Source: Escherichia coli (GTDB lineage Bacteria; Pseudomonadota; Gammaproteobacteria; Enterobacterales; Enterobacteriaceae). From it: a DNA stretch of 42,441 nt. Location: assembly GCF_003334385.1 (NCBI RefSeq), contig NZ_QOWN01000037.1. The stretch is one strand, 5' to 3'. The position numbers and the translations under genes were made by a program. The notes below the pieces were generated by a model. The model was not told where the DNA came from. It saw nothing but the letters and a program-made list of their open reading frames with translations, and made no database searches. Of the stretch, positions 1 through 42,441 are shown one piece after another (the first letter of the stretch is position 1; each line of letters starts with the position of its first letter).

Positions 1-72
1 AACGCGAGGCATCGTCTTAACGAGGCACCGAGGCGTCGCATTCTTCAGATGGTTCAACCCTTAAGTTAGCGC

Positions 73-264
73 TTATGCATCTCTTCCCCTCTTGCCCTGT
101 TTGACCATCAGGACGCCGTTAACTATTGCGTGACGCTCGCCTTTGCTGTCTCTGTTGTACTTGAGCACTGTTCCTCTTGCGCAGGAAAGCATCCTCGCCA
201 CTTCGGTCTGATTGCCTCGTGTCTGGATAAGAAGCTCTGGTATCGTTTGAATCGTGGCGTTCAT
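73..264 (-). CDS. ninH: NinH protein
   Basis: 63-aa translation (IPELLIQTRGNQTEVARMLSCARGTVLKYNRDSKGERHAIVNGVLMV) closely resembles lambda NinH as I recall it; last nin gene before the Q side. Confidence 0.7.
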   Translation of the reverse strand: MNATIQTIPELLIQTRGNQTEVARMLSCARGTVLKYNRDSKGERHAIVNGVLMVKQGKRGRDA

Positions 265-623
265 ACGTTCTCCAGTTCGGTGATTTTTATTCCAAGCCTT
301 CCGCCTGGTACTTTCACACCACGAATTACGCGAATGTCATCGAATTGCTCGTCGTCTTCCGCAAATCCGGCGTGGATAAGGGAGTCGAGTAAACCCTTCA
401 GGATGTTATCGAGGTCGCGGCGGCGGGAGTCTGGAACGTCTGCGATGACTTTGATGCGGAGTCTTGATTTGGTGAAAATGTCTAACTTGAGTTGGCGGAT
501 GATTTGCTGAACGTCTTTTCGGTATTTCTGGCCTTTATCGCTGATGTAGTATTGGCTTCCCCGTCTTCGCCAGTAGGTGTTCACCGACGGCGGGTAAGGA
601 AGCACAAACTGATATTCGTTCAT
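261..623 (-). CDS. rusA: RusA-family Holliday junction resolvase
   Basis: 120 aa with the RusA-like core (RRRDLDNILKGLLDSLIHAGF...DDEQFDDIRVIRG); start overlaps the upstream stop. Confidence 0.8.
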   Translation of the reverse strand: MNEYQFVLPYPPSVNTYWRRRGSQYYISDKGQKYRKDVQQIIRQLKLDIFTKSRLRIKVIADVPDSRRRDLDNILKGLLDSLIHAGFAEDDEQFDDIRVIRGVKVPGGRLGIKITELENV

Positions 624-910
624 GGCTTAATCTTCCCCTCCTTCAGCAGGATCGCCTGCGTCCTGATCACGCCTTCGAGGTGATAAAGTCTGGCGTCTTT
701 GTTGTCGAGATTATGGGTGCGTCGGTCGATTTCATCGTGACACGCGCTACAAGCCCATGCGCCGATCAGGTCGTCAGGCTTCATTCCCGTTCCGCAAATT
801 CCAGCCATCCGGTAATGTGCCAGAACTGTAGTTTCAGGATTACCATTGCATATTCCGTAAATACGTACCTGGCATTCTCTGCCGCGTGCTTCTTTGCGTA
901 GGTTAGCCAT
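620..910 (-). CDS. Cys-rich nin-region protein (DUF1364-like)
   Basis: 96-aa ORF with several Cys pairs (CQVRIYGIC...GICGTG...CSAC), translationally coupled to its neighbours; family assignment is from memory only. Confidence 0.5.
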   Translation of the reverse strand: MANLRKEARGRECQVRIYGICNGNPETTVLAHYRMAGICGTGMKPDDLIGAWACSACHDEIDRRTHNLDNKDARLYHLEGVIRTQAILLKEGKIKP

Positions 911-1179
911 TATGGTTCACTCCAGTAATTCTCAATTGCAGCAGCCATTCTCTGCATCCACTCAGCCAGCTTTAACGCGGCTTCTCTTTCAGAACCACAT
1001 TTAGGGAAATCCTTCATTTCCATGCTGGCCTTATATGTTCTGAATGCCAGGTCTCCGGTAATAACCAACTCCTGATCAAGCACCGAGCGTTTATTCCGGT
1101 GTTGAACGTAATAGACAGATTCAGTCCGCATTTCTTCTCTGTCTTTTTTGAAGGAAATAAGCTCAGAGAAATCACTCAT
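910..1179 (-). CDS. Hypothetical nin-region protein
   Basis: 89-aa ORF whose ATG overlaps the ninF stop (ATGAGTGA); no recognisable motif. Confidence 0.5.
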   Translation of the reverse strand: MSDFSELISFKKDREEMRTESVYYVQHRNKRSVLDQELVITGDLAFRTYKASMEMKDFPKCGSEREAALKLAEWMQRMAAAIENYWSEP

Positions 1180-1348
1180 CGTCTTCTTCCTCGTACATTG
1201 AGCTATTCGGATCGCTCATCAGTTCTGCGCAGCAGTGCTCACACACATGAACTTCCAGCACATGCAGCTTCTGACCGCAGTTAGCGCACGTTAAAGCCCG
1301 CTCGACGCTTTCTTTCTGGTATTGAAGGGATTGGGATGGGCTAAGCAT
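1172..1348 (-). CDS. ninF: NinF protein
   Basis: 58-aa ORF absent from the 60-aa-minimum track, translated by hand: MLSPSQSLQYQKESVERALTCANCGQKLHVLEVHVCEHCCAELMSDPNSSMYEEEDDE, matching lambda NinF as recalled. Confidence 0.75.
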   Translation of the reverse strand: MLSPSQSLQYQKESVERALTCANCGQKLHVLEVHVCEHCCAELMSDPNSSMYEEEDDE

Positions 1349-1700
1349 TATTGGCGTCCTGCATCATGAGAAAGACAATCATGGCAGCACGGAGTGGGTT
1401 TTCATCTTGAGTCATATGATATGGGGTACTATCACTGCCAACTTTTCTATGCGCTGCCTTCCATAATCCATTTTCTGGCGCTGGAATAATGCCAATTCTG
1501 TTCTCTACGATAATCGGCTCTGCGTCTGATGGGCTTTTACAGTAATCAACCGTTTTTATTGCATAACCAGTTTCGTCATCCCACTCAACACCAACGATTG
1601 ATGTTCCCAACTTTGCGATTTCGCAATCTTCGGGAGCAAATCCACAGCAAATTGCCACTCGCTTGTTAATTTCAAAATCACTTAATTGTGAATAATCCAT
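1341..1700 (-). CDS. Hypothetical protein at the ninE position
   Basis: Track ORF 1341..1742; the ATG at 1700 has GAGG 8 nt upstream, giving ~119 aa (alternative starts at 1706 or 1742). Not lambda NinE. Confidence 0.5.
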   Translation of the reverse strand: MDYSQLSDFEINKRVAICCGFAPEDCEIAKLGTSIVGVEWDDETGYAIKTVDYCKSPSDAEPIIVENRIGIIPAPENGLWKAAHRKVGSDSTPYHMTQDENPLRAAMIVFLMMQDANNA

Positions 1701-1845
1701 TGTCATTTCCTCGCACGATGTCTTAGCCACCGGATATCCCACAGGTGAGCCGTATAATTGAAGGTTTTTACGTCAGATTCTTTTGGGATTGGCTTGCGTT
1801 TATTTCTGGAGCGTTTCGTTGGAAGGTATTTGCAGTTTTCACAGA

Positions 1846-2019
1846 TTATGTCGGTGATACTTCGTCGCTGTCTCGCCACACGTCCTCCTTTTCCTGCGGT
1901 AGTGGTAACACCCCTGTTGGTGTTCTTTCACACCGGAGACACCATCGATTCCAGTAAGGTTGATTTGGTCGGAAGCGGTTATCTTCTTTGCATTCACCGC
2001 ACCGATAACATCGCATCAT
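1846..2019 (-). CDS. ninD: NinD protein
   Basis: [57 protein letters not shown]; the ATG overlaps the ninB stop (ATGATG). The track ORF extends further upstream, but coupling favours the 2019 start. Confidence 0.75.
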
Positions 2020-2456
2020 GCTGCCCGATCTCCCCATCGCGCTTTCCATTCGAGAGCCAGTCGCGCTTCGTCTGACCACTTAACGCCACGCTCTGTACCG
2101 AATGCCTGTATAAGCTCTAATAGCTCCGCAAATTCGCTTACACGCATCCTGCTGGTTGACTGGCCTATTACCACAAAGCCATTCCCGGCAAGGTTAGGAA
2201 CAACGTCCTGCTGCTTTAATGCTGCTGTAAAAACGCACTTCCAGCTTTCTGCATCCAGCCAGCGACCATGCCATTCAACCTGACGCGAAACGTCACCAAG
2301 GCAAGCCCAAAGCTTCCGATTTTGGTCTAAGCTGCGGTTGCGCTCCTGAATGGTTACTACGATTGGTTTGGTTGGGTCTGGAAGGATTTGCTGTACTGCG
2401 TGAATAGCGTTTTGCTGATGTGCCGGAGATCGAATTTCAAAGGTTAGTTTTTTCAT
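2016..2456 (-). CDS. ninB: NinB recombination protein
   Basis: Translation from [56 protein letters not shown] matches lambda NinB as recalled; track ORF 2016..2474 has a slightly upstream alternative start. Confidence 0.85.
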
Positions 2457-2484
2457 GACTTCCCTCTCCCCCAAATAAAAAGGC

Positions 2485-2512
2485 CTGCGATTACCAGCAG
2501 GCCTGTTATTAG
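2485..2512 (-). terminator. Rho-independent terminator (tR2-like) between the replication genes and ninB
   Basis: Minus strand reads AGGCCTGC-tggtaatc-GCAGGCCT followed by TTTTTATTT; same position as lambda tR2. Confidence 0.6.
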
Positions 2513-2533
2513 CTCAGTAATGTAGATGGTCAT

Positions 2534-4414
2534 TTAATACTCCGTCACGTTTTCCTGTCGCCACGCCTCGTCATATTCCGATTTCGGCATATTGGCGATG
2601 TAGCTATAAGGCGATCCTGATTCAAGTTGCAGGAACTGGTGCGATTGCTCGTCAAGGAACAACGGGACACCACCTTCCCAACCTTCGCCGTTACGTTGTT
2701 TTTCAAGCATCAAAACAGATGCCGGAGATGCCAGTAGCTGTTCGTCCTTCTCTGACATCTTTTCACCACTCTGAACTCTCTGTAACGCTCTCTCGCGAGC
2801 CTTGTTACGCCAGATGATGAAAAGGTTGTCTGTCAGGTCTGTTATCGCTCCAGAGCCTTTTACGTCCATTTTCCCGGTTGGTTTTTCTTCGCTGTCTCCT
2901 TTTCGCGAGTGAGTAACGAGAATGACGTGGGAGTTTGTTTTGTTTTTGAAGTCGCAAATCAAGTCAACAAACGCCTTCTGCCCGTTATAGTCATCGTCGC
3001 CTATGCCACATTTCATCAGGCTGTCGATGATGAATAACTGGATCCCGTATCGGCGGCGAGCGTAGTCGAATATTTCGATCAGCCTGTCGGCTTTCGCCGT
3101 TCCGGTCAGGCCAAACACCCAAAGTCTTTCGTCATAAAATTTAAATGCAGAGTCAATTTCCAGCACTGGCGGCATCTTGCAGCACGTCGCCTGACGGGTA
3201 AGGCGCTTAAGGAGAATACCAGGCTTCAGCTCAAGTGACGCGATGCACGTCTTCACACCCTGACGCATTGCCTCAAGTGCCATATGCCCGACAACCTCCG
3301 TTTTTCCGTGACCGTTCACACCATTGACCAGCGTCAACTCGGCCTCACGGAACTGGAATTTATCTGCCAGAGATTCCCACGGTGGATTAAACAGATACTG
3401 CTGCTTGCCGTAGAAAGCGTTGATAGTGTCCTGGTAAAACTCTCGCGCGCTGTAGAGTTCTTCAGGATCGAAGTAGGATGCCGTGCCGATGTACTGCCAG
3501 ATTTCATCCTCGGTAACACCGTTCATCAGGCATTCGTTGATGTCTTTGTACGGCAGAGTAACAAGACGGCAACGATGTTCACCGAGTCGGCTTGCGATTT
3601 CCCTTGCGGCTTCACGACCAACATCATCAACGTCCATCGAGATGAATATTTCCTCAAACCTGTCGAGGTTGTGATACTCAAACTCAATCCACTGTTGCTT
3701 AGCGCCTTTCCCGCCACCAAACGGCACGGATAACGCCGAGATGCCGTATTGCGCATAGCTCATACAATCAATTTCGCCTTCGCAAAGTACAACCGCCCTC
3801 ACGCCAGCGTCCAGAGCCTGCCATCCGAACAGACAAGGTTCACAATCACCTTCTGCCATAATGACTTTCTTCCCGTCCGGGCGCTCAGTGCTGATTCGCT
3901 TGACCTGCAACAACTCACCATCGCGTTTGTACGGAAGCACCAGTGCATCAAGTTCTCGTTCTCCATTCCACACCTTGCCGCTGACAACCTCGTAGCGCTT
4001 TACGACTTCTGGCGATATGCCACGCGATTGCAGGTACTCAAGATGGGATTCTGTTCTGGTAACGTAGCGGGCGATTTTCTTGCGGTCAGGTCTGGAGAAT
4101 TTCTTCTCACGTTTGGCATCGAAATGGTGATCGTCATCCTTGATTCCGAGAAAGGCTTTCGCTTCCTGCATAGCCTGATGCAGGTTAATTCCTCGACATG
4201 CCATCCACAAATCAAGCATGTCACCGCCGTCCCCCTCAGCGAAATCAGCCCATTTTTTCTTGCCGCTAAGGTTGACCTTAAGGCTGTTTCCCTTGTCACC
4301 GTTGACGTTACCGGCAACCCACTCATGCCCCTCTTTCTTGCCGTTTGGCAACAGGTGCGGAGCCACCCTGTCAACCTGCGCCCAAAGCAGGTCGCTAAGT
4401 TCACTTGGCCTCAT
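2534..4414 (-). CDS. Replicative primase-helicase (N-terminal TOPRIM primase fused to C-terminal DnaB/SF4-like P-loop helicase)
   Basis: 626 aa; TOPRIM-like LCEGEIDCMS followed by DVDDVG; Walker A GVNGHGKTE and Walker B-like LFIIDSLMK in the C-terminal half; GAGGG RBS; sits where lambda P would be. Confidence 0.7.
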   Translation of the reverse strand: MRPSELSDLLWAQVDRVAPHLLPNGKKEGHEWVAGNVNGDKGNSLKVNLSGKKKWADFAEGDGGDMLDLWMACRGINLHQAMQEAKAFLGIKDDDHHFDAKREKKFSRPDRKKIARYVTRTESHLEYLQSRGISPEVVKRYEVVSGKVWNGERELDALVLPYKRDGELLQVKRISTERPDGKKVIMAEGDCEPCLFGWQALDAGVRAVVLCEGEIDCMSYAQYGISALSVPFGGGKGAKQQWIEFEYHNLDRFEEIFISMDVDDVGREAAREIASRLGEHRCRLVTLPYKDINECLMNGVTEDEIWQYIGTASYFDPEELYSAREFYQDTINAFYGKQQYLFNPPWESLADKFQFREAELTLVNGVNGHGKTEVVGHMALEAMRQGVKTCIASLELKPGILLKRLTRQATCCKMPPVLEIDSAFKFYDERLWVFGLTGTAKADRLIEIFDYARRRYGIQLFIIDSLMKCGIGDDDYNGQKAFVDLICDFKNKTNSHVILVTHSRKGDSEEKPTGKMDVKGSGAITDLTDNLFIIWRNKARERALQRVQSGEKMSEKDEQLLASPASVLMLEKQRNGEGWEGGVPLFLDEQSHQFLQLESGSPYSYIANMPKSEYDEAWRQENVTEY

Positions 4415-4518
4415 GATTCCCTCAGATTGAGATTTTTAAACCAGAAATCGACAAACGAAATACTTAACCAGCCGTGGTTATAACCAGCGACCAGTAACGA
4501 TTTGATTTTTGATTTCAT
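4411..4518 (-). CDS. Small coupled ORF (35 aa) between O and the primase-helicase
   Basis: MKSKIKSLLVAGYNHGWLSISFVDFWFKNLNLRES; AGGTG RBS inside the O 3' end; its stop overlaps the primase-helicase ATG (ATGA). Below the track size cut-off. Confidence 0.35.
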   Translation of the reverse strand: MKSKIKSLLVAGYNHGWLSISFVDFWFKNLNLRES

Positions 4519-4521
4519 GGT

Positions 4522-5382
4522 TCACCTGTCGAAAAACACGTAGCCTGTTTTCGATACGGTGATTGCGGATGATGGTTTGGATTGTGGTTGAATGGTTTCT
4601 GGCTTCTCGTCGTTCCAGCGTTGACCGTTCAGGTAGCTCGATGGTAACAACCTGTCGAATCCGAACTGCTTACCATTCCTGCATGCGATGTCTTCTGCCA
4701 GCATCGTGGCAAACTCGCTTGCCGTACCCCTGGTAGTTTTACGCCATTCCCTGAACTGTGTTCTGAATGCCGAAGCTGCGTTTTTCTTCCCGGCCTTCCG
4801 CATGCCTGCACACCAGAATATTTCCTCGAATGCCTTGTCGGTTTCTTCGTGACGGTCAGGTGATTTTTCACACTCCGTCCGAACACTTTCGGACATAGTG
4901 TTTTTATTATTTCTTTTTTCTTTTGTAATAGTTTCTTTTGTGTGTCCCTGTTTTGGTGACAGCGCTGTCACCGTTTTGGTGACACTTTTTGTCACCAATG
5001 CAGTGACATTATCACCAGAGTAGTGACACCCTTCGATTTGCCATTCCTCGATGTTCTTGTTAGGCCCGATTTGCTGGCCTTCGCGAAGGATAACCTTCAT
5101 CGCGATAAGCTCATTCTTGGCCTTGTTTACCTTCTGTCTTGGCAGCCTGGTAATTTGAGCTAACTGACTATCAGAGATGCGATCCATCTTTTTACCGTAG
5201 CCGTATGTTTTACGGCATATGGCGTGGGCAACCTTGCTCTGATTTTTCGTTAAATCTGCGCCGATAAGCTCTTCATACAGGGCATTTGCAAGACGGGTAT
5301 AACCATCTTCAACTTCTGCCACACGACGCTCCACAGGCCGTTGTGAAGGCCTTAAATGTGTTACGGTTGCAAGATTACTCAT
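4522..5382 (-). CDS. O: Replication initiator O (lambda-O-like N-terminal domain, divergent C-terminal domain)
   Basis: N-terminal region ([56 protein letters not shown]...GPNKNIEEW) parallels lambda O; iterons lie inside the gene. Confidence 0.8.
4895..5031. repeat. Phage replication origin inside O: four iterons plus adjacent AT-rich region
   Basis: GGTGACAGCGCTGTCACC (4955-4972), GGTGACACTTTTTGTCACC (4978-4996), GTGACATTATCAC (~5003-5015) and GTGACACC (~5023-5030) at ~23-bp spacing, each with internal dyad; AT-rich stretch 4895-4940. Same organisation as lambda ori. Confidence 0.7.
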
Positions 5383-5521
5383 GACCTTTCTCCTTCTGCA
5401 TCAGCTTCACTTTTTCCAACTCAGCCCGGAATCGACCAGGCTGCTTGAAGCTGGACAGGAAGCGATCACGTAGTATGTGTTTGTGAATTTTGTCCTGGTA
5501 AGGACTGAGTTGTTTTGTCAT
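5375..5521 (-). CDS. Small basic protein (48 aa) between cII and O
   Basis: [48 protein letters not shown]; GGAG RBS 5 nt upstream; its 3' end overlaps the O start by 8 nt. Confidence 0.4.
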
Positions 5522-5555
5522 AATTACTCCTGTGGATTGATCCAGTCTTTCTACA

Positions 5556-5834
5556 TCAGGCCTCGAAGAATTCGCCGTTCTTCGGGGCTTTTTCTTTTGT
5601 CAGCATTCTGGCTACTTTCTTAGCCAGTTCCGCCAACTCCTCGTCTTCAACACCCCATTCAAGAACAGCCAGAAGCATTCCCATTTTTGGGATGAAGCTG
5701 TCTTTCCATCGCGAAATTTGCGATTCATTAATCCCTAACGCGTCGGCAACCTTTCGCTGACCACGTACAGCAATTCGATTCAGGATGTTGCTTGTAATTG
5801 CATTCGCTTTCTTGCGAGTACTTGTAAGTTGCAT
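5556..5834 (-). CDS. cII: CII transcriptional activator
   Basis: 92 aa with the lambda-CII-like core ([42 protein letters not shown]); located after cro and nutR. Confidence 0.85.
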
Positions 5835-5892
5835 ATGTAAGTATTTCCTTAACTAATAAGAAGTTATGCGCATCAACTTATGCGCGTTGTAT

Positions 5893-5938
5893 TCCCGCAT
5901 TTCGGCGGGAATGAGGACCATGACTGTTAAAGAGCGGT
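5893..5938 (-). promoter_or_regulatory. nutR (boxA plus boxB hairpin)
   Basis: Minus strand carries CGCTCTTTAACA (boxA) then a TCCCGC-CGAAAT-GCGGGA hairpin (boxB); the same elements recur at nutL. Confidence 0.7.
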
Positions 5939-5942
5939 GTTA

Positions 5943-6143
5943 CTATTTGTTTTTCTTGTTGCTTGGGAAAGGACGAACTTCCTCTCCAATCACACTGCCA
6001 TCAGGCTTTACCGTAACCATAATGTTACGGCCTGCCAGAATGGCCTTGCTGATAGCGCACTGGATTACACCAAAGTCACTGGCTGCTTTAGCCTGTCCAT
6101 GGATTTTGGCGTAATCGGCAAGTGTCATTCGAATCATATGCAC
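5943..6143 (-). CDS. cro: Cro repressor
   Basis: 66 aa ([58 protein letters not shown]) close to lambda Cro; the true start may be the second ATG at 6137. Confidence 0.85.
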
Positions 6144-6165
6144 TCTCCGTTATTAACCATGAACA

Positions 6166-6233
6166 AAGAATACTACAGGTATTCAAAGCAATCAATACTC
6201 AGGGTATTTTTAGTTTAAGTACCTTAGCTATTA
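6166..6233. promoter_or_regulatory. oR/pR/pRM region: repressor operators with dyad AATAC-N5-GTATT
   Basis: AATACTACAGGTATT (6169-6183), AATACTCAGGGTATT (6194-6208), weaker AGTACCTTAGCTATT (6218-6232), centres ~25 bp apart; minus-strand pR candidate -35 TTGATT and -10 TATTCT overlap the first two sites. Confidence 0.6.
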
Positions 6234-6243
6234 GAATTAAGCT

Positions 6244-6960
6244 ATGGAAAATAAAAAATCACTGACGACAGAACAGCTCGAAGACGCTAAGCGGCTTAAG
6301 GCTTTGTATGAGTCAAAAAAGAAAGAATTGGGAATAACCCAATACTCAATCGCTGATGAACTGGGTATCACCCAAGGAGCGGTAGGGCATTATCTTAATG
6401 GCAGAAACGCGCTAAACGTTGAGGTCGCATCTGGTTTTGCACGATTGTTGCAAGTCTCAATTGCTGATTTTAGCCAGTCAATTGCTGCCAAGGTTGCAGA
6501 ACAGGCAGAAAGCCTTAAGAGCGATGCCAACGTAAGGTATGCAGGGGAATACAGAGCAGGAAAGAGGTATCCGGTGTTAAGCAGTATCCAGGCTGGCTCG
6601 TGGTGTGAAGCATGCGAACCATACACCATTAAAGACATAGATGTTTGGCTTGAGTCTGACGCGCATATTCAAGGTAATGCGTTCTGGCTTAAAGTGGAAG
6701 GTGATTCAATGACGGCACCGGTTGGGTTAAGCATTCCAGAGGGAACATTCGTTCTTTTCGATACCGGAAGGGAGGCGATCAACGGCAGCTTGGTCATAGC
6801 AAAACTTTCTGACTCTAACGAAGCAACATTCAAGAAGCTGATAATCGACGGCGGAAATAAATACCTCAAGGGACTTAACCCTGCATGGCCTCTCGTGCCA
6901 ATCAATGGAAACTGCAAGATTATAGGCGTTGCAATTGAGACAAAACTAAGGCTGGTTTGA
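6244..6960 (+). CDS. cI: CI prophage repressor (HTH plus S24 LexA-like autopeptidase domain)
   Basis: 238 aa; parallels lambda CI in the N-terminal region (LTTEQLEDAKRLKALYESKKKELGITQ) and the C-terminal domain (FWLKVEGDSMTAP...FKKLI); the DNA-binding helix differs. Confidence 0.85.
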   Translation: MENKKSLTTEQLEDAKRLKALYESKKKELGITQYSIADELGITQGAVGHYLNGRNALNVEVASGFARLLQVSIADFSQSIAAKVAEQAESLKSDANVRYAGEYRAGKRYPVLSSIQAGSWCEACEPYTIKDIDVWLESDAHIQGNAFWLKVEGDSMTAPVGLSIPEGTFVLFDTGREAINGSLVIAKLSDSNEATFKKLIIDGGNKYLKGLNPAWPLVPINGNCKIIGVAIETKLRLV

Positions 6961-6979
6961 TCACGCAAGGGGGACGCTT

Positions 6980-7348
6980 ATGGTTGGAACCGCTATAGCA
7001 AGCTTTTTTGGGATGTTGGCAATCTCAACAATTTACGGCTTAGCGCATGCTTTTATTGCGAAATCTCTATCAGAAAAAATAAGCCAGGCTTGGGCGCATA
7101 GATCAGCTCGTTTCATGATTCTAGTGGTCATAGCAATACAAGGGATATCTGCATTTATCCTCTATGGATCAAGCTTATACCTGTTGTATCAAGGCGCGAC
7201 ATTTACGCCTTACACCAGTGATTACGGAACTCTATACGATGGTAGTGAAGACATCTCTATGGCTTGGATCGTCTTTGGTTTATCTATGGCCGTGTCTGTT
7301 GTAGCAGACATCATTAAGGTAATTCTCGTCTTAACCTTCGCTGACTAA
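6980..7348 (+). CDS. Small 3-TM membrane protein co-transcribed with cI (rexAB position)
   Basis: 122 aa with three hydrophobic segments (residues ~4-27, 44-66, 93-120); strong RBS AAGGGGG 7 nt upstream; 19 bp after the cI stop. Confidence 0.6.
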   Translation: MVGTAIASFFGMLAISTIYGLAHAFIAKSLSEKISQAWAHRSARFMILVVIAIQGISAFILYGSSLYLLYQGATFTPYTSDYGTLYDGSEDISMAWIVFGLSMAVSVVADIIKVILVLTFAD

Positions 7349-7489
7349 CCCATAATCCCGGCAGCAATAGCTATCGGGATCCACTTCACATATCCCGCAT
7401 AAAAAGCACTGAACAAGCAGATACCGAAAAAATAAATATCCTTTGTATTCATCTGTTTATCATTATTTCATCAAAAATAAATACCTTGG

Positions 7490-7531
7490 GTATTTACACA
7501 ATAAAATACCTGCAGTATTCTTTAGCCATCA
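7490..7531 (+). promoter_or_regulatory. oL operators and pL promoter
   Basis: AATACCTTGGGTATT (7490-7504) and AATACCTGCAGTATT (7515-7529) match the oR dyads; -35 TTTACA (7503-7508) and -10 TATTCT (7526-7531) with a 17-bp spacer overlap them. Confidence 0.6.
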
Positions 7532-7566
7532 GCAGGACGCTGGTAGCCAAACGGAACAGATTGGCA

Positions 7567-7608
7567 GGCTCTTTAACATTGATGGGATTGTCCCGCCGAA
7601 ATGCGGGA
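7567..7608 (+). promoter_or_regulatory. nutL (boxA plus boxB hairpin)
   Basis: GGCTCTTTAACA followed 12 nt later by TCCCGC-CGAAAT-GCGGGA, identical in hairpin to nutR. Confidence 0.65.
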
Positions 7609-7779
7609 ACCAAAGAGTAGTTGGCTTTGGGGTGTGGTGAAGGGTTCATGGACGGGAATATGTCGCACGTAAAGCGGCGAGGCCTGCGGGACTATTGCCG
7701 AATTGAAGTCGGACGAAGCGGGTCGAAATGGGTCTCCCACCTACCACACCACCAAAGCTAATCATCTGAGGAACAGAAA

Positions 7780-15745: not shown

Positions 15746-16793
15746 GCGCCGGGATTTACCCCCTAACCTTTATATAAGAAACAATGGATATTACTGCTAC
15801 AGGGACCCAAGGACGGGTAAAGAGTTCGGATTAGGCAGAGACAGGAGGATAGCAATCACTGAAGCTATACAGGCCAACATTGAGTTATTTTCAGGACACA
15901 AACACAAGCCTCTGACAGCAAGAATCAACAGTGATAATTCTGTTACGTTACATTCATGGCTTGATCGCTACGAAAAAATCCTCTCCAGCAGAGGAATCAA
16001 GCAGAAGACACTCATAAATTACATGAGCAAAATTAAAGCAATAAGGAGGGGTCTACCTGATGTTCCACTTGAAGACATCACCACAAAAGAAATTGCGGCA
16101 ATGCTCAATGGATACATAGACGAGGGCAAGGCGGCATCAGCCAAGTTAATCAGATCAACACTGAGCGATGCATTCCGAGAGGCAATAGCTGAAGGCCATA
16201 TAACAACAAACCCGGTCGCTGCCACTCGCGCAGCAAAATCAGAGGTAAGGAGATCAAGACTTACGGCTGACGAATACCTGAAAATTTATCAAGCAGCAGA
16301 ATCATCACCATGTTGGCTCAGACTTGCAATGGAACTGGCTGTTGTTACCGGGCAGCGAGTTGGGGATTTATGCGAAATGAAATGGTCTGATATCGTAGAT
16401 GGATATTTTTATGTCGAGCAAAGCAAAACAGGCGTAAAAATTGCCATCCCTACAACATTGCATGTTGATGCTCTCGGGATATCAATGAAGGAAACACTTG
16501 ATAAATGCAAAGAGATTCTTGGCGGAGAAACCATAATTGCATCTACTCGTCGTGAACCGCTTTCATCCGGCACAGTATCAAGGTATTTTATGCGCGCACG
16601 AAAAGCATCAGGTCTTTCCTTCGAAGGGGATCCGCCTACCTTTCACGAGTTGCGCAGTTTGTCTGCAAGACTCTATGAGAAGCAGATAAGCGATAAGTTT
16701 GCTCAACATCTTCTCGGGCATAAGTCGGACACCATGGCATCACAGTATCGTGATGACAGAGGCAGGGAGTGGGACAAAATTGAAATCAAATAA
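15723..16793 (+). CDS. int: Lambda-type tyrosine integrase
   Basis: 356 aa, MGRRRSHERRDLPPNLYIRNNGYYCYRDPRTGKEFGLGRDRRIAITEAIQANIELFSG... essentially lambda Int as recalled. Confidence 0.95.
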   Translation: MGRRRSHERRDLPPNLYIRNNGYYCYRDPRTGKEFGLGRDRRIAITEAIQANIELFSGHKHKPLTARINSDNSVTLHSWLDRYEKILSSRGIKQKTLINYMSKIKAIRRGLPDVPLEDITTKEIAAMLNGYIDEGKAASAKLIRSTLSDAFREAIAEGHITTNPVAATRAAKSEVRRSRLTADEYLKIYQAAESSPCWLRLAMELAVVTGQRVGDLCEMKWSDIVDGYFYVEQSKTGVKIAIPTTLHVDALGISMKETLDKCKEILGGETIIASTRREPLSSGTVSRYFMRARKASGLSFEGDPPTFHELRSLSARLYEKQISDKFAQHLLGHKSDTMASQYRDDRGREWDKIEIK

Positions 16794-16881
16794 TGATTTT
16801 ATTTTGACTGATAGTGACCTGTTCGTTGCAACAAATTGATAAGCAATGCTTTTTTATAATGCCAACTTAGTATAAAAAAGC
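16794..16881. other. attL: lambda P' arm plus 15-bp core, joined to the bacterial B arm
   Basis: Plus strand 16794-16866 is the reverse complement of the lambda attP P' arm (including AGGTCACTATCAGTCAAAAT arm sites); core TTAGTATAAAAAAGC at 16867-16881; followed by AGCAGG (complement of attB CCTGCT). Confidence 0.9.
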
Positions 16882-16927
16882 AGGCTTCAACGGATTCATT
16901 TTTCTATTTCATAGCCCGGAGCAACCT

Positions 16928-18211
16928 GTGAACACATTTTCAGTTTCCCGTCTGGCGCTGGCATTGGCTTTTGGCGTGACGCTGACCGCCTGTAGCTCAA
17001 CCCCGCCCGATCAACGTCCTTCTGATCAAACCGCGCCTGGTACCTCTTCTCGCCCGATTCTGTCGGCAAAAGAAGCGCAGAATTTCGATGCTCAACACTA
17101 TTTTGCATCCCTGACACCAGGTGCTGCAGCGTGGAATCCTTCCCCGATTACCCTGCCTGCGCAACCTGACTTTGTTGTCGGCCCGGCGGGCACTCAAGGT
17201 GTAACGCATACCACGATTCAGGCGGCGGTAGATGCGGCAATTATCAAGCGTACCAACAAGCGCCAGTATATTGCCGTGATGCCTGGTGAGTATCAGGGAA
17301 CGGTATATGTCCCTGCCGCTCCGGGTGGAATTACTCTGTACGGTACAGGTGAAAAACCGATTGATGTGAAGATTGGGCTTTCCCTTGATGGTGGCATGAG
17401 CCCTGCCGACTGGCGTCACGACGTCAACCCGCGCGGCAAATATATGCCAGGTAAACCAGCGTGGTATATGTACGATAGCTGCCAGAGCAAACGCAGCGAC
17501 AGTATCGGTGTTCTCTGCTCTGCGGTCTTCTGGTCACAAAACAATGGCCTGCAACTGCAAAATCTGACCATCGAAAACACGCTGGGCGATAGCGTAGATG
17601 CAGGTAACCATCCGGCGGTAGCACTGCGTACTGATGGTGACCAGGTACAGATTAACAACGTTAACATTCTCGGTCGTCAGAACACCTTCTTTGTCACCAA
17701 CAGCGGTGTGCAGAACCGTCTGGAAACGAATCGTCAGCCGCGTACGCTGGTGACCAACAGCTACATTGAAGGGGATGTGGATATCGTTTCTGGTCGCGGC
17801 GCAGTGGTGTTCGATAACACCGAATTCCGCGTGGTGAACTCACGTACTCAGCAAGAAGCGTATGTGTTTGCACCGGCTACGCTGTCCAACATTTACTACG
17901 GTTTCCTCGCCGTAAACAGCCGTTTCAATGCTTTCGGTGATGGTGTGGCGCAACTGGGCCGCTCGCTGGATGTTGATGCCAATACCAACGGTCAGGTGGT
18001 GATCCGTGATAGCGCCATCAACGAAGGTTTTAACACGGCTAAACCGTGGGCCGATGCGGTGATCTCTAATCGTCCGTTTGCGGGTAATACCGGCAGCGTA
18101 GATGATAACGACGAAATACAGCGCAATCTGAATGACACTAACTACAACCGCATGTGGGAATACAATAACCGCGGCGTGGGTAGTAAAGTGGTTGCAGAGG
18201 CGAAGAAGTAA
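16928..18211 (+). CDS. ybhC: Pectinesterase-like outer-membrane lipoprotein YbhC
   Basis: 427 aa, GTG start, lipobox LTAC; matches K-12 YbhC as recalled. Confidence 0.9.
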   Translation: MNTFSVSRLALALAFGVTLTACSSTPPDQRPSDQTAPGTSSRPILSAKEAQNFDAQHYFASLTPGAAAWNPSPITLPAQPDFVVGPAGTQGVTHTTIQAAVDAAIIKRTNKRQYIAVMPGEYQGTVYVPAAPGGITLYGTGEKPIDVKIGLSLDGGMSPADWRHDVNPRGKYMPGKPAWYMYDSCQSKRSDSIGVLCSAVFWSQNNGLQLQNLTIENTLGDSVDAGNHPAVALRTDGDQVQINNVNILGRQNTFFVTNSGVQNRLETNRQPRTLVTNSYIEGDVDIVSGRGAVVFDNTEFRVVNSRTQQEAYVFAPATLSNIYYGFLAVNSRFNAFGDGVAQLGRSLDVDANTNGQVVIRDSAINEGFNTAKPWADAVISNRPFAGNTGSVDDNDEIQRNLNDTNYNRMWEYNNRGVGSKVVAEAKK

Positions 18212-18227
18212 GAGCAATTAACTATTT

Positions 18228-18430
<203 letters not shown>

Positions 18431-18444
18431 TCACATGGCGCTTT

Positions 18445-20706
18445 TTACATCTGACGGTTTTTATTGAAGTTAATCAAACTACCCGCCTTGATAATCTCGC
18501 GCTCTTCAGCAGTCAGACTTTCCATATAGAGCGTAATTTCCGTTACCGGCGCATCTTCATGGATCACATAACCTTTAAACGTCGTACCCGGATTATCCAG
18601 CGCCGCTTTAATGCCAGGGATGTAAATGTAATCCCCCACTTCAAAGGTTGGTACTTCCGCCATTTGCAGCGGTAACATCCCCCAGTTGATGACGTTAGAA
18701 CGATAGCGTTTAGTCGCGTACTCCTCGGCAATATTCGCCAGACCGCCAATCACACGCTGGCAGCTCGCCGCCTGTTCACGCGCAGAACCATCGCCTGGTT
18801 TCACCGCATAGACCATGCTGCCAATTTCAGTTTGCAGCGGATCAATATGCTCCTGACCAGCAATCTGCTTAATGCGCGCAAACACCTCTGTCAGCTCGCT
18901 GACATTCCCCGCCAGACGCTGATTTTCCAGCTCAGCAGTCGCTTTACTTCTGCTAACATAACCGGGATCGCGGCGAGACAGGGTAAACTCCGCCAGACCA
19001 ATCGGATTTGAACGATAAGAAGAGGTTTCACCGGAAGGAATCAGTTCGTCGGTGGTGGTCACTTCGTCGAGGATCTTCGAGCACACTTTCAGGACGATAT
19101 TGTCAGTCAGCGCACCCAATTCCGGCCAGTCTTTAATGTTCGGCCCGTAAATCAGCGGTTGCTGAGTTGCCCCTTTCACAAAGCCCTGATAAACACGGTT
19201 TTTATACGGCGTTACATCGAAGGCGTACTCCGGCACGTTGTCCCAGCAATCAAGTTCGCTGGCAGAGGTTAAATAGCCACCGTTTGCCGCAGTCGCAGCG
19301 ATAGAACGAGCGTCCATCAACGCCACCGCTGACATCTGCCCATTAGCTGGCTTAGAGCCTTCGCGGTTCGGGAAGTTACGCGTGGTGTGGCGAATACTCA
19401 AACCGTTGTTGATTGGCGTATCGCCCGCGCCAAAGCATGGGCCGCAGAACGCGGTTCTGATGATTGCGCCTGCGCCAATCAAATCTGCTACCACACCTTT
19501 TTTGGCGAGATCCATAAACACCGGCTGCGATGACGGGTAAACTGCCAGCGAGAAGGTGTCATTGCCACAGGATTGACCGCGCAGTGCATTCGCCGCCGCG
19601 ATGACGTTTTCGTAGTTACCGCCAGAACAGCCCGCGATAATCCCCTGCTGCACTTTCAGGCGACCATTTTCCACTTTATCCAGCAGCGAGAGTTTGGCTT
19701 TACCGTGCGCCACGCGTTCGGACTCAATTTCAATCTCACGCAGAATGTCGGTCAGGTTCTGGTTCAGTGTGTCGATTTCATACACGTTGCTCGGGTGGAA
19801 CGGCAGCGCAATCATTGGTTTGATGGCGCTTAAATCAACGCTGATGCAGCCATCGTAGTACGCCATCGGTTGAGGGTTAAGCTGGCAGTAATCCTGGCCG
19901 CGACCGTGCAGCGCCAGCCAGTTATGGACTTCTTCATCGGTTTGCCAGACAGAACTTAAACAGGTCGTTTCAGTGGTCATCACGTCAACGCTGTTACGGA
20001 AATCGGTAGAGAGCGCGCTAACGCCCGGTCCAACGAACTCCATGACTTTGTTTTTGACGTAACCGTTTTTGAACACCGCGCCAATGATAGCCAGCGCCAC
20101 ATCCTGTGGCCCCACATACGGCGCAGGTTTTCCGGTCAGATGCACCGCAACCACGCCCGGATAGTCGATATCCCAGGTGTCATTAAGCAGCTGTTTTACC
20201 AACTCACCGCCGCCCTCACCGACTGCCATTGTCCCTAATGCACCGTAACGGGTGTGGCTGTCTGACCCGAGGATCATTTTGCCGCCGCCTGCCATCATCT
20301 CACGCATATATTGATGGATGACCGCAATATGCGGAGGCACAAAAATACCGCCATAACGCTGGGCCGCCGATAAACCAAAAACATGGTCATCACCGTTAAT
20401 AGTGCCGCCGACGGCGCAGAGTGAGTTATGGCAGTTGGTCAGCACATACGGCAGCGGGAAACGTTCCATACCGGACGCTTTAGCGGTCTGTACAATACCA
20501 ACAAAGGTAATATCGTGAGAGGCTAATGAATCAAACTTAATTTTAAGTTTATCCATATTTCCGGACGTATTATGCGAAGAGAGAATAGACCAGGCAATAG
20601 TGCCTTTTTTGGCTTCTTCTTTTTTAATTTCGCCGGTGAAATGTTCTTCGGCAATTATTTCGTTATTACTGGCGAGAAACACGCCTTTTTCAGATAACTT
20701 GATCAT
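18445..20706 (-). CDS. ybhJ: Aconitase-family putative hydratase YbhJ
   Basis: 753 aa from [18 protein letters not shown]; the track ORF has 8 extra upstream codons. Confidence 0.85.
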
Positions 20707-20888
20707 CAAATGCTCCAGATATCTGCGCACCGTGAAGTGCGCAGAAAGATAATAAATGGATATACTCTAAATAATTCGAGTTGCAGGAAGGCGACAAGCG
20801 AGTGAATCCCCAGGAGCTTACATAAGTAAGTGACTGGGGTGAGCGAACGCAGACGCAGCACATGCAACTTGAAGTATGACGAGAATAT

Positions 20889-22322
20889 TTACAGCATGTT
20901 CCAGCCGATCAGCATATTCCACCACCACACGCCGAGGGTGATATGCACCAGGAAGGTTAATATCGTCAGTACCGCACCGACCAACCACCAGGATTTAATA
21001 TCGTTATAACCCACGCCAAAGATGACCGGACCTGCCGCGCCGCCATAGTGAGTAACCATGCCGCCATAGGAGTTGGAGAACAACAGTGCCAGCGCGGTTA
21101 ACATTAACGGTGCGCCGGAGACGTTCGCCAGCATGGCAAATACCGGTAACATAGCAACGATATAGGCACTACCGGAAGCGAAGAAATAACGCACGATAAT
21201 GCTGAGGAAAATAATAACGAAGAAAGCAACGTTACCGTGACCATCAAATGCCAGGTTATTTTTAAAGACTTCAGCTAACCATTCGAAGAATTTAACTTTC
21301 GATAATAAGGAGCTTAAGCCGATAATACCGCCGTACCAGATTAAGGTATTCCAGCCGCCTTTATTTTTAACCACGTCTTCCCAGGTAACGATACCCAGCA
21401 GCAGCATGGTTGCCATAACAACGATTGCCACGGTGGATTCATCAACCCCCAGAGACTTACTGAAAATCCAGCCCAGCAGCGCCAGCACAAAGACACCGAG
21501 CAGCATTTTTTCGCGGATTTTCATCGGTCCTAGTTCGGCAAGGCCCGCTTTAGCGATGGTTTTGTTATCCACCTTCTTAATTTCTGGTGGATACATGGTG
21601 TAAATCACCAGCGGGGTGACCAGCAGCATAATGATGCCCGGCAATCCGGCTGCCAGCGCCCATCCACCCCAGCTAATTTGCAGGTGCAGAATGTCGTTGA
21701 TCATTTTCAGCGCCAGAATGTTCCCCGCCATTGCGGTAAAGAACATATAGCTGGTGGTTTTGGTGACCATGTAAATGGACATCATCAGGTAATGTCCGAC
21801 ACGACGCGGACTTTTTTCCGGTTCGGACCCCAAAGCCACCGCCACGCTGTTGATGATCGGTAACACAATGCCGCCCGCACGCGCGGTGTTAGACGGTGTT
21901 GCCGGAGCCAGTACCAGATCGAGGAATACCGTAACGTAACCCAGACCCAGCGTGGTGTTACCGATTTTACCAATCAGCAGATAGGCAATACGTTTACCTA
22001 AACCGGTGGTCACAAATGCGGCGCTTAAGGTAAACGCCGAGAACACCAGCCAGGTGGTACCTGAAGAGTAACCGCTTAATACGGCGGTGGTTTTAAACGC
22101 ACCGTCGGATAAGTTACCGACCACCACCATTGAGGCAGCAACGGCAATTAACAGTACGACAGGTTCCGGGAAAGGCTTGATAACCAGCCCCACAATGGCC
22201 GCCAGGTAAATACCAAAAAGCACCCACGCCAGTTCGCTTAATCCTGCCGGAGCTGGCATAAAACCAATAATACATGGGATCGCTAATATCAGAATTAGCT
22301 TCCATAACGATTTCTTATTCAT
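20889..22322 (-). CDS. ybhI: DASS-family anion:sodium symporter YbhI
   Basis: 477-aa polytopic membrane protein. Confidence 0.85.
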   Translation of the reverse strand: MNKKSLWKLILILAIPCIIGFMPAPAGLSELAWVLFGIYLAAIVGLVIKPFPEPVVLLIAVAASMVVVGNLSDGAFKTTAVLSGYSSGTTWLVFSAFTLSAAFVTTGLGKRIAYLLIGKIGNTTLGLGYVTVFLDLVLAPATPSNTARAGGIVLPIINSVAVALGSEPEKSPRRVGHYLMMSIYMVTKTTSYMFFTAMAGNILALKMINDILHLQISWGGWALAAGLPGIIMLLVTPLVIYTMYPPEIKKVDNKTIAKAGLAELGPMKIREKMLLGVFVLALLGWIFSKSLGVDESTVAIVVMATMLLLGIVTWEDVVKNKGGWNTLIWYGGIIGLSSLLSKVKFFEWLAEVFKNNLAFDGHGNVAFFVIIFLSIIVRYFFASGSAYIVAMLPVFAMLANVSGAPLMLTALALLFSNSYGGMVTHYGGAAGPVIFGVGYNDIKSWWLVGAVLTILTFLVHITLGVWWWNMLIGWNML

Positions 22323-22397
22323 TTAAAATCCTGTTCTTTCTGTATGACTCATACAGAAGTCCTTTATTGATTGTCCTTATCCTGACAACGAATTTTT

Positions 22398-23450
22398 TCA
22401 GGGAAGATAAACTTCACCGGAAAATATTTTTCTGGTCGTCCGAATAACAGATGCGCGTAACGTCGTGGCATCCTGACCTTCATTACTTAAATGAACGTCG
22501 AGCGCACCACTGGGGTGTTCAATATTGATATTGCCGTATCCTACAGAAGGGACGATTTGTCGGGTGACGGTGCCTTCCAATGCACAACTACTGGAAATAG
22601 CAATAGCACCGGTTATCGCCAGCGCGCGATGGCAAGAATGCGGCATAAAATAACGCACATTAATTGCCCCGCCTTTCTGCGCTGGAGAAATAAGCACAGG
22701 TTTAGGGATAACCATATTACTGACATCACCTAAGCCCATTGCTTTACCCGCTTGTAGACGGATAGATTCAATGCGGGCTAATAATGCTTTGTCGGCATCC
22801 AGTTCCGCCGGTAATTCATAACCTGTTTTTCCCAGATATTCAGCCGGAATAATGACGACTGGCATCGCCATATCGATACAGGTCACCGGGACATCGTCAA
22901 AATAATCAATCTGATTATCAGTCGGGAAAACTTTTCCGGTTTTGGTTCCAGCGGCATTCAGGAAAGTGAGCGCAACCGGTGCGGCAGTACCCGGTACGCC
23001 GTCAATTCTGGCGCTACCCTCGTACTCGACAACACCATTTGGCGTTTGCACATCAGCTTCGATGAACGTACCCGTATTGACGTTGCGGATACGTACGCGA
23101 GTAACTGGCGAAGTCGCTGCAATCAAACCATTTTCAATGGCGAATGCCCCAACACCAGACAGCATATTGCCGCAGTTAGGCGTGGTATCGACACGTTGCT
23201 CATGAACGATTACCTGCGCAAACAGATAATCGACATCAGCACGCGGATCGCTGGAACGGCTAATAATGGCGACTTTACTGGTCAGTGGATTACCGCCGCC
23301 AATACCGTCAATTTCCAGATCGTTACCGGAACCCATAATTGCCATCAATATTTTATCGCGCTGCGTTTGATCTTCGGGTAAATGTTCCGCTAACAGGAAC
23401 GCGCCCCTCGAGGTTCCACCTCGCATCATCACGCAGGGTATTTTTTTCAT
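22398..23450 (-). CDS. ybhH: PrpF-family putative isomerase YbhH
   Basis: 350 aa. Confidence 0.85.
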   Translation of the reverse strand: MKKIPCVMMRGGTSRGAFLLAEHLPEDQTQRDKILMAIMGSGNDLEIDGIGGGNPLTSKVAIISRSSDPRADVDYLFAQVIVHEQRVDTTPNCGNMLSGVGAFAIENGLIAATSPVTRVRIRNVNTGTFIEADVQTPNGVVEYEGSARIDGVPGTAAPVALTFLNAAGTKTGKVFPTDNQIDYFDDVPVTCIDMAMPVVIIPAEYLGKTGYELPAELDADKALLARIESIRLQAGKAMGLGDVSNMVIPKPVLISPAQKGGAINVRYFMPHSCHRALAITGAIAISSSCALEGTVTRQIVPSVGYGNINIEHPSGALDVHLSNEGQDATTLRASVIRTTRKIFSGEVYLP

Positions 23451-23633
23451 AATAATGCCCTCAATTTAAAAACATAACTTATTGCGATATGGTTACATTA
23501 AGGGCAAAGCATCTCTAATGACTTTAGCTCAACGATTAATAACATTTTTTCATTAATTTAAGTTGGCTAAATGCAGTTAAAATTTTTAACGGCCAGCCAC
23601 CCAAAATCGTCGCTTCCATTTTCCGGAGTAATA

Positions 23634-24587
23634 ATGAAGCATGAATTATCAAGTATGAAGGCATTTGTCATACTGGCAGAGTCCAGTTCGTTTAACAATG
23701 CCGCTAAATTACTCAATATTACGCAACCTGCATTAACGCGAAGAATAAAAAAGATGGAGGAAGATTTACATATTCAACTATTTGAGCGTACAACTCGCAA
23801 GGTTACGTTAACAAAAGCAGGAAAAAGGTTGCTCCCGGAGGCGCGGGAATTAATAAAGAAATTCGATGAAACGCTTTTTAATATTCGTGATATGAATGCT
23901 TATCATCGTGGTATGGTGACGTTAGCGTGTATTCCGACCGCAGTATTTTATTTTTTACCGCTGGCAATCGGTAAATTTAATGAGCTGTATCCCAATATTA
24001 AAGTGCGGATTCTGGAACAAGGCACGAATAATTGCATGGAATCGGTGCTGTGTAACGAATCAGACTTTGGCATAAACATGAACAACGTCACAAATTCATC
24101 CATTGATTTTACCCCACTGGTCAACGAGCCGTTCGTGCTGGCCTGTCGGCGTGACCATCCATTGGCCAAAAAGCAGCTTGTAGAATGGCAGGAGTTAGTG
24201 GGTTACAAAATGATTGGCGTACGCTCCTCCAGCGGCAACCGACTGTTGATAGAACAACAGCTGGCCGACAAGCCCTGGAAGCTGGACTGGTTTTACGAAG
24301 TGCGTCATCTTTCGACGTCATTAGGACTGGTGGAGGCGGGACTGGGGATTTCGGCGCTTCCTGGCCTGGCAATGCCTCATGCGCCCTATTCTTCGATTAT
24401 TGGTATCCCATTGGTGGAACCCGTTATACGTCGAACATTGGGAATAATTCGCCGTAAAGATGCCGTACTTTCTCCAGCAGCAGAACGCTTTTTTGCCTTG
24501 CTGATTAATTTATGGACTGACGATAAAGACAATTTGTGGACCAATATCGTCGAACGCCAGAGACACGCGTTACAGGAGATAGGTTAA
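23634..24587 (+). CDS. ybhD: LysR-type transcriptional regulator YbhD
   Basis: 317 aa from MKHELSSMKAFVILAESSSFNNAAKLLNITQPALTRRIKKME (LysR HTH); divergent from ybhH. Confidence 0.85.
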   Translation: MKHELSSMKAFVILAESSSFNNAAKLLNITQPALTRRIKKMEEDLHIQLFERTTRKVTLTKAGKRLLPEARELIKKFDETLFNIRDMNAYHRGMVTLACIPTAVFYFLPLAIGKFNELYPNIKVRILEQGTNNCMESVLCNESDFGINMNNVTNSSIDFTPLVNEPFVLACRRDHPLAKKQLVEWQELVGYKMIGVRSSSGNRLLIEQQLADKPWKLDWFYEVRHLSTSLGLVEAGLGISALPGLAMPHAPYSSIIGIPLVEPVIRRTLGIIRRKDAVLSPAAERFFALLINLWTDDKDNLWTNIVERQRHALQEIG

Positions 24588-24627
24588 TACACCGGCGCAG
24601 GAGAGACTGCGCCGGGTAAATCAGCGG

Positions 24628-25659
<1,032 letters not shown>

Positions 25660-25777
25660 CTAAAATTAGTCGCTTTTGGCGGTGAATGCTGAATTAAAAC
25701 GCAGAATTTTGTCCGATAGTGGTATCGGTGTACCATTCGCGCAGACGAAAATTCTTAACCTTAATCTGGAATACGCC

Positions 25778-26596
25778 ATGACCACACGCGTGATTGCTCT
25801 CGACTTAGACGGCACCTTATTGACCCCGAAAAAGACCCTGCTTCCTTCATCGATAGAAGCCCTGGCCCGCGCTCGCGAAGCAGGCTATCAATTAATCATC
25901 GTCACAGGTCGCCATCACGTCGCTATTCATCCTTTTTATCAGGCGCTGGCGCTGGATACACCTGCTATTTGCTGTAATGGCACCTATTTGTATGATTATC
26001 ATGCAAAAACCGTGCTGGAAGCGGACCCAATGCCCGTTATTAAAGCCCTGCAACTCATTGAGATGCTGAATGAACACCACATTCACGGTCTGATGTATGT
26101 CGATGATGCAATGGTCTATGAGCACCCGACCGGGCATGTCATTCGCACATCTAACTGGGCGCAAACCCTGCCGCCGGAACAGCGTCCGACTTTCACACAA
26201 GTCGCTTCTCTGGCTGAAACGGCGCAACAAGTTAACGCCGTATGGAAGTTCGCCCTGACGCACGATGACCTGCCGCAATTGCAGCATTTTGGTAAGCATG
26301 TCGAACATGAACTGGGACTGGAGTGTGAATGGTCCTGGCACGATCAGGTTGATATTGCACGCGGCGGCAACAGCAAAGGTAAACGTTTGACGAAATGGGT
26401 TGAGGCGCAAGGTTGGTCGATGGAAAACGTCGTGGCATTCGGCGATAACTTTAATGATATCAGTATGCTGGAAGCCGCTGGTACAGGCGTGGCGATGGGC
26501 AACGCCGATGACGCGGTAAAAGCGCGCGCCAACATTGTGATTGGTGATAACACCACCGACAGCATTGCCCAGTTCATTTATAGCCACCTGATTTAA
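25778..26596 (+). CDS. ybhA: HAD-family pyridoxal phosphate phosphatase YbhA
   Basis: 272 aa from MTTRVIALDLDGTLL (HAD motif I). Confidence 0.85.
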   Translation: MTTRVIALDLDGTLLTPKKTLLPSSIEALARAREAGYQLIIVTGRHHVAIHPFYQALALDTPAICCNGTYLYDYHAKTVLEADPMPVIKALQLIEMLNEHHIHGLMYVDDAMVYEHPTGHVIRTSNWAQTLPPEQRPTFTQVASLAETAQQVNAVWKFALTHDDLPQLQHFGKHVEHELGLECEWSWHDQVDIARGGNSKGKRLTKWVEAQGWSMENVVAFGDNFNDISMLEAAGTGVAMGNADDAVKARANIVIGDNTTDSIAQFIYSHLI

Positions 26597-27655
26597 TCAG
26601 GCGGTTATCGACACACTTTTAATTTGCGCGTACAGCCACAGGCCAGGTTTGATCGCCAGTTCATCCCTGGCCCACGGGCTGATACGCGCCCACAGCGTTT
26701 TACCGCCGACTTCCAGTTCCACTTCCACCTGGCCGTTGTCGTCATAACTATTAACAACTTTTGCCCGCAATACGTTACGAATGCTGGTTTGCTGCGGCGG
26801 TTGTAAAACCAGAGAAACATCGGAAGCCTGAATGCGGATACGTAGCGCAGCTTGCAGCGGTTCGTCCAGCTTATTGACCCACAAATGCTGATCGCCCAGC
26901 GCCAGCGCGGTCATCGCGTAATGCGGATGATGCTCAAGCACCGTCACTTTCAGAATGCTACTTTGTTGCTCTTTCGGCAGCCACGGATTCATCACGCTAC
27001 TGCCCCACACTTCCTCCAGCGCGCCAAAGGCTTTCACCTGACCGTTTTCCAGTACCATCACTCTGTCTGCCAGATGGAGGATCTCATCCAGCGAATGGCT
27101 GACATACAACATCGGAATGTTGATTTCCCGTGTCAGCCGTTGCAGATAAGGCAACAGTTCGCGTTTACGCGGAATATCCAGTGACGCCAGCGGTTCATCC
27201 AGCAACAGCAATTCCGGTGCTGTCAGCAAAGCCCGACCAATCGCCACGCGCTGTTTTTCGCCTCCGGACAGGCTGCCTGGTAAACGGTCAAGCAACGGTT
27301 CAATGCCTAAAAGCGCCACCAGCTTATCGAACTGATCGACCATACTTTTCGACATGCCGTAGCGCAGATTGCCACGCACTTTGTAATGCGGGAACAGCCG
27401 CGCATCCTGAAAAACATAGCCAACGCGACGCTTTTCCGGCGTCAGGCAGATACCTTTTTCGGCATCATTTAGTACCCGCCCATTGAGGACAATCCGCCCT
27501 TTTTGCGGGCGCGTCAGTCCACTGATGGCGTTAATCAGCGAAGTTTTTCCGGCACCGGAGACGCCAAAGATAGCAGTGATGCCATTGGCGGGCAGCGTTT
27601 CATTAATAGTCAGGCAATGGTTGCCCAACGTCTGGGAAAAATTCAGTTCCAGCAT
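26597..27655 (-). CDS. modC: Molybdate ABC transporter ATP-binding protein
   Basis: 352 aa; Walker [10 protein letters not shown] and ABC signature LSGGEKQR. Confidence 0.9.
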
Positions 27656-27657
27656 GA

Positions 27658-28347
27658 TTAGCGCCCCGCCCGTTCACGGCTGATTCTGGCCAGCCATTCT
27701 GAAATCAACAGGGAGATCATCGCCAGCGCAATAGAAATAATGCACAGTCTCGCCGCTCCACTTTCCCCGCCGGGGGTCTGGATCAGGGTATACATGGCAG
27801 AAGGAATGGTTCGCGTTTCACCAGGAATGTTCGACACAAAGGTGATGGTTGCACCAAACTCACCGAGAGAACGAGCAAAAGCCAGTACCGTACCAACAAT
27901 AATTCCCGGTAAGGTCAGCGGTAACGTGATAGTAAAGAAAACGCGCCAGCGCCCGGCCCCCAGTGTTCTTGCGGCCTGTTCCAGTTTGACATCAACCCCT
28001 TCCAGCGCCAGACGAATTGCCCGCACCATCAGCGGAAACGACATGACGGCGGCAGCGAGAACCGCGCCGCGCCAGCTAAAGGCGAAGGTAATACCAAACC
28101 AGTCATACAGACGTTCACCGATAAATCCGCGCCGTCCCATCGAAACTAATAATAAGTAACCGACGACCACGGGCGGTAACACCAGCGGTAGATGCAGTAC
28201 GCTGTCGAGCAGAGCTTTGCCCGGAAACGTGCAACGCACCAGTAACCAGGCAAAAAAGATCCCAAACGGCAGGCTAAACAGCACAGCCAGGGAAGAAACT
28301 TTCAGGCTTAATAAAACTGCCTGCCATTCTGGATCGGTCAGTATCAT
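27658..28347 (-). CDS. modB: Molybdate ABC transporter permease
   Basis: 229-aa membrane protein. Confidence 0.9.
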
Positions 28348-29120
28348 TACTTGATTGTAAATCCGTAACGTTTAAAGATTTCCGCTGCCTGCGGTCCCTT
28401 CAGATAATCATAAAATGCTTTCACTGTCGCATTGTTATGCCCTTCCACAACAGCAACCGGATATTCCACTTTTTTATGTGAATCTTCCGGGAAGGTGGCA
28501 ACCACTTTTACCCCTTTGCTGGCAACTGCGTCAGAACCGTAGACAATGCCCAGAGGCGCTTCGTTACGTTCGACCAGCGCCAGCGCCCCACGAACATCTT
28601 CCGCTGGGGCCAGTTTCGGAGAGAGCGTATCCCATGCGCCCAGTTTTTGCAGTGCTTCTTTTGCATAAATGCCAGCGGGAACATGTTCCGGATCGCCAAC
28701 CGCCAGGCGACCGCCATTCAGCAGTGAAGTCCAGTTGGTTTTGCTGTCGATGGTGAAATCTTTCTGCACGCTGGCTTTCGGTGCTACAACGACCAGGCTA
28801 TTGCCGAGCAGTGTCTGACGCGTAGCTGTATCGATCGCTTTTTTATCAACCGCATAATCCATCCATTTCTGATCGGCAGAAATAAACAGATCCGCAGGCG
28901 CACCCGCTTCAATCTGACGGGCGAGAGTAGATGACGAAGCGAAAGAAGAAACCACATCCACGCCTTTCTCTTTTTTAAACTGCGTAGCAATGTCCTGCAT
29001 TGCGTTAGTCAGTGATGCGGCGGCGAACACCGTGATTTTCCCTTCATCTGCCAGTGCATTGCCAGCAACAGCGAAAGAGAGTGCCGCCCCGGCAAACAAG
29101 TTCAACCATTTACGAGCCAT
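28347..29120 (-). CDS. modA: Molybdate periplasmic binding protein
   Basis: 257 aa with signal peptide. Confidence 0.9.
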   Translation of the reverse strand: MARKWLNLFAGAALSFAVAGNALADEGKITVFAAASLTNAMQDIATQFKKEKGVDVVSSFASSSTLARQIEAGAPADLFISADQKWMDYAVDKKAIDTATRQTLLGNSLVVVAPKASVQKDFTIDSKTNWTSLLNGGRLAVGDPEHVPAGIYAKEALQKLGAWDTLSPKLAPAEDVRGALALVERNEAPLGIVYGSDAVASKGVKVVATFPEDSHKKVEYPVAVVEGHNNATVKAFYDYLKGPQAAEIFKRYGFTIK

Positions 29121-29129
29121 TGGTAACCC

Positions 29130-29163
29130 CTTAATGTAACGTTATGTAGGCGACAATATAACG
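29130..29163. promoter_or_regulatory. ModE operator at the modABC promoter
   Basis: CTTAATGTAACGTTATGTAGGCGACAATATAACG is the reverse complement of the known modA operator (CGTTATATTGTCGCCTACATAACGTTACATTAAG) as recalled. Confidence 0.6.
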
Positions 29164-29286
29164 ACTAACTCGGAATTTTCCCAGCAGTTATTGCTAACCT
29201 TTGTGAGGTAGATAAGAAAAAATATCGGCAGGAAAAGCAGGAAGTTGAGAAAAAGAAAATGCCCGACTAAGCGGGCATTCAGGGAA

Positions 29287-29454
<168 letters not shown>

Positions 29455-29564
29455 TCATGAGACTATTCTAACCGCTAAGCACAGAAAAGCACTCCCCTTT
29501 TGTGCGGTCAGCTTTGCGTGGCGTTCGTTTTCCGTCACAATAAGACTTTTGCCAGGACATTGTT

Positions 29565-30353
29565 ATGCAGGCCGAAATCCTTCTCACCCTTAAGCTCCAA
29601 CAAAAATTATTCGCCGACCCGCGCCGCATTTCGCTACTAAAACACATTGCGCTTTCCGGTTCCATTAGCCAGGGAGCGAAAGATGCCGGTATTAGCTATA
29701 AAAGCGCCTGGGATGCCATTAACGAGATGAATCAGTTAAGTGAGCATATTCTGGTCGAGCGCGCAACAGGCGGTAAAGGTGGCGGCGGCGCAGTACTGAC
29801 CCGCTATGGTCAGCGACTGATTCAGCTCTATGACTTACTGGCGCAAATCCAGCAAAAAGCCTTTGATGTGTTAAGTGACGATGACGCCCTGCCGCTGAAC
29901 AGCCTGCTGGCCGCGATCTCACGTTTTTCACTGCAAACCAGCGCCCGTAACCAGTGGTTCGGTACCATCACCGCCCGCGATCATGATGACGTTCAACAGC
30001 ATGTTGATGTCTTACTGGCTGACGGAAAAACACGCCTGAAAGTCGCAATTACCGCACAAAGCGGCGCGCGTCTGGGGCTGGATGAAGGCAAAGAAGTGTT
30101 GATATTGCTAAAAGCGCCGTGGGTAGGTATTACTCAGGACGAGGCGGTCGCGCAAAACGCTGACAACCAATTACCGGGTATTATTAGTCATATTGAGCGC
30201 GGCGCAGAGCAGTGCGAAGTATTAATGGCGCTACCCGACGGGCAAACACTGTGCGCCACAGTGCCGGTAAATGAAGCGACTTCTCTTCAGCAAGGACAGA
30301 ATGTCACGGCCTACTTTAATGCCGACAGCGTGATTATCGCCACGCTGTGCTAA
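29565..30353 (+). CDS. modE: Molybdate-responsive regulator ModE
   Basis: 262 aa. Confidence 0.9.
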   Translation: MQAEILLTLKLQQKLFADPRRISLLKHIALSGSISQGAKDAGISYKSAWDAINEMNQLSEHILVERATGGKGGGGAVLTRYGQRLIQLYDLLAQIQQKAFDVLSDDDALPLNSLLAAISRFSLQTSARNQWFGTITARDHDDVQQHVDVLLADGKTRLKVAITAQSGARLGLDEGKEVLILLKAPWVGITQDEAVAQNADNQLPGIISHIERGAEQCEVLMALPDGQTLCATVPVNEATSLQQGQNVTAYFNADSVIIATLC

Positions 30354-30420
30354 GCGTGTTGACAATTTGTTATGAAACACGTATCCCTGTCAGTAATCGC
30401 TGCACAAAGTGGGATATAAA

Positions 30421-31893
30421 ATGTCATCGTTGCAAATTTTGCAAGGCACGTTTCGTCTTAGCGACACAAAAACGCTGCAATTGCCTCAGCTAACGTTAAA
30501 CGCGGGTGATAGTTGGGCGTTTGTCGGTTCGAATGGAAGCGGGAAATCGGCCCTGGCCCGCGCGCTGGCGGGGGAACTTCCGCTTTTGAAAGGTGAACGG
30601 CAAAGCCAGTTTTCCCACATCACTCGTCTCTCCTTCGAGCAATTGCAAAAACTCGTCAGCGACGAATGGCAGCGGAATAACACCGATATGCTCGGCCCTG
30701 GCGAAGATGACACCGGACGCACTACGGCTGAGATCATTCAGGATGAAGTAAAGGATGCACCGCGTTGCATGCAACTGGCGCAGCAGTTCGGTATTACCGC
30801 CCTCCTCGACCGACGCTTTAAATACCTTTCCACTGGCGAGACGCGAAAAACCCTGCTGTGTCAGGCGCTGATGTCGGAGCCTGACTTGTTGATTCTTGAT
30901 GAGCCGTTCGATGGCCTGGATGTTGCCTCACGTCAGCAGCTGGCTGAGCGACTCGCCTCGTTACATCAGTCCGGTATTACTCTGGTACTGGTGCTCAATC
31001 GCTTCGATGAGATCCCGGAGTTTGTCCAGTTTGCTGGCGTGCTGGCGGATTGCACGTTAGCGGAAACTGGCGCTAAAGAGGAACTGCTCCAACAAGCACT
31101 CGTCGCGCAACTGGCGCATAGTGAACAGCTTGAAGGTGTGCAACTGCCGGAGCCGGATGAACCTTCAGCACGTCACGCCTTACCCGCCAACGAACCGCGC
31201 ATTGTGCTGAACAATGGCGTGGTTTCTTATAACGATCGCCCCATTCTTAATAACCTTAGCTGGCAGGTGAATCCAGGCGAACACTGGCAAATTGTCGGGC
31301 CAAATGGTGCAGGAAAATCGACGTTATTAAGCCTGGTTACTGGCGATCATCCGCAAGGTTACAGCAACGATTTGACGCTTTTCGGACGACGTCGCGGCAG
31401 CGGCGAAACCATCTGGGATATCAAAAAGCATATCGGTTACGTCAGCAGTAGTTTGCATCTGGATTACCGGGTCAGCACTACCGTGCGTAATGTGATTCTT
31501 TCTGGCTATTTTGATTCGATTGGCATTTATCAGGCCGTTTCGGATCGCCAGCAAAAACTGGTGCAGCAGTGGCTGGATATTCTCGGCATTGATAAACGCA
31601 CGGCTGACGCTCCGTTCCATAGTCTTTCCTGGGGACAGCAGCGTCTGGCGCTGATTGTCCGCGCACTGGTGAAACATCCGACGTTGCTTATTCTCGATGA
31701 ACCACTACAGGGGCTTGATCCGCTGAATCGCCAGCTTATCCGCCGTTTTGTTGATGTGCTGATTAGCGAAGGTGAAACGCAATTGTTGTTTGTTTCGCAC
31801 CACGCTGAAGATGCGCCTGCCTGTATTACCCATCGTCTTGAGTTCGTGCCGGACGGTGGACTCTATCGCTATGTGCTGACAAAAATATATTGA
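30421..31893 (+). CDS. modF: ABC-type ATPase ModF (two ATP-binding cassettes)
   Basis: 490 aa from MSSLQILQG; two Walker A motifs (GSNGSGKS, GPNGAGKS). Confidence 0.9.
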   Translation: MSSLQILQGTFRLSDTKTLQLPQLTLNAGDSWAFVGSNGSGKSALARALAGELPLLKGERQSQFSHITRLSFEQLQKLVSDEWQRNNTDMLGPGEDDTGRTTAEIIQDEVKDAPRCMQLAQQFGITALLDRRFKYLSTGETRKTLLCQALMSEPDLLILDEPFDGLDVASRQQLAERLASLHQSGITLVLVLNRFDEIPEFVQFAGVLADCTLAETGAKEELLQQALVAQLAHSEQLEGVQLPEPDEPSARHALPANEPRIVLNNGVVSYNDRPILNNLSWQVNPGEHWQIVGPNGAGKSTLLSLVTGDHPQGYSNDLTLFGRRRGSGETIWDIKKHIGYVSSSLHLDYRVSTTVRNVILSGYFDSIGIYQAVSDRQQKLVQQWLDILGIDKRTADAPFHSLSWGQQRLALIVRALVKHPTLLILDEPLQGLDPLNRQLIRRFVDVLISEGETQLLFVSHHAEDAPACITHRLEFVPDGGLYRYVLTKIY

Positions 31894-32059
31894 GTCGGTA
31901 GTGCTGACCTTGCCGGAGGCGGCCTTAGCGCCCTCTCCGGCCAACGGTTCGACGCATGCAGGCATGAAACCGCGTCTTTTTTCAGATAAAAAGCGCAATC
32001 ATTCATAAACCCTCTGTTTTATAATCACTTAATCGCGCATAAAAAACGGCTAAATTCTT

Positions 32060-32121
32060 GTGTAAACGATTCCACTAATTTATTCCATGTCACACTTTTC
32101 GCATCTTTGTTATGCTATGGT
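32060..32121 (+). promoter_or_regulatory. gal promoter region: OE operator, CRP site, P1/P2 -10 elements
   Basis: GTGTAAACGATTCCAC (OE, 32060-32075); TAATTTATTCCATGTCACACTTT (CRP site); TATGCTATGGTT (overlapping -10 hexamers). Confidence 0.75.
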
Positions 32122-32153
32122 TATTTCATACCATAAGCCTAATGGAGCGAATT

Positions 32154-33170
32154 ATGAGAGTTCTGGTTACCGGTGGTAGCGGTTACATTGGAAGTCATAC
32201 CTGTGTGCAATTACTGCAAAACGGTCATGATGTCATCATTCTTGATAACCTCTGTAACAGTAAGCGCAGCGTACTGCCTGTTATCGAGCGTTTAGGCGGC
32301 AAACATCCAACGTTTGTTGAAGGCGATATTCGTAACGAAGCGTTGATGACCGAGATCCTGCACGATCACGCTATCGACACCGTGATCCACTTCGCCGGGC
32401 TGAAAGCCGTGGGCGAATCGGTACAAAAACCGCTGGAATATTACGACAACAATGTCAACGGCACTCTGCGCCTGATTAGCGCCATGCGCGCCGCTAACGT
32501 CAAAAACTTTATTTTTAGCTCCTCCGCCACCGTTTATGGCGATCAGCCCAAAATTCCATACGTTGAAAGCTTCCCGACCGGCACACCGCAAAGCCCTTAC
32601 GGCAAAAGCAAGCTGATGGTGGAACAGATCCTCACCGATCTGCAAAAAGCCCAGCCGGACTGGAGCATTGCCCTGCTGCGCTACTTCAACCCGGTTGGCG
32701 CGCATCCGTCGGGCGATATGGGCGAAGATCCGCAAGGCATTCCGAATAACCTGATGCCATACATCGCCCAGGTTGCTGTAGGCCGTCGCGACTCGCTGGC
32801 GATTTTTGGTAACGATTATCCGACCGAAGATGGTACTGGCGTACGCGATTACATCCACGTAATGGATCTGGCGGACGGTCACGTCGTGGCGATGGAAAAA
32901 CTGGCGAACAAGCCAGGCGTACACATCTACAACCTCGGCGCTGGCGTAGGCAACAGCGTGCTGGACGTGGTTAATGCCTTCAGCAAAGCCTGCGGCAAAC
33001 CGGTTAATTATCATTTTGCACCGCGTCGCGAGGGCGACCTTCCGGCCTACTGGGCGGACGCCAGCAAAGCCGACCGTGAACTGAACTGGCGCGTAACGCG
33101 CACACTCGATGAAATGGCGCAGGACACCTGGCACTGGCAGTCACGCCATCCACAGGGATATCCCGATTAA
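32154..33170 (+). CDS. galE: UDP-glucose 4-epimerase
   Basis: 338 aa from MRVLVTGGSGYIGSH. Confidence 0.95.
   Translation: MRVLVTGGSGYIGSHTCVQLLQNGHDVIILDNLCNSKRSVLPVIERLGGKHPTFVEGDIRNEALMTEILHDHAIDTVIHFAGLKAVGESVQKPLEYYDNNVNGTLRLISAMRAANVKNFIFSSSATVYGDQPKIPYVESFPTGTPQSPYGKSKLMVEQILTDLQKAQPDWSIALLRYFNPVGAHPSGDMGEDPQGIPNNLMPYIAQVAVGRRDSLAIFGNDYPTEDGTGVRDYIHVMDLADGHVVAMEKLANKPGVHIYNLGAGVGNSVLDVVNAFSKACGKPVNYHFAPRREGDLPAYWADASKADRELNWRVTRTLDEMAQDTWHWQSRHPQGYPD
32173..32188 (+). promoter_or_regulatory. gal internal operator OI
   Basis: GTGGTAGCGGTTACAT inside the galE 5' coding region. Confidence 0.75.
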
Positions 33171-33179
33171 GGAACGACC

Positions 33180-34226
33180 ATGACGCAATTTAATCCCGTT
33201 GATCATCCACATCGCCGCTACAACCCGCTCACCGGGCAATGGATTCTGGTTTCACCGCACCGCGCTAAGCGCCCCTGGCAGGGGGCGCAGGAAACGCCAG
33301 CCAAACAGGTGTTACCTGCGCACGATCCAGATTGCTTCCTCTGCGCAGGTAATGTGCGGGTGACAGGCGATAAAAACCCCGATTACACCGGGACTTACGT
33401 TTTCACTAATGACTTTGCGGCTTTGATGTCTGACACGCCAGATGCGCCAGAAAGTCACGATCCGCTGATGCGTTGCCAGAGCGCGCGCGGCACCAGCCGG
33501 GTGATCTGCTTTTCACCGGATCACAGTAAAACGCTGCCAGAGCTCAGCGTTGCAGCATTGACGGAAATCGTCAAAACCTGGCAGGAGCAAACCGCAGAAC
33601 TGGGGAAAACGTACCCATGGGTGCAGGTTTTTGAAAACAAAGGCGCGGCGATGGGCTGCTCTAACCCGCATCCGCACGGTCAGATTTGGGCAAATAGCTT
33701 CCTGCCTAACGAAGCTGAGCGCGAAGACCGCCTGCAAAAAGAATATTTTGCCGAACAGAAATCACCAATGCTGGTGGATTATGTTCAGCGCGAGCTGGCA
33801 GACGGTAGCCGTACCGTTGTCGAAACCGAACACTGGTTAGCCGTCGTGCCTTACTGGGCTGCCTGGCCGTTCGAAACGCTACTGCTGCCCAAAGCCCACG
33901 TTTTACGGATCACCGATTTGACCGACGCCCAGCGCAGCGATCTGGCGCTGGCGTTGAAAAAGCTGACCAGTCGTTATGACAACCTCTTCCAGTGCTCCTT
34001 CCCCTACTCTATGGGCTGGCACGGCGCGCCATTTAATGGCGAAGAGAATCAACACTGGCAGCTGCACGCGCACTTTTATCCGCCTCTGCTGCGCTCCGCC
34101 ACCGTACGTAAATTTATGGTTGGTTATGAAATGCTGGCAGAGACCCAGCGAGACCTGACCGCAGAACAGGCAGCAGAGCGTTTGCGCGCAGTCAGCGATA
34201 TCCATTTTCGCGAATCCGGAGTGTAA
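33180..34226 (+). CDS. galT: Galactose-1-phosphate uridylyltransferase
   Basis: 348 aa. Confidence 0.95.
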
Positions 34227-34229
34227 GAA

Positions 34230-35378
34230 ATGAGTCTGAAAGAAAAAACACAATCTCTGTTTGCCAACGCATTTGGCTACCCTGCCACTCACACCATTCA
34301 GGCGCCTGGCCGCGTGAATTTGATTGGTGAACACACCGACTACAACGACGGTTTCGTTCTGCCCTGCGCGATTGATTATCAAACCGTGATCAGTTGTGCA
34401 CCACGCGATGACCGTAAAGTTCGCGTGATGGCAGCCGATTATGAAAATCAGCTCGACGAGTTTTCCCTCGATGCGCCCATTGTCGCACATGAAAACTATC
34501 AATGGGCTAACTACGTTCGTGGCGTGGTGAAACATCTGCAACTGCGTAACAACAGCTTCGGCGGCGTGGACATGGTGATCAGCGGCAATGTGCCGCAGGG
34601 TGCCGGGTTAAGTTCTTCCGCTTCACTGGAAGTCGCGGTCGGAACCGTATTGCAGCAGCTTTATCATCTGCCGCTGGACGGCGCACAAATCGCGCTTAAC
34701 GGTCAGGAAGCAGAAAACCAGTTTGTAGGCTGTAACTGCGGGATCATGGATCAGCTAATTTCCGCGCTCGGCAAGAAAGATCATGCCTTGCTGATCGATT
34801 GCCGCTCACTGGGGACCAAAGCAGTTTCCATGCCCAAAGGTGTGGCTGTCGTCATCATCAACAGTAACTTCAAACGTACCCTGGTTGGCAGCGAATACAA
34901 CACCCGTCGTGAACAGTGCGAAACCGGTGCGCGTTTCTTCCAGCAGCCAGCCCTGCGTGATGTCACCATTGAAGAGTTCAACGCTGTTGCGCATGAACTG
35001 GACCCGATCGTGGCAAAACGCGTGCGTCATATACTGACTGAAAACGCCCGCACCGTTGAAGCTGCCAGCGCGCTGGAGCAAGGCGACCTGAAACGTATGG
35101 GCGAGTTGATGGCGGAGTCTCATGCCTCTATGCGCGATGATTTCGAAATCACCGTGCCGCAAATTGACACTCTGGTAGAAATCGTCAAAGCTGTGATTGG
35201 CGACAAAGGTGGCGTACGCATGACCGGCGGCGGATTTGGCGGCTGTATCGTCGCGCTGATCCCGGAAGAGCTGGTGCCTGCCGTACAGCAAGCTGTCGCT
35301 GAACAATATGAAGCAAAAACAGGTATTAAAGAGACTTTTTACGTTTGTAAACCATCACAAGGAGCAGGACAGTGCTGA
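34230..35378 (+). CDS. galK: Galactokinase
   Basis: 382 aa, GHMP kinase motifs. Confidence 0.95.
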
Positions 35379-36412
35379 ACGAAACTCCCGCACTGGCACC
35401 CGATGGTCAGCCGTACCGACTGTTAACTTTGCGTAACAACGCAGGGATGGTAGTCACGCTGATGGACTGGGGTGCGACTTTACTTTCCGCCCGTATTCCG
35501 CTTTCCGATGGCAGCGTCCGCGAGGCGCTGCTCGGCTGTGCCAGCCCGGAATGCTATCAGGATCAGGCCGCGTTTCTGGGGGCCTCTATTGGTCGTTATG
35601 CCAACCGTATCGCCAATAGCCGTTATACCTTTGACGGTGAAACCGTGACGCTTTCGCCAAGTCAGGGCGTTAACCAGCTGCACGGCGGGCCGGAAGGGTT
35701 CGACAAACGTCGCTGGCAGATTGTGAACCAGAACGATCGTCAGGTGCTGTTTGCCCTGAGTTCAGATGATGGTGATCAGGGCTTCCCGGGTAATCTCGGC
35801 GCGACGGTGCAATATCGTCTGACCGACGATAACCGTATCTCCATTACTTATCGCGCCACAGTTGATAAACCTTGCCCGGTGAATATGACTAATCACGTCT
35901 ATTTCAATCTTGACGGCGAGCAGTCTGACGTGCGCAATCACAAGTTGCAGATTCTGGCGGACGAATATCTGCCGGTTGATGAAGGCGGCATTCCGCACGA
36001 CGGCCTGAAATCTGTCGCCGGAACGTCTTTTGATTTCCGCAGCGCCAAAATCATCGCCAGTGAGTTTCTTGCCGACGACGATCAGCGCAAAGTGAAAGGT
36101 TACGATCACGCATTCTTGTTACAGGCCAAAGGCGATGGCAAGAAAGTGGCGGCGCATGTCTGGTCAGCAGATGAAAAATTGCAGCTGAAGGTCTACACCA
36201 CCGCTCCGGCTCTGCAATTCTACTCCGGCAACTTCCTCGGCGGCACACCGTCGCGGGGAACCGAACCTTACGCCGACTGGCAAGGGCTGGCTCTGGAAAG
36301 CGAGTTTCTACCGGACAGCCCGAACCACCCTGAATGGCCGCAACCGGACTGCTTCCTGCGTCCTGGCGAAGAGTATTCCAGCCTGACGGAATATCAGTTT
36401 ATTGCTGAGTAA
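35372..36412 (+). CDS. galM: Aldose 1-epimerase (galactose mutarotase)
   Basis: 346 aa; overlaps the galK end. Confidence 0.95.
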
Positions 36413-36613
36413 TGTTACGCCCTCGTCATGAGGGCTTTATCTCATATTGTTCAAATCACCAGCAAACACCGACATATTTGCAACTCAATATTCACAACAA
36501 CCTTACACTGCGCCACTATTTTCGCTATGGTTATGCGTAAGCATTGCTGTTGCTTCGTCGCGGCAATATAATGAGAATTATTATCATTAAAAGATGATTT
36601 GAGGAGTAAGTAT

Positions 36614-37366
36614 ATGGCTGTAACTAAGCTGGTTCTGGTTCGTCATGGCGAAAGTCAGTGGAACAAAGAAAACCGTTTCACCGGTTGGTACGACGTGGAT
36701 CTGTCTGAGAAAGGCGTAAGCGAAGCAAAAGCAGCAGGTAAGCTGCTGAAAGAGGAAGGTTACAGCTTTGACTTTGCTTACACTTCTGTGCTGAAACGCG
36801 CTATCCATACCCTGTGGAATGTGCTGGACGAACTGGATCAGGCATGGCTGCCCGTTGAGAAATCCTGGAAACTGAACGAACGTCACTACGGTGCGTTGCA
36901 GGGTCTGAACAAAGCGGAAACTGCTGAAAAGTATGGCGACGAGCAGGTGAAACAGTGGCGTCGTGGTTTTGCAGTGACTCCGCCGGAACTGACTAAAGAT
37001 GATGAGCGTTATCCGGGTCACGATCCGCGTTACGCGAAACTGAGCGAGAAAGAACTGCCGCTGACGGAAAGCCTGGCGCTGACCATTGACCGCGTGATCC
37101 CTTACTGGAATGAAACTATTCTGCCGCGTATGAAGAGCGGTGAGCGCGTGATCATCGCTGCACACGGTAACTCTTTACGTGCGCTGGTGAAATATCTTGA
37201 TAACATGAGCGAAGAAGAGATTCTTGAGCTTAATATCCCGACTGGCGTGCCGCTGGTGTATGAGTTCGACGAGAATTTCAAACCGCTGAAACGCTATTAT
37301 CTGGGTAATGCTGACGAGATCGCAGCGAAAGCAGCGGCGGTTGCAAACCAGGGTAAAGCGAAGTAA
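36614..37366 (+). CDS. gpmA: 2,3-bisphosphoglycerate-dependent phosphoglycerate mutase
   Basis: 250 aa from [17 protein letters not shown] (RHGE motif). Confidence 0.95.
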
Positions 37367-37388
37367 ACGTCATTCGTTTAAAATGAGA

Positions 37389-37417
37389 AAGCCGACTGCA
37401 AGTGAGTCGGCTTTTTT
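37389..37417 (+). terminator. gpmA rho-independent terminator
   Basis: AAAGCCGACTGCAAGTGAGTCGGCTTTTTT. Confidence 0.7.
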
Positions 37418-37523
37418 GTTGCTAACAATGGAGCACATTGCCTGATGCGACGCTGCGCGACTTATCAGGCCTGTGGTGATTCATCGGATACGCCACTCTG
37501 ACGGCGCATCCGACAATTAAACC

Positions 37524-38576
37524 TTACCCGCGACGCGCTTTTACTGCATTCGCCAGTTGACGTAACAGAGCATCGGTATCTTCCCAGCCGATGCAGGCAT
37601 CGGTGATGCTCTTACCGTAGGCCAGCGGCTCCCCGCTCTCGAGGCTCTGATTGCCTTCCACCAGATGGCTTTCCACCATCACGCCAATAATGGCCTTTTC
37701 GCCACCGGCAATCTGCTGGCAAACGTCAGCACAAACATCCATCTGCTTTTTGAATTGTTTGGACGAGTTAGCATGGCTGAAATCGATCATCACCTGTGCT
37801 GGCAGGCCTGCTTTGTTCAGCCCTTCTTTCACTTCAGCAACGTGCTTCGCGCTGTAGTTAGGCTCTTTACCGCCGCGCAGAATGATATGGCAATCGCCGT
37901 TACCGCTGGTATTCACAATCGCCGAATGCCCCCATTTCGTTACGGACAGGAAGCAGTGCGGCGCACCGGCGGCATTAATGGCATCGATAGCCACTTTAAT
38001 CGTACCGTCGGTGCCATTTTTGAAGCCGACCGGACAAGAAAGCCCTGATGCCAGTTCGCGGTGCACCTGCGATTCGGTGGTACGTGCGCCAATTGCGCCC
38101 CAGCTCATCAGGTCAGCGAGATATTGTGGGGTGATCATATCGAGAAACTCACCTGCCGCTGGCAGACCGCTGTCGTTAATATCAAGCAGCAATTTACGGG
38201 CTATACGCAGACCGTCGTTGATCTGGAAGCTATTATCCATATGCGGATCGTTAATCAGCCCTTTCCAGCCCACCGTGGTACGCGGCTTTTCAAAATAGAC
38301 GCGCATTACGATTTCCAGCTCATCTTTCAGCTCTTCACGCAGCGCCAGCAAGCGAGTGGCATACTCTTTTGCCGCGACAGGATCATGAATTGAGCATGGG
38401 CCAATCACAACCAACAGGCGATCATCATTACCTTTCAGGATCTTATGGATCGCTTTTCGGGCATGGGCAACCGTATTCGCGGCATTTTCAGTAGCGGGGA
38501 ATTTTTCCAGCAATGCGACAGGAGGAAGTAACTCTTTGATTTCTTTGATGCGTAAATCGTCGTTCTGATAATTCAT
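37524..38576 (-). CDS. aroG: Phe-sensitive DAHP synthase
   Basis: 350 aa. Confidence 0.95.
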   Translation of the reverse strand: MNYQNDDLRIKEIKELLPPVALLEKFPATENAANTVAHARKAIHKILKGNDDRLLVVIGPCSIHDPVAAKEYATRLLALREELKDELEIVMRVYFEKPRTTVGWKGLINDPHMDNSFQINDGLRIARKLLLDINDSGLPAAGEFLDMITPQYLADLMSWGAIGARTTESQVHRELASGLSCPVGFKNGTDGTIKVAIDAINAAGAPHCFLSVTKWGHSAIVNTSGNGDCHIILRGGKEPNYSAKHVAEVKEGLNKAGLPAQVMIDFSHANSSKQFKKQMDVCADVCQQIAGGEKAIIGVMVESHLVEGNQSLESGEPLAYGKSITDACIGWEDTDALLRQLANAVKARRG

Positions 38577-38646
38577 GTCTGTTCCAGTGTTGCCATACTT
38601 ATCTTAGTGAATGCAATACTTCCAATCTATATCTTCCGTCAGAATG

Positions 38647-38664
38647 TGTAAACGGGGTTTTACA
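38647..38664. promoter_or_regulatory. TyrR box upstream of aroG
   Basis: TGTAAACGGGGTTTTACA fits TGTAAA-N6-TTTACA. Confidence 0.65.
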
Positions 38665-38891
38665 CTATGAACGGATTAATCCTGGAATTAGCAAGAAAAA
38701 CGCCAGATTGTCGCGAAAAACGAGATCTCTCCTACAATTTCTAACTGTAACTCCTTTGTTTGTTAATTATTTCAAGATTCTCTGCTGCGTTTCATAACCT
38801 GGCTGAAATCTTAAACCAATGCCTTATATTCACCTGCAAATGCACTGTTGGAAGAGGTTATCCGACATAACGACCATAACAGGAGCATCCT

Positions 38892-39272
38892 ATGAAAATG
38901 ACAAAACTGGCCACATTATTTCTGACTGCCACTCTAAGCCTTGCCAGCGGTGCCGCACTGGCTGCCGATAGCGGAGCGCAAACTAATAACGGCCAGGCAA
39001 ACGCCGCAGCTGATGCGGGCCAGGTAGCCCCTGACGCCCGTGAAAATGTCGCGCCAAATAACGTCGACAATAACGGGGTAAATACCGGTTCTGGCGGCAC
39101 AATGCTGCATTCGGATGGTTCTTCAATGAACAATGACGGAATGACCAAAGATGAAGAGCACAAGAACACCATGTGCAAAGATGGTCGCTGTCCGGATATC
39201 AATAAAAAGGTACAAACCGGTGATGGCATCAATAATGATGTCGATACCAAAACCGACGGTACCACGCAGTAA
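38892..39272 (+). CDS. ybgS: Secreted protein YbgS
   Basis: 126 aa with signal peptide, low-complexity N/D/G-rich. Confidence 0.85.
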
Positions 39273-39385
39273 CCCTGCAAAATAGCCAATAATGGGAGAG
39301 CGGAGTCTCTCCCTTTTAATTTTTCACTTCTAAAAGCAGTATGATGTCATAAAGTTAAGTGAGAATAATTAAGGGATGACTCGTC

Positions 39386-40327
39386 ATGGCGCACTCACAC
39401 TCACACACGTCCTCACACCTGCCAGAAGATAATAATGCTCGTCGCTTGTTGTATGCTTTCGGCGTGACTGCCGGGTTTATGCTGGTAGAAGTCGTTGGTG
39501 GTTTTCTTTCTGGTTCTCTGGCATTGCTGGCCGATGCGGGTCATATGTTGACCGATACTGCCGCCCTGCTTTTCGCCCTACTCGCCGTGCAATTTTCACG
39601 TCGTCCTCCCACCATTCGCCACACTTTCGGTTGGCTAAGACTGACCACGCTCGCGGCGTTTGTGAATGCCATAGCCCTCGTGGTAATTACCATTTTGATT
39701 GTCTGGGAGGCGATAGAACGCTTCCGCACGCCGCGTCCGGTCGAGGGCGGCATGATGATGGCAATTGCCGTGGCTGGGTTGCTGGCAAATATACTTTCTT
39801 TCTGGTTACTTCATCACGGCAGCGAAGAGAAAAACCTCAACGTACGAGCAGCGGCACTGCATGTGCTCGGGGACCTGCTGGGTTCGGTTGGGGCTATTAT
39901 TGCCGCGTTGATTATTATCTGGACTGGCTGGACACCTGCTGACCCCATTCTCTCGATACTGGTGTCGCTTCTGGTTCTGCGTAGCGCGTGGCGACTGTTG
40001 AAAGATAGCGTGAATGAATTACTTGAAGGTGCACCGGTATCGCTGGATATCGCTGAACTGAAGCGTCGTATGTGCCGGGAAATCCCGGAAGTCCGCAATG
40101 TGCACCATGTACATGTATGGATGGTAGGCGAGAAGCCGGTGATGACGTTGCATGTGCAGGTGATCCCGCCACACGATCACGATGCCTTGTTGGATCAGAT
40201 CCAACACTACCTGATGGATCACTATCAGATTGAGCACGCCACCATTCAGATGGAATATCAACCTTGTCATGGGCCAGACTGCCACCTGAATGAAGGGGTG
40301 TCTGGCCATTCACATCATCACCATTAA
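39386..40327 (+). CDS. zitB: Zn(II) efflux cation-diffusion-facilitator transporter
   Basis: 313 aa; His-rich termini. Confidence 0.9.
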
Positions 40328-41043
40328 TGGGACAGCGCGCGTGAGCCTCTTTCACGTGCGCTGTTGATCCACATCCGGCTGCCGTTGAGCGCAATAAAGG
40401 TCAGGATGATGTACTCCAGAGACATGGCGTAAACGCCCTGAAGTGCAAAAATAACGACGCTAATCACGTTAATAATCACCCACAACAGCCAGTTTTCCAC
40501 ATACTTACGCGTCATCAGAATCATTGCCACGATAGATAACACCATCATGCATGAATCCCAGAACGGGAAAGCGTCCGGTTGCAGTTCAGGCATCACAACC
40601 TGTAATCCTAATGCTTGCATGATCATGACTGCCACGCGGGTCAAAAATGCAAACACCGGATTGATAAATACCGTCATCAGACCAATCGAAACAACGCAAA
40701 CCGCCAACCAGCTGAGTGCCTTCGGCAATGGCAACCAGCGAATTTTCAACTCCGCCTCGTTCTGACTGGTTTGTCGCGACCACGCATACCAACCGTAAAT
40801 ATTCGCGGCAAAGAAAAACACCTGTAATAGCAGGCTGGCATACAGCTGAATCAGAAAGAAAATAATGCCAAACAAGGTGACGTTGATCAGGCCAAAGAAG
40901 TAGTTGCTGATCTTCTCCAGACTGGCAAGGCCAATACACAGCAACCCGGCGATCGTGCCTACCGCTTCGATCCATGAGAGATCATAACCGCCTGCCCCTA
41001 TTGGTATATGTACCAGGATATTCTGCACACTAAAAAAATCCAT
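40324..41043 (-). CDS. pnuC: Nicotinamide riboside transporter
   Basis: 239-aa membrane protein. Confidence 0.9.
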
Positions 41044-41080
41044 CTTTCCCCCAAAGCGTAACGTTACGCCTTATTATTCG

Positions 41081-42441: not shown

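Follow-up and report, generated by a model that had tools for sequence, protein, structure and literature searches.

The replication module in the window, by which we mean the whole 42,441-nucleotide stretch of Escherichia coli contig NZ_QOWN01000037.1 (assembly GCF_003334385.1) analyzed here, is an already described ES18/mEp043-type cassette of lambda-like prophages and is not new. In the reading that we favor, with a probability of roughly 0.75, the O-like initiator of such ES18-type modules in lambdoid prophages recruits a phage-encoded primase-helicase directly, and a 35-residue protein encoded between the two is an accessory factor. On the minus strand the order is cII, a 48-codon open reading frame (ORF), the gene for a 286-residue O-like initiator, a 35-codon ORF, and the gene for a 626-residue protein with a TOPRIM and an SF4-helicase domain. 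All of the ORFs were confirmed, on that strand, at the following coordinates, to which we add one downstream feature.

5375..5521, minus strand: 48-residue ORF, DUF2740, the same as P22 orf48 and HK620 hkaW (Pfam PF10872, E = 1e-28)
4522..5382, minus strand: O-like replication initiator, 286 residues (ORF; Phage_rep_O, E = 3.9e-37; lambda O match over residues 1-157)
4411..4518, minus strand: 35-residue microprotein gene of the ES18 gp60/epsilon34 gp51/PHROG 21848 family (PHROG, alignments, gene contexts); a helical hairpin is predicted
2534..4414, minus strand: bifunctional primase-helicase of the T7 gp4/Twinkle type, 626 residues (Pfam, PDB sequence search, PHROG 239, Foldseek)
2481..2504, minus strand: hairpin and T-run resembling an intrinsic terminator, by consensus scan only, just downstream of the primase-helicase gene at a tR2-like position before ninB

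The succession of a DUF2740 ORF, an O-like gene with an internal ori, a 35-codon ORF, and a gene for a primase-helicase of about 626 residues, all between cII and ninB, is that of the ES18 type. Nucleotide identity across the module is 98.4% with mEp043, 98.1% with Sf101, and 87.5% with ES18, and the same four genes stand in the same order in all three phages (genes 58-61 of ES18) and in epsilon34 (genes 49-52). GenBank already labels ES18 gp61 “putative primase/helicase; similar to phage T7 gene 4” and annotates a rep_origin inside gene 59 of that phage, and a module composed of an O homologue and a primase-helicase has been described in PMC2629481 and likewise in PMC10307801. Thus, while the preliminary description correctly set a lambda-like O beside a primase-helicase of the phage's own, the arrangement is not the noteworthy hybrid for which it was taken but a common and annotated module type. 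Carriers abound in E. coli, Shigella, and Salmonella and include Stx2 phages; among the Stx phages with the cassette are phi24B, Min27, and Stx2a_F451. As a standard interchangeable replication cassette of lambdoid prophages, the module itself adds nothing new.

The module has no P, as had been claimed. Searches of the window by tblastn with lambda P, the C-terminal domain of lambda O, and ren returned noise only, with the best match (E = 0.044) at an unrelated position, and the interval from O to ninB is occupied by the 35-codon ORF and the primase-helicase gene. The lambda O-P module is alike in the family of its O N-terminal domain, in the four iterons and A+T-rich stretch within the O gene, in its placement between cII and the nin region, and in the logic of a two-domain O that binds the origin through its N-terminal part and recruits a partner through its C-terminal part. 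In contrast to lambda, the window lacks P and ren, its O has an unrelated C-terminal domain, its helicase is encoded by the phage, where lambda hijacks host DnaB through P, and it carries two small genes that are missing in lambda. Rfam gave no match inside positions 2534-5900, and PADLOC gave none for O or either micro-ORF and only generic DnaG/ATPase matches for the primase-helicase.

Both micro-ORFs proved to be conserved, the longer as DUF2740 and the shorter as PHROG 21848, and the earlier suggestion that they encode adaptor or regulatory peptides does not apply to the two alike. The 48-residue ORF matches PF10872 and lies between cII/c1 and the initiator gene, as DUF2740 members do; by tblastn, such ORFs stand upstream of O genes in 127 phage records with every helicase type, including lambda-P-type modules (HK022 and VT2-Sakai) and P22 gene-12-type modules. 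P22 orf48, which precedes the gene 18-gene 12 module, is 85% identical to the ORF of the window. Because it precedes O genes whatever the helicase type, the 48-residue ORF cannot serve this helicase in particular as an adaptor; lambdoid phages carry it as a general gene of the early operon, outside the helicase-specific machinery.

The initiator and the origin

The initiator gene holds both halves of the initiator protein and the putative origin.

5041..5325, minus strand: N-terminal origin-binding domain of the initiator, residues 20-114, Phage_rep_O (Pfam, TIGR01610)
4525..4956, minus strand: C-terminal domain of the initiator, residues 143-286, unrelated to the C terminus of lambda O and inherited with the primase-helicase
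4943..5028, no strand assigned: four iterons of about 19 bp, of the TGTCAC-N7-GTGACA type, inside the O gene (repeat and inverted-repeat search plus sequence reading)
4901..4942, no strand assigned: A+T-rich stretch adjoining the iterons, presumably the element at which the origin unwinds (sequence reading)

The match to Phage_rep_O covers residues 20-114, and the TIGR01610 score is 105.3 bits, above the cutoff of 45.5. By BLASTP, lambda O is 49% identical to the initiator over residues 1-157 only, with no similarity beyond. Since neither BLASTP nor tblastn detects a match to the P-binding C-terminal domain of lambda O, the initiator is O-like in its N-terminal half only, in agreement with the preliminary description, which gave it a lambda-like N-terminal and a different C-terminal domain. 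No sequence relative of the initiator was found among solved structures. The iterons have internal dyad symmetry and start-to-start spacings of 23, 24, and 20 bp, and together with the A+T-rich stretch they have the same layout as the annotated lambda ori. The primase-helicases of ES18 and epsilon34 share 94-95% protein identity with that of the window, but their O proteins are only 68% identical to its O overall. The O proteins of epsilon34 and Scho1 have N-terminal regions 94% identical to lambda O and are 96-97% identical to that of ES18 (PMC2629481). Given the far lower identity of the window's O to lambda O, its iteron specificity probably differs.

The proposal that O recruits the helicase draws on the way in which the C-terminal domain is inherited. 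Loci whose primase-helicases are about 99% identical carry two unrelated initiator N-terminal domains and have only the C-terminal ~144 residues of the initiator in common, and the joint between the swapped domains and the common part falls just after the iterons and the A+T-rich stretch. Initiators of the Stx2a_F451 type, with their different N-terminal domain, share only the C-terminal part, at 87% identity, and the Stx phages match the window from about 2458 to 4906 only. A clade at greater distance has three different initiators with only the last ~28 residues in common. Across the mosaic relatives the O C-terminal domain is always co-inherited with the genes downstream, the helicase gene among them, rather than with the domain that binds the origin, and traveling with the helicase is the behavior expected of a helicase-recruiting domain.

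The 35-residue protein

The 35-codon ORF is a genuine gene under purifying selection. Its pN/pS ratio is 0.41 in frame, whereas the two alternative frames give 1.1 and 1.6; its dN/dS is 0.1-0.5, and its synonymous sites are saturated. The peptide matches PHROG 21848 (E = 4.4e-26), and a profile search of 1.84 billion proteins collected 49 clusters at 50% identity, most with members of exactly 35 residues; the gene is among the most length constrained of the module. Across 38 family sequences, which reach down to 29% identity with the peptide of the window, K6, F27, and L32 never vary and Y13, G16, and V23 scarcely do, and the peptide itself bears the signature K6 ... [GA]-Y-[CN]-x-G ... V23 ... 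F27 ... L32. The family has no Pfam or NCBIfam match, a Foldseek search with the model of the peptide gave nothing significant (best E = 1.6), and the gene is often left unannotated, for example, in the mEp043 record PV340537 and in the RefSeq record for F451.

The distribution of the gene ties it to primase-helicase modules and to no other kind. An intact gene of exactly 35 codons is found in nearly all loci with a primase-helicase at least 58% identical to that of the window (more than 100 contigs), including loci in Proteus, Xenorhabdus, and Pantoea; one locus without it encodes a primase-helicase with 60% identity to that of the window and was recovered twice (L110 = L193). In the phage database every real match adjoins a gene for a Toprim_2/AAA_25 protein, and such a protein is also encoded in the module of each of the four divergent family members that lie on long contigs. 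Wherever the context was long enough to judge, a gp4-like primase-helicase was present, and the microgene lay just before the primase-helicase gene or before the initiator gene. The order relative to the initiator gene varies, with the microgene before or after it, yet in the contexts examined the two are always immediate neighbors, and in one case, seen in two samples, the microprotein is fused in frame to the initiator C terminus. Where the primase-helicase is 36-45% identical to that of the window, about 26 of 33 loci show no detectable homologue within 4 kb. The 35-residue protein is thus dispensable in many lineages, and its absence from most of the distant loci is what makes it an accessory factor. 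Two alleles that are 71% identical occur in O-C-terminus/helicase backgrounds that are otherwise 98-99% identical, which suggests that the partner specificity of the protein is loose. These absences, the exchange of alleles, and the variable gene order speak against an essential adaptor role. When the peptide was modeled with AF2 in fusion to the primase-helicase through a 30-residue Gly/Ser linker, its pLDDT per 10-residue block rose only modestly, from 73/81/79 to 83/85/91, with pLDDT as the sole readout.

What, then, might a 35-residue helical hairpin contribute? Most likely, it would be an accessory factor at the initiator-helicase step, for example, an adaptor or an assembly or loading cofactor. 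A competing explanation, which we regard as unlikely, makes it a host-takeover factor that inhibits DnaB, DnaC, DnaG, or another replication protein of the host. An inhibitor of this kind would be tolerable, and hence retained, only in phages with their own primase-helicase, and so the one-way association, in which the microprotein is confined to primase-helicase modules but many of these do without it, would be explained. The free exchange of diverged alleles between identical O/helicase backgrounds also fits a target outside the module, and there is precedent in that small proteins of phage replication modules can bind host loaders, as Staphylococcus aureus phage 77 ORF104 binds DnaI. Against an inhibitor stand the unvarying position of the gene beside the initiator gene, its translational coupling to the initiator or helicase gene, and the natural fusion to the initiator C terminus, and the protein resembles no known inhibitor and has no PADLOC or Pfam match. 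ORF104 is, like the 35-residue protein, very small and encoded in a replication module, beside helicase and loader genes; loader-binding proteins of its type have no sequence similarity or detectable fold similarity to the 35-residue protein.

Returning to the accessory-factor reading, we offer only tentatively, and with some doubt, the broader proposal that the GY[C/N]xG helical-hairpin family forms a third component of origin-dependent replication modules of the T7 gp4 kind, either as a minimal loader or adaptor between the initiator at the origin and the ring helicase (a 35-residue functional counterpart of lambda P) or as an inhibitor of the host replisome. Two further ideas were rejected. 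The Cys-His pair of most members might have supplied the zinc ligands that the primase lacks, but the clade of the window has Asn in place of Cys; and the micro-ORF might have been a remnant of a sequence fused elsewhere to the helicase N terminus, but no such fusion occurs among the 49 clusters. One carrier of the gene, mEp043, infects E. coli K-12.

The primase-helicase and host replication proteins

The 626-residue protein had been described as a fusion with TOPRIM and Walker A/B motifs, and a domain search bears this out with primase and helicase domains (Pfam Toprim_2 at residues 209-296, E = 2.3e-11; AAA_25 at residues 357-507) and a T7 gp4 fold. Its motifs are placed as follows.

4205..4327, minus strand: segment resembling the zinc-binding domain (ZBD) of DnaG/gp4, residues 30-70, without the four Cys ligands (TIGR01391, Cys count, AF2 beta-strands)
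3521..3796, minus strand: TOPRIM domain, residues ~207-298, with conserved acidic residues in LCEGEID, DVDD, and KDINE
3299..3322, minus strand: Walker A, GVNGHGKT (alignment to T7 gp4 and motif reading)
3017..3037, minus strand: Walker B, LFIIDSL (alignment to T7 gp4 and motif reading)
2687..2704, minus strand: EKQRNG, which we take to be the arginine-finger motif of SF4/DnaB-type helicases from the motifs of T7 gp4 and DnaB (motif reading)

In a phmmer search of PDB, the protein matched T7 gp4 over residues 192-539 (E = 2e-23) and Twinkle (E = 1e-13), and it matched PHROG 239 at an E value of 8e-171. The AF2 model (mean pLDDT 83.6) retrieved T7 gp4 structure 5ikn with Foldseek (E = 7.5e-26; TM-score normalized to the target, 0.62-0.64), Twinkle (E = 4e-25), and, as a further fold match, the ZBD and RNA-polymerase domain of Aquifex primase (2au3). 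EGEID, DVDD, and KDINE align with EGEID, DMDE, and KDANE of T7 gp4; the SF4 motif set (Walker A, Walker B, H3, H4, and arginine finger) is complete in alignment to 5ikn and 6n7i; and the TOPRIM acidic residues and helicase motifs are invariant in relatives that are 38-100% identical. The TIGR01391 dnaG model matches residues 26-143, where beta-strands are predicted in the ZBD-like segment, but the first 100 residues contain a single Cys (C73), so a Cys4 zinc site is lacking. The segment is thus a zinc-less version of the domain, and an intact DnaG-type primase core (ZBD-like segment, RNA-polymerase subdomain, and TOPRIM) is fused to an intact SF4 hexameric-helicase domain. Calling the helicase DnaB-like holds for the superfamily, which is SF4, to which DnaB belongs; the type is that of T7 gp4/Twinkle, without DnaB's own N-terminal domain.

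Domain order (ZBD-like, RNA-polymerase/TOPRIM, linker, and RecA-type helicase) and catalytic motifs are shared with T7 gp4 and Twinkle. Unlike them, the protein is only ~20% identical, has an extra insert of ~27 residues before the arginine finger, and belongs to an origin- and initiator-dependent module of a temperate phage, presumably working with a host polymerase rather than a dedicated phage polymerase. In lacking the Cys4 site it is like metazoan Twinkle and unlike T7. The gene 18-gene 12 module of P22 is comparable in combining a lambdoid O analogue with a phage-encoded helicase in the absence of a P-type loader, but it has no 35-codon gene between genes 18 and 12. P22 gp12 is a helicase of the DnaB type that has no primase domain (PMC8022706), and a paper cited there reports that E. 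coli DnaG synthesizes oligonucleotides together with gp12.

We posit that, after transcription from pR, O would oligomerize on the iterons and destabilize the A+T-rich stretch, and that its C-terminal domain and tail would recruit the phage primase-helicase directly. The helicase would assemble on the exposed single strand, unwind, and prime, and the host Pol III holoenzyme, SSB, gyrase, and ligase would carry out the remaining steps. The phage could then dispense with host DnaB, DnaC, and DnaG; independence from DnaB and DnaG, as judged from domain content only, is plausible. Most replication work on Stx phages has been done on lambda-like ones, and if the cassette does bypass DnaB, DnaC, and DnaG, then phi24B, Min27, and Stx2a_F451 would be under host constraints other than those on lambda-like Stx phages. 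Our search of the literature found no experimental work on this module type or on orf48.

Could the phage nonetheless need host DnaG, DnaB, or both, with the 626-residue protein having lost its primase activity or being an origin-specific helicase only? The N-terminal zinc ligands are indeed absent, and since T7 gp4 relies on its ZBD to recognize the template, the primase here could differ in specificity or even in activity. Metazoan Twinkle, a relative in fold and sequence with the same architecture, is not known to be an active primase, and P22 gp12 reportedly works with host DnaG. Yet the invariance of the TOPRIM acidic residues and helicase motifs argues against such a loss, and the primase half is full length and under obvious constraint in hundreds of prophages; we consider it improbable that the protein is not self-sufficient.

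Gene junctions

The micro-ORFs had been said to be coupled to their neighbors by overlapping stop and start codons. This is so at two junctions, where the stop of the 48-residue ORF overlaps the O start by 8 nt (ATGAGTAA) and that of the 35-codon ORF overlaps the primase-helicase start by 4 nt (ATGA), but not between O and the 35-codon ORF, which are separated by a 3-nt gap (TGAACCATG); a Shine-Dalgarno sequence, AGGTGA, takes in the O stop codon. The last codons of the 35-codon ORF (CTG AGG ...) carry the helicase Shine-Dalgarno sequence. This sequence, the overlap, the short gap, and the constant length of the ORF would all suit a mere translated spacer with a functionless peptide, which couples primase-helicase to O translation and sets their ratio, but this is very improbable given that the amino acids (K6, F27, and L32 among them) are conserved in a frame-specific manner while synonymous sites are saturated (pS up to 0.98, pN at most 0.42) and that several lineages have the gene upstream of the initiator gene or an HNH gene or ~120-nt insert between it and the helicase gene.

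The replication module and its surroundings

In the ORF listing, the minus strand of the window holds a lambdoid prophage's early-right operon, with the features set out below.

Features of the early-right operon and its flanks, in window coordinates
6244-6960, plus strand: cI
5943-6143, minus strand: cro
5556-5834, minus strand: cII
5375-5521, minus strand: 48-aa ORF (DUF2740)
4522-5382, minus strand: 286-aa O-like initiator
4411-4518, minus strand: 35-aa ORF
2534-4414, minus strand: 626-aa ORF, primase-helicase
2481-2504, minus strand: terminator-like hairpin
2016-2474, minus strand: ninB

The preliminary description placed here a hybrid replication module, in which an O-like protein is paired with a primase/helicase in place of P, along with two coupled micro-ORFs. 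That module is confirmed at this place, apart from one small correction to a junction. As read from the sequence, the 48-aa ORF runs 8 nt into the initiator gene and the 35-aa ORF shares an ATGA overlap with the 626-aa ORF, both as claimed; the initiator and the 35-aa ORF do not overlap and lie 3 nt apart. The Shine-Dalgarno sequence of the helicase gene is GAGGGA.

This is a common module that has been described before. In megablast, 430 phage records match the region; the matches to mEp043 (98.4%) and Sf101 (98.1%) span the module from end to end, and the ES18 match stands at 87.5%. In the GenBank record of ES18, gp58 is described as "similar to HK97 gene 53"; gp59, which has a rep_origin feature, as "similar to lambda gpO"; gp60 as a 35-aa product of unknown function; and gp61 as a "putative primase/helicase; similar to phage T7 gene 4." The same arrangement of O and primase-helicase appears in the epsilon34 paper (PMC2629481) and in the Anderson typing-phage paper (PMC10307801). 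At least 341 near-identical copies of the module are present in IMG/VR, and the protein database holds more than 2,000 relatives across the Enterobacterales. The interest that remains lies in the 35-aa microprotein, a conserved family with a tie to primase-helicase modules.

Several other elements surround the module. The hairpin at 2481-2504 (minus strand) resembles an intrinsic terminator with its T-run and lies between the primase-helicase and ninB, a tR2-like position. A strong terminator-like hairpin (14 pairs plus a T-run) at 5558-5600 on the plus strand is antisense to the operon and overlaps the final cII codons; its position and orientation match those of the lambda oop RNA terminator, and an Rfam search returned no family for it. 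Rfam does place a lambda cIII thermoregulator at 10216-10274 in the early-left operon (88.5 bits) and a naRNA4/REP-type element at 18280-18350. Because phage-database matches end at the integrase near 16.8 kb, the remaining ~25 kb (~16800-42441) is probably bacterial host chromosome.

Initiator, helicase, and the 48-aa ORF

The initiator is lambda O-like over its first part. Residues 20 to 114 form a Phage_rep_O domain (Pfam E 3.9e-37; TIGR01610 above cutoff), and BLASTP aligns residues 1 to 157 with lambda O at 49% identity, with no similarity to lambda O past residue 157. Within the gene, four ~19-bp dyad-symmetric repeats (4943-5028) are followed by an A+T-rich stretch (4901-4942), the same layout as that of the annotated lambda ori. 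The C-terminal half has no Pfam match and no relative among solved structures; its matches are to replication-initiator PHROGs. Neither lambda P, the lambda O C terminus, nor ren has a homologue anywhere in the window.

The primase and helicase content proposed for the 626-aa protein is borne out by several lines of evidence. Its Pfam domains are Toprim_2 (aa 209-296) and AAA_25 (aa 357-507); in PDB sequences, phmmer matches residues 192-539 to T7 gp4 (E 2e-23) and also finds Twinkle (1e-13); and PHROG 239, "DNA primase/helicase," matches with an E value of 8e-171. No expected motif is missing: the protein has the TOPRIM acidic residues, both Walker motifs (A and B), H3, H4, and a KQRNG arginine finger. 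With Foldseek, an AF2 model (mean pLDDT 83.6) matches T7 gp4 at E 7.5e-26 (TM-score normalised to target, 0.62-0.64), as well as Twinkle and the Aquifex primase ZBD+RPD structure. At the N terminus lies a segment similar to the zinc-binding domain of DnaG (TIGR01391 match, aa 26-143); since the first 100 residues contain a single cysteine, it is a zinc-less version of that domain. Replication that bypasses host DnaB and DnaG is plausible from this domain content; the searchable literature yielded no experimental study of the host requirements of the module.

In Stx phages the primase-helicase is longer. The copy in Stx2a_F451 (L004, 2840-5746), also found in phi24B, Min27, and P0012, has 968 aa, with a 342-residue insert within Walker A (GHGK|...THN|T). 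Because this insert carries Hint and LAGLIDADG homing-endonuclease domains, it is an intein, one that starts Ala-Cys and not Cys.

The 48-aa ORF belongs to Pfam family DUF2740 (E 1e-28), and its counterparts HK620 hkaW, the HK022 and VT2-Sakai ORFs, and P22 orf48 are either identical to it or 85% identical. In all four phages it lies upstream of an O-type gene, and what follows the pair can be a lambda-P-type, a P22 gene-12-type, or a primase-helicase module. Since it precedes O whatever helicase type follows, it is not specific to the primase-helicase module. The two micro-ORFs should thus not be treated as equivalents, as they had been: the 48-aa ORF is general to all three module types, whereas the 35-aa ORF is tied to primase-helicase modules. 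A P22 construction paper notes that orf48 is dispensable for prophage maintenance. PHROG 1913 and many RefSeq phage records (NC_019706, NC_002371, and others) label DUF2740 a "tail protein," evidently a propagated mis-annotation, because the ORF is an early-operon gene flanked by cII and O. Its start region, from the ribosome-binding site through the fourth codon (5519-5552, ACTGGATCAATCCACAGGAGTAATTATGACAAA), is nearly identical to the lambda gene O ribosome-binding site and start, and for this reason the ORF looks to have been inserted at a mosaic joint right behind an ancestral O start.

Units of exchange

How is such a module assembled? In the Stx2 phages phi24B, Min27, and Stx2a_F451, the match is limited to window ~2458-4906, which takes in the C-terminal half of the initiator, the 35-aa ORF, and the helicase. 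Loci with a ~99% identical primase-helicase carry two unrelated initiator N-terminal domains, Phage_rep_O or an HTH type (243-272 aa); only the last ~144 residues are common to both, at 87% identity, and the joint falls just past the origin repeats. In a clade with a ~60% identical helicase (Fraca, SaltyDalty, EKP1), three different initiators have only the last ~28 residues in common. Because different initiator N termini keep only the C terminus in common alongside the same helicases, there are two exchange units, one comprising the origin-binding domain and iterons and the other the initiator C terminus, the 35-aa gene, and the helicase. This co-exchange supports a recruitment model in which the initiator C terminus would dock the helicase, a contact that would lead one to expect these three elements to move together.

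The HTH-type initiators (L004, 5857-6633; L010, L020, L044, L067, and others), which accompany the same helicase, contain a Gly/Ala-rich repeat (GGAGAARGGAGAALGGGAGAAP) that makes their lengths differ, and this probably mirrors variation in how many DNA iterons that origin contains.

The 35-aa microprotein

The 35-aa ORF is a real gene. Across 91 loci with helicases near-identical or 58-76% identical to that of the window, an intact ORF of exactly 35 codons lies directly upstream of the helicase in 86; four others keep the gene, but there the ATGA junction is the exact site at which a gene for a 164-aa HNH homing endonuclease has entered, and one (L088) has a frameshift. Nine diverged copies give Nei-Gojobori dN/dS values of 0.1-0.5, with synonymous sites saturated, and pN/pS is 0.41 in frame versus 1.1 and 1.6 out of frame. 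It is unlikely that an ORF with this record is a mere translational spacer. The HNH gene (L031, 2010-2504; also L060, L072, L082, L141, and L147) belongs to PHROG 59 (E 1e-56), and its insertion alters the helicase start from MRPSE to MEAPLSPSE while leaving the micro-ORF intact.

Against 1.84 billion representative proteins, a profile of the family finds 49 clusters at E <= 1e-3, most of exactly 35 residues. The gap-free alignment has invariant K6, F27, and L32, near-invariant Y13, G16, and V23, and a central turn, G-Y-[C/N]-x-G. AF2 predicts a helix (2-15), a turn, and a second helix (20-29) at pLDDT 74.6, and a structural search with this model gave no significant match. Tethering the microprotein to the helicase raised its pLDDT by ~10 points in an AF2 run whose readout was pLDDT.

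Does the microprotein need the module, or the module the microprotein? All credible matches in the phage database sit in primase-helicase modules. Four of four divergent members on long contigs have a Toprim_2/AAA_25 protein in the module (38-60% identical to the window's helicase), in the order initiator-micro-helicase in two and micro-(small ORF)-initiator-helicase in two; in two further members, on short contigs ending before any helicase, the micro precedes initiator-like genes. In the other direction, the 35-aa gene is missing around 1501 in L110 (which shares its contig with L193), although the helicase there is 60% identical to that of the window; this is the sole such locus in the Enterobacterales clade, and its initiator stop directly overlaps the primase-helicase start (GCTGATGACG). 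Of 33 loci whose helicases show 36-45% identity to the window's, ~7 carry a copy that can be recognised, whereas in ~26 there is none within 4 kb. The microprotein thus needs this module type, and the module does not need the microprotein.

Our best reading is that the microprotein is an accessory factor at the initiator-helicase step. A serious rival is that it inhibits the host replisome, which only phages carrying their own helicase could afford. Two metagenome samples (L176, 1658-2053; L177, 176-571) contain an in-frame fusion of an initiator C-terminal domain with the microprotein, giving a 131-aa product (...SNHII-MKSIIKSILIRGYNYGW...). Because the helicase gene of L176 is split, this locus may be a decaying prophage.

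A second allele (L053, L067, L071, L074, L080, and L083) has 71% protein identity and a dS of ~0.7 relative to window 4411-4518, and its flanks, the initiator C terminus and the helicase, are 98-99% identical to the window. Diverged alleles in such flanks mean that the 108 bp of the gene are exchanged as a sharply bounded cassette and that both alleles function with the same partners. A further variant, in L132 (1273-1500) and L164 (505-732), has an altered C terminus (…NLDLSSH), and an insert of ~120 nt separates it from the helicase start, so that the two genes have no translational overlap.

Follow-up and report, generated by a model that had tools for sequence, protein, structure and literature searches.

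A putative lambda-type replication origin with TGTCACC iterons inside the O gene of an Escherichia coli prophage

The O gene and its surroundings

The window analysed here, a 42,441-nucleotide stretch of an E. coli genome (contig NZ_QOWN01000037.1), comprises a prophage end and host chromosome, with a tyrosine integrase ORF (15723-16793), ybhC (16928-18211) and ybhJ (18445-20730) in a stretch (15723-20730) that we take to be the region in which the attB site of lambda classically lies in E. coli. The prophage carries an inverted lambdoid early-right operon, in which cI lies on the + strand and the cro-like and cII-like genes, a 48-aa ORF, O, a 35-aa ORF and a primase/helicase gene are all on the - strand (Table 1); in the phage records that match it, this stretch is labelled as CII and replication protein O. 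From this gene order early rightward transcription would be expected to pass through the candidate origin described below. Several RefSeq records of phages call the 48-aa ORF a ‘tail protein', which is probably an annotation error because the ORF sits in the early operon. The stop codon of the 35-aa ORF overlaps the start of the primase-helicase gene (ATGA), and the counterpart of the latter in Salmonella phage ES18, gp61, carries the annotation ‘similar to T7 gene 4'. A scan with Rfam identified the Lambda_thermo cIII thermoregulator in the early-left region of the prophage (10216-10274, + strand; 88.5 bits, above the gathering score) and naRNA4 in the host flank (18280-18350, - strand; 60.7 bits, where the gathering score is 59.5), and gave no match in the ori region.

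Table 1. Features of the early-right operon and of the candidate origin (positions in the window)
Feature	Position	Strand	Evidence or remark
cI	6244-6960	+	
cro-like	5943-6143	-	
cII-like	5556-5834	-	
48-aa ORF overlapping O start (orf48/DUF2740 position)	5375-5521	-	
O-type replication initiator gene, 286 aa, putative origin inside	4522-5382	-	ORF; Pfam, TIGR01610, lambda O similarity
O N-terminal winged-helix DNA-binding domain, aa 20-114	5041-5325	-	Pfam and AlphaFold2 model
Predicted recognition helix (helix 3), aa 82-94	5101-5139	-	AlphaFold2 model
Iteron 1 (ITN1)	5010-5028	-	O-sense TGTCACTactctGGTGATA; aligned with lambda iteron 1
Iteron 2 (ITN2)	4990-5008	-	TGTCACTgcattGGTGACA; start 20 bp past ITN1, as in lambda
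Iteron 3 (ITN3)	4966-4984	-	TGTCACCaaaacGGTGACA; perfect dyad, AAAAC spacer like lambda; start 24 bp past ITN2, as in lambda
Iteron 4 (ITN4)	4943-4961	-	TGTCACCaaaacAGGGACA; right arm degenerate, running into conserved ACACAAAAGA; start 23 bp past ITN3, as in lambda
AT-rich block, presumed DNA-unwinding element (44 bp)	4899-4942	-	O-sense CACACAAAAGAAACTATTACAAAAGAAAAAAGAAATAATAAAAACA
Palindrome directly after AT-rich block	4870-4901	.	Arms 4870-4883 and 4888-4901
O C-terminal domain, aa 157-286, presumed partner-recruiting module	4525-4914	-	phrog_33384, E 1.7e-88
35-aa ORF between O and primase-helicase, ES18 gp60 position	4411-4518	-	MKSKIKSLLVAGYNHGWLSISFVDFWFKNLNLRES; translation; ES18 annotation
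Phage primase/helicase, 626 aa	2534-4414	-	phrog_239 DNA primase/helicase, E 8e-171

The O protein matches Pfam Phage_rep_O (PF04492) over residues 20-114 (E 3.9e-37) and NCBIfam TIGR01610 phage_O_Nterm with 105.3 bits (cut-off 45.5). It shares 49% identity with lambda O over residues 1-157, and past residue 157 displays no significant similarity to that protein. In the AlphaFold2 model of residues 1-115 (mean pLDDT 79) the N-terminal region adopts a winged helix, comprising helices 46-60, 71-78 and 82-94 and a wing hairpin at 98-107. Among solved structures, the closest in fold are winged-helix domains of the MarR/CRP type, although the E-values are weak (~6e-3), and a sequence search of the PDB for an O N-terminal structure returned no match. 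From this model, which is of moderate confidence and whose fold matches are weak, we infer that helix 3 (RQKVN...) is the predicted reader of the half-sites described below; the residues R82, Q83 and V85, which lie where this helix begins, are invariant in all O proteins of the TGTCAC type and different in other O types. The iterons and the AT-rich block (4899-5028) encode residues 119-161 of O, between the Pfam domain and the C-terminal PHROG, and thus lie in the linker of the protein as the first-pass annotation of this DNA had proposed.

Iteron array, AT-rich block and palindrome

That annotation had also described four dyad repeats within O, with the sequence GGTGACA...TGTCACC and a spacing of about 23 bp. 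Four 19-bp units are indeed present and occur beyond chance, but the proposed dyad is half a repeat out of register and corresponds to the junction between iterons, and the spacing is not uniform, the actual starts being 20, 24 and 23 bp apart. The unit is the 7-5-7 dyad TGTCACC-N5-GGTGACA, in which the 5-nt spacer is constant in four of four units and one arm is degenerate in each of ITN1 and ITN4; a repeat finder likewise returned direct repeats of 19-20 nt with this unit. The hexamer GTGACA occurs 16 times in the window, six of the copies falling within 4956-5028. With up to two mismatches the full pattern has four matches in the window, all inside 4943-5028, and with up to three mismatches it has nine, against 1.49 expected per window, a count reached in none of 100 shuffles. 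When scored for four 7-5-7 dyads at the lambda spacing, the position 4943 achieved 23 of 28, the runner-up in the window 18 and the best of 200 block-shuffled windows 20. The iteron array is therefore real, far above chance and the only one in the window. The five matches outside the ori region (at 4294, 10636, 19543, 21603 and 31656, where ~1.5 would be expected in the whole window) were considered as additional lone O sites; all have three mismatches, and they were treated as chance because three of the five are in host DNA. Of the other two, each a single weak match, 4294-4312 falls in the primase-helicase gene and 10636-10654 in the early-left region.

The repeat is a DNA feature and not a peptide repeat, since the four iterons occupy three reading frames: they start at codon positions 1, 3, 3 and 2, and a single DNA motif is read as CH.., VT.., VT.. 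and SP... A repeated peptide as the source of the VT(K/A) motif was thus discounted, the synonymous sites being conserved as well. A binding site for CRP (TGTGA-N6-TCACA) was likewise rejected, as the gap between GTGA and TCAC is here 8-9 nt and not 6.

The four units align column for column with the annotated iterons of lambda. In the O-sense direction they start at 5028, 5008, 4984 and 4961, compared with 39034, 39054, 39078 and 39101 in lambda, such that the start-to-start spacing is equal to that of lambda ITN1-4. It could be argued that the bound unit is nevertheless GGTGACA-N4/5-TGTCACC, with half-sites facing outward, and indeed GGTGACAgcgcTGTCACC (4955-4972) and, in O-sense, GGTGACAaaaagTGTCACC are perfect 7/7 dyads. 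The spacer in this register, however, varies (4, 5 and 1 nt, read off the sequence), only three units can be formed and the N4 form matches once in the ori region, at the first of these dyads, whereas TGTCACC-N5-GGTGACA has a constant 5-nt spacer in the four units and in 78 related loci, and aligns with the iterons defined by footprinting in lambda (PMC7466680). Furthermore, lambda has equivalent junction dyads (GAGGGATaaaacATCCCTC), and the GGTGACA...TGTCACC dyads are thus a by-product of the close packing of palindromic sites. The outward register, which was rejected on the variable spacer and the lambda alignment, is considered very unlikely.

Beside ITN4 lies the AT-rich block that the earlier reading had placed after the repeats, and which measures 44 bp. 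The GC content of positions 4900-4939 is 15% and the AT skew -0.7, the + strand being strongly T-rich. In O-sense the block (CACACAAAAGAAACTATTACAAAAGAAAAAAGAAA) is nearly identical to the AT-rich region of lambda, and it is kept in all O types with 7-5-7 sites. The palindrome that follows (Table 1) is, as a DNA hairpin, predicted at -11.9 kcal/mol (z = -7.6), and is the positional analogue of the right-hand ori palindrome of lambda; a dyad occupies the corresponding coordinate of the gene in lambda, ES18, P22 and phiEt88. In each 7-5-7 O-type origin inspected (the window and L001, L002, L005 and L006) an inverted repeat is located ~476-490 nt into the gene, directly past the AT-rich block. 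This repeat is GTCCGAAagtgTTCGGAC in the window and ES18, and a CCCCC..GGGGG dyad in P22 and phiEt88.

Half-sites, recognition helices and mosaic exchange

Viral contigs were scanned with an alignment of O N-terminal domains, which identified 80 loci, 78 of them usable, with domains 65-100% identical to that of the window. All 78 contain the four units at 20/24/23 spacing with the constant 5-nt spacer and the adjoining ACACAAAAGA, and all 78 keep both TGTCAC..GTGACA and an unchanged helix-3 motif, LPRQKVN. Iteron number is mostly four and is six in eight loci; the six-iteron members of the TGTCAC family are found at L070-L078 (for example L070:1879-2006). In the reverse direction, a search with nothing but the iteron pattern retrieved 120 contigs, of which 108 encode a helix of the LPRQKVN type just upstream; three of the 12 that do not are truncated by a contig end. 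Of 5426 complete E. coli genomes, 175 (~3%) carry the cassette. Relatives of the O N-terminal domain occur in 356 of 50,697 phage records, just 13 of these at 99% identity or above and four at 60-80%.

Conservation was also computed by codon position, over 58 distinct haplotypes from the 78 viral contigs. The third codon positions hold 0.87 bit of information in the N-terminal domain, compared with 1.72 bit in the half-sites; for the GTCAC core the value is 1.84 bit. Conservation at this level equals that of the second codon positions of the N-terminal domain. This pattern indicates that the half-sites are under purifying selection at the DNA level. The helicase partner encoded downstream is not that of lambda, and it might be proposed on this basis that the iterons are a functionless relic, which persists by descent or as coding sequence for the linker while the primase-helicase starts replication elsewhere. 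Synonymous positions, however, are strongly conserved in the half-sites over the 58 haplotypes, unlike those of the domain, and the units span three reading frames; in addition, the cassette retains its iterons whichever partner module it is joined to, the 27 loci with a primase-helicase among them, and is unchanged in deposited phages. A relic is thus as improbable as the outward register.

To place the TGTCAC type among other initiators, helix 3 and half-site were tabulated for six O types (Table 2), a comparison in which phylogeny is not factored out and from which phi80, Gifsy-2 and MPK9 were excluded because their site geometry does not fit 7-5-7, 20/24/23. Across these types the table supports covariation of the iteron with the predicted recognition helix. 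In Proteus phage V3 the DNA of the O N-terminal domain is just 70% identical to that of the window, yet helix and half-site are unchanged. HK97 (L208) and Klebsiella RCIP0114 (L004) share the helix GIHHTHVC and the iteron ATTAGCC-N5-GGCTAAT, which, as judged from this comparison, is a second independent instance of co-conservation of helix and iteron.

Table 2. Helix 3 and half-site in six O types
O type	Helix 3	Half-site
lambda, ES18	LPVKRCN	ATCCCTC
This window, Proteus phage V3	LPRQKVN	TGTCACC
phiEt88	ISRSKAN	TGTTACC
P22	MAPTKCS	ATTTACC
PhiR5_1	ILPHKCS	TTTACCY
HK97, Klebsiella RCIP0114	IHHTHVC	ATTAGCC

The two halves of the O gene have different relatives. PhiR12_1 is 100% identical to the window from the O start to ~4910 and unrelated after that point; it and the other PhiR12 phages have the same N-terminus and iterons followed by a lambda-type O C-terminal domain, P and ren. 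ES18, in contrast, is only ~50% identical over the N-terminal domain, which is of lambda type and associated with ATCCCTC iterons, but 90-100% identical from ~4963 on. The shared part includes the O C-terminal domain (90-100% at the DNA level), the small ORF, the primase-helicase and the palindrome, making ES18 in effect a reciprocal natural chimera. The crossover zone of this mosaic, in which identity to PhiR12_1 stops and identity to ES18 starts, is 4903-4962, at the AT-rich block. In the set of 80 loci, at least five kinds of partner follow the TGTCAC cassette: the primase-helicase (27 loci), the lambda O C-terminal domain with P (14 loci), the P22 gp18 C-terminal domain with a DnaB-like helicase (7 loci), RCIP0114-type partners and partners of unassigned type (18 loci). 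These alignments indicate that the N-terminal domain and the iterons are co-inherited through mosaic breakpoints as a single cassette, and that the breakpoints sit in the shared AT-rich block.

The first-pass annotation had noted that the iteron sequence is unlike that of lambda (TGTCACC here, ATCCCTC in lambda), which holds, and had predicted that this O protein has a distinct DNA-binding specificity. The prediction is supported by the covariation of helix and iteron, the co-inheritance of iterons with the N-terminal domain and the purifying selection acting on the DNA, all of which are comparisons of sequence.

Origin model and relation to known origins

The iterons, AT-rich block and palindrome very probably form the replication origin of this lambdoid prophage, built like lambda ori but belonging to another specificity group, with binding, melting and helicase loading proposed by analogy. 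Every structural element of the lambda scheme is present, and that scheme is thus the best explanation here. In lambda, O dimers bound to 19-bp inverted repeats assemble into the O-some, after which the AT-rich region next to them, 40 bp long, opens on supercoiled DNA (PMC5043065, PMC7466680). By analogy, dimers of the phage's own O protein would bind the four TGTCACC-N5-GGTGACA dyads by means of the N-terminal winged helix, whose helix 3 would read the half-sites. The O-some would then bend and stress the DNA, and the adjacent AT-rich block would melt, aided by rightward early transcription through cro-cII-O (- strand). The C-terminal domain of O would subsequently recruit a helicase. Gene order and the ES18 annotation suggest that this is probably the phage primase-helicase, delivered to the origin in place of P-DnaB, and because the partner is a primase-helicase and not P, what follows O binding may not be the same as in lambda. 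The iterons lie within the transcribed O gene, where bound O could conceivably be a roadblock, and the array might accordingly be viewed as mainly a regulatory operator through which O blocks or attenuates rightward transcription or translation of its own gene, but an operator needs neither the conserved AT-rich block, nor the palindrome, nor the full correspondence to lambda ori, and this autoregulatory role, at most additional to origin function, is the least probable of the alternatives considered.

The lambda-type plan is evident in the position of the origin inside the initiator ORF, the Phage_rep_O domain of that initiator, the four 19-bp 7-5-7 dyads at 20/24/23 spacing, the AAAAC spacers of ITN3 and ITN4, and the CACAAAAGA sequence followed by the asymmetric and near-identical AT-rich block and then by the palindrome. 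The likeness to lambda ori that had been pointed out earlier thus extends to gene position, site number, geometry and spacing as well as to the AT-rich block. The window nevertheless falls outside the lambda specificity group (lambda, 434, ES18 and the Stx phages), in which the half-site is ATCCCTC/GAGGGAT; here it is TGTCACC/GGTGACA, and helix 3 (RQKVNK, compared with VKRCNE in lambda) differs at R82, Q83, V85 and elsewhere. Nor does it follow the lambda O-P-DnaB loading pathway, as the C-terminal domain of its O protein is unrelated to that of lambda and the downstream gene encodes the phrog_239 primase/helicase rather than a loader of the P type. The origins of P22 (gene 18), HK97 (O) and the Stx phages 933W/P27 share the in-gene plan, with type-specific dyads beside CACAAAAGA and an AT-rich block, but have other half-sites (ATTTACC, ATTAGCC and ATCCCTC, respectively) and recognition helices other than that of the window. 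Stx phages contain six lambda-type iterons (PMC7466680), a parallel to the six-iteron members of the TGTCAC family. The iteron origins of plasmids (pSC101, R6K, RK2 and P1) similarly place an array of initiator sites beside an AT-rich unwinding element; in plasmids, however, Rep binds as a monomer to directly repeated iterons (PMC5043065), which are usually in phase with the helix. In the window the two arms of each site are inverted and always 5 nt apart, the site is putatively bound by a dimer, the spacing is 20/24/23 and the array is inside the initiator gene, and hence the origin is not of the plasmid type.

It should be emphasized that an origin of this kind is ordinary textbook material; what is new is the TGTCACC iteron type, whose sequence is present but not annotated in mEp043, Sf101 and SEN22. 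Over positions 4400-5600 the DNA shares 99.3% identity with phage mEp043, 99.1% with Sf101 and 98.1% with SEN22, and the N-terminal domain and iterons of these three phages, vB_EcoP-720R6 and PhiR12_1-5 are 99-100% identical to those of the window. In GenBank a rep_origin ‘similar to lambda ori' is already annotated in ES18 and P22; the records of mEp043, Sf101 and SEN22 hold no rep_origin feature under the match, and the Sf101 genome paper describes no ori. A full-text literature search for the iteron string returned unrelated primer matches only, the searchable literature contained no experiment on binding, unwinding or origin activity for the TGTCACC iteron type, and searches for publications on the coliphages PhiR12 or PhiR5 had no result.

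The current view of how such origins work stays unchanged. This study places, to the base pair and with the correct register, a putative origin for a common lambdoid replicon type. It also provides a natural example of the modular rule of lambdoid phages, by which the N-terminal domain travels with the iterons and the C-terminal domain with the helicase partner. The table of helix 3 and half-site for six O types may aid the annotation of origins, the prediction of replicon incompatibility and the design of orthogonal lambda-type vectors.

The TGTCACC half-site is also found beyond the O family. Arrays of TGTCACC..GGTGACA with GC-rich spacers occur in four of the 12 contigs that lack the LPRQKVN-type helix (L120, L122, L150 and L187), inside a gene and just past an N-terminal wHTH; of the encoded proteins, one has a match to Pfam HTH_36 and three have matches to PHROGs 270, 1032 and 391, annotated as ‘replication initiation protein'. 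Since these arrays lie inside genes for initiators of the HTH_36 type, the same half-site appears to be used by a distant initiator branch. Helix 3 of the four proteins reads (R)xVQR, compared with V85-N86-K87 in the O protein of the window. It is tempting to speculate, although we regard the idea as rather unlikely, that a transferable helix-3 motif (V-N/Q-K/R) reads the TGTCAC half-site in two distant branches, the PF04492 O proteins and the HTH_36-type initiators. If true, there would be a simple code from helix to half-site, by which origin specificity and incompatibility groups could be predicted from sequence and orthogonal lambda-type replicons designed. In L120 the array is followed by an A-rich repeat block, and L099, L107, L108, L123, L140 and L141 were noted alongside as other contigs with the iteron pattern.

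Follow-up and report, generated by a model that had tools for sequence, protein, structure and literature searches.

Is a TTGC-N6-TTGT string that lies antisense to the first codons of a prophage cII gene the CII-binding site of the repressor-establishment promoter pRE, or is it merely a consequence of the amino acids encoded on the opposite strand? The question arises in a 42,441-nucleotide stretch of Escherichia coli DNA (assembly GCF_003334385.1, contig NZ_QOWN01000037.1), referred to here as the window, in which a preliminary description had proposed a candidate CII box of pRE within the span 5799-5835. Lambda CII binds TTGC-N6-TTGC at the -35 region of pRE. The string concerned, TTGCGAGTACTTGT, does exist and occurs only once in the window, on the plus strand at 5812-5825; it had been placed 12 nt away, at 5800-5813, and the additional TTGC reported at 5817-5820 is actually found at 5829-5832, with both elements falling inside the proposed span. 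The wider setting had been read correctly, in that the box is within the 5' end of cII (5556-5834, minus strand) and is oriented toward cI (6244-6960, plus strand). The identification itself is borne out by the annotation of the same bases in the phages HK244, Sf6 and HK620 and by the P22-type TTGT repeat. Judging from these sequence comparisons, we estimate a probability of about 0.9 that 5812-5825 is the CII site of pRE. It is not a new feature: HK244, Sf6 and HK620 have the identical site in their annotation, and that of P22 is its equivalent.

The prophage and its probable CII targets

The window contains a mosaic lambdoid prophage with its rightward operon on the minus strand. The genes of this operon include a primase/helicase-like gene (2534-4414), an O-like replication gene (4522-5382), cII (5556-5834) and cro (5943-6143, the likely true start being the ATG at 6137), all on the minus strand, while the cI repressor gene occupies 6244-6960 on the plus strand. 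The cII region is 98-99.7% identical to those of mEpX2, HK620, HK630 and others. Its product, the 92-residue protein predicted to recognize the box, belongs with the CII-like activators of PHROG 191 (E=2e-37), matches the lambda CII structures 1XWR, 1ZS4 and 8IGR (E=2e-23), and contains an SQISRWK stretch that is common to P22 C1 and lambda CII. On the plus strand a 14-bp hairpin with a T-run (5558-5600) overlaps the 3' end of cII, where P22 has its annotated terminator for the oop antisense RNA. A scan of 5300-6400 against Rfam recovered no family above threshold; the best match, ctRNA_p42d, was rejected as sub-threshold, with 19 bits against a gathering score of 50 bits.

A further CII box, TTGCGTGTAATTGC, is present on the plus strand at 15501-15514, just upstream of lambda-type xis and int genes, and is the box of the pI (int) promoter; the stretch that begins with it and extends into the start of xis is base-for-base that of lambda. 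Given this lambda-identical pI box, the prophage would have at least two CII targets. Only one other perfect TTGC-N6-TTGC box occurs in the window, at 5788-5801, and is taken up below. No candidate for a paQ box was found in 1-5000. The region 15437-18211 comprises xis and int of the lambda type, int being at 15723-16793, followed by an ORF at 16928-18211 that looks like a host, non-phage gene; accordingly the prophage would give way to host DNA close to 16.85 kb, everything beyond that point in the window being of host origin.

Architecture of the predicted promoter

The box, of the P22 C1 type, occupies 5812-5825 on the plus strand and is antisense to cII codons 4-8, which encode T-S-T-R-K (cII nt 10-23). 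Its two repeats enclose a nominal -35 hexamer, GAGTAC (5816-5821), which matches TTGACA at only 1 of 6 positions, and therefore the promoter is predicted to need an activator. A -10 hexamer, AAGTAT (5839-5844), identical to that of lambda pRE, begins after a further 13 nt; it is situated between the cII start codon and the ribosome-binding site and is followed in the window by TTCC. The predicted transcription start (+/-1 nt) is 5851 on the plus strand, the A that ends TTCCTTA 7 nt past the -10; it was transferred from the position of the lambda pRE start, which we take to be equivalent. A generic sigma-70 promoter scan at the box found no consensus promoter, as is expected because pRE is activator-dependent, and the scan is thus uninformative on activity. 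The order of genes provides the plus-strand path from pRE, antisense through cro and into cI, and 5851-6244 on that strand contains no terminator-like site before cI. Taken together, the box, -35 and -10 elements, position, cognate activator with its conserved helix-turn-helix and conservation of the putative promoter all fit the CII/C1-dependent pRE promoters of lambdoid phages.

The TTGC that trails the box at 5829-5832 is the complement of the G of the start codon and the Gln2 codon CAA. It was considered as a component of the site and rejected: its distance of 7 nt from the TTGT is the wrong spacing, and it must lie outside the site because it reads TTCC in alleles with Glu2.

Comparison with annotated relatives, P22 and lambda

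Three phage records mark the same bases, although these depositor annotations are themselves similarity-based. The HK244 record (EF120457) has a "CII binding site at pRE" that maps to 5812-5825 of the window, with its minus_35_signal at 5816-5821 and its minus_10_signal at 5839-5844; the CII site in the Sf6 record (AF547987) likewise corresponds to 5812-5825, and the pRE of the HK620 record (AF335538) to 5811-5850. In all three phages the box, spacer and -10 are base-for-base the same as in the window, leaving no difference inside the promoter, and the CII proteins are 99-100% identical to that of the window, the HK244 protein being 100% identical. Downstream of the start the relationships diverge in a mosaic fashion, the window being HK620-like whereas Sf6 and HK244 are lambda-like. 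The mosaic breakpoint is located in 5849-5870, approximately at the predicted pRE start; beyond it the window and HK620 read CCTTAAC..., and Sf6, HK244 and lambda read CCTTAGATAAC....

The CII-type site at P22 pRE has been studied experimentally, and the P22 C1 target is reportedly the subject of Ho et al. 1992 (J Biol Chem 267:14388). In the P22 record (NC_002371, 32045-32058) this site is labeled "P22 C1 protein, activation of P RE" and its pRE strand reads TTGCGAGTGCTTGT. A statement in PMC2629481, citing Ho et al. 1992, gives TTGCN6TTGC/T as the target of both P22 C1 and lambda CII. Because the P22 C1 site and this published target both carry TTGT, the imperfect repeat is the normal P22-type form and no defect; the preliminary description was right to call the second repeat imperfect, but its doubt on that ground falls away. 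P22 and the window have in common the TTGC-N6-TTGT form, the TTGT as the proximal repeat, the codons T-S-T-R-K and the 13-nt spacing to the -10, and P22 C1 is 86% identical to the window CII. The differences between them are a single base of the N6 spacer (GAGTAC in the window, GAGTGC in P22), the -10 hexamer (the lambda-type AAGTAT in the window, GAACAT in P22) and the upstream region, where the window has a second, perfect box and P22 has CTGC-N6-TTGC. Another paper, PMC12111858, describes the P22 C1 site as TTTCN6TTGT, contrary to the TTGCGAGTGCTTGT of the P22 record. Natural single-mismatch variants of the box comprise TTTC-N6-TTGC (locus L277), TTGC-N6-TTTC (locus L282) and, in two phages, TTGC-N6-TTGA.

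With lambda, whose pRE CII box is TTGCGTTTGTTTGC, the window shares the architecture of the promoter, and no base differs between the two over the interval that runs from the cII start codon, across the -10, to the predicted start (CATATGTAAGTATTTCCTTA). In contrast, lambda has TTGC as its proximal repeat where the window has TTGT, and the two differ in the spacer and in the N-terminal peptide of CII, the CII proteins being 50% identical overall. The element as predicted from these comparisons is a pRE box of a P22 C1-type activator joined to a lambda-type -10.

Conservation of the box beyond the protein sequence

For a view across more distant relatives we assembled a divergence series of 19 CII/C1 loci from a phage collection, spanning 35-100% protein identity; the 80 closest viral-contig loci are too similar for a test of constraint. 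In 14 of the 19 loci the box occupies cII nt 10-23, or 13-26 if the protein has one additional residue, and 2 more have TTGC-N6-TTGA. Among the 13 loci tabulated for spacing, 11 have the box, and in every one of these (11/11) a 13-nt spacer leads to an xAxxxT hexamer and then to the complement of the cII ribosome-binding site. This register and the 13-nt spacing are kept across about ten types of CII N-terminal peptide, the residues over the box varying widely (TSTRK, ANKRN, ATTRN, ATKSK, AIKRN, AKYRK, ATYRK, ARARK). Despite these peptide differences the codons over the box always give [A/G/T]CAA...GCAA: Arg is invariably encoded by CGC, the triplet used for 17% of Arg residues in this prophage, and the first codon has the form xCA throughout. 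Under the codon usage of this prophage, the probability of obtaining the box-making codons given the peptide is 0.02-0.09 per lineage, and because the needed choices are this improbable, selection acts on the DNA. The joint probability would be about 1e-11 if the lineages were independent, a value that overstates the significance and is to be taken as its upper bound because the lineages share ancestry.

At closer range, the repeats are invariant in 63 HK620-type and 80 P22/HK620-type loci, in which only the N6 spacer varies, and one natural R7S change (CGC to AGC) retains the TTGC. The box is also kept in all unique sequences of the ST64T type (31/31) and in 16/18 of those of the Erwinia type, the 2 exceptions being single-mismatch variants. 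Since the box lies inside cII codons 4-8, these codons are constrained at the DNA level.

Several Erwinia-type loci (L268, L271, L272 and L273, as well as L097 from Erwinia phage vB_EhrS_49) have a second perfect box, TTGCGTGAC[A/T]TTGC, on the pRE strand. It is found ~50 nt downstream of the main box, at cII nt -44 to -27 in L268, L271, L272 and L273, within the spacer separating cro from cII, and shares bases with a GTGAC...GTCAC hairpin. In HK140 (NC_019710, locus L087 314-679) the RefSeq cII CDS begins 87 nt before the conserved ATG and crosses the nutR boxA annotation; this is probably an over-extended gene call.

Alternative explanations and the second box

Frequency by itself does not distinguish the box. 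When both strands are counted, the window has 6 copies of TTGC-N6-TTGY, where shuffles lead one to expect 6.69 +/- 2.5, and 2 of the perfect TTGC-N6-TTGC, against 3.49 expected; as neither form is enriched window-wide, the motif alone is no evidence for a site. The occurrence of this motif class at the chance rate is what one would predict if the box were a chance TTG-rich coding motif, or a side effect of conserved amino acids at the CII N-terminus, that has no function at the DNA level. The composition of the region is also in keeping with such an origin: the 45-nt stretch is TTGY-rich owing to its K/N/T/S/A codons, and R or S followed by K or N is common in CII N-termini. However, the peptide does not explain what is conserved, since differing peptides leave the tetranucleotides in place, in the same register and 13 nt from the -10, the Arg and first codons over the box keep to CGC and xCA, and the R7S replacement leaves the TTGC intact. 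We therefore regard an origin by chance or from the peptide alone as very improbable. The position of the box is non-random: antisense to the opening 60 nt of cII, 0.0037 boxes are expected and two are seen (P about 7e-6).

The other of these two boxes, overlooked in the preliminary description, is the perfect TTGCTTGTAATTGC (TTGC-N6-TTGC) at 5788-5801 on the plus strand, 24 nt upstream of the canonical box and thus at about -63 to -50; it corresponds to cII nt 34-47 and the codons A-I-T-S-N. With its perfect match to the lambda consensus, its difference from the pI box by just one spacer base, and variation within HK620-type alleles that is confined to a synonymous A/G polymorphism in the spacer, it might be proposed as the real or primary CII site in place of the imperfect box. 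Yet the hexamer at the invariant 13-nt spacing from it would be CGAGTA, which is without A2 or T6, and we rejected it as an independent promoter for want of a -10 at the required distance. Further, it is present only in cII alleles of the HK620/Sf6/HK244 type, P22 and ES18 reading CTGC... at the same position and every other CII type compared being devoid of it, and all the depositor annotations choose 5812-5825. That the upstream box is the primary site hence appears to have hardly any likelihood. A less extreme proposal, which we consider unlikely, is that both boxes are used, with a second tetramer modulating pRE in HK620/Sf6-type phages through cooperativity, as a local reservoir or by competition with the alpha-CTD. 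The excess of boxes noted above, here two within 38 nt, accords with it, and so does the second perfect box near pRE in some Erwinia-type phages, though that one is downstream. Set against this, an offset of 24 bp means that the two sites face different sides of the helix, only one clade carries the upstream box, polymorphism is too scarce for constraint to be demonstrated, and the pairing is a post hoc observation in a TTG-rich coding stretch. That the HK620/Sf6/HK244-type pRE has two tandem CII sites, at -39 to -26 and at about -63 to -50, is accordingly a doubtful proposition, and the upstream box is most likely a by-product of the coding sequence. The reading we prefer is that of 5812-5825 as the CII site of pRE.

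Proposed mechanism and biological implications

By homology with better-known lambdoid phages, transcription from pR would pass cro and nutR/tR1 and express cII (5834 to 5556). Once accumulated, the CII tetramer would be expected, on the model of lambda CII and P22 C1, to bind the TTGC at 5812-5815 and the TTGT at 5822-5825, which are one helical turn apart and flank the very poor -35 GAGTAC. Bound in this way, CII might help the sigma-70 RNA polymerase to use the -10 AAGTAT and to start near 5851 on the plus strand. The resulting transcript would run antisense through cro into its downstream target cI, and is predicted to yield the surge of repressor by which lysogeny is established, at the same time counteracting the expression of cro and cII. 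The same CII should also fire pI at 15501-15514, and would in this manner lead to the production of integrase.

The box would mark the establishment promoter of the lysogeny switch of this prophage, a result of little import beyond correct annotation. If the tandem arrangement were true, a second CII tetramer would adjust how cooperative the lysis-lysogeny switch is or at what threshold it operates. The locus also brings together in one mosaic genome a P22 C1-type activator, a lambda-type -10 and a lambda pI box. Finally, it appears to offer an example of a regulatory site that sits within the gene of the activator to which it responds and thereby limits, in many CII lineages, the codons that can be used.

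Follow-up and report, generated by a model that had tools for sequence, protein, structure and literature searches.

Does the operator set that lies between the divergent cro and cI genes of an Escherichia coli prophage define an immunity specificity other than that of lambda, and is such a specificity new? The locus occupies positions 6144-6243 of a 42,441-nucleotide stretch of E. coli DNA, the whole of which was analyzed and is referred to here as the window. The original prediction, made from the sequence, described three 15-bp AATAC-N5-GTATT dyads at this locus and two more at oL, and read them as operators acquired by exchange of the immunity region. Here we examined the dyads themselves, their relatives in other phages, the prophage that carries them and the fit between the operators and the two proteins predicted to bind them.

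Operator dyads and promoters in the two control regions

Perfect AATAC-N5-GTATT dyads occur four times in the window, at 6169-6183, 6194-6208, 7480-7494 and 7505-7519, where 0.08 would be expected by chance; none of 100 shuffles reached four. All four are confined to the two expected control regions, the first pair in the 106 bp that separate cro from cI, the second upstream of nutL and N (Table 1). The predicted 15-bp dyads are thus confirmed, with some adjustment in detail. Between cro and cI, two of the three are perfect and the third (6218-6232, AGTACCTTAGCTATT) carries two mismatches to the motif. Both dyads predicted at oL are real, but the range assigned to them, 7490-7529, was displaced by about 10 bp and cut the first one. 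The -10 hexamer TATTCT was correctly described as common to pR and pL, and each copy lies inside the promoter-proximal operator, which is OR1 in the case of pR.

Table 1. Coordinates of the immunity-region features within the window
Feature	Positions	Strand	Description
cII (CII-like activator)	5556..5834	-	PHROG 191, E=2e-37; cII at the homologous HK620 position
nutR	5891..5936	-	boxA CGCTCTTTAAC and boxB hairpin TCCCGCCGAAATGCGGGA; mapped from the HK620 annotation (offset +3999)
cro	5943..6137	-	64 aa plus stop; Pfam Cro PF09048, E=4e-26; lambda-Cro family
pR	6167..6195	-	-35 TTGATT (6195-6190), 17-bp spacer, -10 TATTCT (6172-6167); annotated in HK620
OR1	6168..6184	.	GAATACTACAGGTATTC; perfect dyad; annotated as OR1 in HK620; PWM score 21.6
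OR2	6193..6209	.	CAATACTCAGGGTATTT; perfect dyad; annotated as OR2 in HK620; 25 bp from OR1; abuts the putative pRM -35
putative pRM	6209..6237	+	weak -35 TTTAGT, 17-bp spacer, -10 TAGAAT
OR3	6217..6233	.	AAGTACCTTAGCTATTA; degenerate, 8/10 core positions; annotated as OR3 in HK620
cI repressor	6244..6960	+	238 aa; Pfam HTH_3 and Peptidase_S24
hkaS-like membrane protein	6980..7348	+	122 aa; PHROG 6534, E=6e-79; annotated as hkaS in HK620
candidate distal OL3	7434..7450	.	AAATATCCTTTGTATTC; 1 mismatch; PWM score 11.2; centre 45 bp from OL2
OL2	7479..7495	.	AAATACCTTGGGTATTT; perfect dyad; annotated as OL2 in HK620; overlaps the pL -35
pL	7493..7521	+	TTTACA, 17-bp spacer, TATTCT (-10 at 7516-7521); found by promoter scan; annotated in HK620
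OL1	7504..7520	.	AAATACCTGCAGTATTC; perfect dyad; annotated as OL1 in HK620
nutL	7567..7608	+	boxA GCTCTTTAAC and the same boxB as nutR; mapped from the HK620 annotation (offset +4001)
N antiterminator (HK620 type)	7940..8212	+	PHROG 271, E=1e-33; 97% nucleotide identity to HK620 N

Operators were scored with a position weight matrix (PWM) trained on the four perfect dyads of the window only. The right operator sites are centred at 6176 (OR1), 6201 (OR2) and 6225 (OR3). OR3 scored 7.5, whereas the third-best match in shuffles averaged about 8, and taken alone it is no better than genome-wide chance. Its standing comes from its position, because it lies 24 bp from OR2 and directly on top of the TAGAAT hexamer, the putative -10 of pRM. 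A site at the OR3 position is also present in three phages of other genera (see below).

The weakness of OR3, the AT-richness of the region and the near-chance frequency of the motif once two mismatches are allowed (29 matches in the whole window versus 16.5 expected) could all be taken to mean that the dyads are compositional features of AT-rich promoter DNA to which no protein binds. The excess of perfect dyads makes this reading highly improbable, as do two further observations described below: the motif, the number of sites and their spacing persist in phages of three further genera whose spacers and flanks have diverged, and the sites fit the Cro recognition code. We therefore continue to treat the dyads as operators.

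The layout around these operators is that of a lambda-type switch. Divergent cI and cro flank a tripartite operator that overlaps the hexamers of pR and of the putative pRM, and a second operator cluster is present at pL, where OL1 and OL2 overlap TTTACA-17-TATTCT and are followed by nutL and N. The -35 of pR overlaps the edge of OR2; with only 8 of 12 consensus positions, pR fell below the threshold of the promoter scan. The hexamers of the putative pRM end 6 nt before the cI ATG, an arrangement that would yield a leaderless-type cI mRNA as in lambda. Both the -10 (TAGAAT or TACAAT) and its short distance to the ATG are conserved in the phages Pocitis76, OS31 and EhrS_49; a promoter function is proposed for pRM. 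Downstream of cI, the gene for the small hkaS-like membrane protein occupies the place held by rexAB in lambda.

One additional operator-like sequence, GAATACTCAGAGAATTG at 8449-8465, with a single mismatch, is found within the sieB-like gene (minus strand, 8234-8773). Its PWM score of 15 is in the range of shuffled maxima, and it is probably a chance occurrence.

Relation to HK620 and mEpX2 and setting in the prophage

The operators differ from those of lambda, and apparently also from those of 434 and P22, and a full-text literature search with the literal operator sequences returned no match. On these grounds one could suspect a new, previously undescribed immunity specificity, as the original prediction implied. 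Such novelty is extremely unlikely, since HK620 and mEpX2 have exactly the same OR region (100% identity over window positions 6100-6260), and the sites have stood in the HK620 GenBank record (AF335538; Clark et al. 2001) since 2001. That record annotates OR1, OR2, OR3, pR, OL1, OL2, OL3, pL, nutL, nutR, tR1 and pRE, and after coordinate transfer its OR1 to OR3, OL1 and OL2 fall exactly on the dyads of the window. The OL region shows scattered substitutions only relative to HK620 and mEpX2; the half-sites of OL1 and OL2 are identical, and OL1 differs by one spacer base (G versus A).

The similarity extends well beyond the operators. At 97-99% identity, a 2.2-kb query that includes them matched HK620, HK630, HK140, mEpX2, HF4s and HZ41, as well as two Stx2c phages and two EHEC podoviruses. 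The HK620-type segment spans 5375-7642 (2268 bp, covering cII, cro, OR, cI, hkaS, OL and nutL) at 98.3% identity and resumes at N, which is likewise of the HK620 type. The CI N-terminal domain is 100% identical to those of mEpX2 and HK140 and 98.9% identical to that of HK620. Sixteen phage records carry a domain at least 98.9% identical, and at least 80% of the immunity region is present in approximately 146 of 5426 complete E. coli genomes, which argues further against a new specificity.

We conclude that the immunity module of the prophage is very probably the one already described for coliphages HK620 and mEpX2, with the dyads as its CI/Cro operators. Phage mEpX2 has been assigned to a different immunity group than lambda, HK022, phi80 and others, and lambda/HK022/mEpX2 triple lysogens have been made (PMC3442831); heteroimmunity to lambda has thus been seen with a phage whose OR is identical to the one studied here. 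The HK620 operator annotation appears to be sequence-based. In the searchable literature, where HK620 receives only passing mentions, we found no binding, footprint or immunity experiment on this repressor-operator pair. The original prediction had allowed that an exact match to a characterized immunity type would turn it into a routine result. Comparison with known operators led to just such a match in HK620 and mEpX2, so the finding is correct but routine.

Besides the OL1 spacer base, the prophage differs from HK620 here by a 286-bp segment between nutL and N (7643-7928) that is absent from both HK620 and mEpX2. Its first 135 nt recur at 95.6% identity in 933W, several Stx phages, mEp234 and HK106. 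The RNA of the structured part (7612-7770) has a folding energy of -61.5 kcal/mol (z = -3.8; 0 of 200 shuffles were as stable) and a long closing stem. Rfam and tRNA scans of 5300-8300, this insert included, gave no match. Just upstream of N the insert also holds a 39-aa hydrophobic ORF on the plus strand (7780-7899, MLDIMTNPILGGLVTTFAICFGFTIWSEVDDWMWERKNK) that matches PHROG 7482 (E=8e-25), a family without an assigned function.

Outside the module the two phages part company: HK620 is a P22-like podovirus, whereas the prophage described here combines the module with lambda int and att, a primase-helicase replication module and lambda-like nin genes. The window comes from the E. coli chromosome; at the ybhC-gal-modF locus, every complete E. 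coli genome matches its positions 16000-40000. The stretch from position 1 to approximately 16881 represents the early half of a lambdoid prophage, inside which the window ends. Read along the plus strand, the order is nin genes, primase-helicase, O-like initiator, cII and cro (all on the minus strand), then cI, the 122-aa membrane protein, pL/nutL, N, the sieB-like gene, recombination genes, xis and int. Identity to lambda stops exactly at the lambda att core (lambda coordinate 27724; window 16881-16895), where ybhC adjoins, and this junction is the classical lambda attachment site.

The original prediction had inferred an immunity-region swap from operators of non-lambda type in the company of lambda-type int and nin genes. 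The lambda-like parts are indeed present: the 356-aa integrase with the xis/attP arm is 97.6% identical to lambda at the nucleotide level, and ninB and ninD-F are 96-98% identical. The only other parts close to lambda are the ral-ea10-cIII stretch and small pieces of the ea region. At the nucleotide level the immunity region does not resemble that of lambda and gives only short, weak matches, of which cro, 71% over 142 bp, is the longest. A swap is not the right description, and a lambda genome with only its immunity region exchanged was rejected. Other parts depart from lambda too, namely N, the replication genes, the Erf-type recombination genes and the sieB-like gene, which makes the prophage an ordinary lambdoid mosaic.

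The replication module of this mosaic (2534-4414, minus strand) encodes a lambda-O-like initiator of 286 aa and a 626-aa primase-helicase, rather than lambda P or a DnaB-type helicase. The same pairing of initiator and primase-helicase is found in mEp043, Sf101 and vB_EcoP-720R6.

Operator specificity and its conservation in distant phages

Non-lambda specificity does not imply a module unrelated to that of lambda, and any suggestion of this kind in the original prediction was not upheld. Over its whole length CI shares 43% identity with lambda CI, and its best PDB match is the lambda repressor structure 3bdn; Cro is 63% identical to lambda Cro, with lambda Cro structures 1cop and 6cro as best matches. 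CI also has the makeup of a self-cleaving HTH plus S24 repressor: its IQAGSW, GDSMT and FKKL motifs align with VQAGMF, GNSMT and FKKL of lambda, which places the Ala-Gly cleavage site and the catalytic Ser and Lys in register. From the homology of both proteins, we regard the module as a diverged homologue of lambda's own. The likeness includes 17-bp operators centred on a base pair, a tripartite OR with a spacing of 24-25 bp, O1 and O2 sites that overlap pR and pL, a cI start directly after the pRM -10, and a conserved pL transcript start.

The last of these features lies downstream of the pL -10. The sequence CATCAGCAGGACGC (7521-7540) is common to the prophage, lambda, Pocitis76 and EhrS_49 despite their differing operators, and coincides with the start of the lambda pL transcript. 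This conserved transcript start may also act as a joint for recombination where the immunity module ends.

The operators themselves set the module apart from lambda. Written as 17-mers, the ten half-sites read nAATACC(t), with A2, T4 and A5 in all ten, A3 and C6 in nine of ten, and C or T at position 7. The twelve half-sites of lambda read TATCACCG, with both A2 and C4 in 12 of 12. Positions A2, A5, C6 and C7 are held in common, while positions 1, 3, 4 and 8 differ, mainly positions 3 and 4 (AATAC here versus ATCAC). At base pair 4, the C of lambda is replaced by T in every half-site of the prophage. The operators do not match TATCACCG, the pattern of lambda immunity, and conversely a scan of the lambda immunity region with the window-trained PWM gave no match above 5. 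The central part of the original prediction, that the dyads are CI/Cro operators of non-lambda specificity, accordingly held up.

The changes in the DNA are paralleled by changes in the proteins. In lambda, Gln44 and Ser45 of CI and Gln27 and Ser28 of Cro contact base pairs 2 and 4 (PMC5222340). The Gln is kept in both proteins of the prophage, and so is A2. Both have lost the Ser of the recognition helix (residue H2), which is Gly45 in CI and Cys in Cro, and none of the half-sites keeps the lambda base at pair 4. In the 'evolutionary code' for Cro (Hall et al. 2011, summarized in PMC6649833), Gln H1 goes with A2, Ala H3 with A5, and Lys H6 with G-6, that is, C6. The Cro helix Q-C-A-I-S-K and the half-site frequencies given above agree with this code at all three positions. 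This agreement, drawn from homology, provides an independent tie between these dyads and these proteins.

More distant phages provided a comparative test. In a tblastn search, the CI N-terminal domain was 84% identical to that of Serratia phage OS31 (vB_SspS_OS31), 79% to Hafnia phage Pocitis76, 68% to Erwinia phage EhrS_49 (vB_EhrS_49), 68% to Escherichia phage Fostie and 53% to lambda. OS31, Pocitis76 and EhrS_49, in which the domain is 68-84% identical, keep the CI recognition helix (T/S)QGAVGHYLNGRN. In each of the three, the window-trained PWM found three sites between cro and cI, spaced 24-25 and then 23-24 bp apart, and three more upstream of N. They share the (A/T)ATAC-N5-GTAT(T/A) motif and the matching positions of the OR and OL sites with the prophage, and differ from it in host genus and in the place of the third OL site. 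In alignments, the ATAC/GTAT cores are conserved and the spacers and flanks have diverged, a pattern that speaks against chance as the source of the dyads.

Fostie presents a variant of the same theme. Its CI helix has Ser at the position of Gly45 (TQSAVGHYLNGRN), and it carries AGTAC-type dyads such as TAGTACTTTGAGTACTA, not AATAC, at Fostie positions 2420-2495 and 3315-3331. The combination of Ser with AGTAC half-sites is suggestive and may be a further case of protein-DNA covariation.

Third left operator and wiring of the switch

The layout suggests how the switch may operate, by analogy with lambda. CI dimers, each subunit comprising an HTH domain and an S24 autopeptidase, would occupy OR1/OR2 and OL1/OL2 and block pR and pL, the hexamers of which lie inside or against the operators. 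CI bound at OR2 would abut the weak -35 of pRM, which would in turn produce a near-leaderless cI mRNA starting at or next to the cI ATG. Binding of Cro, or of excess CI, to the degenerate OR3 over the pRM -10 could shut off cI. During an SOS response, RecA-stimulated self-cleavage at the conserved Ala-Gly would remove CI and induce the prophage. Binding, cooperativity, promoter activities and the induction route are predicted here from the lambda precedent, and activation of pRM, looping between OL and OR and differential preferences of Cro and CI for the sites would follow from the layout and the homology of the parts.

The position of the third OL site is less clear. The OL3 annotated in HK620 maps to 7457-7473 (TTATCATTATTTCATCA), and with a PWM score of -29 it is unsupported as a match to the motif. 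The dyad at 7434-7450 scores 11.2, a value equal to the mean best match in shuffled windows. A site at the aligned position is present in OS31, with the same 45-bp centre-to-centre spacing from OL2. The third site lies 29 bp from OL2 in Pocitis76 and 21 bp in EhrS_49, so that a third OL site seems general in the group with a variable position. We tentatively favour 7434-7450 over 7457-7473 as the OL3 candidate of the HK620-type module, and the HK620 record may place OL3 wrongly.

On the minus strand, the interval from the hkaS-like gene to OL contains a small hydrophobic ORF of 35 aa (7345-7452, MNTKDIYFFGICLFSAFYAGYVKWIPIAIAAGIMG). It has no PHROG family match, and the HK620 record does not annotate it. 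The candidate distal OL3 overlaps the start codon of this ORF.

These observations bear on whether the operators, while real, serve a switch that is wired differently from that of lambda, with two strong OL sites and a distal third site 45 bp away in place of the HK620 OL3, and with cooperativity or OL-OR looping altered as for 933W. We consider this possible, with the odds somewhat against it. The contrast in PWM score between the two OL3 candidates and the aligned site in OS31 speak for such wiring. So does the OL-OR distance, which is 1.29 kb here compared with approximately 2.3 kb quoted for lambda. The 933W repressor is reported to bind non-cooperatively (PMC3317979), and we counted this precedent on the same side. 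The score of the distal dyad does not exceed what shuffled windows yield on average, this dyad also overlaps the start of the minus-strand ORF, and the position of the third site is not conserved in Pocitis76 and EhrS_49; all three points weigh against a distinct wiring.

Whichever way the left operator is arranged, the dyads are best read as operators of the HK620/mEpX2 type. As such they re-identify an immunity type that has been published and annotated and that E. coli prophages, some Stx phages included, commonly carry. Their interest lies in the relation to lambda. It is conceivable, though we would not yet call it probable, that lambda's switch has a natural sister in the HK620-type module, where the change of specificity was mostly one coordinated step, with base pair 4 going from C to T while H2 went from Ser45 to Gly in CI and from Ser28 to Cys in Cro, joined by an OL that has two strong sites and a distal third 45 bp away and would imply a different geometry of cooperativity or looping. 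Repressor, Cro and operators are all homologous to those of lambda, and very few coordinated changes in protein and DNA appear to underlie heteroimmunity. The module can thus be viewed as a natural experiment, suited to tests of the recognition rules of helix-turn-helix proteins and to the search for orthogonal repressor-operator pairs.

Follow-up and report, generated by a model that had tools for sequence, protein, structure and literature searches.

The 42,441-nucleotide stretch of Escherichia coli DNA analyzed here (referred to below as the window) very probably carries the early antitermination module of an HK620-type lambdoid prophage. Promoter, nut sites, N gene, and downstream terminator-like sites stand in the canonical arrangement. 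Coliphage HK620 is reportedly the subject of Clark et al. 2001, J Mol Biol 311:657. Judging from the sequence, the sites and the N gene of the window are already known, since they are the same as those annotated in HK620 (2001). Between positions 5400 and 8400, the window is 98% identical to HK620, HK630, HK140, mEpX2, and several Stx phages. At these sequences, the HK620 record (AF335538) annotates "nutL; putative N-utilization leftward", "nutR", and "antitermination protein N", and it also annotates pL/OL1-3, pR/OR1-3, and tR1. The "leftward" direction of lambda corresponds to the + strand of the window, and RNA polymerase coming from pL (+) or pR (-) transcribes a nut site, N being made from the pL transcript. 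The features of the module and of the adjoining genes are the following, with the basis of each assignment in brackets.

2534-4414, - strand: primase/helicase-like gene (ORF list)
4522-5382, - strand: O-like gene (ORF list)
5556..5834, - strand: cII, the first gene past nutR (ORF list, HK620 annotation)
5893..5910, - strand: nutR boxB hairpin, 18 nt as in nutL (sequence scan, fold)
5925..5935, - strand: nutR boxA, starting 8 nt past the cro stop codon (exact match, ORF list)
5943..6143, - strand: cro, first in the pR operon, with nutR just downstream (ORF list, HK620 annotation)
6244-6960, + strand: cI (ORF list)
7493..7521, + strand: pL promoter-like site, TTTACA-17-TATTCT (consensus scan; matches the HK620 pL/OL1-3 annotation)
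7568..7578, + strand: nutL boxA GCUCUUUAACA, of the rrn/consensus type (exact match)
7591..7608, + strand: nutL boxB hairpin, UCCCGC-CGAAAU-GCGGGA (sequence scan, fold, position inside the HK620-annotated nutL)
7620..7762, + strand: long N-leader hairpin with the base GGCUUUGGGGUG.../...CACCACCAAAGC, of the 933W sequence type (fold, alignment)
7780..7899, + strand: 39-aa ORF MLDIMTNPILGGLVTTFAICFGFTIWSEVDDWMWERKNK, inserted past the leader hairpin and ahead of the N ribosome-binding site (phrog_7482)
7940..8212, + strand: N antiterminator gene, 90 aa plus stop (Pfam, phrog, HK620 identity)
7973..8026, + strand: codons of the N arginine-rich motif (ARM), residues 12-29, NARNRRRARRQAQREQAM (by-eye register on the A-x-x-R-R-x-x-R-R core)
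9740..9761, + strand: intrinsic-terminator-like hairpin with a T run in the pL operon, equivalent of HK620 tL2A (terminator scan, homology)

The initial annotation had reported that nutL and nutR share an identical boxA and a boxB with a 6-bp stem and a 6-nt loop, and this is what the window contains. The boxA 11-mer GCTCTTTAACA has exactly two copies in the 42,441 bases, at 7568-7578 (+) and 5925-5935 (-), as has the boxB 18-mer TCCCGCCGAAATGCGGGA, at 7591-7608 (+) and 5893-5910 (-), all of them oriented as transcribed. The coordinates given earlier were right to within 1-3 nt, positions 7567 and 5938 taking in flanking bases. On the transcribed strand, boxA lies upstream of the hairpin in both copies, separated from it by a spacer of 12 nt in nutL and 14 nt in nutR, and the transcripts thus carry one boxA-spacer-boxB element after pL and another after cro. 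The nutL boxA is found ~40 nt past pL on the + strand (nutL covering 7568-7608), and nutR extends from 5935 to 5893 on the - strand. At pL, the alignment of the window with HK620 is near-identical, and the position of the pL-like site would place the transcription start ~40 nt upstream of the nutL boxA.

By itself, the boxA 11-mer is not significant, as two or more matches with at most one mismatch occur in 21 of 100 shuffles. The boxB 18-mer, allowing up to three mismatches, has on average 0.03 matches per dinucleotide shuffle, and two matches were obtained in none of 100. The hairpin that it encodes, TCCCGC-CGAAAT-GCGGGA, combines the 6-bp stem with the 6-nt loop CGAAAU and folds at -10.5 kcal/mol (z = -3.1), with equally good folds in 0 of 200 shuffles. 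The boxB RNA of the HK620-type pair reads 5'-GUCCCGCCGAAAUGCGGGAAC-3', and in nutR the stem can be extended to 8 bp (AUUCCCGC/GCGGGAAU). The boxA common to nutL and nutR is the plain rrn/consensus form; its presence in both sites is expected and is not phage-specific. The rrn boxA-spacer is ugcucuuuaacaa (PMC2724277), and the phi21-type boxB of DE3, HK629, mEp235, and PA28 is preceded by the same 11-mer.

Regarding the N gene, Pfam reports a hit of ORF 7940-8212 with PF25694 N_peptide (E = 2.9e-15) and a second hit assigns it to phrog_271 (anti-termination protein N-like, E = 1e-33). With 95.6% identity to HK620 N in addition, the earlier identification of this ORF as N is confirmed. A GGAGG ribosome-binding site precedes the gene by 7 nt. 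Within the pL operon, the gene stands at the head, past nutL and the long leader hairpin. Identical N proteins are named 'transcriptional antitermination N peptide' by PGAP, and the cluster comprises 491 member sequences. NCBIfam returned no match for N or its neighbours at E <= 0.1. The ARM aligns with those of lambda, P22, and phi21 when the N termini are lined up by eye on the common A-x-x-R-R-x-x-R-R core, the motifs then reading DAQTRRRERRAEKQAQWK in lambda, NAKTRRHERRRKLAIERD in P22, TAKSRYKARRAELIAERR in phi21, and NARNRRRARRQAQREQAM in the window. The arginine core is retained and the C-terminal half is unlike that of the three phages, in agreement with the earlier remark that the ARM differs from that of lambda N.

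N as a whole had been called divergent, a description that applies to the ARM and not to the rest of the protein, the centre being phi21-like and the C-terminus H-19B/933W-like. N is a mosaic: residues 33-64 are near-identical to phi21 N (~98% DNA identity over 8038-8131), and at its C-terminal end it has the same 22 residues as 933W N, VCLPNVAIYAAGYRKSKQLTAR (93% DNA identity over 8142-8213). In the domain map of lambda/H-19B N, the ARM binds boxB, the centre NusA, and the C-terminus RNA polymerase (PMC3526286). Therefore, with the ARM as the only divergent part, it is only the RNA-recognition module that is special here. A PDB sequence search with N returned no solved relative of its ARM, the only matches being spurious ones with RNF168.

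Just past N and in the opposite orientation, a 179-aa gene (8234-8773, -) is assigned to phrog_1301 (superinfection exclusion). This sieB-like gene occupies the place of P22 sieB and stands where HK620 has hkaQ/hkaP. On its other side, ~700 bp downstream of the live N, lies the leftover 3' end of a phi21/CUS-3-type N (8887-8973, +), which encodes ...YYRKPRSEMGVTCVGRQKMKLGSKPLI, is 97.7% identical to CUS-3, and matches the C-terminus of phrog_271. The last 55 nt of this remnant also follow the 933W N gene. This layout suggests that a CUS-3-like N was the ancestral state and that it received the sieB-like gene and an H-19B-type C-terminus by insertion.

In the window, nutL and N are separated by a leader of 331 nt, vs 107 nt in HK620. 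Among the relatives, its length ranges from 107 to 561 nt, and the leader is therefore an insertion hot spot. Its architecture with a long hairpin is likewise found in lambda, P22, phi21, and HK620, the hairpin base being common to all, and over 7625-7764 the window matches the 933W N leader at 95.7% identity. The leader is a mosaic, with a hairpin of the 933W sequence type in a nutL-N module that is otherwise of the HK620 type. In the stem next to the base, HK620 and the window differ on both strands. Directly past the hairpin, at the place of the N ribosome-binding site of HK620 and lambda, the window has the 39-aa ORF, which possesses its own GAGG site and encodes a hydrophobic membrane peptide. 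According to the alignment, this ORF is absent from HK620 and mEpX2; tblastn returned no match for it against phage records, and it carries no PGAP annotation. The exact peptide is present on about 800 contigs; in each of the 10 contexts read, an N gene with an ARM of the HK620 type follows the ORF at 40 nt. Should N be autoregulated through the leader hairpin as in lambda, the ORF would be in the regulated position. Rfam analysis reports no family over the nut sites or the N leader, the window matching only Lambda_thermo and naRNA4. The former (cIII thermoregulator; 10216-10274, +; 88.5 bits) is located at the start of a cIII-like gene in the pL operon.

The HK620 annotation places tR1 between nutR and cII. 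In the pR operon of the window, the terminator scan, which is blind to Rho-dependent sites, detected no intrinsic terminator corresponding to tR1, which is presumably Rho-dependent. In the pL operon, the same scan reports terminator-like sites at 9596-9615, 9740-9761, and 10180-10199. The window segment 9636-9769 is homologous to the tL2A-containing region of HK620, and the hairpin at 9740-9761 is a probable antitermination target. A strong terminator-like hairpin with a T run is also found at 5558-5590 (+), antisense to the 3' end of cII, and in position and predicted shape it corresponds to the terminator of the lambdoid oop RNA. Between cI and pL, where lambda has rexAB, a gene encodes a 122-aa predicted membrane protein (6980-7348, +), a homologue of HK620 hkaS (phrog_6534).

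Further to the right, from ~17000 to 42441, the window has essentially no phage matches over 25 kb, and the small-RNA family naRNA4 (CssrE), which we take to be REP-derived, is found at 18280-18350 (-). The window is therefore made up of the left arm of a prophage and of host chromosome. ORF 15723-16793, the last large ORF before ~17 kb, may be the integrase, and no tRNA was found in the window.

If the module works as in lambda, P22, phi21, and H-19B, N would bind boxB on the nascent RNA, and boxA would recruit NusB/NusE (S10). The phi21-like centre of N would contact NusA, which would also bind the spacer, while the H-19B-like C-terminus would lock onto RNA polymerase. The polymerase modified in this way would read through tR1 and the tL terminators, so that cII-O-P would be expressed rightward, and cIII, kil, and the recombination genes leftward. 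What sets specificity appears to be the ARM-loop pair. The boxB loop displays a GAAA core flanked by C and U, and one speculative idea is that it folds as a genuine GNRA tetraloop with a C-U mismatch as its closing pair. We would put at slightly below even the chance that the ARM NARNRRRARRQAQREQAM and this boxB represent a further N-boxB class, orthogonal to those of lambda, P22, and phi21, in which a GAAA tetraloop sits on a C-U mismatch and both stem and loop are read. Reading of both would explain a stem that never varies. Such a class would supply an orthogonal peptide-RNA tether ready for use, and would allow the role of the second half of the motif in loop specificity to be tested in a natural setting. 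Orthogonality to lambda or P22 can nonetheless not be assumed from these sequences, because ARM and boxB do not correspond strictly one-to-one, as 933W N and the P22 boxB indicate.

N ARM and boxB loop co-vary between the lambdoid phages lambda, P22, and phi21. For the present pair, it had been argued that a different loop implies a co-evolved ARM, and comparison upholds this through module swaps and through the match of nutR across exchanged immunity cassettes. Among the reference phages, the ARM of the window is joined to an H-19B-type C-terminus (window, HK620), to a P22-like one (mEpX2), or to a full phi21 one (CUS-3), and the boxB loop is CGAAAU in every case. HK629 has the centre and C-terminus of HK620 N but the phi21 ARM, and its boxB is that of phi21, UCUCAAC-CUAACC-GUUGAGA. 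These natural module swaps support co-evolution of ARM and loop, as far as sequences can speak for it.

The same association was examined in larger sets of loci. When 80 IMG/VR loci were selected by their N protein, the exact boxB was present at nutL in 76 and at nutR in 75, the exceptions being loci that are truncated, that carry an IS insertion, or that are rearranged with a breakpoint within boxB. Damaged versions of the module include L050, where nutL is replaced by an apparent IS element that ends within the leader hairpin, and L034, L054, and L246, where the breakpoints fall inside boxB and leave as a remnant only ...CGAAATGCGGGAAC or ...ATGCGGGAAC. Conversely, 120 viral loci were chosen by their DNA, using the nutL pattern only (boxA, 12 nt, boxB), and 108 of them are informative in having enough downstream sequence. 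The ARM core N[AT][RK]N[RHS]RR[AE]RR is found in all 108, and in 107 the ARM is invariant apart from rare single substitutions; it is joined to at least six different C-terminal modules. In L167, a distant relative, N is far more divergent and the leader is unrelated, and yet 40 of the 41 nutL nucleotides are retained. Loci selected by the phi21-type nutL served as the mirror test: TAKSRYKARR is present in 90 of the 93 that are informative, and their C-terminal modules come from the same pool. No locus is cross-typed for ARM and boxB in about 200 loci.

The distance between nutL and the ARM codons is only 110-560 nt, and their co-occurrence is therefore partly plain linkage. Being located beyond the exchanged immunity cassette, nutR is the only site whose result escapes this objection. 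HK620-type loci have the CGAAAU boxB at nutR in 83 cases out of 84 and another boxB type in none. The immunity cassettes between nutL and nutR are of at least four types or lengths, and four different cro 3' ends abut boxA. The nutR spacer is variable at several positions, but boxA and boxB are not. In phi21-type phages (L253 and related loci), the nutR stem (UUCACCU/GGGUGAG) differs from the nutL stem, the loop CUAACC being common to both, with a minority of nutR loops reading CUAACA, CUAAUC, or CUAACU. By comparison, the pairing of ARM and boxB thus appears cognate at the nutL sites of both types (108/108 and 90/93) and at nutR (83/84). Stem covariation was not found, all copies of the CGAAAU-type boxB having the same stem, and the 28 IMG/VR loci with a CGAAAT loop and another closing base pair after an exact boxA are all stemless chance matches. 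The argument is accordingly one of conservation, position, and association.

A first alternative accepts the nut sites as real and holds that the ARM is not private, so that N may bind several boxB types and the association reflects descent and linkage. In its favour, the ARM has the A-x-x-R-R-R-x-R-R core in common with the N proteins of lambda and PhiR57_1, two phages with a GAAA or GAAAA core in the boxB loop; the boxB stem lacks covariation; and 933W N has its own ARM and yet a boxB identical to that of P22. We nevertheless regard this alternative as unlikely, given that nutR, beyond an immunity cassette exchanged among at least four types, is mismatched in none of 84 + 79 loci, and that phi21-type phages keep the loop despite different nutL and nutR stems, which is what reading of the loop would predict.

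The remaining alternatives do away with the nut sites themselves. As an inverted DNA repeat with one copy on either side of the cI-cro region, the 18-bp element might be a palindromic, operator-like protein-binding site flanking the immunity region at the DNA level rather than an RNA hairpin. This is very improbable: its centre is non-palindromic, both copies have the same polarity relative to transcription, boxA precedes each of them on the transcript at a nut-like distance, OL and OR are separate elements in the HK620 annotation, and the element co-varies with the RNA-binding ARM, not with the repressor type. More improbable still is a role of the hairpins, independent of N, as transcription terminators or RNase processing sites, even though they are stable, G+C-rich, and located in leader regions. 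Indeed, neither copy is followed by a U run (GCGGGAACCAAAG, GCGGGAAUACAAC), both are missing from the list of the terminator scan, and it is the long hairpin at 7620-7762, a separate element, that represents the RNase III-type structure known from lambdoid N leaders. In HK022, the position of N is taken by Nun, a protein with an ARM that halts transcription at the nut sites of another phage, and the HK022 genome has protein-independent put RNAs in place of cognate nut sites. A Nun-type exclusion factor was considered as well and rejected, as the window carries two cognate nut sites; the C-terminus to which the last 22 residues of N are identical belongs to an antiterminator, 933W N.

The preferred reading, an HK620-type antitermination module, matters little for discovery and describes an ordinary N-boxB pair, which is very common in E. 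coli prophages, as the N cluster of 491 member sequences indicates. Among the papers searched, no binding or antitermination experiment on this pair was found. As a further orthogonal peptide-RNA pair, it would be an inexpensive candidate.

Compared with known systems, the window is closest to HK620. Both have the same nutL boxA, spacer, and boxB, nutR boxA and boxB, ARM, and immunity type (cI, cro, hkaS), and the alignment reports an identical nutL in the window, HK620, and mEpX2. HK620 differs in having neither the 933W-type leader interior nor the 39-aa ORF, and in carrying hkaQ/hkaP downstream of N. In mEpX2, the ARM of the window is joined to a P22-like C-terminus. Phi21, as represented by DE3, HK629, mEp235, and PA28, has in common with the window the consensus boxA, a hexaloop boxB of similar size, and the architecture of the leader. 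However, its ARM is GTAKSRYKARRAELIAERR, its loop is CUAACC, and its nutL and nutR stems differ, whereas those of the window are identical.

Lambda has the same layout, with pL, nutL, leader hairpin, and N on one side and cro, nutR, and cII on the other, the same ARM core, and the same GAAA core in the loop. In contrast, its boxB, GCCCU-GAAAA/GAAGA-AGGGC, is a pentaloop on a 5-bp stem instead of a hexaloop on a 6-bp stem, and its boxA, CGCUCUUA (PMC2724277), is non-consensus. The second half of the window ARM differs from that of lambda and has no Trp at the position of lambda W18, and the rest of lambda N is not alignable with the window N, the phi21-type remnant excepted. H-19B/933W N has been studied experimentally (PMC3526286). 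Unlike the window, 933W has the ARM GNSRSRRRERLKAKA and the P22-like boxB GCGCUGACAAAGCGC, and no consensus boxA was detected in its nutL. In P22, the N-terminus of gp24, MTVVITY, resembles the MTVITYG of the window N, and boxA is of the consensus type in both; the P22 boxB, GCGCU-GACAA-AGCGC, has the pentaloop GACAA, and its ARM is GNAKTRRHERRRKLAIERD. Lastly, PhiR57_1 (L090) possesses an N whose ARM, GTAASRRRARRANLQSQ, displays the same RRRARR core as the window, together with a boxB, about 110 nt upstream of N, that is closed by a plain GAAA tetraloop (UGGCU-GAAA-AGCCA).

Follow-up and report, generated by a model that had tools for sequence, protein, structure and literature searches.

Does a prophage that ends 46 bp from the start codon of ybhC change the expression of this gene? 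The question is raised by a stretch of 42,441 nucleotides from an Escherichia coli genome (RefSeq assembly GCF_003334385.1, contig NZ_QOWN01000037.1), hereafter called the window. In the initial annotation the segment 16794-16927 had been read as a prophage junction of the attL type, in which phage DNA takes the place of the native DNA upstream of ybhC and int is transcribed towards it; it had been proposed that expression of ybhC may differ between lysogens and cured strains. The structure of the junction, the route by which phage transcripts could reach ybhC, the published expression data and the conservation of the attachment site are described here in turn.

Anatomy of the junction

As read from the window sequence and the list of open reading frames, the reading frame preceding the junction is int (15723-16793, + strand), closed by a TAA stop at 16791-16793. 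The 15-bp core TTAGTATAAAAAAGC, which is the reverse complement of lambda GCTTTTTTATACTAA, is found at 16867-16881. The GTG of ybhC is located at 16928, and the gap in between (16882-16927) is made of exactly 46 bp of host DNA; the distances given in the initial annotation hold to the base. Left of the core the sequence is that of a phage. The 122 bp compared at 16760-16881 have no mismatches to either lambda or HK97 attP, and the segment 15437-16881 is 99.0%, 98.5% and 97.9% identical to the int-xis-attP modules of HK97, 434 and lambda, respectively. The segment 16863-42441 aligns to K-12 MG1655 781,768-807,346 with no gaps and only 6 mismatches (99.977% identity). One of these, at 16866, distinguishes the C' site of the phage, with C, from the B' site of K-12, with G. 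From 16867 to 42441 the host B arm matches the unoccupied attB, being the same as K-12 apart from 5 SNPs. In a four-way alignment of the window, K-12 attB, lambda attP and HK97 attP, the core TTAGTATAAAAAAGC is common to all; the window tracks the phages left of it and the host right of it, and the switch of partner occurs exactly at the core. The strands were exchanged within this 15-bp core.

On sequence grounds the junction is a canonical lambda-type attL (B-O-P'), located in the attB site of the ybhB/ybhC intergenic region, and the likeness is one of homology, not of chance; the attP and attB identities and the switch at the core bear out the prophage junction originally proposed. The probability that the resemblance is coincidental, or that the junction is an artefact of assembly, is negligible: the two flanks are perfectly identical to attP and to K-12 attB, respectively, the switch being confined to the core, and the identical int-attL-ybhC junction is present in 1912 of the 5426 complete E. 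coli genomes. The intact 81-bp attB was found in 3491 of the same 5426. The ybhC/ybhB intergenic site has been called the phage lambda locus, and described as rich in islands (PMC9580842). The junction is thus a textbook structure, already known and very common.

The attL is composed of distinct parts. The P' arm (16790-16862, unstranded) is identical to that of lambda and HK97 attP. It includes three arm-type Int sites, which we take to be P'3 (16790-16799), P'2 (16801-16810) and P'1 (16811-16820), and a presumed IHF site, H', predicted at 16829-16841 from the consensus in the lambda literature. The 21-bp core region C'-O-B (16863-16883, unstranded), delimited by the four-way alignment, presumably consists of C' (CAACTTA, 16863-16869), the 7-bp overlap (GTATAAA, 16870-16876) and B (AAAGCAG, 16877-16883). 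The retained host B arm (16882-16927, + strand), identical to K-12, is the 46-bp leader of ybhC, and carries a Shine-Dalgarno motif, GGAG, at 16918-16921, which is invariant in 15 species. ybhC (16928-18211, + strand) encodes, from its GTG start, an outer-membrane lipoprotein of 427 aa that belongs to the pectinesterase-like family and shows 100% identity to YbhC of K-12; the gene is annotated ybhC in all the matching genomes.

A repeat search detected a perfect 12-bp inverted repeat, TGCTTTTTTATA / TATAAAAAAGCA, at 16847-16858 and 16871-16882 (unstranded). In read-through RNA the repeat would give an A/U-rich hairpin, present in both the MFE and the centroid folds. The repeat is only 11 bp long in attP, the twelfth pair being supplied by the host B arm. 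A role as intrinsic terminator was considered and rejected, as the stem is A/U-rich and there is no U tract in the int to ybhC direction.

The host side of the window extends from ybhC through ybhJIHD, pgl, ybhA, modCBA, acrZ, modEF, galETKM, gpmA and aroG to ybgS, zitB, pnuC and nadA, the gal genes lying at about 32.3-36.5 kb. The SNPs distinguishing these 25.6 kb from K-12 MG1655 are located at 17620 (a synonymous change in ybhC), 19528, 23772, 31930 and 40853. The host is K-12-like, and its prophage is lambdoid without being lambda. Two tandem units of about 92 bp, of the REP/BIME type, are found 3' of ybhC at 18227-18421, and the layout is the same in K-12. One of these matches the Rfam family naRNA4 (18280-18350, - strand) with 60.7 bits, barely over the gathering score.

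Prophage content and the probable route of transcription into ybhC

The window opens inside the replication/nin region of the prophage, and attR lies beyond it. A gene encoding a CI-like repressor of the LexA family (6244-6960, + strand; PHROG phrog_4, transcriptional repressor, E 3e-49) identifies the immunity region; the early-left operon runs from here towards int and ybhC. The first gene of this pL-type operon encodes an N-like antitermination protein (7868-8212, + strand; phrog_271, anti-termination protein N-like, E 2e-34). It is followed on the same strand by genes for Erf, SSB and Abc2, several ea-type ORFs, xis and int, all co-oriented with ybhC. The only exception is a SieB-like superinfection-exclusion gene (8234-8773, - strand; phrog_1301), which sits right after the N-like gene and is opposite to the surrounding operon. 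A match to the Rfam family Lambda_thermo, the translational thermoregulator of cIII, has been identified at 10216-10274 (+ strand; 88.5 bits, E 2e-20), and a cIII-like gene should start there in the early-left operon. Genes for CII-like, O-like and primase/helicase proteins are recognized by PHROG profiles on the opposite strand. The region is a lambdoid early region, with its leftward pL-type operon aimed at ybhC.

The excisionase gene xis (15527-15745, + strand; 72 aa) was assigned through phrog_629 (E 6e-23) and the lambda and HK97 annotations under the match. The int product is a lambda-type tyrosine integrase of 356 aa, recognized by PHROG integrase families, in which 350 of the 356 residues (98%) are identical to lambda Int; the catalytic residues R212, K235, H308, R311, H333 and Y342 are all kept.

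The attL of lambda in K-12 is the closest known counterpart of the junction. No differences are found in the core, in the 122 bp of P' arm compared or in the B arm that forms the leader of ybhC, and xis and the orientation are shared too, with int pointing towards ybhC and gal. Similarity to lambda is restricted to the att/int/xis module; the immunity and early genes are different. Elsewhere the prophage features Erf/SSB/Abc2-type genes, another CI-like repressor, a replication gene of the primase/helicase type and the SieB-like gene. The element is a mosaic, in which HK97-like int/xis/att and P22-like Erf/SSB/Abc2 recombination genes are joined to the primase/helicase-type gene, and it is most like vB_EcoP-720R6, mEp043 and Sf101. 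The int-xis-attP modules of HK97 and 434 are the closest DNA match to 15437-16881, including the hairpin 5' of xis described below; the early genes of HK97 match in part, covering 34% of 1-16881. No match to the whole early region (1-16881) was found among 50,697 phage records, the best being vB_EcoP-720R6 with 56% coverage, and the highest coverage of 1-17200 among the 5,426 complete E. coli genomes is 63%. Two sequences of about 39.9 kb deposited as E. coli plasmids, NZ_CP146561.1 and NZ_CP146567.1, match the early region, as far as the att core, with 97% identity, and look like circular excised lambdoid phage genomes.

Signals that could govern transcription towards ybhC have been searched on the + strand. 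A terminator scan revealed a hairpin followed by a T run (GCCGCATCAATGCGGC TTTTTCTTGC) at 15479-15504, just 5' of xis. A putative terminator is annotated at the same position in HK97, and the hairpin would stop transcripts that are not antiterminated. The partly overlapping repeat TTGC-N6-TTGC (15501-15514, + strand), noted by direct reading in a region 97.9-99% identical to lambda and HK97, is presumably the place of the -35 region of the CII-activated promoter pI. From 15495 to ybhC the scan found no terminator-like site on the + strand. The int-ybhC stretch is free of terminators because the tI/sib hairpin (GCGCAAGG...CTTGCGC followed by a T run) belongs to the other arm of attP, the P arm; 150 bp separate it from the core in lambda and in HK97, the latter with sib annotated. 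In a lysogen it is therefore found at attR, and transcripts across int would thus run on into ybhC. As in lambda, integration parts tI/sib from int; this separation is the classical basis of int retroregulation.

Integration modifies the region upstream of ybhC to a large extent. The ybhB-ybhC intergenic region of K-12 measures 151 bp. Its upstream 90 bp (105 bp counting the core) are transferred to the opposite end of the prophage, and the 15-bp core is present at both junctions. As originally stated, phage sequence replaces the native upstream DNA, and the P' arm now occupies everything 5' of the core. The claim that int is transcribed towards ybhC was likewise correct, and may be extended to the whole N-antiterminated pL operon. 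After integration the P' arm, with its predicted arm-type Int sites and H' site for IHF, abuts the core, and the host keeps before ybhC only the core and the 46 bp that include the Shine-Dalgarno motif. In the repressed lysogen, with pL off and pI deprived of CII, little transcription would be expected to arrive at ybhC. Upon induction, N-antiterminated transcription from pL, together with local escape replication, may raise ybhC and its neighbours a few-fold. The arrangement recalls the escape synthesis known for the gal side of lambda, as a pL-type operon with an N-like antiterminator points likewise, via attL, to ybhC and gal.

ybhC expression in lysogens

Isogenic lambda lysogens and non-lysogens of K-12 have been compared by arrays in the course of UV induction (Osterhout 2007, Table S4; PMC2147009), and the attL of the lysogen is identical to that of the window, so that the comparison pertinent to the expression claim has in effect been made for lambda. 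At 0 min ybhC is unchanged, the log2(lysogen/non-lysogen) being -0.12 (p 0.80). Values of -0.65 (p 0.21), +1.26 (p 0.0097) and +1.63 (p 0.0006) are reported at 20, 40 and 60 min after UV, respectively (PMC2147009). In log phase 18 host genes are altered in the lambda lysogen, and ybhC is not among them (PMC2147009). The proposal that ybhC expression may differ in a lysogen is therefore upheld by the lambda arrays after induction only; in uninduced cells no difference is seen. These data refer to lambda itself, to one growth condition and to a 2007 platform, of limited sensitivity for a weakly expressed gene. Within this scope they argue weakly against a steady-state effect on ybhC, and suggest that in the repressed lysogen the level of ybhC mRNA would be about that of the non-lysogen.

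The rise after induction is not specific to ybhC. At 60 min the neighbouring genes ybhB (+1.35), ybhJ (+1.77), ybhD (+2.40), pgl (+1.70), galE (+3.19) and galT (+3.51) are also increased, and ybhC, ybhD, pgl and galETK all rise in the lambda induction arrays (PMC2147009). All fall in a zone of enhancement of 300 kb around attB, attributed by the authors to escape replication combined with N-mediated antitermination (PMC2147009). In a replication-defective mutant ybhD and b0770-b0771, on the gal side, are still up, and ybhC is not listed there (PMC2147009). Read-through and local replication are combined in the published effect, and the increase of ybhC is classical regional escape synthesis, already known.

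It could be argued that the prophage raises ybhC also in the repressed lysogen, because either constitutive int transcription or a promoter within the P' arm reads through attL. No terminator separates int from ybhC, a perfect TATAAT can be read directly at 16855-16860, and int RNA was reported in lambda lysogens by Chen 2005 (PMC1151598). Against this, int expression was not detected in lysogens by Osterhout 2007 (PMC2147009), and the unchanged ybhC value at 0 min is at odds with a constitutive input. The TATAAT is moreover accompanied by neither an acceptable -35 nor a TG extension, and is absent from both promoter scans. A contribution of this kind is regarded as very unlikely. The preferred reading, namely that the junction is the attL of a mosaic lambdoid prophage with an int-xis-att module of the lambda/HK97 type, inserted in a K-12-like E. 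coli, with ybhC near its normal level under repression and increased upon induction, is held with high confidence.

The conserved block around attB

A different possibility is that integration cuts the native promoter or operator of ybhC in two, and that steady-state ybhC is much lower in lysogens, the drop having been missed by the arrays. The hypothesis draws on an engineered insertion and on the conservation of the DNA around attB.

A 12.5-kb cassette, cat-lsr-aph, has been introduced "next to attB" of E. coli 83972 by recombineering (PMC12263705). According to the primer arms in the supplement of the same paper (PMC12263705), the cassette lies exactly between ...TTTTTACCT and TCCCGTTTCG... 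/ TCCCGTTTCGCTCAAG..., with no deletion, that is 16 bp 5' of the core and 77 bp 5' of the GTG. In the resulting attB::lsr strain ybhC is the most down-regulated gene (8-11 fold), with log2 values of -3.44 in lag, -3.01 in exponential and -1.57 in transition phase (PMC12263705). The drop was tied by the authors to lsr, and a position effect was not considered (PMC12263705). Deletion of ybhC and insertion at attB each raised the sensitivity of 83972 to H2O2 (PMC12263705). The same upstream DNA is parted from ybhC in 83972 and in the window. The two cases differ because the engineered break precedes the phage crossover by 16 bp, and because plasmid/cassette DNA is found in place of the P' arm. 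The result suggests that ybhC is influenced by DNA 5' of -77, or by the continuity of that DNA with the core region, and both the ybhC drop and the H2O2 sensitivity may be position effects of the insertion and not effects of lsr. The lsr genes, the two resistance markers and the uncertain direction of transcription of the insert are all confounding factors.

Conservation was analyzed by scanning one genome per species with a 19-mer, TTAGTATAAAAAAGCAGGC, formed by the core and 4 nt of the B arm. The scan yielded 87 loci, about 80 of them in Enterobacteriaceae, and in every enterobacterial locus the 19-mer is found at a similar short distance 5' of ybhC. A nearly invariant block of about 38 nt, CTTCCCGTTTCGCTCAAC-TTAGTATAAAAAAGC-AGGCT, is thus located just 5' of ybhC in about 80 species of at least 13 genera, among which Escherichia, Citrobacter, Salmonella (arizonae, diarizonae), Enterobacter, Leclercia, Lelliottia, Silvania, Pseudenterobacter, Kosakonia, Phytobacter, Pseudescherichia, Cedecea and Buttiauxella. 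In K-12 the block and attB map at 2824-2861 (- strand) of locus L001, the relatives being loci L005-L091, and the remnant in the window spans 16867-16886. The 18 nt 5' of the 19-mer, which were not part of the query, reach 98% column identity over 71 distinct sequences of enterobacteria, and identity falls to 45-66% further upstream and to 50-65% downstream. Selection by the 19-mer biases the sample, but leaves unaffected the difference between the 18-nt flank and the DNA around it. In an alignment of 15 species, CTTCCCGTTTCGCTCAAC-TTAGTATAAAAAAGC-AGGC(T) is more invariant than the codons of the ybhC signal peptide, and the block remains beside ybhC also when a gene other than ybhB lies upstream. 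Integration splits this block. Four of the species representatives (L006, L028, L047 and L055) have phage-type arms and correspond to occupied sites.

Some additional features of the site deserve mention. The insertion point in 83972 corresponds to 2860/2861 of L001. In most genera attB features CAAC, a perfect core-type site for Int, where K-12 has CAAG. CAAC is also read in the phage C' site at 16866 (consensus CAACTTNNT), CAAG of the K-12 B' site being a slightly weaker variant.

The block has neither dyad symmetry nor coding signal. A small ORF was rejected, since conservation is equal at all codon positions and indels are found upstream. The attB intergenic region matches no Rfam family, the search having returned only chance matches with E >3. 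Spacings typical of sigma-E, sigma-32, sigma-54 and sigma-28, and CpxR-, PhoP- and ModE-like boxes, were looked for in the block by eye, and were discarded as none fits across genera. The simplest guess is that the block is the core promoter or operator of ybhC. The promoter could be formed by the block, written as CTTCCCGTTTCGCTCAA(C/G) on one side of the split and TTAGTATAAAAAAGCAGGCT on the other, together with a weak -35, TTTACC, just upstream. No sigma-70-like site was detected by a promoter scan, either in 16794-16927 or on the ybhC strand of the native K-12 intergenic region. With a crude PWM built on textbook consensus frequencies, the best candidate in attB consists of -35 TTTACC and -10 TAGTAT spaced by 18 bp. 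In attL this candidate loses its -35, and the score drops from 8.2 to 3.6, as expected if a native promoter were split, but it does not count as evidence because 40% of shuffled sequences score as well. Among other sources, the supplements of a SMRT-Cappable-seq study, searched for transcription start data, have no ybhC entry, and the paper on K-12 WG1/EMG2 includes no expression data. The BW25113-T7 knock-in was set aside as promoter evidence, as the ybhC coding sequence is disrupted there.

A split promoter would account for the marked decrease of ybhC caused by a cassette 77 bp 5' of the GTG, for the sharp conservation of the 18-nt flank, and for the persistence of the block beside ybhC next to different upstream genes. 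The lambda arrays speak against it, as ybhC is unaffected at 0 min and is outside the set of lysogen-altered genes; nor is ybhC mentioned in the text of Chen 2005 (PMC1151598). The promoter candidate is no better than shuffled sequence, the 83972 data are open to the confounding factors listed above, and one third of E. coli genomes tolerate a split site. A strong reduction of ybhC in the steady state that escaped the arrays is hence deemed rather improbable. If the block is a promoter, the lambda result at 0 min implies that attL keeps, or replaces, enough of it in log phase in rich medium. A conditional variant, in which the block is the promoter of ybhC or an operator bound by some regulator, and integration, in about 36% of complete E. 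coli genomes, removes its left half and rewires ybhC under circumstances outside those of the 2007 arrays, such as oxidative stress, is plausible enough to be stated, and is rated as slightly more doubtful still.

Under the preferred reading, that of a lambda-type attL leaving ybhC about unchanged until induction, the junction is useful for annotation. It fixes the left end of the prophage, and identifies an integration module of the lambda/HK97 type in a K-12-like host. Its consequences for transcription, namely int uncoupled from sib/tI and, upon induction, read-through in the direction of gal, are textbook lambda biology. If the attB block regulates ybhC, one third of E. coli strains would carry an altered version of this regulation. 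ybhC has been used as a "stable" reference gene in qPCR (PMC3903629). If the regulatory role is true, ybhC would be a poor reference for comparing lysogens to non-lysogens, or strains hosting constructs integrated at attB.

Follow-up and report, generated by a model that had tools for sequence, protein, structure and literature searches.

The ybhD/ybhHIJ cluster of Escherichia coli is predicted, from sequence and comparative context, to encode a route, under the control of YbhD, that leads from trans-aconitate through cis-aconitate to citrate or isocitrate, a reading to which we assign a probability of about 0.5. In the proposed route, YbhI would import the acid, perhaps by exchange against succinate or some other C4-dicarboxylate; YbhH would use its Lys59/Cys93 pair for a 1,3-proton transfer that shifts the double bond and turns trans-aconitate into cis-aconitate; and the Fe-S enzyme YbhJ would hydrate cis-aconitate to citrate or isocitrate, of which citrate could be passed to citrate lyase anaerobically and isocitrate to the TCA cycle. 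In the absence of an effector, which is presumably the acid, YbhD would keep the operon off. trans-Aconitate is abundant in grasses and should therefore be abundant in herbivore guts.

The full module occupies positions 18445-24587 of the window, that is, of the whole 42,441-nucleotide stretch of DNA analysed (Table 1). The sequence-only reading had located it at 20889-24587, which is correct for ybhI, ybhH and ybhD, the only genes in that interval, but not for ybhJ, which its text names and which lies outside. It had described a LysR gene divergent from a PrpF-like isomerase gene, as seen here for ybhD (+) and ybhH (-), and its family calls for the DASS transporter and the aconitase-family hydratase agree with the profile matches given below. 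The gene set that it called intact consists of four intact ORFs, the DNA being 100% identical to that of E. coli C and WG5, in which the four genes are annotated; the longest ORF of ybhJ extends to 20730 and that of ybhD begins at 23571. Its description of an organic-acid utilisation module is in line with the gene families and with the recurrence of the four-part architecture in other genera and at other chromosomal positions. The candidate acids it put forward (cis-aconitate, itaconate and relatives) pointed in the right direction, and the present evidence narrows them towards trans-aconitate. It had also called the substrate not established, and in the literature searched by gene names and b-numbers no substrate assignment was found for ybhD, ybhH, ybhI or ybhJ apart from the tentative label 'L-malate utilization related'; that reading mentions neither a published study of YbhD nor the crystal structure of YbhH (PDB 6OTV). 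The E. coli ybhD/ybhHIJ region is an ordinary, already annotated core-genome locus, familiar though its function is unassigned.

Table 1. Genes, control elements and repeats of the ybhD/ybhHIJ region (window coordinates)
Feature	Coordinates	Strand	Length or evidence
ybhJ, aconitase-family Fe-S hydratase	18445..20706	-	753 aa from RefSeq start; NCBIfam PRK11413
ybhI, DASS-family anion transporter	20889..22322	-	477 aa; PF00939, TIGR00785
ybhH, PrpF-superfamily 1,3-allylic or cis-trans isomerase	22398..23450	-	350 aa; PDB 6OTV identity
ybhH/ybhD divergent control region	23451..23633		183-bp AT-rich spacer
Candidate YbhD site ATTAAT-N11-ATTAAT	23535..23557		LysR-type T-N11-A dyad, inferred
ybhD, LysR-type transcriptional regulator	23634..24587	+	317 aa from RefSeq start
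ERIC/IRU repeat core in ybhI-ybhJ spacer	20802..20845		ERIC primer sequence matches
REP/BIME repeats downstream of ybhJ	18225..18440		sequence; Rfam naRNA4 match

YbhJ matches the NCBIfam profile 'hydratase' over its full length (1540 bits, cutoff 641), and PF00330 and PF00694 are recorded for its homologues, with the catalytic and swivel domains in one chain. It aligns in three segments with pig mitochondrial aconitase, and the three cluster cysteines and catalytic residues can be seen: the [4Fe-4S] ligands C360, C421 and C424 are invariant in 74/74 family members, as are His131, Asp149-Ser150-His151, Glu246, Arg443, Arg448, Ser641 and Arg643, and H93, the equivalent of aconitase His101, is kept in 73 of the 74. 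Equivalents of aconitase Ser642, Asp165/His167, Glu262 and Arg447/452/644 are kept in YbhJ, and the nearly invariant Arg565 in its 'SSYRSNP' segment, which lies beyond the HMMER alignment, is a by-eye candidate for the equivalent of Arg580, which in aconitase binds citrate's third carboxylate. Against an aconitase reading count the departures at Asp100, Gln72 and Asn446, replaced family-wide by Cys92, His64 and Thr442, and at Asn258, which is Val in YbhJ; between the enterics and the other family members one position alone differs systematically. YbhJ also stays below the aconitate hydratase equivalog cutoffs (PRK07229, 343 bits against 612; TIGR01342, 289 against 719), and on these profiles it is a separate subfamily of the aconitase family. 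Its orthologues, 62-72% identical, were found in 80 species-level genomes, most of them from obligate anaerobes of the gut and rumen. At 20 of the 47 non-Collinsella loci, a gene for citrate synthase (11), isocitrate-type dehydrogenase (13) or citrate lyase (6) lies within 5 kb, often in a YbhJ-citrate synthase-dehydrogenase run, indicating that the family probably contains true aconitases. YbhJ itself is proposed to be a genuine aconitase, converting cis-aconitate to citrate or isocitrate. E. coli already possesses AcnA and AcnB, and the need for a third aconitase is therefore an extra assumption. Blank et al. (2002) reportedly found that inactivating ybhJ in an acnAB mutant left the remaining aconitase activity unchanged, which fits a repressed ybhJ without being positive evidence. 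In favour of the trans-aconitate reading, ybhJ expression increased 18-fold when a green alga was the co-culture partner, and the gene is also expressed in colonic fluid (PMC10972114, PMC12114223).

The same two enzymes could instead serve a C5 unsaturated dicarboxylate or a methyl-branched acid (itaconate, citraconate, mesaconate, 3-methylitaconate or 2-methylaconitate), YbhH making the cis-alkene and YbhJ hydrating it, which would mirror the Mii/DmdAB or AcnD/PrpF pairs. Mii and Dmd of nicotinate fermentation are such a pairing of isomerase with hydratase. AcnD-PrpF likewise shows a PrpF-type isomerase partnered with an aconitase-type hydratase (PMC5690661), YbhH aligns well with 3-methylitaconate isomerase 3G7K (231 bits), some sources label YbhJ homologues '2,3-dimethylmalate dehydratase large subunit', and dicarboxylates are typical DASS cargo. 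We nevertheless consider such a substrate unlikely: YbhH reaches 187 bits against the cutoff of 440.6 for PrpF (TIGR02334) and YbhJ 63 against 1419.9 for AcnD (TIGR02333), while the YbhJ orthologues associate with the citrate and isocitrate enzymes named above. Propionate, methylcitrate and dimethylmalate lyase genes were absent among the recurring neighbour families of these orthologues, unclustered neighbours being left unannotated, and no lyase or CoA-transferase gene flanks the E. coli cluster in the RefSeq annotation.

YbhH is 100% identical to 6OTV, deposited as 'putative isomerase YbhH', and passes the NCBIfam equivalog cutoff for '4-oxalomesaconate tautomerase' (NF033377; 515.2 bits, cutoff 440). 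It is 44% identical to crystallised LigU (PDB 6P3H/J/K), and its K59 and C93 align with LigU Lys66 and Cys100, which were replaced in the crystal forms K66M and C100S. 4-Oxalomesaconate is chemically an oxalo-analogue of aconitate. YbhH could thus be a 4-oxalomesaconate isomerase (LigU/GalD, the name given by PGAP), with gallate or protocatechuate ring-cleavage products as substrates and YbhJ replacing LigJ/GalB. The surroundings of the gene render this quite improbable, since the loci of E. coli, Citrobacter, Edwardsiella and Klebsiella have no dioxygenase, LigI, LigJ/GalB or LigK/GalC genes in the vicinity, and a hydration product could go no further without an aldolase. Homologues from Ralstonia, Agrobacterium and Croceicoccus (43-46% identical to YbhH) do have lig/gal neighbours and group with LigU; in a neighbour-joining tree of a small sample, this LigU/GalD clade received a bootstrap of 189/200 and contained YbhH in 0/200 replicates, the grouping of YbhH with Rhizobium having only 68% bootstrap. 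The closest non-enteric relatives are those of Rhizobium (57-58% identical), which are encoded in LysR<>isomerase-ABC importer clusters without downstream enzymes, and the isomerase product there should therefore be a central metabolite. Another relative, 48% identical, adjoins a tripartite tricarboxylate transporter, with tcuAB ~3.8 kb downstream. YbhH is accordingly proposed, on sequence grounds, to be an aconitate isomerase; its passing of the 4-oxalomesaconate tautomerase cutoff and its identity of only 37-41% to the Firmicute and Bacillus PrpF-type proteins both count against the trans-aconitate reading.

In a second phylum, in four Firmicutes (loci L052, L053, L084 and L086), genes for a LysR regulator, a PrpF protein, a MatC/CitMHS-type transporter and YbhJ stand together. 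One of the four is Acidaminococcus fermentans, a known trans-aconitate fermenter, and L052 and L086 run on into citrate lyase. It counts against the trans-aconitate reading that the enteric and Firmicute module transporters are not homologous. We know of no enzyme activity, transport or trans-aconitate growth phenotype for E. coli YbhH, YbhI or YbhJ, nor do we know of growth of E. coli on trans-aconitate. The module might also work in reverse, with citrate converted by YbhJ to cis-aconitate and by YbhH to trans-aconitate for export through YbhI. Aconitate isomerases favour trans-aconitate at equilibrium, and TbrA/TbrB of Bacillus thuringiensis is a producer system (PMC11495376). A dedicated aconitase makes more sense for producing trans-aconitate than for assimilating it, and a PrpF protein encoded on B. 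thuringiensis plasmid pBMB293, 41% identical to YbhH, is paired with a DMT transporter. On the other hand, citrate lyase, into which two of the four Firmicute modules continue, consumes citrate, A. fermentans consumes trans-aconitate, and an adjacent repressing LysR regulator is typical of inducible catabolism. CitT and TtdT, the characterised bacterial DASS relatives, also take up their substrates, and we regard trans-aconitate production as very unlikely.

Full-length membership of YbhI in the DASS family (TC 2.A.47) is indicated by Pfam Na_sulph_symp (PF00939), which spans residues 4-474 (E = 7.6e-195), and by NCBIfam TIGR00785 (554 bits, cutoff 199). The family also holds the carriers CitT (citrate) and TtdT (tartrate/succinate), and YbhI is proposed to be the importer or antiporter for the acid. 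YbhD has many LysR-family NCBIfam matches, none exceeding an equivalog cutoff. The LysR control claimed by the sequence-only reading is borne out by RNA-seq, in which deletion of ybhD strongly up-regulated ybhH, i.e. YbhD represses ybhH, and a summary table in that study gives ybhH and ybhI as YbhD binding-site targets (PMC9068703). The perfect 6-N11-6 dyad ATTAAT-N11-ATTAAT in the ybhH/ybhD spacer is a candidate YbhD recognition site: it lies 78-84 bp upstream of ybhH, a position common to four genomes. E. albertii has the identical sequence, Citrobacter and Edwardsiella one mismatch each, and the left half-site is invariant across five genera.

The one functional paper (PMC9068703) tentatively relates the cluster to the utilisation of L-malate, a C4-dicarboxylate, and its YbhD phenotype points against the trans-aconitate reading. 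The ybhD deletion affected growth in M9 glycerol solely when L-malate was added, and the 2-oxoglutarate/malate translocator of spinach (TCDB 2.A.47.3.1) shares 35.7% identity with YbhI (PMC9068703 supplement). Malate metabolism would, however, have no need of a PrpF-type isomerase and an aconitase-type hydratase, the phenotype is that of a regulator mutant with 238 differentially expressed genes (PMC9068703), and malate or succinate could be a mere counter-substrate of an antiporter; L-malate as the actual substrate is therefore highly improbable in our judgement.

Of 5426 complete E. coli genomes, 5316 (98%) carry at least 80% of the cluster at a single site, with 97-100% nucleotide identity; IS1 or IS3 has occasionally inserted into it. 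The REP/BIME repeats downstream of ybhJ, among which Rfam RF02564 (naRNA4) was matched at 18280-18350 (-) with 60.7 bits (gathering score 59.5), account for the numerous additional places hit by BLAST in each genome. An ERIC/IRU element fills the ybhI-ybhJ spacer, the whole element extending roughly from 20750 to 20880; what we take to be the two ERIC primer sequences match its core exactly. The Citrobacter spacer is only 71 bp long and therefore lacks ERIC. The cluster is kept as a unit at differing chromosomal sites in several genera. A further point in favour of the trans-aconitate reading comes from K. aerogenes, where the module includes an additional CitMHS transporter and is separated by ~2 kb and two genes from citAB-oadGAB-citS-citC, which serve citrate fermentation. 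That the cluster is a cryptic remnant, at present functionless in E. coli, could be argued from an operon silent in laboratory media and without known phenotype, from the ybhI frameshift in Edwardsiella tarda and from the IS insertions, but its four intact ORFs, retained catalytic residues, near-universal presence at high identity in E. coli and maintenance as a unit across genera leave this idea with very little credibility.

Among known systems, the validated trans-aconitic acid assimilation system TarR-TarA-TarB of Bacillus velezensis FZB42, in which TarA is the aconitate isomerase, resembles the cluster in having a LysR gene divergent from an operon whose first gene encodes a PrpF-superfamily isomerase and which also contains an importer gene, and it matches the logic predicted here of import followed by isomerisation to a TCA intermediate; TarA homologues of Shigella, E. 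fergusonii and Edwardsiella are ~40% identical in Table S6 of that work (PMC11495376). The two differ in the transporter, which is of the DASS type here, whereas TarB is an MFS importer, in the additional aconitase-type ybhJ of the E. coli cluster, and in regulation, TarR activating its operon and YbhD showing repressor behaviour towards ybhH. The clusters of A. fermentans, Oribacterium sp. KHPX15 and two uncultured Firmicutes have genes for the same four functional parts, with an aconitase-type protein orthologous to YbhJ (61-67% identical), but with a non-homologous transporter and with PrpF proteins that are 37-40% identical to YbhH and fall on a different branch.

LigU/GalD, the (4E)-oxalomesaconate delta-isomerase in protocatechuate 4,5-cleavage and in the gallate pathway, shares with YbhH its fold and its Lys/Cys pair, at 44% identity, and its chemistry, a 1,3-allylic proton shift on a tricarboxylate, can be likened to that predicted for YbhH, which however has no LigI/J/K or GalA/B/C neighbours and lies outside the context-verified clade. 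In E. coli itself, ttdR-ttdABT (L-tartrate fermentation) pairs a DASS carrier with the Fe-S hydro-lyase TtdAB, and citT, another DASS carrier gene, goes together with the genes for citrate lyase; the enzymes differ from those of the present cluster. The CitT and TtdT carriers are succinate antiporters used anaerobically, and by analogy YbhI may possibly be an antiporter as well. The title of reference 48 in PMC11495376 identifies TtdR as a LysR-type regulator acting in tartrate metabolism. AcnD-PrpF of the Shewanella 2-methylcitrate cycle (PMC5690661) and Mii-DmdAB of nicotinate fermentation in Eubacterium barkeri differ from the cluster in that YbhH and YbhJ are far below the PrpF and AcnD cutoffs and that no propionate or nicotinate pathway genes lie nearby; what they have in common with it is the combination of a PrpF-fold isomerase and an aconitase-superfamily hydratase, in which, in both of these systems, the isomerase provides the alkene geometry that the hydratase accepts.

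The locus belongs to the core chromosome of E. coli, the segment 18000-25000 being 100% identical to E. coli C and WG5; it is a LysR-controlled catabolic cluster of an ordinary kind and has been annotated before. The sequence-only reading had placed it at 20889-24587, which covers ybhI, ybhH and ybhD and leaves ybhJ outside although its text named that gene; the full ybhD-ybhHIJ module spans 18445-24587. The gene set is intact as that reading had it, all four ORFs being open and of full length, and family scans upheld its labels: a match of YbhJ to the aconitase-family model PRK11413 'hydratase', a DASS carrier of full length in YbhI, PrpF-superfamily membership for YbhH and a LysR-type regulator in YbhD. 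In the species the cluster is essentially universal, with at least 80% of it at one place, at 97-100% identity, in 5316 of 5426 complete E. coli genomes, among which IS1 or IS3 insertions are sporadic. Three E. coli genomes (H51, H53 and H57) carry independent insertions that break the cluster (IS1 in ybhH, IS1 in ybhI and IS3 in ybhJ), so that it is dispensable in some lineages.

Features of the ybhD-ybhHIJ region, in window positions
Feature	Position	Strand	Length	Remarks
ybhC	16928-18211	+		RefSeq annotation
REP/BIME repeats, tandem	18225-18440			between ybhC and ybhJ
Rfam naRNA4 (CssrE) match	18280-18350	-		score just above threshold
ybhJ	18445-20706	-	753 aa	RefSeq annotation
ERIC/IRU repeat, canonical	20750-20880 (core 20802-20845)			fills ybhI-ybhJ spacer; both ERIC primer sequences matched exactly
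ybhI	20889-22322	-	477 aa	RefSeq annotation
Palindrome TTTCTGTATGACTCATACAGAAG	22337-22359		10-bp stem	in 75-bp ybhH-ybhI spacer
ybhH	22398-23450	-	350 aa	RefSeq annotation
Candidate YbhD site ATTAAT-N11-ATTAAT	23535-23557			84 bp upstream of ybhH
ybhD	23634-24587	+	317 aa	RefSeq annotation
pgl	24628-25623	-		RefSeq annotation

Because of the REP/BIME repeats, BLAST hit many additional places in each genome. The ybhI-ybhJ spacer measures 182 bp in E. coli, 185 bp in E. albertii and 71 bp in Citrobacter, and a gene lies there in Klebsiella; the large RNA hairpin of the ERIC element could affect co-expression of ybhJ with ybhHI. The palindrome between ybhH and ybhI might act in transcript attenuation or processing; the text of the published RNA-seq study names only ybhH as strongly de-repressed. 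The longest ybhD ORF begins at 23571, 63 nt upstream of the RefSeq start, which would add 21 residues. A promoter and terminator consensus scan of the cluster gave no decisive hit, with promoter-like sites fewer than those in shuffled sequence.

When aligned with pig mitochondrial aconitase, YbhJ has all three Fe-S cysteines as well as the catalytic Ser, His, Asp, Glu and Arg residues, with four family-specific replacements (Asp100 to Cys, Gln72 to His, Asn258 to Val and Asn446 to Thr); the PDB alignment of its C-terminal 224 residues begins past the segment of the Arg580 equivalent, the third-carboxylate Arg. Among representative proteins a profile search yielded few full-length relatives. 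Scanning a single genome for each species gave 597 confirmed loci, and the carriers of the best 80 are, save E. albertii and Citrobacter, obligate gut or rumen anaerobes (Lachnospiraceae, Enterocloster, Collinsella, Megasphaera, Acidaminococcus, Synergistales and Ellagibacter), with 61-72% full-length identity to E. coli YbhJ. This is nearly as close as Klebsiella (75%) and holds across Firmicutes, Actinobacteria (Collinsella) and Synergistetes (loci L012-L089), which suggests either strong constraint or transfer between phyla of gut bacteria. Neighbourhoods were characterised by calling ORFs, clustering the neighbours and naming the clusters with NCBIfam, and the counts were redone by tblastn. 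Within 5 kb of the YbhJ gene, 20 of the 47 non-Collinsella loci had a citrate synthase (11/47), an isocitrate/isopropylmalate-type dehydrogenase (13/47) or a citrate lyase (6/47), and contiguous YbhJ-citrate synthase-dehydrogenase runs occurred at loci L014, L025, L027, L029, L075, L078 and L080; at the 33 Collinsella-like loci heat-shock genes were the sole neighbours, and the context was uninformative. Across 74 family members the aconitase active-site equivalents are invariant or nearly so, and a single position separates enteric from non-enteric proteins (Phe to Leu at 680). These alignments and neighbourhoods are most simply read as a family whose members, YbhJ of E. coli among them, would all catalyse the aconitase reaction. 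One metagenome contig (L009, 199-10202) has LysR, isocitrate-type dehydrogenase and PrpF genes along with three genes of the aconitase family (two YbhJ-like, one PRK07229-type), and could represent a more elaborate tricarboxylate pathway.

A LysR gene, a PrpF-type protein, a MatC/CitMHS-type transporter and a YbhJ orthologue stand together in four Firmicute loci, those of Oribacterium (L052) and Acidaminococcus fermentans (L053) and two others (L084 and L086). The four functional parts are thus found in two phyla, with a transporter that is non-homologous between them, and this recurrence speaks well for a functional unit. The run goes on into citrate lyase genes in L052 and L086, which indicates flow towards citrate. 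The enteric unit is relocated as a whole, lying at pgl/ybhC in Escherichia and Citrobacter, some 9 kb away from a gene for a phage integrase in Edwardsiella and, in Klebsiella aerogenes, between rihC and, about 2 kb off, the citAB-oadGAB-citS-citC citrate fermentation genes, there with an extra CitMHS transporter. The cluster proteins of Edwardsiella tarda are closer to E. coli's (84-87% identity) than Klebsiella's are (64-78%), which suggests horizontal transfer; in that genome (L002, 8483-9915) ybhI is frameshifted into ORFs of 230 and 260 aa, and ybhD, ybhH and ybhJ are intact.

YbhH is identical to PDB 6OTV, 'putative isomerase YbhH', and is named '4-oxalomesaconate tautomerase' in RefSeq, passing the NCBIfam equivalog cutoff (515 vs 440 bits). 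In alignment, its K59 and C93 fall on the residues altered in the K66M and C100S crystal forms of the 4-oxalomesaconate isomerase LigU, but this Lys/Cys pair is common to the whole superfamily and so does not decide whether 4-oxalomesaconate is the substrate, as PGAP would have it. That assignment is quite improbable: in a small neighbour-joining tree (15 sequences, 200 bootstraps), lig/gal-context proteins and crystallised LigU formed one clade in 189/200 bootstraps, and YbhH grouped with Rhizobium in 136/200 and with the LigU clade in 0/200. Relatives at 43-46% identity in Ralstonia, Agrobacterium and Croceicoccus accompany gallate dioxygenase or LigAB, an amidohydrolase hydratase and LigK aldolase. 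Those on two Rhizobium plasmids (L091, 7992-11724; L092, 7983-11720; 57-58%) lie in a cluster of a LysR gene divergent from isomerase and ABC importer, with nothing downstream and lig/gal genes absent, though the isomerase is annotated '4-oxalomesaconate tautomerase'. This name has probably been over-propagated for their sub-clade. An isomerase with an importer alone is useful only if its product is already a central metabolite, a demand that cis-aconitate would satisfy. A Pseudosulfitobacter relative (48%) has an adjacent tripartite tricarboxylate transporter, and tcuAB about 3.8 kb downstream. We take YbhH to be the sole PrpF-family protein in Shigella, E. fergusonii and Edwardsiella genomes. 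The homologues of the Bacillus velezensis isomerase TarA listed for these three at ~40% identity (Table S6 of PMC11495376) are, on that basis, very probably YbhH. Readings after the AcnD/PrpF, Mii/Dmd and gallate-pathway systems were also considered and down-weighted.

From this sequence evidence, the cluster likely takes in an unsaturated tricarboxylate, isomerises it and hydrates it with a genuine aconitase-type enzyme, and we put the probability that this acid is trans-aconitate at about 0.5. YbhI would import trans-aconitate, possibly exchanged for succinate, as the DASS carriers CitT and TtdT exchange for succinate; YbhH would convert it into cis-aconitate by a 1,3-proton shift, YbhJ would hydrate cis-aconitate to citrate or isocitrate, and YbhD would let go of repression once the acid or a product binds. 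More tentatively, YbhJ-type enzymes may form an unrecognised clade of true aconitases, acting as TCA-branch or citrate-fermentation aconitase in many gut Firmicutes and as the third, normally repressed aconitase of E. coli, where with YbhH and YbhI they may provide gut-specific fermentation or salvage of plant-derived trans-aconitate, possibly with succinate antiport feeding citrate lyase. Weaknesses of the trans-aconitate reading are the low identity of YbhH to the Firmicute and Bacillus isomerases (only 37-41%), the alignment of YbhJ that leaves out the third-carboxylate Arg of aconitase, the malate-only published phenotype and the small tree, and the two aconitases that E. coli already has count against it. 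Use of C5 or methyl-branched acids by the cluster is unlikely, and production and export of trans-aconitate by the same genes is very improbable.

One functional study on the cluster was found in the searched literature (PMC9068703). Deletion of ybhD strongly up-regulated ybhH, so YbhD acts as a repressor; its listed binding-site targets are ybhH and ybhI, EcoCyc is cited for control by Nac, and a growth phenotype that the regulator mutant showed with L-malate led to the tentative label 'L-malate utilization related' (PMC9068703). Malate utilisation, based on this sole published phenotype, that of a regulator mutant, is very improbable, and so is a cryptic remnant. The literature searched by gene name and b-number, where b-number matches were mostly noise, assigns no substrate, in agreement with the sequence-only reading, whose cautious interpretation as an organic-acid module is supported. 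E. albertii has the candidate YbhD site unchanged, and Citrobacter and Edwardsiella differ from it by one mismatch each; five genera share an invariant left half amid otherwise variable DNA, and in K. aerogenes, whose control region aligns poorly, the box is supported in part only. Published expression data, with an 18-fold rise of ybhJ in Chlamydomonas co-culture and its expression in colonic fluid, hint weakly at a plant or gut environment.

In the best-studied bacterium, four genes of the core genome have so far lacked an assigned substrate. What is new here is a specific, directly testable prediction of substrate and pathway, trans-aconitate to cis-aconitate to citrate or isocitrate, and the proposal that many gut anaerobes probably use YbhJ-type enzymes as their aconitases. 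If true, it would give functions to four long-standing y-genes, add a third aconitase to E. coli, correct an over-propagated database name, identify the aconitase of many gut and rumen anaerobes and tie E. coli to trans-aconitate, a major grass acid important in ruminant nutrition; if false, the cluster stays an ordinary LysR-regulated catabolic operon with its substrate unassigned. The PrpF homologue of B. thuringiensis pBMB293 (41% identity to YbhH), with its DMT transporter, is like the trans-aconitate operon TbrAB (PMC11495376), and the validated TarR-TarA-TarB system of B. velezensis FZB42, a LysR gene divergent from a PrpF-type aconitate isomerase and an importer, follows the same logic as the isomerase-importer clusters.
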